A DNA stretch of 64,000 bases from Saccostrea cucullata (Eukaryota): contig NW_026937128.1 in NCBI RefSeq assembly GCF_032062105.1, positions 1 through 64,000 on the forward strand, given 5' to 3'. The notes beneath the pieces are model-generated. The model was given only the letters and a program-made list of their open reading frames with translations, did not search any database and had not been told where the DNA came from. Positions within the stretch are counted from its first letter, which is position 1, and each line of letters opens with the position of its first letter. This document shows positions 1 to 64,000 of the stretch, one piece after another. Both the position numbers and the translations under genes were made by a program.

Positions 1-870
1 AGGTTGCAACCAAGGTAAGCGTTTTTAAAGGTAGGACAAACCAAGATCAAAGTCAAAGTGTTAAAAGTGTTGATATCAATTGAAAGGTATTCTCGCATTG
101 ACTACATAAGTGAAGTTTTAAAGACCTAAATCTTACAATTCAAATGTTATGGCCAGGTAAAGTTTTCTTTTTAATACGGAAATATCTAAGGTCAAAAGGT
201 CAAAATTATTGGTTTAAACAAAAAGCTCTTGTCACAAAGAATTGATATTTGAAATATGAAACTCCTAGCATCTACCGTTGAAAAATTATGGCCAAAGTAA
301 AAGTTTGTTTTTTTAGTAAAAATGTGTCAAACTCCAAGGTCATGGTCAAAGGGTTAAGATTTTAATATCACATCAAAGTTCTTGCCACAAGGATTTATCA
401 GGTGAACTATGAAAGCCCCATGCCTTAACGTTCAAAAGTTATGACCAAGGTCAAAGTTTTTTGACAAGTACTAAAATCTCCAAGGTCAAAGTTGTTGGTA
501 TCCAATGAAAGGTCTCTTTAAAAATATATACATGTAAATATATATATATATGGTGTACACTGTTGGAAAGATATTGCCAAAGTAAAAGCTTGGAATTTTA
601 GTGTTAAACTGGGTCAAACTCCTAGGTCAAGGTCAAAAGGTCACGTGATGTGGTACCATAAGAAAGGAATACACATGTGATAGTCATGCCACTAAATCAA
701 AACAGTCAAAGTTTTTACGGACAAACAGACAGACAGACAAAGACACAAAAAGAGAGACAGACAGGTAGACAGACAGACGGGCGGACACGACAAAAACTAT
801 ATACACCCCAATGAAAGGTCTCTTTAAAAATATATACATCCCCCGAAACTTCTTTCAGTGGGGCATAAAA
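1..870 (+). mobile_element. Helentron-type non-autonomous element (HINE-like) with internal AAGGTCAAGGTCA-rich degenerate tandem repeats; left end outside the window
   Basis: Recurrent ggtcaaggtcaaa motifs, (GACA)n microsatellite at ~719-790, then terminal CCCC...GGGG hairpin and A tract (841-870); this layout is typical of bivalve HINE elements. Confidence 0.6.
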
Positions 871-913
871 ATATTTTAATGACCAAATTGTATATGGTCG
901 GGTTATTTGATAC

Positions 914-1397
914 CAGGGAACTATATACTAAGGGGATAGGCAACTCCTTCATCGCCATGTTTATTTACCCAAAACATCACACACAACACTACAAGTTTTT
1001 CAAACGACGTTTATTCCCAGTAAACAGGTTTTTTTTCTGATAAATATCATTCATTCCTTTTATGTATAGGAATAGATTTATTGATAAATTTTGAAGCAAA
1101 ATAATTATATAATCGAAATATAAAGAAAACAAACACCGAAATCTGCGATTTCTTTGAAATCGGGGCATGTGCTGATTTTGCTTAAAACAAAATTACTACT
1201 AAGATAGGGAGTATAATACGTGCTAAAACAAATCTTGAATGATTTTTTGACAGATAATTTAAGGATTTTAACTCAAATATGCATAAGCTTTAGAAATATA
1301 CATGTAATTAATTAAAGTGGCCTTACGAAATCTTGCGACTTACGAGATATTGCGAGACTTGCGGTAGTTGCCTATCCCGTTAGTATATAGGTCCCTA
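914..1397. mobile_element. Non-autonomous TIR element (MITE), P- or hAT-like
   Basis: ~32-bp TIRs cagggaactatatactaaggggataggcaact / agttgcctatcccgttagtatataggtcccta; flanks ttgatac and gtgatac (6/7 match, putative TSD). Confidence 0.75.
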
Positions 1398-1463
1398 GTG
1401 ATACGTAGATTATTTAAATACATGGACTTCAACAATTATCCATAATATGTTTTGTTTAATTAC

Positions 1464-2523
1464 CTGGATGTATGCGGTTTATGCGGTTTACGCCTTAAAA
1501 CCTCCCATATCTATCCCCATACCAGACCAGAAGCTCTTCACCCGGCTCTACGTCTCGTGACGTCATATAAAAGATGATGCCCTTGCACTTGATAGGAATG
1601 ACATTTTCCTGTGTATATTTGGCGGGAGAATTTACGAATCGTAACCAGTTACTGCAGGCTGGATCTTCTGCATCTATGTTGTAGCTACCATCGGTACCCT
1701 GCTTATCTACCTTTGAAAACAATAAGATCCTAATTGTTAAGAATTAATTTTGGTTCAAAATGTTTTATATATTTTATCTTGAAGACAATAAGATCCACAT
1801 TGATCAAAATAACTTTAAAGTAATGAATATTTAGGGATTAAAAGATCCTAAAAAATAAAACATTGTGAGAGTGTTGTATTAGCAATGCTAGTCCCCTACC
1901 GGCAAGTGTAATCTGGTGCCCTCTAAAATTGAAAATTTTATAAGAAATCATTGAAGTAGAAAAAAAAATGAAAATTTTTCTATAACTCATCAAGGTAAAG
2001 CAACATACACCAGAAATACTTTCAACGTCTGCAAGCGTTTAGATAAAAGGCAGGAAATCACTGAAGGTTATAAAAATGAAAACTTGATCAGCAACTTATC
2101 CATTCATAAATCAGCTAAAAATTTGCCAGGGTTTACATGTAGAAGAAAAAGTGTACATAACCATGTTGAAGAGACAGAGGGACAGCTAGACGGACAGGCG
2201 GACAGGCGTGGAACGAAAACAGAGGAATCCTTTAGTCATCTGGTTTCACCGGCAGGGAACTAGAAAGATGTAACTAAATATGTAACTTCATTTCGTTTTC
2301 ATTTTGTTTTATTCTCTATGTGATTTTCCTGCCATGAATAAAAGTCCTCCTTCTTGTCTACCGTGTGAATAAGTCCTTCATAAACACCGAGGATCGTGAA
2401 CTTCGGAACAAAGGTCTCTGCCCATGCGCCCATCCCCGCTCCCGGAAGTGACGAAGATTTAATGGCAAATCCTGGTGGCGTGGTCAGATTAGCTCTCTGG
2501 TGTGGCAGGGAACCTAGAGGAAT
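1464..2523 (-). pseudogene. PR/SET-domain methyltransferase (PRDM7/9-like), two exons (2523-2329, 1710-1464), apparently inactivated
   Basis: Motifs IKSSSLPGAGMGAW, GVYEG, IDAED..SNWLRFVNS, IFY...RDVEPGEELLVWYG..Y. In-frame TAA at 1495-1497 before the exon's GT donor (1463). The upstream exon donor reads CAG|GA instead of CAG|GT (2328-2327). Confidence 0.8.
1862..2262 (+). mobile_element. Degenerate HINE-like element in the intron of the SET pseudogene
   Basis: tagtcccctaccgg near the 5' end, its inverted copy ccggcagggaacta at the 3' end, and a (GGACA)n tract at ~2173-2207. Confidence 0.5.
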
Positions 2524-3203
2524 CTTACATGTACAAGATAATGTCAAGGACGCGTAATCTTATGTATAATCTTAAATTAACTGCCAGTATGTCATTTATA
2601 TTATGACAAAGTCAGTGAAATTCTACTGACAGGAAATTAAATGGTAGAGGTCTAGCTTTAAGGAAGCTGTAAACACTGCACACAAAAGAGTTCCTAATGC
2701 CTCCCATCAGTGACCTGTGATCTACGGACCAGTTTAGTGGATTTTGTGTGATTTGTTAAAGTATTGTCTGCATAGATATTTAAAATATGATATTATTGGC
2801 AATTGTATCATGTATAAGGTGAAAAATCTAAACAATGCGCTTTTAATTTTACTGTATATACCTTATTATTAGGAATGTGTTCATATATAGAACTTTTTAC
2901 ACCATGCTTAATGAAATCTCCACAAATTGGGAAGAGAAAGAAAAAAATTTTAAAATTGTCCTTACCTTGCATTCATAGTATTTTTACAAGATATAAAATG
3001 TATTTCAAACTTCGTTTTTTGACAATATCAAGACTACGTGTATTGTTAAAAACAATATCTTTTTTTGTATAACAAAGGTTTAAAGTGTCTATCCAAGATT
3101 TTTACTTTTACTGATCAAGTGTGTATCTGCTCATATATAATTATCATTTAATACGTGCCAGATATTATACCTGAGGCTTTCTTACATAAGAGACATGGAC
3201 TTT

Positions 3204-3633
3204 ATTTAAGAAATGGGATATCATTTTTAGAGTTTCATTGGGGTATGATATGAAGTCGGTCACGTGATCAAATTCTATAACGCCCGTAGGAGTTATGGTA
3301 GATTTGATCACGTACCGACTTAATGTCATAACCTATTAAGAATCTAAAGAATGATATTTTATTTCTTATATTTATATTTTACGTTTTCATTCATGTTAAA
3401 AAGAAATATAGGCATTATATATACCTTGATTTTGAAATGCAACGTAAAGTATCTACGACGTCAAGTGACGCCATAGTCAGAACTTTCCAAATAGCTCGTG
3501 CATTAAGCTTTCCATACGCAAGAATGTCTGATCATGTGACCAACTGCATGTAATTGAAAATTGAATTTCAATTTTATTAGCATTTTTATACAACTGTATA
3601 AGGAAAGAAATCAGCAAATGTAAATATAAATAT
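3204..3633 (+). mobile_element. Hairpin-plus-tail non-autonomous element (Crypton-like palindromic repeat)
   Basis: Imperfect palindrome 3207-3368, immediately followed by tatttatatttttac whose inverted copy gtaaatataaata ends the element at ~3632. Confidence 0.55.
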
Positions 3634-3965
3634 ATATAGGATCTTCCATGATTTGTAGTTGGATATGATTTTTATCCAACGAGTTGTGTGATTTTTATCC
3701 CCGAGCCTTGGCGAGGGGATAAAAACACACAACGAGTTGGATAAAAATCATATCTAACTACAAATCATGGGAGATTCTTTTTATTCCATGTTTAATGCTT
3801 CACAACCGATGTTATACACTGTTTTATATAGCACGCCACTTTATTTTACTTCATCACGCTAACGCAAAAACCATTGTGACGTCATAACTGCACGTAAGTT
3901 TTGGATATGAAAAATTTATCAAATGGGTCATATACACGGGATAAAGGGGTAAACATGGGATAAAT
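3634..3965 (+). mobile_element. Hairpin-plus-tail non-autonomous element (Crypton-like palindromic repeat)
   Basis: Near-perfect palindrome 3638-3778 centred on cgagccttggcgag, then tttattccatgttta, inverted at 3950-3964 (taaacatgggataaa). Confidence 0.65.
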
Positions 3966-4489
3966 ATGTATATCTGATGTCTCAATTCAAAAGAAATGCC
4001 TTTTATCTTATGCATCCTTTATATGAGAAACAAGCTCTTAATCTGAAATATAGTTATATGAAATATATTATTTGAAAAATAAGCTTAATATTTCAAAGAT
4101 ATACAAATGTTTAATACAATCTATTATTCTCAGGAAATTAAGATTTACTACCATCATTCGGTTTAAAAAATGTTTTAAATTTCCGAAAACTTCACACTCA
4201 AGTTTGCACCTATTCAAGAGAAAAAGAAGTTGGGATATTAAAAAAATAATTGTCATACGACAAAAATAAAACGACTAATGGTAAAACACTAACCACTTTC
4301 GAATGAGGGCATTCTGCAAATAAGGAACTATTTAAGCTTTTTAATTTACGAAAACAAGACAGGAAAGGAAGAGCTGCTCCAAAAGAAAACTACCTCATTG
4401 ATTTTTTTTAAACAAGGTTCGAAGATAATGAAAATATGAGATTGTACTAGTAAACACGCGCAAGTTCATACAAGTTAGACAATTTGATA

Positions 4490-4750
4490 GAGTTCCTATT
4501 AATGTAAAAGAGTTTCTGTTAATGTAATGAAGTGTCTGTTAACGTAACAGAGTTCCTGTTCATGTAATAGAGTCTCTGTCAGTGTTATAGAATTTAGAGT
4601 TTCTGTTAATGTAATAGAGTTCATTTTTATGTAATAGAGTTCTTGTAAATGTGATAGAGGTTCTGTTTAAGTAATAAAGTTGAAAGATTCTATTAATGAA
4701 ACCGAGTCTGTGTAATAGAATATACTAGAGTTACTATTAATGTAATTGAG
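4490..4750. repeat. Degenerate ~20-bp tandem repeat (gttaatgtaatagagttcct)
   Basis: About a dozen diverged copies visible. Confidence 0.7.
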
Positions 4751-7700
4751 TTATCAGACACTAATAAAACAGGAGCCCTAATAAGTGTTTTTAATCGATC
4801 AATGAAATACCTCGCCTACTCCAAATATTAATTAAACACATTAAAAAACCAACTCTGACAAGCACAACATTCTGGAATTAACATCCACTAGAGGGTTTTT
4901 TTATATACTTTAAGCAAAACTAAAGAGCTGTTTTCAGTGTAAATATGTGTAAGTAGTGTACCACAAAAATAACAAATTATAGGTTGGATGCATAATAATT
5001 AAGATTTCAGTTAACAAGATGGAGTAAAAGGGGTCGTAAAACGGAGCCAGGACACTATGCTTAAACGGAAACATGTTTTTCTTATGACAAATTAGTAAAG
5101 TAATTTTCAAAAAGTATCATTTACAAGCTAAAATCTAGTATATTAAGTTTCTTCAACAAGATATATATAAAAATGATTCATTCTATTCTATATAAAATGA
5201 TTTTCAACGATGAAGCTAAAATATCCTACGGTTTTGACAATGAAAAAACTTAATGTATTATTAATATCAAGAGTCTTTCAGAAAAGGTGTAAATAATATT
5301 TTTTTTATATACGGTCTCCAGTATAGGTGAATAAGTCTATGCATGGCCTAACGAAATTGAGCATGATGTCACGGTAAAACTGTACAGACGAACCTAGGCG
5401 AATAGATAATTATTTTCTTTCATACACTTATACAAAAGTAATTTCTCATTAATATTATAAACAAAAATATGAATATGTAGCTTATCTTTGTATTATAACA
5501 CAATTTAAATGTAGAATTAAAGCCATCTTGATCTCGCTGAACTGACTGAGATGCCGTCATATACTAGTCTGACATGCCATTTCTCTGTACTTAAAATAAA
5601 GATCAAGCAATTATTGAAGCTTGTAATTATGAAAATCAAAATAACATAAGCGTGATCTGACTAAACGTGAGTCACATTTTTTAATGCATTTATCAATATT
5701 TTACAGTAATTACAGTTAAACTGAAAACGAATAGGTCTCAGATAAAGCAGCTGTACTGCATATTTATACATAAACAAACTACAATCACAGGGACAATCCC
5801 TCGATAACGTTCAACGATATCCGGTTAACAATACATTATGGCTTTTTAGACACATGTAGCTATTGTTCCTACTATTCAGAAAAATGGTGGAAGCCATTTG
5901 TATTCTGAAGTTTTTTTTCCGTAGATTTCCTTTTTTTCAATATAGACAATGTTAAGGAACGAGGCTTAGCAACAGACGACTAAAATTTATAGCGAGCGCA
6001 GCGAGCCTCGCGAAGCGACGCTCGTCACTGCGAGCTCTTAAAGCAACGCCTGTGCGAAGAGAAAATTCGGACTGCTGCACATTCATTCGATAGAATTTTT
6101 TGATGCCGTAATTTCGACCCACAATGCATCACTTGTTTTAGCTACGTTCCCGCGAGAATAACAGCAAATGTTCAACAAAAAGTTTACTCGCCTTTACTTT
6201 ATGGATATATATTTAATATATATAGAAAACGAAACGTTCTTCATTAACTTTCAGCACTTTTCAAGCTTTTTCTTGGTATATTGCAACTTACATACGACGT
6301 CATGTGACGTCAGAGTCTAAACGCACCAAATGTCACGTGCGGTTTGACGAGCCCGATCTAAATCAAAACAACAAAAGAGTTTGCGCTCGCTCTAACGGTC
6401 ATACCGTCAACATATTATAATTCACGAGCGTGGAATTATTGTTCTCATCAATCTTCGCATTCAGGAATTTTTTTAATGAAAAAAAAAATGTCAATTTTAT
6501 AGTAAACATTCATCAGTATATCGTTGAATGTTTACGATCGTCGTAGCGGTTTTTTCCTTCTAATATTAAATATGTAAGGTGATAAATAGTTGATATGATT
6601 GAAATTGCATTGTTCAAATTCAGTAGGGATTCTATTCATACATATGCTTTTAAATTAAAACTTGTGTTAATTAAAATTATATTTACATATTTAATACAGT
6701 TTTTGTAGGAATATTTTAAGACGTGTGGGCAATTCTAACCTAGCTGAGTGTTTTCTGCAGATAACGTTCCAAGCTGTAGGAGATAGTTTAAGGAAGAAAT
6801 GAATCTTTTGCATGGCAGTATGAAAACAAATAAAAAAAGAAGACTTTAAACCAAATACACATGTCCGTTTTAATACATCTACAGTAATTCTTTTTTAGAG
6901 AAATGAGATAGATTGGAGGAGGGAGAAAGAGTTCACTACAAAAACAAAATGTCTGGTATTTCTCAAAAGCTCACAATTCATGAAAGACTTACAGGTGAAT
7001 TTTTATCTTGGATTCATTAATTATAAAATAAACATGCTCATTGTAAGAAGTTTTATTGTCACAAAATTGCCTAATGTTGTTTTTTATTCCCTTATTCTCC
7101 AGAGTTCAAATTGCAATAATATAAGTGATTCTCAACATGAAAACAATCTAGTCTATGCTTTTGTATAAAAAACATGAACACAGAACCATCTCATCTGCTT
7201 CCTCTCTGTAATGTGAAGATACCTGATTTTATGAGTCATTGTATATAAGAGAAATGACAAAATACCATTTTCTGCTTTATTTAAATTTCTTTGATTGCTT
7301 GCAAATTGCACACGATCATGAATTGCATTTATACATGAATAAAGTAAATCTAGAGCGAAATATTCGTATATAGAATTGACCAAAAAAAAATGGAATATTT
7401 TATCTCAGATATAATAGATTAGGCAATGATTTGAATAAAACTGTGTGCCTTTTTTCTTAAGGGGAAGAAAACAATAATCAGCAATGATCAGATTTTATAA
7501 ATGTTTATGAATGATCCACCAAAGCTCTATCTCATAAAATTTGTGTCAAAATCTTCCCTGACTCTGACTCAAGTTAGGTTAATTGTTAACATGAGATTTC
7601 TTAATAGTCAATTTAGGAAATTATTTTTTTTTTCTCATTTCCCAATTACAGGTGATTGAACATGGCATCTGGAGACATATAATACATCAAGATGGTTTCG

Positions 7701-8726
7701 ATTTAATTAAGTTGCATTCCACCCAATGGCGAGACAAATGTAGAGTAACTAATATTTCTCCTCTCATGCACATAGGAAAGGTGCTTTCAACCTGGAAGAC
7801 ATATAATATTTTCCCGATGGACTGCATGAAAAGCAATTAAAATGAGTGAATCATTTAAAAAAAAAATAAAAATTTTAAAGTCTGAGAATTTGGGTCGATT
7901 TAATTCGGTTGCATTCATCTCAGGGACTTCATTTTTTGATTGCTCTTTGTAAGATATTTTGAGCAGAAAGAAAGAAACAGATGGTTTACAATGGAAACTT
8001 AAGAACGTTTATTGACAAAACGTGCAATCCATTTTTTAAACATTTGATGCTAATTACGGAAATTCTGTTTCAAAATCTAGACAACATCGTGATATTGTAA
8101 AGCATTCACTTTTAGAGCTATTGGATATATAATCAGGTATAGGGAGGGATGCTGTTCATCAACTGTTCTGAAGATGTAAGACATGATGCAATATCTCTAC
8201 ACTTACCTGATTGTGAGAATTAACTTTGACTTAACTTTTTCTTTTCTAGTCTATTTCTCTACGCATATCCTTTGAATGTAAAGCAGTTTTTGAATCCGAG
8301 TTTTATGCACAAGTTATGATAACATTGTAGACAGAAGCCTTAAAATGTGTTTATTGATATTCTGAAGAATTACTTCTTTTGCGTTTCACAGTTAACATTT
8401 TGCGTTTGAATTAGACCCGCACATTTATGAAACATAACATTGCAGCTGTGCAAAATTATGCCTTTAAACCCAATTGTTGCTATTCTTTTTGTCGTTAACT
8501 TGTTTGTCAATAATTTGCCTTGTTAGAAATTGTTTAGATAAGAAGGATTGGATAGACCAGACATATGCATTTGCAAATAACAGAAATCCAATTTATCAAA
8601 TTCATAATATATTAAAGAATATAAAATCTGTATTCATCTTCTCAGGAAAATTAAAAAGCTCATTTTTTCGCTTTTAAGCGTTTGAATTGTTCTTAAATTA
8701 TCCGTAACGGAAAGCAGTCATAATTA

Positions 8727-8977
8727 CGAGGGGTGATCAAAAAGTTAGCGAACTAATTGAAAAATTTCTTTAAAAGAAATGAGATATGATATCAGTGTTG
8801 AAAGCTTTTAAAGGAGTCCTCTTCGATTTTAATGCGCATCTTTAACTATTCTGCCAATGCGCGGATTACATGATAAAGGGGTTCTTGCTGCTTTTGCTTA
8901 GAGGGTCCAGATTTAATTCCTTTTTACATTGCTCCGTAAAGCTAACGTATGTTTGAACACTTTTGCTTAACGCCTGG
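8727..8977. mobile_element. Old mariner-type MITE
   Basis: TA+CGAGGGGTGATCAAAAAGT left end (mariner-like TIR); degenerate right TIR acttttgcttaacgcctgg+TA (15/21 match including TA). Confidence 0.5.
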
Positions 8978-9429
8978 TACTATTATGAATCAAAATTTAG
9001 TTTTAGGTCGATTATTATTCGGTAAAGCGTTAACTAATACAGATAGAAATTATATTTAAAATATATATATATTTGATATATTTTTGAAAAGTTAATTTCA
9101 GTTCTCTAGCGTCAATTGATTTGGTTAAAGAATTACTCCATTTTCTATAACATAACTTGCCTACGTCACAAAGAATAACGTCTAACACGTATTACTTCAC
9201 TGAACGTTGCTTTTAAAATATGCAAAATTTCAAGCCCCTTCCCGGAGGATAAATTATCTTCATGTCTACATTGAAATTAAATTCTAAGGAATGAAGTATA
9301 TTTCAAGCTATGCCATACGATGTAAACTAATTAGTGGCAAGCTTTTTAAACTCTTTTATAAGCCTCTTCGCATCCCGGTTTATAATGCATAAACTGTATC
9401 ACTTTAGATTTTATGTGAATGTTTAAATC

Positions 9430-11746
9430 TTAAGATCTGTATTTGTATGACTTTATCTTTAGATCTAAATGTGTATGTTTATATCTTTAGATCTATATGT
9501 GTATGTTTATATCTTTAGATCTATATGTGTATGTTTATATCTTTAGATCAATATGTGTATGTTTATATCTTTAAATATATAGGTATGTTTATTAGTATTC
9601 TTTAGATCTATATGTGTATGTTTATATCTTTAGATCTAAATGTGTATGTTTATATCTTTAGATCTATGTGTGTCTGTTTATATCTTTAGATCTATATGTG
9701 TATGTTTATATCTTTAGATCTATATGTGTATGTTCATATCTTTAGATCTATGTATGTATGTATATATATTTAGATCTATATGTGTATGTTTTTATCTTTT
9801 CATCTATGTGTGTATGTTTATTTCTTTAGATCAATATATGTGTTTATATCTTTAGATCTATATGTGTATGTTTATATCTTCAGATCTATATGTGTATGTT
9901 TATATCTTTAGATCTATATGTATATGTTTATATCTTTAGATCTATATGTGTATGTTTATATCTTTAGATCAATAAGTGTATGTTTATATCTTTAGATCTA
10001 TATGTGTATGTTTATATCTTTAGATCAATAAGTGTATGTTTATATCTTTAGATCTATATGTGTATGTTTACCTCTTTAGATCAATATATGTATGTTTATA
10101 TCTTTAGACGCGTGGTGACAAGGTTTCGTGTGTTATGGAAATTTATATAAGGAAAAATACACGGAATGTAAATATATGTGTATGTTTATATCTTTAGATC
10201 TATGTGTGTCTGTTTATATCTTTAGACCTATATAGGTATGTTTACTTAGTATATCTTAAGATCTATATGTGTATGTTTATATCTTTAGATCTAAATGTGT
10301 ATGTTTATATCTTTAGATCTATGTGTGTCTGTTTATATCTTTAGATCTATATGTGTATGTTTATATCTTTAGATCTATATGTGTATGTTTTTATCTTTAG
10401 ATCTATGTATGTATGTATATATATATTTAGATCTATATGTGTATGTTTATATCTTTAGATCTATGTGTGTTTGTTTATATCTTTAGATCTATATCTGTGA
10501 GTTTATATCTTTAGATCTATATGTGTATGTTTATATCTTTAGATCTATATGTGTATGTTTATATCTTTAGATCTATATGTGTATGTTTATATCTTTAGAT
10601 CTATATGTGTATGTTTATATCTTTAGATCAATAAGTGTATGTTTATATCTTTAGAACTATGCGTGTATGTTTATATCTTTAGATCTATATGTGTATGTTT
10701 ATATCTTTAGATCAATATGTGTATGTTTTTTTTAATCTTTAGATCTATATGTGTATGTTTATATCTTTAGATATATGTGTGTATGTTTATATCATTTGAT
10801 ATATATGTGTATGTTTATATCTTTAGATCTATATGTGTATGTTTGTATCTTTAGATCTATATGTGTATGTTTGTATCTTTAGATCAATATATGTGTTTAT
10901 ATCTTTAGATCTATATGTGTATGTTTATATCTTTAGATATATATGTGTATGTTTATTTCCTCAGATCTACATGTGTATATTTATATCTTTAGATCTATAT
11001 GTGTATGTTTATATCTTTAGATCTATATGTGTATGTTTTTATCTTAAGATCTATTTAAGCATTGAATTCATATTTTTGACTGTCTTTGGTCCTATAACAC
11101 ATCTGGCCGTGCCGAAAAATTGGATACCGCGCGTTAGCGCGGTATGATAAATCTCTCGGCACGGCCAGGTGTGTTATAGGACCGAAGACAGCCAAAAATA
11201 TGAATTTAATGCTTACATTTACATTCTCTAATTTTCCTACTTCATAATTGCTTATTTCGTTAATCTTTAATGTGTATTTAACGCCCTTCAAAATGACGCG
11301 GTTATTAGACGTAAGAGCCGTTTCTGGTGTTTGTGAAGTCAGATGACGTTGCAAAGTTAAATAACGCAAACAAACATTGCGAGGAAAAAAAGTGACAAAT
11401 TAATTTTAAGCTCACATTTGTAGTATTTTTACGTTAATTTAACAGGATTATAGTTTTTAATTAAATTGAGTCAAAATATTGTACATTTTGGTGTTCCCAG
11501 ATTATATAAAATGCATATAGTTTCTACTGTGTATTCTAACGCGCGGTGACAAGGTTTCGCGTGTGTTATGGAAATTTGAATGTCGTGGATTTCTAATGAA
11601 TTTCATAAGGAAAAATACACGGAATGTAAATATATGTGTATGTTTATATCTTTAGATCTATGTGTGTATGTTTATATCTTTAGATCTATATGTGTATGTT
11701 TATATCTTTAGATCTGTATTTGTATGTTTATATCTTTAGATCTACA
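9430..11746. repeat. 28-bp minisatellite (agatctatatgtgtatgtttatatcttt)n, interrupted at 11053-11632
   Basis: Clear 28-bp periodicity over dozens of copies. Confidence 0.97.
11053..11632 (+). mobile_element. Hairpin-plus-tail non-autonomous element inserted into the 28-bp minisatellite
   Basis: Palindrome 11056-11215 (apex ataccgcgc-gtta-gcgcggtat), then atttacattc, inverted at 11622-11631; satellite phase resumes on both sides. Confidence 0.75.
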
Positions 11747-14506
11747 TGGAACTGTGTCTGTCATTCTCCACGGCATGGTTTCATAGTCATAGAGAGTCTT
11801 AGTCTAGAAGGCCGAGAGCGATCGAGCGCGAGAATACACTGGGAAAATATCATTTGAAAGCATCCCTCAGCTCTTTTGTCTTCTCTTTTTCTTTCTCTAA
11901 TTTATAAAAAGTTTGGAATTTTGCTTTTCCAAATTTAAATTTGACATTTTATTTCAACACAATGTGTTTTTATGTCAGTAAATCTATGTTAAGTATTGAA
12001 TGCGAAAAATTCCACTATAATAAGCAGATCCAAATTTTACATTTATCAATGAAGAATAACTGTATTTATAAAAGCACAAAAGGCAGTCTTATATTTAGAG
12101 AGCTCATGAATATATATTGAAATAGAAAAAATATACAAAAATTACAAAATTAAAAAAAAAAAAAAAATAGCGGATCCAAATTTCAAATTCGAATAACTGT
12201 TGTTTATAAGAGCTCAATGAGACAGTCTTATATTTCGAGAGTTCAAATACATGTTTATATATTAAAATAAAAAAAAAATTCTAATTAAACAGAAGATATT
12301 TGTCGAAGAAACATTTGATACAAACTACTTATTGTTAATAATGCGGTGATCTACACACATTTGTGTTGATATTAGTTAGATCCTCCCCCTTTTTTGTCAG
12401 GATCATTACACATTTGTGTTGATATAAATTAGATATTCCCCCTTTTCTTTTGTGGATCAACACATATTTGTGTTCATATCAGTAAGATCTTCCCAATTTC
12501 TTTTGTGGATCAACACACATTTGTGTTGATATTAATTAGATCCTCACCATATCTTGTCAGGATCAACACACATTTGTGTTGATATTAATTAGATCCTTCC
12601 CCTTTCTTCTCTGGATTAACACACATTTGTGTTGATACAGTACAGGCAATGCGGATCTAGTATAAGACCGCGTCCCCTCCGCAGTGTATTAATCCTTTCC
12701 GCGTTACACCGTCGCGGGTTTTGATCGCGGTGCTACCTAAGACCGTGTTTACACCGCTGCGGGGCCACCTACCATTATTCTGCAGCTTAGATGATGTAAC
12801 CTGTAAAGTCTTGTCGATTTTTAATCGTGTTGAAAGGGGGGTAGCCATTTAAGATTATGACCACATTAATATCAATACCATTTAGTGGATTTTTTTAAAA
12901 ATTCATTTTAAGTTTTATCAAATTCTTAAATTAATTTTTTTTTTACAATAGTCACTCAAAATAAATTCGCAAACGCGTCTGTTAACAATTATATTGGATG
13001 AAATATAGTCGTATAATTTATCGCATATATTTATTTATAAAATAATATTTATTTATAACACCTATAATCTCACCACAAATGATCTTCAAATTGCAAAATA
13101 ATTAGGATGAATTTTAGAATTTAACGAACGAATGCCATGTCGCTTCTTTTTATATACACCGTAATCCAGTGCTCACGATTAGCCCGTACAGTTGCCGTTA
13201 CATGTAGATATGCGTTTATTTATCTGCGAGATTCTATAACAGCCATTGGTTTTATTTTTTTTTAATGTACATATGTCTGTTGTAAATAATAGCATGAAAA
13301 ACGATAATAGAGATACATAATAGCAAACTTAAACCAAAAATACATGTGTACACTGTTCCTTTACTATGCGCTACACTGTAAGACTATGAACTAAATATCG
13401 ACATGATTTTTGGGGGGTGGGGGTTATAAGTCATTCTATTTTATAGCTTTTATTTTGCTGTTCTGCTTTGTGGTCTTTTCGAAAATTATAAAAGTCATGT
13501 CTGTGAAAATGATGAACAAATTTTACGTATCGTCAATCGGAAAGGCTGACTCTTCTATATAAGCATATTAATATTGACCCTAAAATAATTTGAATACACA
13601 GCACAGAAATTAACTTATTTTAATCAGCAAGTTGCCATACATCAAGTTTTCAGGTGTCTGACTGTGTAACTGGTCTATACCCTTAACGAGATACCTGTAA
13701 TACCTTCACATTACGTAATCTTACATCATGAAAAAATACTGACGAACAATAAAGTTAATAAATGTCTTGGAAACGACCATATCAAGCTGTTAGTTTAGTT
13801 AAATATTGTGTGTTTACCTGTGTTTTCCGTAAGGTAAACTCGCATATTAATCAGAAAAATTCCACTAATGGTCAATAAACTGACATATCACCGAAAGCCA
13901 GATCTACATGTATCTGTTCACGGCAACGATTGCTATGGAATTAAACAAAAACTGATCCATAAGCAATTTCATTTAAAAAATATAGTTTTATTCGATACAC
14001 TTGGGAAATCAATGATATTTATACGGATCAAAACGAGGAAAACTATTTTGCATGTGCCTCATTTCTCTCTCTCTCTCTCTCTCTCTCTCAATCGATCGAT
14101 CGATCGATCAATCGAAATCTACTAACTGGTACAGGTATAAATAAAATAAACATGTAAGTATGAAGGTGAAGAAGCGGTATTTTTTCTTGATCTCTTGTAT
14201 AAAGTTCACATGTAACTGCAAAGTTCATCGAATGTTATTTTTTTAAAGATTAATTGTTCATTTTTTATTCCAAATGAATGCTGAAAATTGTTTATCGAAA
14301 CTCACACAGTCTGAGTTAGCATTATTAAAGTTCGCATGTAGTATGAATAATTATTTGTTACAATACCCACCAAAAATTCTAGTATTTAATTTTGTTTCTT
14401 GTTAGACTCTCAATGACGTAAAAAAATAACCAATGGCTGAGTTCCGCAATGTCTTATTTCTGGAGTTATCTCTCTTGAAAAATCGCTAGATGTCGCCAAC
14501 ACATTG

Positions 14507-14519
14507 ACTTCCGGGGCGT
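14507..14519 (+). promoter_or_regulatory. Inward-facing ETS-type motif ACTTCCGGGGCGT upstream of the nuclease gene
   Basis: Identical 13-mer inverted at the other end of the element; followed by splice donor AAG|GTAAG (~14593) and acceptor tttcag (15156) just before ATG 15158. Confidence 0.55.
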
Positions 14520-14895
14520 TTGTTGTTCAACTTGTGTTGTGTACTCACAGTACTGATAATTGCAATTTCTGCGTTAGACAAGGACATACCAAGGTAAGAT
14601 TTGCGATATATCTGTATAATTAATTTATTTAAAGATTTATAACCATTATCTAAACGTGGTAAATGGTATACAAATAATAAAATATAAATGCTCAGCGTTT
14701 TCGCGTGGCATTTAAATATTCAACTGAATTGGCTATTGCAAGGTCTAAGATCGACCCTGTTCGAACCGAATGTAGATGACATTGAAATTATGATTTAATA
14801 ACTGTTTAATATTAACAGTAATGTAATATTGTCGGAATAATTGAATATGTGACCATCCAACAGCGTTTAATTCTGAAAAAAGGGGGTGTCTTTAT

Positions 14896-15001
14896 TAATC
14901 CGAGATTCCTCTGACTCTAACCCCCGCTTTTATTTTATGACGTTTGTCCGCACATGTCATAAAATAAAAGCAGGGGTTAGAGTCAGGGGAATCTCGGATT
15001 A
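14896..15001. mobile_element. 106-bp foldback MITE with 9-bp TSD (Mutator-like)
   Basis: ~46-bp arms taatccgagattc...ttttatgac / gtcataaaa...gaatctcggatta; perfect TSD tgtctttat at 14887-14895 and 15002-15010. Confidence 0.88.
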
Positions 15002-15157
15002 TGTCTTTATATGATATTGATATGATATCAATAATTGTTTACATAAATTACATCTTGGGATCCTAATTACATTCAATTTTTATGAAACCCTTTTAAGTTA
15101 TTTGGGCACTGTGTGTTTTCTGAATCTGTATTAATATACAATATTGAATGTTTCAGA

Positions 15158-16896
15158 ATGTCTTCAAGCACTGATGATGAAGGTGAACCATCTCACTTGT
15201 CTCTAGAAGAAATTCAGTCATGGAAAGTTGTTGAACTAAAAAATTGGCTTGAAAATCACAGGCTTAAAAAATCTGGGAATAAAGAGGTATTGGCAAAGAG
15301 AGTTTACAAAGCCAGGAGGCATGGTTATGATTCATCAGAAGATTTCATAGATACAGATGAAGAAATAGAGAAAACTGTTCCTGTTCATCCTTCAACAGAT
15401 TCATGGAAAGAACTTGACTCTACTGATATTCCTGAAATTTCTCATAAGGCCATTGATATTTATTTTAAATGTCATAAAAATCCTGTAACTGGAGAAAGGT
15501 TAAATTTCGAGAGACAAATGAAAAAAGCAAAGCGTCTGTGCAATGAAGGGTTCATAAGAGAAATTGAATACAATAAAGGAAACAGTGATTTTTGTTACAT
15601 GCGATCAACTTGTCTTCCATCAATGAAACAGACTGTTCAAGTTGGATTTGGAAAAAGTGCTAAATATTATTCTTTGAATGTTTGTATAAAGAAAAAGTCA
15701 GGCATTGTTGTAAATGCTTTATGTAATTGTAAAGCCGGAGAGGCAGGTCTTTGTGCTCATGTTGGAGCATTATTGTATGTACTTGTAAAAACAAAAAATT
15801 CCTGTCACATCTAATCAGTGTGTGTGGAATAGACCTACACCTTTGAGAAGAAAACCAAGTCCAAAAAGAGTTGGAGATATTAGTTTTTCAAAAACAGAAA
15901 AAGATAATATTGTAGACAAAGTTCGTCCTTTCCCAGGCATTTATAATCCTGGACCTTGTCAAAGTGAATGCAGCTCATTTTTGAATGATATTTTGGATGG
16001 CTTAAAAGATATTTACCCACAATGTGTCTTGTATCAAACTTTAAGAGCAGAGCATGTTAATATATTCCTTTTTGAATATTTTTTTGCCAGATTTTATGTA
16101 TAGGGACAATGTAAATCTAAAATCAAAAGAATGTGTTGAAAATTTTAAATCTTTTGTAAACAATATGAATATAACAACAGAGGTTAGTGAACTGTTAGAA
16201 AAGGGAACTAGAGGTCAAAATTCAAATGTTAACTGGAGAAAGGCTAGATGCAATATCATTTGCATCAGTAATGGGTGACGTTGTCAAAAGAGTAAAGTCC
16301 GAACCAGACAATTTAGTCAAGAAAATTTGTGGATACGTAGTAGTACCAGATTGTGTAAAAAGTATCAGTTATGGTCGAACAAATGAATCTGTTGCTTTGA
16401 GTGATTATATGGAGCGACATTTAAATTTGTGTGGTGATGTGAAGATCGAGTCCTGTGGACTATATGTCAACCCTAAGTACCCATTCCTTGGGGCCAGTGT
16501 TGATGGACTTGTTACTTGTGTAGAATGTGGTACAGGACTTGTCGAAGTCAAGTGTCCTTATGGAAAACAAAAAAGTCCTTGGAGGAATATGCCTCCGACA
16601 AAATGTGGACAAGATAAACATTTTTTTTGCACTGAAAACAATGGTGAACTTAAATTAAAACAGAACCATAATTATATGTACCAAGTTCAAGGCCAGCTAG
16701 CATTATATGAACTTAACTGGGTTGATTTTGTTGTTTATACAAAAAAAGGTATATCTGTTGAAAGAATTCTTTTTGATGTTGTAATCTGGAATGATATGGT
16801 TCCAAAGATGAAATCTTTTTTACATATGGTGTTGTACCAGAACTTTTCACTAGAAGAATTCAGCGAGGAAAATCACTGTACATGTATAACATTTGA
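15158..16896 (+). pseudogene. ISL2EU accessory protein: SAP domain + SWIM zinc finger + YqaJ/lambda-exonuclease-like PD-(D/E)XK nuclease (frameshifted in this sequence)
   Basis: SAP (WKVVELKNWLENHRLKKSGNKEVLAKRV), SWIM (CNCKAG...CAHVGALLY), YqaJ (TRGQNSNVNW, YGRTNE, GLYV...PFLGASVDG, EVKCP, YMYQVQGQL). Four frameshifts (~15805, ~16070, ~16260, ~16820); the repaired frame ends VVPELFTRRIQRGKSLYMYNI*. Confidence 0.88.
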
Positions 16897-17322
16897 TGTA
16901 CATTTGTTAATAATTTGAATATTGCATAGAATGATTCTATTTGATTTTGAACATGTGTACATAAAACTGTTAACACTCTGAAACTTTTATATTTGCATGA
17001 GAGCTTAGATTCATCTGTAAAAATATTGAATAAAAACAAAAAGGTTATGTGATTTATTTTATTTATCCACATCTCATTTATGATTTCAAGGTCCAAGTGT
17101 ACATATTTCAAGTTTATTTTCAAATGAATGTTTGTATTTCACATCGAATCGTCAAAATTCACATCACCTTGAAAACCACAAAATGTGATATACTTTAAAT
17201 GTGTTTTTTTAATCATGCATTTAAAAAAATAATTCCTGGAAAGTAAATTTCCTCATAACAGGAATAAAAATAATTATACATGTTAGGGCATCCAAAAAAA
17301 AATCTAGTTAATTATATTTATG

Positions 17323-18742
17323 TCACTTCAGAAGTGGAGGCAATAAGTTAGTTAAAGATGTACAGATAACTATAATTTGTTCTGATAAGTGCACTTCTGA
17401 AATTGGTAAAACTGAGTTCACAATATTGTAGTTTTTGATCTGTTCCATCTTCATTTCAACTACTATTCTGGCTGAAGCTATTCTATTTGTTTTAAAGAAA
17501 TCATGTTTTGACATCTGGCATGTACTTGATCTCGTGGTGGAACATTCTCCAACATCAGCTGGTAACAAATCTTCTATTGTGAAACCTTTATCTGCCATTA
17601 CAACATCACCTGGTGACAACAGAAATCCATGTTGATATGTGTCTGTCTGACACATTCCCACCCCACAGTCTTGACACAAAGGTTACCATACCACTTGGTG
17701 ACACACCAATCAATATTTTAAAAGTGTTTGAATGTTTGTATTCGGACCACGTCATCCACTGTGCCTTTAAAGAGGACGGTTTTTCAATAAAAAATTCTGT
17801 GCAATCAAGCACAATTCTAGTATCTGCGTGCATGCTAAAAAGCTTTGGTAAGTTACACAAAATCTGCTCTCTGGAGACCCACTTTATTAAGGATTTGCAG
17901 TGATCATAGAGGAAGTTAATCCAAGTGTTCATTACTCGTGATACTGTCGTTTCGGACACCCTGAAAATATCAGCAAGGTGTTCCTGAAGCAGCCCTAAAC
18001 GAAGTCTCATGCAAACCATCAAGAATTCATCCACTGGTTCAAGGAACGTTTTCTGCCAGGCTTTTTAACCCCTGGTTCATGTCTACGACTTTTATACCTT
18101 GTCTCTCCCTCCCAGTAATTGAGTTTCTCTGCACCATGTTTCTGCCTCAGCACTGCAAAAAACATCCAAAAAATTTGAAAAGTTGCAAAACCTGTATAAA
18201 ATCTTGTTTTAGAAACGTCATCTTTCATATCTTCATATGTCATCCTAGGCAAATCTGCCTGAACTTCAGCATTAATACAAAGGGCTGCCAGTGTCTGGGT
18301 TGCAGTTGAAACATGTACACAATGCTCTTCTGTAAATCTTTTGAATAAAAATATTTGAGGTCAGTTTGTATTGCAACATCATTGTACATTGACACAGGAT
18401 TATCTTGTGGATTTTCAGTATCACTTTGCCCTGAACCATCATTTTGAAATGAATTTTCAATTTTTCTTACAAGAGGTCTTCGGGATTTTGTTTCCTTTTT
18501 GGGTTTACTTGGAAAAATTGTGGGAATCGATTCCTCAGTAAATGTTCCCTCAAAATGAACACTGCAAACTCGTGTGTGGTCTTTTACAACCAAATTTGCT
18601 CTCACATTCGAATGAATCCAGAGACGCTTAATATGGGCCTTTTTCTCCGACATAGGGAAGCGATGCAATATTATTTTATTTCCATATTCAAATGTTTGAG
18701 AAGTGTTGCTGCATCCAGGAACGCAGCAATATTTCTCTCTCT
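17323..18742 (-). pseudogene. ISL2EU transposase: THAP zinc finger + HTH + DDE_Tnp_4 (HARBI1-like) domain (frameshifted in this sequence)
   Basis: THAP (CCVPGC..HRFP..W..RVCSVHF..IPTIF), FYTGF, MRLRLGL..HLADIFRVSETTVSR, catalytic LDCTE, MADKGF, RIVVE; acceptor ttttccag at 18743; pieces lie in ORFs 18240-18764, 18019-18252, 17606-18034, 17323-17679. Confidence 0.9.
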
Positions 18743-19243
18743 CTGGAAAATAAAAAGTACTCAAAGTCTTAAAAAGGAATTTTTTTTTTCTGTTACAATT
18801 GACATTCTGTCCTTTTAAAATAAATTATGTTATGAATTCAAAATTATTTACATGTTACTGAATTGTTTTGCGAATTAAACAATGCCTTTTACACAACGGG
18901 GGGGGGGGGGGGGGCAATGTTAGATTTTATTATGAAAACAACTTGACAGCTGTAAATATTCATTCCTGTCGAATAAAAATAAATTCTATACTTTAAAAAA
19001 ATAGATATATGTATATAGACCTTTATAAATATTGACATTTTTTTTTCTAGAATATACTAGATCCTTATGGTTGTTGCATGTGTATTAGATTCAAGAACCA
19101 ACTCTGTACTGCTTTTATATTAATATGCAGTAAACCAGTGTAACATCCTAAATACGACCGCTATTTAAATACCTTACCCGGCTTGTCAATACCGATAGTG
19201 TGTAAAAATTCTTGCTTCAGCGATTTTGTTGCTTTGTGTATTG

Positions 19244-19256
19244 ACGCCCCGGAAGT
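19244..19256 (-). promoter_or_regulatory. Inward-facing ETS-type motif ACTTCCGGGGCGT upstream of the transposase gene
   Basis: Inverted identical copy of 14507-14519; followed on the minus strand by donor CGG|GTAAGG at ~19177. Confidence 0.55.
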
Positions 19257-19942
19257 TTCACAGTTAGGGACGATAACTCGTATTAAAAAAACATTGCGGA
19301 ACTTGGCCATTGAATAAAATTTTTAATTCTAATTCAAATATTGATGTATAATTTTAGAAATTAAAAAATAAATGAAAATACTTCTTTAAATAAAAATACA
19401 GTGTCGTTATTTTTTTGTTACAGGGAAAATTCGCAAATTACAATTCGGGAATAAACTCCTGTTTGGTTACGATACTAATTGTTAGTAATTGATCGAAGAT
19501 TTAACCGTGTTGGGACAGGTAGGTGATGCATTCCCCGCGGAGGGAACGCGGTTTACCTATCTCACCTGGCCAAATACCGCGTTGTGATTATACCGCGACG
19601 GGGCGCAGGAAATACGGGATCCGCGTTGCCTGTACTGTATTAATTAGATCCTCACCATATCTTGTCAGGATTAACACATATTTGTGTTGATATTGATTAG
19701 ATCCTTCCCATTTCCTTCCTGGATCAACACACATTTGTGTTAATTTTAATTAGATCCTCCCCATTTCTTTCCTGGATCAACACACATTTGTGTTAATATT
19801 AATTAGATCCTCCCCCTTTCTTTCCTGTATCAACACACATTTGTGTTGATATTAATTAGATCCACTCCATTTCTTTCCCTGATCAACACACATTTGTGTT
19901 AATTTTAATTAGATCCTCCCCATTTCTTGTCAGGATTAACAC

Positions 19943-20807
19943 TAGGGATGTCAACGATTATTCGAGTACTCGACCATCGTTCGATCATACCGACTATCGA
20001 CTAAAATTTCTTTAGTCGGTTATTCGTTAAAAAAGTGTTTCATCAAAGTAATTTTGAATTCAAGGCAATAACCTTATATTTGCCCATTTCATTTATTTAC
20101 AGATCAATATTTTCATATGTAAAATTAAGGGTATGGTATAACTGTTCAAAGGATATTATTATTTGTACGTCGATGTATGTTCAGCAAACATATCTATTGA
20201 GAAAGAATATTAATTACTAATATTAAACAGCTATTACATGTACAAAATCGAAAATACGTGTAAATCGGGGTCAGTTAATATGAGAGTAATTAAACCGTGT
20301 TTTCTTTTTCTGATATTAATTTCATACAATCATTGATTGTTTGCACAAAATTTCATAATTTAAATTTATCCCAAGCTCTCGCTTTCTCTTGGTTTTTATA
20401 AGAGACGCGCTTTAATTGTTTACCTGTCAAAGATCATTGACGGACACTTAACAATTGGCCTCAATTTTGGGGTACATGTACTACCGTTATGTAAAGAAAG
20501 AACAAATATGGGCGTTTGATATCCTGCATTTAGATAAAACGTGCAGCTAATATATTAATTTTGAAAATAAATACATTTGATGCATATTGATGCACAGTTT
20601 TTATTGCACTACGTACATGTTTACAATTCAGAAATTCCTGTTCCAGTATAATGGTGATAGCGTAGGTTAAATATTGTAAACTTGGCATAAAAGTCAAACA
20701 GTGAAACTGATACGAAAAAATAATTAAATTAAACGAATATTCGACTATCGTTCGACTAAAGCATCCGACTATTCGACTAAGCTGTCCGAGTAAAGTTGAC
20801 ATCCCTA
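19943..20807. mobile_element. Non-autonomous hAT element (865 bp)
   Basis: 13-bp TIR TAGGGATGTCAAC/GTTGACATCCCTA, perfect 8-bp TSD attaacac, subterminal tcgact repeats. Confidence 0.92.
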
Positions 20808-23800
20808 ATTAACACACATTTGTGTTGATATTAATTAGGTCCTTCCCATTTCTTTCCTGGATCAACACACATTTGTGTTAATATTAATTTGATCCTCTCC
20901 ATTTCTTTCCCTGATCAACACACATTTGTTTTGATATCAATTAGATCCTCCCCCTTTCTTTCCTGGATCAACACACATTTGTGTTGATATTAATTAGATC
21001 CTCCCCATTCCTTTCCTTGATCAACACATATTTGTTTTGATATCAATTAGATCCTTACTATATCTTGTCAGGATTAACACACATTTGTGTTGATATTAAT
21101 TAGATCCTCCCCCTTTTCTTTCCCGTATCGATATAAATCAGTCTCGAGTCTTTCATCTTTCAATTTTTAATTCAGTCTTAGAATATAATCAAAAAATAAC
21201 AACTTTGTAAGACTTGGAAACAAACTGATTTAGATTTGCTTGTATATTAATCATAAGGATAGAAATAGAAACAAACCAAGGGTACTTATTACAAAAAAAA
21301 ATGATGCACGGATTTATATATATTTTCTTGACTGATTCTGATTCAAAATGATATAAAAAAAAAAAATCTTGATATATAAAAAAAACGTACATTTTCCTTG
21401 GTGCCTATATAAAAGACTTTGCTGATTTCCATATAATTCCATGCAAAATTCTGCAAATTTTTTTTTTCATTGAAACACAAAATCTTATAATATTATCACA
21501 CTATATTTGGTACACATTTAATCTTATCAGGTTACCAATATAAATGGAAATCTATGGGAAACATTGATTATTTCCGGAAAAAATGTACTGTTCGTGTAAA
21601 TTATCCTTAAATATTGTAGAAGTATTTTTTCCGCGTGGAATTAATTTACTCTATTTACGTGGTACAATTTTTCAGCGGAAATTTTTCCAAGCGTAGTTAA
21701 TATCAATGTAAGACATAGAGTGACAGTCTAAGAAATTCGCCTAATTTTCTACCTGCGGATTAAACAGAAATACAGATATCGCGTGGAATTATGACCCGGT
21801 TGAAAAAAGTACGTTTACAGTATTAACAAGACGTTAAAACTTGGAATCAAGCTGATTTAACATTCACTTGTATTTCAATGTGATGATGTTTTACAGTAAA
21901 TGAGAACCAACTTCCAGATGGTGTGAGAGCCGTGAAATCTTTGGAGTAAGAATATATCATATAAGCATGCTATGCTTTCAGTTTGTGGAATACTATTTAA
22001 TCAACAAAGTATCATAAGTTACTTTTTATTTAATTTAATGTTGTCATTTATCACGTACTGCCAATCAAAATGCACTTTACTACTTATATAATTCACTTAT
22101 TGCCAATAAGAATGCAAAATTACTATATCATTATTTATCAGTTATAGCCAACGAGAATGCACTTTATATCATATATCATTATTCACCACTTATTGCACTT
22201 TTCAACCTACCCCGGTATATCATTTTTATCACTTATGGCCAATCAGAATGCACTTTACAACATTTTATCATTATTTATCACTTATAGCCAATCAGAATAC
22301 ACTTTACAACCTATATCATTATTTATCATTTATAACCAAACAGAATGCACTTTACTTATTATATAAATTCACAGGAAGAGGGGATACGTCTTCAGTGGAG
22401 AGACGGGCTGCTCGTTTACCGAGTGTGACCGGGGGACATTTATATAGACATGGAACAGATACCAATGCTTATGGAAATCAAGCTTTGATGTATCTGTATG
22501 TCTGTTACTACTTGAATAAAAATTAATTTTCTCAAGCTTAACAACTAAGTTTTTCTTCCAGTTCATATGTTACGACCCAACATTCCAAACATGAATGACA
22601 TGAATTAAATTTGTATTGCCTCATTCTATAAGAAGAAAATACGTTAGAAACTTTTAACTTTTATACAGCGTTTTTATTAGTACAAGTATTGTGAAAAACA
22701 ATGTTTACACGATAGTTCTTCAATGAATTTTTGCTGTTACTAAAATGTCAATTAAGAACATCAATGGTGTTTAATCCAGATATATTAAATTTAATAAAAG
22801 TTCTTGGTTGAAGATGGTAAATCAAAACACCAAAGTTACAAAGTATTAAATACAGATGACTTCAATTACTAATAACCAACTTATAAATTACTATTGTATA
22901 CTATTGTAAAATGAGGTAAACTTGAAATAATTCATAGCACATTTTATTGGGGTATATTGACACGCACTCTGTCTCATGCTAAACATCAATCGATACATAC
23001 TTATAATCCAAATTAAAGCTAATTTCTTAGTATTATACATATTTCTTGACTAGTATGTCATATTTCCAAACAATATAAAGCTAATTTCTTGTCATTATAC
23101 ATATTTTATTACTAGTATGTCATCTCTCCATACAATATATATCTCCATATATGTGTGATTGGGACATCGTACAATTAATTCTTAGTTGTGGACTAGCATA
23201 ACGAATAGTATTGTGGACTAGCATAACGAAAACAGCATTTAGTCATAAAGAAAACAATTATATGTATACCTACACATGTTACTCTTAGACTAGTAGATAA
23301 GTTATAAAAGAGGTTTTTGGCTATAGCTGAGCGTCTTTGATATCAAAGTAAAATTAAATTAATTTTGTTTTCAAGAACGACAAACTGATACTTTCTTGTG
23401 AATACTATATTTTCAAAATTAAAACCCTGGGGGTAGAGTGGGGTCACAATTAAATATTAGTACACTAGTACTATATAGAAATATTTAATACTCTGACAGT
23501 TGTAATCAATTAATAAATATTTGTAATTTTAGTATTATTCATTTATCCAAATGTTTAAAAACAAAATGCCGATATCATGAATGACTGTTTGATAAAATAC
23601 AATTTGTATACATGTATATAAGTCATTCATTACAATGTATCTCTTGCATTTAAATATTTTAACCAGTATAATTTAATAAATTAAGCGAAAATTCGATTTC
23701 TTACTGCAGAAATAAGAACTCATTGATTTTAAATAATATTGGTTATATTACATTTATTACCTTAGGCGGATAATTTTTCTTGAGTTTAGTTTAGTAACAA

Positions 23801-25708
23801 ATTTCCCTATATACTCTACTAACGTTCATTAATACATTAAAAAAAAAAATATCTTATATAAGCAGTATCTATAGCAGGAAAACCAATAAATGGGGGGGGG
23901 GGGTAAATGTGATATCTTAATCTATTTTTCTCTTTCTTTTGTTTTTACATGAAGCTTATCAAATAACATCAGTAAATCCATCGTATTGTAAATCCTTGAT
24001 TTCAAAACCCGACTAGACGTATGTATATATGTGTACATTAATTAATAGTCGCGGTATTGACTATACGTTGTTCATACAATGTAGATCGATTTATCAAACA
24101 AGTAATATACAATTATTCATGATTTACTCCTAAAACTTTTCTTACATGATATGACTACCAAATTAGTCCTATTTATTGTACTTTTTACGGCTAGAAATTC
24201 GGATTTACAAATAAAAGAAATAAAATCCGCTGATATATAAGTTGTACCCATTAATATTTATAGAACTATTTCATGTCATAAAATAAGACCTAGTAGCAAT
24301 TTTCAAGTGTCATTAAGCCGTTAACATTTACATATACATGTAGCAAGACAGGTTTTCAATTTCATGCACTCAGAGCACGTGATCTCTGTTGTAGATGACC
24401 TTGATCACAGTCGAAAGAAGATTTCAATATGTTTTTAAGGGGTGTATCTGCGCAAACATTTAACAAACGGATTTGAAAAAGAAATTACAATTTGACATCC
24501 TGACCCATCGATAGCCATATTTAAAATGAAATGACTTCTGAATGAATCTTACACGATTATTACACGAAAATCACACGTTTATCACACGGTTCTTACACGA
24601 AAGTCGCACGTTTCTCACACGCTTCTCGCAAGCTCGCTAAACGAGGGCTACATTTTTATTTTTTAATGAGAAGAAAGATGGAAAGATGGAAATTGAAATA
24701 ACGAACAGAATGCTGTAAAAAGAATAATCTAATCATGACTGACTATTATGAAAGATGGAAGAGAAAACGACTGGTCAGATGTAGCGTTACTGTAAAAATT
24801 CTCTTCTCATTCACATAGGAAATGTGCTTGCAACTTGGAACAGGTCGGAGAGAATACTCGAAATCGAGTATTATCCGTGAAATCCGGTATAATACTTGAT
24901 ATTAGGGTACCGCTTAATCCCCGAAATCGGGTATAGGAGGTGTAATCACCTAATAAAACTTAAACAATGGGATGGCGCATGTTGCCGAGTTAACTTTCAT
25001 CTAGATGCAAATGTTTTCTATAGGTATCACTAGCCAAGTAATAATTTGGGCGTCAAGATTAATGCACTCAGTACAACAAATATCCGTAAAGCTCAGTACA
25101 TTTCATGATCTGCACACAAAAAGGCGTTCGATTTGCTTTATATTTTTCATAATGTTGAAAGTATTTGCATCTTCCTCATGTTTATTCAGACACAACAGAA
25201 TAGTAAAGTATCAGAATTCGGGAATTTATTATAATTCCACATCAACACGACAAACATGAACAATTTGTAAATAAATCAAATTGTTCGGAAACACATTTCA
25301 CACACAAGATATAAAGCCATGTATAAACAAGGGATTGTCTATCGTATCTATTTATGCGTCATTAATTACTTTCACATTCATCTTGTGCATAAAATCAAAT
25401 TTATTTATGAATGTATAAATAATATAATGATAAAAATGTCTAAAATTTCGGCAAAAAACCCTCTTTCTCTTTTTTTAAAAATCTTTTTTTTATCATTCAT
25501 ACATATTTGCAGAATATGTCCAACATTTTAGCAGAGACAGTGATAGTTTCAGGAATACAGCTTATAAGAGAGCATAACTGTCGATCGTTTAATTTCGCTG
25601 TCATCAATATTTTACCATTTCTTGGCGACTTCAAAAAGGGGGGGGGGGGGCTAAAGGCTTCTTGACCACCTCTGACAAAACAAATCAACTGTGTTCTGCA
25701 ATGAATGT

Positions 25709-25805
25709 GGCGTCGGTAGTCTAGTGGTTAAGGTGCCGGACTCCAAACCGAAAGGTTGTGAGTTCGAATCCTGGCCGCGGCAAGTCAACGTTTTGTCCTT
25801 GGGAA
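25709..25805 (+). mobile_element. tRNA-derived SINE head (truncated)
   Basis: A box tagtctagtgg, B box gagttcgaatcc, broken acceptor and anticodon stems, followed by CORE-like tgtccttggg. Confidence 0.65.
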
Positions 25806-28800
25806 ACCTAAAGTCAAATGAAGGGTAACTAAAAAAATTCTCTTATCATGCACAAAGGAAATGTGCTTCCAACATCGAATACAGATGATATTCAAATATC
25901 TCCCAAAGGACTGGATGAAAAGCATTTAGAATGAATGAATGTTATTCTAAGAAAATCTTCAAATTCTGAAAATAGGGTCGACTTAATTCGGTTATATTCG
26001 TCTCAGGGACTTCATTTTTGGATTGCTCGTTGTAAGATATTTTAAGCAGAAATTAAGAAACAGATGGTTAACAATGGTAACTTAAGATCACTTTTTGACA
26101 AAACATACAACATGTTTTATGGAATTTGAGATTGATTACTGTTCGTTATATCCATATCCTTCATTACAGATTACTTAATGTCAATAATGCATTGTTCTTT
26201 TTACATTTAATCCTGTGTCGATATTCATCAAACTCTTCTCTCTTTCTTTTCTGGATGGACAGTAGTTTGTCAATAGGAAGCAATCTAATCTCTATGCGTC
26301 TCCATAACAATGCGTTTAACATGGACAAAAAATGATGTAGAATTTGATTGTTTTTCAATTCTAAAGTTATTTTGCAGTGAATCAGGACCCATGTGAACTA
26401 CCAGACGCAGTGAAATGCATGGATTCTTTGGAGTACGAATATATCATATAATGCTATGTGTTCAGTTAGCGGAATACTATCTAAGCAACAAAATGTCATA
26501 AGTTACTTTAACTCTTTATTTCATTTCATTTTAATCTTCATCACGTATTGTCAATCAGAATGCACTTTACGACCTACAATGTATATGATTTTATAGGAAG
26601 TTGAAAGGGTACCGGGGCAACTTGATGGTTAAAAGATACAATTGGGGATGGGCACTCCTTGGACCAGACGTCAACTGATTTTGACGTGTAGATTCAAGAA
26701 ACAGATATCAAGGCACTCGAAAACCACGCTTTGATGTATTTGTATGTCTGTTACTATAAAGTTATTTTCTCTAACTTAACAGTTGAGTTTTTTTTTCAAC
26801 TAAAATAGTTATGACACAAACTTCCACACATACATGACATTTAGGAAATTTGTACTACTTCATAGCAAAAGAAACATACCATAGAAAAATATTATGATGA
26901 AATGCAGTATTCACTAGTATGGCTGAAAACACTGTTTTTCACTGTAGTTACTCAAATTATACTTTTAATTAAAATTTATAAAATGTACATTGTGTTCATT
27001 TCAGAGATATTAAATTCAGTAAAAGTTATTGGGTGAAGATTTAATGGTAAATCAAAGCATCAGGGTAACAAGGTATTCTATACAGATGATTACAATTAAT
27101 GAAAGCTGACTGATAGTTTACTATAGTATATCATTGTAAACTGAGGTAAACTTTGGTTAAATCAAAGCACATTTTCATTGTGGTATATTCATGTGCATTC
27201 CGTTGCATTCTAAACATCGCATGATACATAATAATAATCTAAATTAAAGCTTATTTCTCGGTAAACATCAAATCTTCAAACAATACAAACGTCTTTATGT
27301 GTGTAAAAAAATCTTGATTTGGACAACATACAATCAATTCTAACAATTAAAATCCTTCCTATTGTATACTAGCAAAACGAAAACAGCAATTAGTCGTAAA
27401 GAAGAAAAAAGTATGTACACCGACACATGATCCTCCCGTAGATTCATTTATAATTGAAAACTATGGCTAAAGTTTAGCGTGTTTCATGTCATAGTAGCTT
27501 TGCTAATGACAAGATGGTGTGGTATAAGACAAACAAGGTATGCACAATAAAACTGAACACGATTCATAAAAGAAGGATATGGAGATAACGAACAATATTC
27601 CATAGGTTCGATCGAAAACATTGTAATCAGGAATATTTGAGAGAAATAGAAACTCCAGGGGTACGTTATACAAAGAACGTACGTTGTCTTAAGATGAAAT
27701 TCTGTTTATAACTTTTTTTATTTGACAATGACTTTAAACTTGTTTCAGTCTATTTAAAAGGAATTTAACAAAATATTTTCATGAAATTTGTTCAATAGGA
27801 TAAACATTTTTACAAAGTCTTATAATCATCTAAAATTTTTGGTCTTAGTTATTCCTGTTTTGGTAAAATGGGCCTAAGTTCATTTTCATTTATCTCTACT
27901 GGTTTTGTCTATATAACATAAGATTGTTAGTTGTGACAAATTGTCTATAATTCATTAAGAATGGACTAAATTCCTATCGTTAGATGTGAATTATTCCCTA
28001 TAAATCATTATGAATGGACTAAAATCCTATCTTTAGATGTGACTTATTCCCTAGAAATCATTATAATTATAATCTTTCTTTGCACAAAATATAAAAAATT
28101 CAAATAAACACATAACAATTTTCACACTGACAATTAACCCCGGTTAAGTAGCATTACTTAAGATCCACTTCCCAGAAACCTTCGAGATATCAGATAAGGA
28201 GTGCCTCTCGCTTAGTTGGTCAGTTTCAGTGTCAGGATAACCTTGTTATGCAATTTTCTTGCTGAGCAGAGTAAAGCTGTTTGCAGCTTATCTAGGTCAA
28301 AATTTGAATTCAACTGATGGACAAGAAGTGCGCGTCTCTTTGCTGTTTATATTTAATGTGTTTTCAAGCTATATACACAAGGATTAAGGCTGCAATATCA
28401 AATTCTGCTCGGTAAATATTATTTCCTTTTCATGGATTTGTGAAATTAAGTTTTTTTTAAGTATCTGTACATCATTTAATTCTTGTTTTATAAGTATATT
28501 TGAAATCTGCGTGAAATGCACATCCTTGGTTCGAGTATTATGTGTGTTTTTTTTTATATTTATTTGGTTATGGAATATAAGTATACTAATATATTACACA
28601 ATTTAATTAATTGTAGTTCGTCGTAAGGTTCAATCAACCAGTGGTGCTGGGAATTGATTATATAGTCAGCCTTGATTGCATCATTGTATTTTAGTGCGAC
28701 ATTTAGCATTTTGTTTAGGAAATCAAAGTGTATAAGTCGTCTAAAACATATCAAAAAAGTATTATTCACCAGAGATTGTTGTCCTTTTTAAATCGCAAAA

Positions 28801-28959
28801 CCTTGAAGTAATTGTATTTGACAATATTTTTATATCATGATATCGCGTTCTAAAACAACAACACGAGGCGGTTATACGTTTCCGTAATACCGATTCTAGA
28901 ACTTTACTTGTCAATGTGCTTTACTGCAGCTATACTTTTACAATTTAATGAGAGGGAAA

Positions 28960-31180
28960 CGGTATATGGAGATAACGAACAGAGTTCAATATCAAAACAA
29001 AACAAAATAGGAGCAGAGCAAACACGGACCTCCGAAACATCAGAGGTGGGATCAGGTACCATGGAGATGTAAGCATTCCATGCTGACCGGTCACACCCGC
29101 CGTAGGAGCAGAGAAACTCGGAATACGCAAGATTTTTTTTCCAAATTTCATTTTTCTCCCAAATCCCTTCATAGACTGATGTATGTAAGGGAGCCCTATA
29201 TCTAGCTGTATTGTACTTATAAGCCGAAAACATCTCGACTGATGGTTTATACAATATTAAATCTTTGCTTATAATATTTCTTAAGAGAATAAAATTTTTG
29301 AGGATAGACATTTCGATAATGTAGATATTTTGCCAAATAAAAAGTTTTTTACAAGACGTAAATTGAATAAAACATATGCATATAACAGTATTCAATATCC
29401 ATAAATCCATAAAACAATACAAAATAACTGCAGGGCAAACACAACCTCTAAAGCATCAGAGCTGGGATCAGGTGCCATGGAGGAGTGAAAATTCCCTGTC
29501 AACCGGTCACTGCCGCCGTGTGCTCCTTGTCATGATCTGGAAATATCGAAAAAATCCGTCGTCAATTACAGTGTATAAATAATGGACAAACAATTAGTAT
29601 GTAAACATCAGTCAGCATTTGACTCAATGATAAATTTTATTTTCTGACATGGTCATAGTTTCGAACATAAAACTTAAAAAATAATGATTTCATACGAAAC
29701 AACTGGTATTTATGTAATTCACAATCTTCAAATTCTGAGAATAAGGGTCGACTTAATTCGGTTACATTCGTCTCAGGGACTTCATTTTTCGATTACTCTT
29801 TGTAAGATATTTTAAGCAGAAATTAAGAAACAGATGGCTTACAATGGAAACTTGAGATCACTTATTGACAAAACGTGCAATCCATTTTTAAACATTTGAT
29901 GCTAATTACAGAAATTCGTATTCGAAATGTTTTAAACATCTTGATATTGTATAGCATTCACTTTTTAGAGCTTTGGGATATATAAGTAGGTATCGGAAGC
30001 ACGCTGCTCATCAACTGTTCTGAAGCTGAAAGAAAGACAAGATGCGATATCTCTGCATTTACCTGTGAGTTATAACTTTAAGTAATTTTTTTTTATTCTT
30101 GCATACGTGCATCCTATGAATAAATAGCAGTTTTAGAGTCATATTCAAAACAAAAAAGCACAAGTTAAAATATCTCTGTTAAACATAGTTTATTGACGAC
30201 TTAAAATTGTCTTAGTGCTCATTACAGCTTGTAGCTAGTTTTAAAATGTTTTACTGATATTCTGAAGAATTGCTACTCTTGTGTTTCACGGTAAACATTT
30301 TGCGTATAAATTAGATTCGCACATTTATGAACATATCACTTAATGCCAAACAAAATGCACATTACAACTTATATATTTCACTTATTGCCAATCAGAATGC
30401 ACTTTACTACATACATCATTCACGTATTGCCAATCAGAATGCACATTACAACTTATATCATTCACTTATTATCAAATAGATTGCTCTTTACAACATTATT
30501 ATATCATTATCTATCACTTATAGCCAATCAGAATGCATTTTTACTTATATCATTATTCACCACTTTTTGCACTTTACAACTTACCCTGGTTAATCATTTT
30601 TATCACTCATTGCCAATCAGAATGCACTTTACAACCTATTTCATTATCTATCATTTATAACCAATCAGAATTCACGTTACCTATTATATAACTTCACAGG
30701 AAGAGGGGATACTACTTCGCTGATAGAGACGGGAATCTCCATTACATGATTCACCAGTGGTTGGAATAGACAAGAAACAGATACAATTGCTTATGGAAAT
30801 CAAGCTTTGATGTATTTGTAGGTCTGTTACTACATGAATAAAAATTGATTTTCTCAAGCTAAGGAATTTATACATTTTTTCTTAATTCATATGTTATGAT
30901 CCAAAATTCCACATATGAATGACATTAATTAGTTTTTCATTGCCTCATTCTTAAAAGGAATTACAATATAAGCTATTAGGATTAAAAATATCTTTTTGTA
31001 CAAGCATAGCAGAGGTATATGGAGGTTACGAACAGTATTCAATATCAAAGTAAAAAACAATATAAAATCGGAACTTAGCAAACACAGTTCTCCGAAACAT
31101 GAGAGGTGGGATCAGGTGCCATGGAGGAGTGAGCATCCCCTGCTGACCGGTCACACCCGCTGTGTGTTCCTTGTCATGAA
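28960..31180 (-). mobile_element. Three short copies (~28960-29105, ~29430-29560, ~31012-31180) of a retroelement 3'-end repeat, probably Penelope-like
   Basis: Shared core gggatcaggt(g/a)ccatggag.....ccggtcac in all three; the Penelope-like assignment is from recollection of mollusc repeats and is unverified. Confidence 0.5.
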
Positions 31181-34109
31181 TAATGAATGTAAAATAAGGG
31201 AAACTATTTTTCACGATATTTCCTCATTTTGTTATATAAAGGTAAACATTAGCAGTATACATTTAAATTGTTATTGCCTCACCCTAACAAGAAAATACGA
31301 TAGAAAACTATTATAATTAAGTTCCTGTTTTAATTATACTGTTACTGAGTTGTCCATAATGAACATCAATCGTGTTCAATTCAAACATATTAAATCTAAA
31401 AAAAAATTGTATGAAGATTAATGATAAATCAAAACATCAAATTTACAAAGTATCCAATACAGATGACTGCAATTAATAATAACTGACTTACTATTGTATA
31501 TTGTTTACTAACTGGAGTAAAATTTAGTTTAATGATGGCTCATTTTCAATAGGGTATATTCACACGCACGCTGTCTCATGCTAAACATCAATTGATACAT
31601 ATTTATAATCCAAATAAAAGCTAATTTCTTGGTATTATACAAATTTAATTACTAGTATGTCACCTGATTGGGACAACGTACAATTAATTCTAAGTTATTA
31701 AATATATCTTATTGTGGATTAGCATAACGTAAATATGTTTTGTCATAAAGAACAAAATAAATGGCAACGGACTGCTTTATTTCCAAAGTATGAATCTCTA
31801 ATCGACCAAACGAAGAACAAGGTACTGTATTGGACAAAAATGCCACGTCTAAGATCTGTTCCGTTTAAAAATCCTTTTAAAAAGTGTAGAATTTAAAAAA
31901 AAAAGGTATTTAATTCAAATACCAGGCTAATATGTATGCATTTAGAAAAAACAGTACCTTTAATAGCAAAAAGAAAAATACGGACGTGACGTCATAATTT
32001 TACAATTGTAAGTGTCAACTGAAATTCAAGACGTACATGTACATTTGTACACTGCGATAGTCGTAAATGTAAATGAGATTCTGTATTCCTCAATATTTTA
32101 TATTTTATCTTTTTATTTCACTTTTTTATATTAATTTATCATGAAATCCTCCATCCGATGGTATCTTACAGTAGCTTTAATCGATAGCATAAAAACAGAT
32201 GCCCAAAAGAATAACGGAGAATAAATAGTAAATTGTCTTTTCTCTGGTAGTTGGGGTAACATACATGTATAGCAGTTCTGTTGCAGTGGTTATGGTTCTA
32301 CAACACAAAAAAATATTAGCCATTATTTAGGGTGCTTCAACAAACCAGTCACGATTTTTGTCTAAATTATTTCACAATAATGAAATAAATAATAACTGCA
32401 TTTTAAAGGCCAGTTTAAAATAAAAAGTCTATATCAATGACTGTTGACTGGGTCCTTGGATCAGTATGGCACTGTGGCCGTAATGGCGCTGTGGCCCGTA
32501 AAGGCGGCACGTCCGTCCTGGACATGTGGTGCATTGTACTGGTATTGCGGAAAGCCTCGTGTGGTCCTTCCTACTGTATATAACCTTGGATCCCTACTTC
32601 TACTTCTTACTTCTAACTACTAGGATCTCAGAAATGAGTAAGATTTCTGGTAATGAAGTTAAGATTAATAACAAATGAAAGACGTGATATAATCTGGCAA
32701 AGGAACAACGTGTCCTTCTATGGTGCCTGCTACGCCCAAACTGACCAGCACGAGCTATTTAAAAACCTAACCCGTCGTGTGAGTTCAAAACTTCTAAATA
32801 TAGGAGTATGGACAAACGTTTGGGATTTAAAATACTAATCACAAGGGTAAAATTCTATGATACACGGTTTGGACATTAAATGTAACAGATGTTCATGTAC
32901 ATATTTTGCTTAACATCATTAGAGAATAATGGGTTTTTTTTCGAAAATATTCGACATATTTTCATCTTTAGAGTTTTATCTACCGGTAGATAATGTAAAT
33001 TTCATCACAGATTAAGCATTGACCCATCCATGATCGATTTCTACATTGTTTACAGATTGAGAGATTATCTTAAAGTAATTTTTTTTGTTTTAGAATTCAA
33101 ATGTCTGTTAGAAGACTCAAACTAGACTTAATAAATAAAGGGAAGACAACTTATAACTAATTAACCTTTTACTCTGTCGGAACAATGGCAATCTGTATGA
33201 AAATCTGTAATCGGTTAGTCGGAAAAAATAAAATTGAACATAAGTTTCTTTAAATCTGATTCTTTTAAAAAGAAATCGCTTCACCTGTCAGGGGCGGATC
33301 CAGGTTTTTTTTTTCTCAATTCAGAAATTTGTTGACAACCGAAAAAAAAGTACTTACCCCTGCCCAAACGTGAAAATCCTATTTCTCGTAAGGGTGTGTG
33401 TGTCGGGAGGGGGGTTGAGTTTTGACTTCTAAGGCTTTATATCAATTACTTTTCATGCCAAATTCACACAGGTCTGAGTTTTTAAGGAAATCTCAGCTTT
33501 TTAGGGGGGTCCAAGGTTACTTTAGGTTAAGTTTATCAATTTCATATCTCTACAAATGCCAGAGGGGGTCATGACAATGTGATTTAGATGCGATTAACCG
33601 GTTAATATGTCAAAAAGTTTTGCAGTTATAACCTTTGTCATCCCTAGAAGAAAAATAAATATATATACCTTTAAATTGTTTCTTTTTCCAGTTTCTTAAC
33701 TCCTAACGAAAAATAAACAGCAGTGAAAAAGAAACTTTAATAAAATTGTACAAGAAAATATTCAAGAAGTGCTGAGAATGAAATTTGGATAAATAAAATT
33801 TTATTGAACTTTGAAAATTTGAAATTACAATTCTTGCCAGATATATTACATCAAAACGTTAGACTTTTGAACACTTTTTACAACCATTCCCCACGATAAA
33901 TGAAAGACCTGGATTTTCATATCATTGGCAGCTGCTTTTTCAATAAAAAGAAAAATTGTACAATTTTGTACAATTACTTTGCTCTACTGGTCTATTGCAA
34001 CATTATTCTGTTTAAAGCTACTCTGAAAGTGACTTTGAAAAGATGATGGAGATTATGCGTGAATTTGGAGATCAGGTCTTATAGCAATCTGTCTGAATTT
34101 TCATAGATA

Positions 34110-34222
34110 CCAATTACGCCCTGTTGCAAGCAGATTTATTTTTGTATTCATATAAAGCAGAAATAAAATCTAAAACTTCACACGAGAAAAAAATACATAC
34201 TTGCTGTGACCTTCAATTCAAT
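34110..34222 (+). mobile_element. Penelope-like RT fragment, highly degenerate
   Basis: Translates to ..QADLFLYSYKAE.. and LAVTFNS, homologous to 46075-46280. Confidence 0.55.
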
Positions 34223-36975
34223 TATATATTGTGAAATGGGTTGGTTCAATCTGTACAGTAAACATGCATTTTGTTTTGATAAAAATGTCTCAATAATTTG
34301 CAGTACAATTAATTAGTCTTTAAAAAGATAACAATTCTATGTAACGATTGAACCAATCAATAATATGTGTGATAATTTATTTTTTGACAATACTTTCTAA
34401 AATCCATAGCATCCATAAATAACTACAAAAGTAAAAAAATCCAGGTGTATAGAAAGTGAACCCTATATAATTTGATCAGGTGGGCAGAACATCCCATCTA
34501 GTCAAATTCAGTATAAAAATTAGCAAAACTAAAACCCTAAACATTAAAATAAAACACATCTGTCAAAATGAATCCAATGATATGTTATATTTGTGAAACA
34601 CATCAATATAGTGACCATGGCAGGTAAGTAATGCTGACTTTAAACAAGGTTGGTTAAATCCCTGTAACAAGCTTATCTGGTCAGTAGCCTGCCTCGGCTT
34701 AAAAATTCGAAGTATAACCTTGTGAAAGAGATCAAAATTCTTATTCTAAAACATATCATTCTTATTCTATGCAACGTGATTCCTATATATACGATTTTTT
34801 TTTCGATTATTCTTAATTTGTATTCGATAAATTGGAGGAAATATGACAATATGATTCCTACATCATAATATATCATTCTTTTCGAAAACCCGCGTTTCCT
34901 ATACGATGTCATTCATATTTGAAAACATGCAATTCCTATTCACAAATTTTGTCATTCCTATTTGATAATTTTATCTTTCTTATTTGAATACTATTTGAAA
35001 CGAACAAAATGGTGTGCAATAACATCAATTTTTAACGCAGACTGTTGACGATCATATGACAGTGGGTTGATTACCCTGAAAGTATAATGACCTAAGAGTT
35101 CTCGTCATACCGGCACTCGTTTTCGAATTATTATGCAACACAAACCCAGTCATTTGTCTTACTTTTTATAGAAAAAAAAAAACGGACAGCTTTTTTTTTC
35201 TATCGGTCACTCCGTGACCATGCCATGTGTTCATTATTTATGATTAGGGTATCGCTCTCAGTGTACTGCATACTTTTCCCTTGACAAAATCTTTCTCTCT
35301 AAAGCGTTTGGAAGAATTCCTTACAAGCGTTGCTAGGCAATTCGTCAATGCACAAACTACAGAAGACCGGAAGTGAAAGTATTTTTTCACCATATACTTC
35401 ACAGATCACATGGTGTAGATGACTCTGAAACAAGAATGCTGATATTCTCATATTATTCTGATTGATTATTTTAAATGATTTGTTGTGAAATGATTGTGAA
35501 ATGATTTTCCTTTTGCATAGTGAATATAAACTTTGTTTTGATTAAAAAGTCTTTAAACCTCGGTGTAAAATTTATTAGTCCTTGAATGGGCTGGGGTGTG
35601 GCTATTTTTAGACTATTTTTACCACCTTTAAAAGAAGATCTTAAAAGAAAGGTAAAAAAAAAATGATAAAGTTTGAAAACTACAATGTATGTATTATTTT
35701 TTTTTTTGCCAAATGATAGTTGACAACTTAGATATTACATCTAAAAAAATAAGTTATATCTGGTGGTTAATTTGTTGACCACCTAGCCTCCTTAAAATTT
35801 GATGAAATTTTATGCAATGATTCAACCAATCAATAACGTTTATGCCTTTCACCCCATTAGTCAGCTAAGTACGGGGAAATCAAAATGTATAGAGTAGTAA
35901 CGAGAATAAATTTGTTTTGCGTTTACTATTCATTAAAGAAGAAAAATTTCATAAATGCTACTAGAAATCAGAGGAAACGAAAGAAACATATTACATATCA
36001 TCGTCTGGCTAACAATTTTAATGGTTTTCCCATACATATTTCATTCACAAGAAATTTTAATGAGTCCAGCGAAAAAGGATCATATCTTAAAATGCTAAAA
36101 TTCTATAACCTAAATGTTTGATTTTTTTTCACTTTATAACGGTATGTGAAATAATTCGAAAAACGTTTTCCAGTTGAATAATTAAATAATTGTGGATGGG
36201 GGGACCGCATTCTGTGACAATTTTTTCAGCTCAACTTTTTATTTAAAGATTCTAAAATGTAAATAAAGTGTTTACTTCTTCACTAATGGTTAGGTAAATT
36301 TCTAGATAAATAAACACTTTTTGCAGGGATACAAATCTCAAGTCACAACAATTAGGAACATAGATTAAGGCTTTTACATGGTTTAATTTGTTTGTAAAAA
36401 AATCGTGGGTATTTAATAGAATGTGACTCCCACACTTGCTCTATCTATAATACGTAAGACAAACTAAGCAAAACAAACTTTAAACGATATGGTCCCTCAT
36501 TTAAAAAGTGTCAACATTTAGAGAATCCTGATCCTTCTATTTAAGATTGAAATCAAAATAAGAGTTAATAATAAAAACAATCATTATTTTAAGTCCCTGA
36601 CAACAGAATATCAAACTTAAAACTGAGTTTTGGTTTGTACATCATGTAGAGCGTTTAAGAAAATTAATTAGTTTATGAAACAAAAATTCAATGCAATATC
36701 AAAGTCTTTGTGTTGACCAGGACAAAAAAAGAAACAAAGAGACGACAACTACATAAAATTCTATGTACAGGATTATTCACGTGACAGAGCTAAGGCCGGT
36801 CATGGTTTTCTGAGCTCATGCTTTGGACCGAAAAAAGGTCATATATCTTCCAATATGTGGATTTAATGTGAATGTAAATTGTGTATTTCATGGAGTAAGT
36901 AGTGAAGATTGTTGAATTCTGTTTTTTCGAAGCTTAAAATTTGCAAACCTTTGATATTTGGATATTCGTACAAAC

Positions 36976-37649
36976 ATGAATAGAAACAGGAGTCGCACTA
37001 GGCAGAAAACACTCCTAAAGGGACATACTTTCTCTGTACCTAGCATTACAGGTAACCCATTCACACCTGAGTTGGTCAGTGCTGTGCATTCGCTCCCTAG
37101 TCTACAAGCTAGCCTCGGGGAGTTAACAGATTCGCTAAGGACAATCAGAAATCTTACCGATGAAATAAGCGAGATCAAGAAGGACTCGTGGGAACAAGAT
37201 GGGTTCGATCACAGAATCAAACTAATAGCACAGCAACAAGCAGACGGAGACGATGAGCTTCAGCAACTGAGACAAGAGAACAGGTCCCTAAAAAAAGATG
37301 TCAACATGCTAAAATGCATCGTGATTAATCTAGAGAGAACAGTAATAAAAAATCAAAATGATATAATCGATCTTAATCGAGATCTATGAAACAAAATATT
37401 TTGATTCATAATCTACTATTAGAGCTGAACAGTAAATACTGGAAAGCTAACGTCAAGACACGCATTATCGGAGAGAAACTCGTATTTCCAAACGGAAGTG
37501 TACATAGAGATAAAGTACAAAAACCAAAAGCTCAACAAATCCTTGGAATGGATCAATCAGAAAGAATCATTTTTCCGGATATTGTTAAGCCATTTGATAC
37601 AGACTTTGTCTTTTATGACATGGAAGTAAACTTCCGACTTAGACTATGA
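36976..37649 (+). pseudogene. LINE ORF1 remnant (coiled coil; middle region apparently deleted)
   Basis: Heptad-rich segment, RSMKQNILIHN-like motif across a frameshift at ~37380, C-terminal IIGEKLVFPNG. Confidence 0.7.
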
Positions 37650-37849
37650 ATGGAAGACATGTGCTTTTTTCGGTCTTCTAGCTCCTTTAAAGGTATGTTT
37701 TTTGTTATTGTTTGTAAATATTTTCATTTTCTTTTCCATGTTTCTTTTCCTGTTATATTTGGCTCTGTAACACATTGTACTAGTTTGACACAAAATTTTA
37801 GCATTGCAGTTGGTACATGTAATATTCATGTAGAATTTTTCAATTTTGA

Positions 37850-64000: not shown

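What the first reader, a model, noticed from the sequence alone, without database searches (positions are those of the whole stretch)
3204..3965. Shared 'self-splinting' three-site architecture in four sequence-unrelated elements (also 11053-11632 and 63105-63837)
Seen: each element is A-(long hairpin)-A'B-(spacer of ~150-550 bp)-B'. The internal A'B site is therefore the reverse complement of the element's own joined ends. For 11053, joined ends rc AATGCTTATATTTACATTC vs internal AATGCTTACATTTACATTC. For 3204, ATTTCTTATATTTATATTTAC vs ATTTCTTATATTTATATTTTTAC. For 3634, GATCCTATTTATCCC vs GATTCTTTTTATTCC. For 63105, the join reproduces internal AATCATATAATAAAACAATTATTGCT. Ends fall in TA-rich cores with no conventional TIR/TSD pair. 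Known: DIRS1 retroelements use an internal complementary region in this way to form a circle that a tyrosine recombinase integrates; Cryptons are tyrosine-recombinase DNA elements of unresolved mechanism. Inference: a class of non-autonomous elements whose single strand folds to juxtapose its two ends for circularisation, with structure conserved rather than sequence. The individual families may already be catalogued; the shared mechanistic logic is the candidate novelty.
Basis: partly seen in the sequence, partly recalled or inferred. Interest (0 to 1): 0.78.

Follow-up and report, generated by a model that had tools for sequence, protein, structure and literature searches.

The report
Giant-hairpin Helentron-type parasite transposons in oyster
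The four elements are real, high-copy, non-coding transposons, and their "three-site" layout is the published signature of Helitron2/Helentron rolling-circle elements, so this is a known kind of element with an unusually long hairpin, not a new class.

Summary
All four elements are whole mobile units, each with about 1,600 to 2,400 first-look candidates in this 1.17 Gb oyster genome. They are not nested MITEs.

In each, a terminal 10-15 nt repeat pairs with a site directly next to a 135-163 nt terminal hairpin. Single-strand folding therefore puts the two ends side by side. The pairing is far beyond chance in three families. The fourth (3206-3627) has 11 of 12 pairs and shares its ends with the 11055-11633 family.

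Insertions are precise and have no target-site duplication. Head-to-tail junctions exist in the assembly.

This layout (5' subterminal repeat, 3' subterminal repeat immediately upstream of a 3' hairpin) defines Helitron2/Helentron elements and their non-autonomous HINE/DINE-1 forms (PMC3627910, PMC4067079). Pairing of the end repeats was already proposed there to set the replication endpoint.

The genome holds hundreds of intact Helentron genes. Nothing links the elements to DIRS or Crypton.

Differences from published HINEs:
- The hairpin is about ten times longer.
- The target is W|RTA rather than T|T.
- No central tandem repeats.

No autonomous partner with the same ends was found, because sampling was cut short. 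The scan had already noted giant-hairpin HINEs elsewhere in this genome.

The parts
3206..3627 (-). F2: whole non-autonomous element (422 bp), conventional 5' end at 3627 and 3' hairpin end at 3206
   Evidence: 2403 first-look candidates; copies span window 3202-3635. Ends TTAAG... and ...GTAAATAT fixed by 29 flank alignments.
3616..3627 (-). F2 5' subterminal repeat (begins ATATTTACATT)
   Evidence: 11 of 12 complementary to 3369-3380. The same motif forms the F1 5' end.
3369..3380 (-). F2 3' subterminal repeat, directly abutting the hairpin
3207..3368 (-). F2 terminal hairpin (162 nt), 1 nt from the 3' end
   Evidence: 94.5% of hairpin pair cells are paired across 29 copies, and 6 of 6 double changes are compensatory.
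3630..3964 (-). F3: whole non-autonomous element (335 bp), lying 2 nt from the F2 5' end
   Evidence: 1589 candidates; copies span 3630-3964. Contig loose ends at 3630 in four runs and at 3964. Flank alignments.
3950..3964 (-). F3 5' subterminal repeat (15 nt, begins TTTATCCCATG)
   Evidence: Pairs with 3780-3794 in the minimum-energy fold. 0 of 20000 shuffles reach it.
3780..3794 (-). F3 3' subterminal repeat, 4 nt from the hairpin
3641..3775 (-). F3 terminal hairpin (135 nt), followed by an 11-nt AT-rich 3' tail at 3630-3640
   Evidence: (I1).
11055..11633 (-). F1: whole non-autonomous element (579 bp), inserted in a 28-30 bp satellite
   Evidence: 1694 candidates; copies span 11052-11633. 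33 flank alignments. Joined flanks restore the satellite unit with no gap.
11622..11631 (-). F1 5' subterminal repeat, 2 nt from the 5' end
   Evidence: Pairs with 11217-11226 in the fold. 10 of 20000 shuffles reach it.
11217..11226 (-). F1 3' subterminal repeat, 0-1 nt from the hairpin
11056..11215 (-). F1 terminal hairpin (160 nt), 1 nt from the 3' end
   Evidence: 8 of 9 double changes are compensatory; 0 of 1000 shuffles reach that.
63108..63837 (+). F4: whole non-autonomous element (about 730 bp), hairpin at the right end
   Evidence: 2093 candidates; copies span 63109-63838. 15 flank alignments. Variable number of T at the 5' end.
63109..63122 (+). F4 5' subterminal repeat (14 nt)
   Evidence: Pairs with 63672-63685. 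0 of 20000 shuffles reach it.
63672..63685 (+). F4 3' subterminal repeat, directly abutting the hairpin
   Evidence: (I5).
63686..63829 (+). F4 terminal hairpin (about 144 nt), followed by a 7-8 nt 3' tail to 63837

Best explanation
The four elements are non-autonomous members of the Helitron2/Helentron group of rolling-circle transposons. They are HINE / DINE-1-like elements in an oyster genome and are moved in trans by Helentron Rep/helicase/endonuclease proteins.

Likely mechanism (all enzymatic steps are inferred):
1. The HUH nuclease nicks one strand at the 5' boundary and stays attached to it.
2. The helicase peels off that strand.
3. When the 3' subterminal repeat emerges, it pairs with the 5' subterminal repeat, and the long palindrome next to it snaps into a hairpin.
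4. The two helices stack. The 3' cleavage site now lies beside the enzyme-bound 5' end. This marks the endpoint and favours joining into a single-stranded circle.
5. The circle is inserted at W|RTA without a target-site duplication.

Shown here: the architecture, whole-unit mobility, precise TSD-free insertion, the target motif, head-to-tail junctions, and abundant intact Helentron genes.

Inferred: every enzymatic step, the strand polarity, and the role of the fold. I put about 0.4 on the end pairing actually acting in termination or end joining.
For: Whole-unit families:
- The 40 best-scoring copies of each family cover hairpin plus tail.

Architecture:
- It matches the published definition: 5' repeat 0-2 nt from the end, 3' repeat 0-4 nt upstream of a terminal hairpin. 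This holds in the folds of consensus and window copies and in the texts of PMC3627910 and PMC4067079.

Precise insertion, no TSD:
- Joined flanks of nested copies align without gap to uninterrupted host repeats.
- The cases are F1 in F1 (90 of 90 nt), F2 in F1, F2 in F3, and F1 in a satellite.

Junctions:
- Head-to-tail junctions F1-F1, F4-F4 and a heterologous F1-F2 junction with zero spacer.
- F3 and F2 lie 2 nt apart in the window.

Hairpin upkeep:
- 14 of 15 double changes in the F1 and F2 hairpins are compensatory.

Enzyme supply:
- At least 471 Helitron_like_N candidates, with open frames up to 2848 aa.
- Domains OTU, DUF6570, Rep, PIF1 and Exo_endo_phos.
- Closest proteins are in Saccostrea, Ostrea and Crassostrea.
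- DUF6570 is reported as an HLE2 marker (PMC11417382).

Other:
- The elements are non-coding and have no Rfam match.
- Joined ends have been detected experimentally for an HLE2 element in Fusarium (PMC5148889).
Against: - No autonomous copy carrying these ends was found. Six sampled Helentron loci and two from other sources show no giant hairpin and none of the terminal motifs.
- The usual T|T target is not seen in F1-F3. TT across the site occurs in 3 of 33, 0 of 26 and 0 of 15 insertions; the preference is W|RTA.
- The hairpins are 135-163 nt, against stems of about 5-20 bp in published HINEs.
- No central tandem repeat or microsatellite is present.
- The F2 end pairing is weak: AT-only, one mismatch, not in the minimum-energy fold.
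Confidence: 0.82

Rival explanations
1. These are Helentron-type elements, but the end pairing does no splinting. The subterminal repeats would be double-strand binding sites for the transposase. The hairpin would be only a terminator or a by-product of palindrome expansion. The side-by-side ends in the fold would then be incidental.
For: The F2 pairing is weak and absent from the minimum-energy fold. Between 2 and 11 nt remain unpaired at the joint, depending on the family. In published HINEs the palindrome lies 8-35 bp from the 3' end, so exact abutment at the terminus is not universal.
Against: The 3' repeat abuts the hairpin within 0-4 nt in all four families, even though three of them have unrelated repeat sequences. 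Bao and Jurka report compensatory changes that keep the repeats paired.
Confidence: 0.45
2. The elements are non-autonomous and move as circles integrated by a tyrosine recombinase. This is the reader's analogy: DIRS-like use of an internal complementary region, or Crypton-like.
For: Formally, the internal site is complementary to the joined ends. There is no TSD. Many F1 insertions show TAT on both sides.
Against: - The element-side TAT is invariant, but the host-side triplet varies.
- The L030 insertion keeps host TAC|AAT around a complete element, so no shared crossover core is needed.
- No recombinase or reverse-transcriptase remnant is present.
- The architecture is already explained by HLE2, and Helentron genes abound.
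Confidence: 0.03
3. The hairpin and the tail are two independent MITEs with ordinary terminal inverted repeats that happen to be nested or adjacent.
For: Taken alone, each hairpin looks like a MITE with long inverted repeats, and B...B' looks like a second pair of repeats.
Against: The best-scoring copies in four families all carry hairpin plus tail as one unit with common outer ends. Empty sites show one precise insertion of the whole unit and no TSD.
Confidence: 0.01
4. The complementarity between the ends and the internal site is chance in AT-rich DNA.
For: For F2 alone, 3134 of 20000 shuffles reach the observed run.
Against: For F1, F3 and F4 the figures are 10, 0 and 0 of 20000 shuffles, and no interior window matches as well. 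The pairing is kept in 96-99% of cells across copies.
Confidence: 0.01

Closest known systems
Helitron2 / HLE2 elements with asymmetric terminal inverted repeats (Bao and Jurka 2013, PMC3627910)
   Same: - 5' repeat 0-2 nt from the 5' end.
- 3' repeat immediately upstream of a 3' hairpin.
- No TSD, non-autonomous derivatives, compensatory upkeep.
- The idea that 5'/3' repeat pairing on the displaced strand marks the endpoint.
   Different: - The published 3' repeat sits about 20-30 bp from the 3' end; here it is 140-175 nt away because the hairpin is giant.
- The 5' hairpin is weak or absent here.
- The target is W|RTA, not T-rich.
HINE / DINE-1 non-autonomous Helentrons (Thomas et al. 2014, PMC4067079; Cg_HINE of Crassostrea gigas, PMC7492417)
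   Same: - Subterminal repeats of 11-15 bp and a 3' palindrome.
- No TSD, and high copy number relative to autonomous Helentrons.
- A variable number of T at the 5' end (F4).
- Oyster host with Rep/helicase/endonuclease partners.
   Different: - Published palindromes are short (5-10 bp stems in the mite; the right flank is about 60 bp in C. gigas).
- Published elements usually carry central tandem repeats or a microsatellite and prefer TT.
- These four have 61-77 bp stems, no central repeats, and mostly RTA on the 3' side of the target.
FoHeli1/2 of Fusarium oxysporum (PMC5148889)
   Same: - HLE2 termini.
- A target that is not T|T (between TNAT and A).
- Insertions a few bp from another copy's end.
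- Joined-end product detected by PCR.
   Different: Those are fungal, autonomous elements of 5-6 kb with short hairpins at both ends.
IS200/IS605 single-strand HUH transposons (recalled from general knowledge, not tested here)
   Same: - Works alike: structured ends.
- No TSD.
- Insertion next to a short fixed motif that resembles the element's own cleavage site.
   Different: - Those are prokaryotic, with a Y1 transposase and hairpins at both ends.
- There is no membership claim.
DIRS1 internal complementary region
   Same: An internal site complementary to the joined termini.
   Different: DIRS elements are retroelements that encode reverse transcriptase and a tyrosine recombinase. Nothing of that kind is linked to these families.

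Membership tests
HLE2 (Helitron2/Helentron) non-autonomous element = HINE | 5' subterminal/asymmetric inverted repeat within 0-4 nt of the 5' end | tested here: met
   The repeat starts at nt 1-3 in all four consensus sequences.
HLE2 (Helitron2/Helentron) non-autonomous element = HINE | 3' repeat subterminal, immediately upstream of a 3' hairpin | tested here: met
   The gap between repeat and hairpin is 0, 0, 4 and 0 nt in F1, F2, F3 and F4.
HLE2 (Helitron2/Helentron) non-autonomous element = HINE | Palindrome/stem-loop close to the 3' terminus | tested here: met
   The hairpin ends 1, 1, 11 and 7 nt from the 3' end. Its length of 135-163 nt is far above published values.
HLE2 (Helitron2/Helentron) non-autonomous element = HINE | No target-site duplication | tested here: met
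   Four independent nested empty sites align without gap or duplication.
HLE2 (Helitron2/Helentron) non-autonomous element = HINE | Insertion between T and T | tested here: not met
   TT across the site: F1 3 of 33, F2 0 of 26, F3 0 of 15, F4 5 of 14. F1-F3 prefer W|RTA. Other HLE2 members also deviate (TNAT|A in FoHeli), so this is a usual feature and not a strict one.
HLE2 (Helitron2/Helentron) non-autonomous element = HINE | Autonomous partner encoding Rep/helicase (plus endonuclease) with the same termini | tested here: inconclusive
   Helentron genes are abundant and intact. None of the 8 loci examined carries these ends.
HLE2 (Helitron2/Helentron) non-autonomous element = HINE | 5' hairpin or inverted repeat involving the 5' repeat | tested here: inconclusive
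   Only a 5-bp stem in the F2 fold. Nothing convincing in the others.
HLE2 (Helitron2/Helentron) non-autonomous element = HINE | Central tandem repeats or microsatellite (frequent, not obligatory) | tested here: not met
   None is seen in the four consensus sequences. Tandem repeats do occur downstream of the autonomous ORFs.
Canonical Helitron (HLE1) | 5' TC, 3' CTRR, short hairpin about 11 bp from the 3' end, insertion between A and T | tested here: not met
   5' ends are ATATTT or TTTAT. 3' ends are CTTAA, an AT-rich tail, or TATTAT.
MITE of a cut-and-paste (DDE) superfamily | Terminal inverted repeats at both outer ends, flanked by a TSD | tested here: not met
   The outer ends are not inverted repeats of each other, and there is no TSD.
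DIRS-like retroelement | Derived from an element encoding reverse transcriptase and a tyrosine recombinase, with an internal complementary region | tested here: not met
   An internal complementary site exists formally. There is no coding remnant and no link to such genes. Whether DIRS genes exist elsewhere in the genome was not searched.
Crypton | Tyrosine-recombinase gene; integration by crossover in a short sequence shared with the target | tested here: not met
   The L030 insertion shows no shared core: host TAC|AAT is kept around a complete element. The genome was not searched for recombinase genes.

The most novel reading that the evidence does not exclude
In these oyster families the Helentron end structure is taken to an extreme. 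The giant palindrome abuts both the 3' repeat and the terminus, so the displaced strand forms a nicked, coaxially stacked duplex. That duplex would act as a built-in splint for the Rep-catalysed joining of the ends.

The nuclease would also cut 5' of the same RTA motif at the element's own start (ATA...) and at targets. Resident element boundaries would then be preferred landing sites. That would explain heterologous head-to-tail stacks such as F3-F2 and F1-F2.
Probability: 0.25. Interest if true: 0.55.

Novelty: new member of a known kind. Interest (0 to 1): 0.3.

Why it matters
The transposition chemistry of Helentron/Helitron2 elements has not been worked out biochemically in the papers read here. 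These four families give clean, abundant, short substrates of 335-730 bp. Their ends are exactly defined, their target motif is clear, and their hairpin is exceptionally stable.

This makes the 2013 proposal, that pairing of the end repeats sets the endpoint, directly testable. The families also matter for oyster genome annotation. Together they show roughly 7,800 first-look candidates, which are not copy numbers. Repeat finders would easily split them into a foldback MITE plus an unrelated tail.

Tried and rejected
1. Nested-MITE reading. Rejected by whole-unit copies and empty sites.
2. Chance. Rejected for three families.
3. A 3-bp TAT duplication for F1. Rejected because the element-side TAT is invariant while the host side varies, and the L030 case has host TAC.
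4. Search for the autonomous partner:
   - Six Helentron loci from this genome were fetched, but only 10 kb each was delivered.
   - One Ostrea edulis locus and one ENA contig were also examined.
   - None shows a long hairpin or the terminal motifs.
   - A generic search for repeats flanking the ORF was swamped by tandem repeats.
5. Reads. Only low-coverage contig runs holding small shares of the stretch were on offer. Laying them confirmed the repeat boundaries (loose ends at 3630 and 3964). It gave no empty allele and no usable circle junction. Junction reads could not be told apart from the tandem arrays in the assembly anyway.
6. Rfam scan of the window: no match.
7. Not done: a search of this genome for tyrosine-recombinase genes. 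Their presence would not discriminate between the readings.

Full report
**What is there**

The window is AT-rich eukaryotic DNA (about 32% G+C). It comes from a 1.17 Gb assembly of 23,869 contigs. The closest proteins of its transposon genes are in the oysters Saccostrea, Ostrea and Crassostrea.

The three regions hold four elements. Each has a long near-perfect inverted repeat at one end, followed by a tail whose far end is complementary to the sequence just inside the hairpin.

**Are they units or nested pieces?**

Searching the whole genome gave these first-look candidate counts:
- F1 (11055-11633): 1694
- F2 (3206-3627): 2403
- F3 (3630-3964): 1589
- F4 (63108-63837): 2093

In every family the 40 scored copies cover hairpin plus tail with common outer limits.

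Flank alignments fix the ends. On the strand with the hairpin at the 3' end:
- F1 runs from ATATTTACATTC to CAATGCTTAA.
- F2 runs from ATATTTACATTT to ATTTCTTAA.
- F3 runs from TTTATCCCATG to an AT-rich 11-nt tail after the hairpin.
- F4 runs from a variable run of T plus ATTATATGATTG to GTATAnTAT.

Contigs from public runs laid on 2400-4800 pile up only between about 3204 and 3965. They fray into unlike flanks at 3630 and 3964.

**Precise insertion, no duplication**

Joining the 45-nt flanks of each copy and searching the loci in hand found uninterrupted counterparts for four nested insertions:
- An F1 copy inside another F1: 90 of 90 nt, 100% identical to the intact copy in L005.
- An F2 copy inside an F1.
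- An F2 copy inside an F3.
- The window's F1 copy inside a 28-30 bp satellite.

None shows a gap or a duplication.

The L030 case has host TAC|AAT on the two sides of a complete element. This rules out both a TAT duplication and a crossover in a shared core.

On the conventional strand the target is W|RTA for F1-F3. Position +2 is T in 28 of 33, 23 of 26 and 15 of 15 insertions. TT across the site is rare. F4 shows TT in 5 of 14.

**The fold**

With DNA parameters, the consensus single strands fold as follows:
- F1: nt 2-12 pair with 400-410, and the hairpin is 411-570.
- F3: nt 1-15 pair with 171-185, and the hairpin is 190-324.
- F4: nt 1-13 pair with 556-568, and the hairpin is 569-713.
- F2: the hairpin is 252-414. 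The 11-of-12 AT-only end pairing next to it is not in the minimum-energy structure.

The window copies behave the same way.

The end helix and the hairpin therefore abut within 0-4 nt. The 5' end comes to lie beside the 3' end, with 1-11 nt unpaired at the joint.

Shuffling the site next to the hairpin reaches the observed run in 10 (F1), 0 (F3) and 0 (F4) of 20000 trials, and in 3134 for F2.

Across copies, 96-99% of end-repeat cells are paired in F1, F3 and F4, and 89.5% in F2. In the F1 and F2 hairpins, 14 of 15 two-sided changes keep the pair. These cells are few and partly shared by descent.

**Not wholly unrelated**

F1 and F2 share their first 30 nt and the junction region at about 80% identity. 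F3 and F4 both start with TTTAT. All four tails hold a TGACGT-type motif, and TGACGTCACA occurs in F1, F2 and F3. That 10-mer occurs three times in the window against 0.06 expected.

**Joined ends exist as DNA**

Head-to-tail junctions are present for F1-F1 (L027, L029). They are also present for F4-F4-F4 (L086), where the joint is shortened. There is a heterologous F1-to-F2 junction with zero spacer (L035). In the window, F3 ends 2 nt from the start of F2.

**What it is**

The layout is the published definition of Helitron2/Helentron elements.

Bao and Jurka 2013 (PMC3627910):
- The 5' asymmetric terminal inverted repeat lies 0-2 bp from the end.
- The 3' one lies immediately upstream of the hairpin.
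- Compensatory mutations are noted.
- Pairing of the two repeats is proposed to determine the replication endpoint.

Thomas et al. 2014 describe the same structure for Helentrons and their non-autonomous HINE/DINE-1 forms, without TSD (PMC4067079). The structure is also reported in Crassostrea gigas (PMC7492417). Joined ends of an HLE2 element were amplified in Fusarium, where the target is TNAT|A rather than T|T (PMC5148889).

This genome holds at least 471 Helitron_like_N candidates. All 150 scored exceed the Pfam cut-off, and many lie in open frames of 2100-2848 aa. Sampled ORFs carry OTU, DUF6570, Rep, PIF1 helicase and a C-terminal Exo_endo_phos endonuclease, which is the Helentron make-up. 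DUF6570 is reported as an HLE2 marker (PMC11417382).

The four elements themselves are non-coding and match no Rfam family.

**What could not be shown**

I did not find an autonomous copy with these ends. The six Helentron loci fetched were delivered as 10 kb halves. They show tandem repeats downstream of the ORF, but no giant hairpin and none of the terminal motifs. A locus from Ostrea edulis and an ENA contig gave nothing either. Membership therefore rests on architecture, insertion behaviour and the presence of the enzyme family, not on a demonstrated partner.

**How it differs from described HINEs**

- The hairpin has stems of 61-77 bp, against 5-10 bp in mites and a 60-bp right flank in C. 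gigas.
- The target is W|RTA.
- There are no central tandem repeats.

The first three bases of F1 and F2 (ATA) equal the preferred 3' side of the target. This would make element boundaries good landing sites and fits the stacked junctions. That is inference.

**Verdict**

They belong to a known class, however, and their end-pairing logic was published in 2013. The DIRS/Crypton link is unsupported.

Earlier notes of this scan on other pieces of the same genome reached the same classification. I treated them as leads and tested the classification independently.

Noticed in passing
window 9400-11750: Long array of a 28-30 bp satellite (unit resembling tatctttagatctatatgtgtatgttta), interrupted by the F1 insertion. 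The joined flanks restore a unit exactly.
   Followed up: partly
window 3875-3884, 6303-6312, 54766-54775; consensus of F1, F2, F3: The palindromic CRE-like motif TGACGTCA(CA) sits in the non-hairpin tail of F1, F2 and F3, and a half-site with CACGTG sits in F4. The 10-mer occurs 3 times in the window against 0.06 expected. It could be a promoter element or a protein-binding site shared by the families.
   Followed up: partly
window 63838-63854 versus 63660-63685: In the window's F4 copy the 3' flank continues the palindrome. CACTGATAAA, 6 nt past the family's 3' end, is complementary to the sequence just upstream of the 3' repeat. Other copies have unrelated flanks. It may be a fragment of an inverted copy or a fold-back extension.
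   Followed up: no
window 3627-3630; L035 near 1491; L063: Different families are stacked head to tail: F3 ends 2 nt from the F2 start in the window, and an F1 3' end abuts an F2 5' end with zero spacer in L035. This suggests insertion at the boundaries of resident elements.
   Followed up: partly
L087 332-2517; L092 1-1626; L089 4392-5358: Autonomous Helentron loci carry tandem repeat arrays outside the ORF: a period of about 436 bp downstream of the ORF in L087/L092 and about 59 bp upstream of the ORF in L089. This matches the satellite-carrying Helentrons described in oysters.
   Followed up: no
window 14896-15001: Another long hairpin (46-nt arms, 14-nt loop, 42% G+C). It lies inside the region that another note of the scan describes as a THAP-DDE transposon, and it is not one of the four families.
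   Followed up: no
G000 C7222:10513-11383 and C10217:20496-21366: Two other contigs carry the whole F2-F3 locus with its flanks at 99% identity. They are probably haplotigs or a recent segmental duplication.
   Followed up: no
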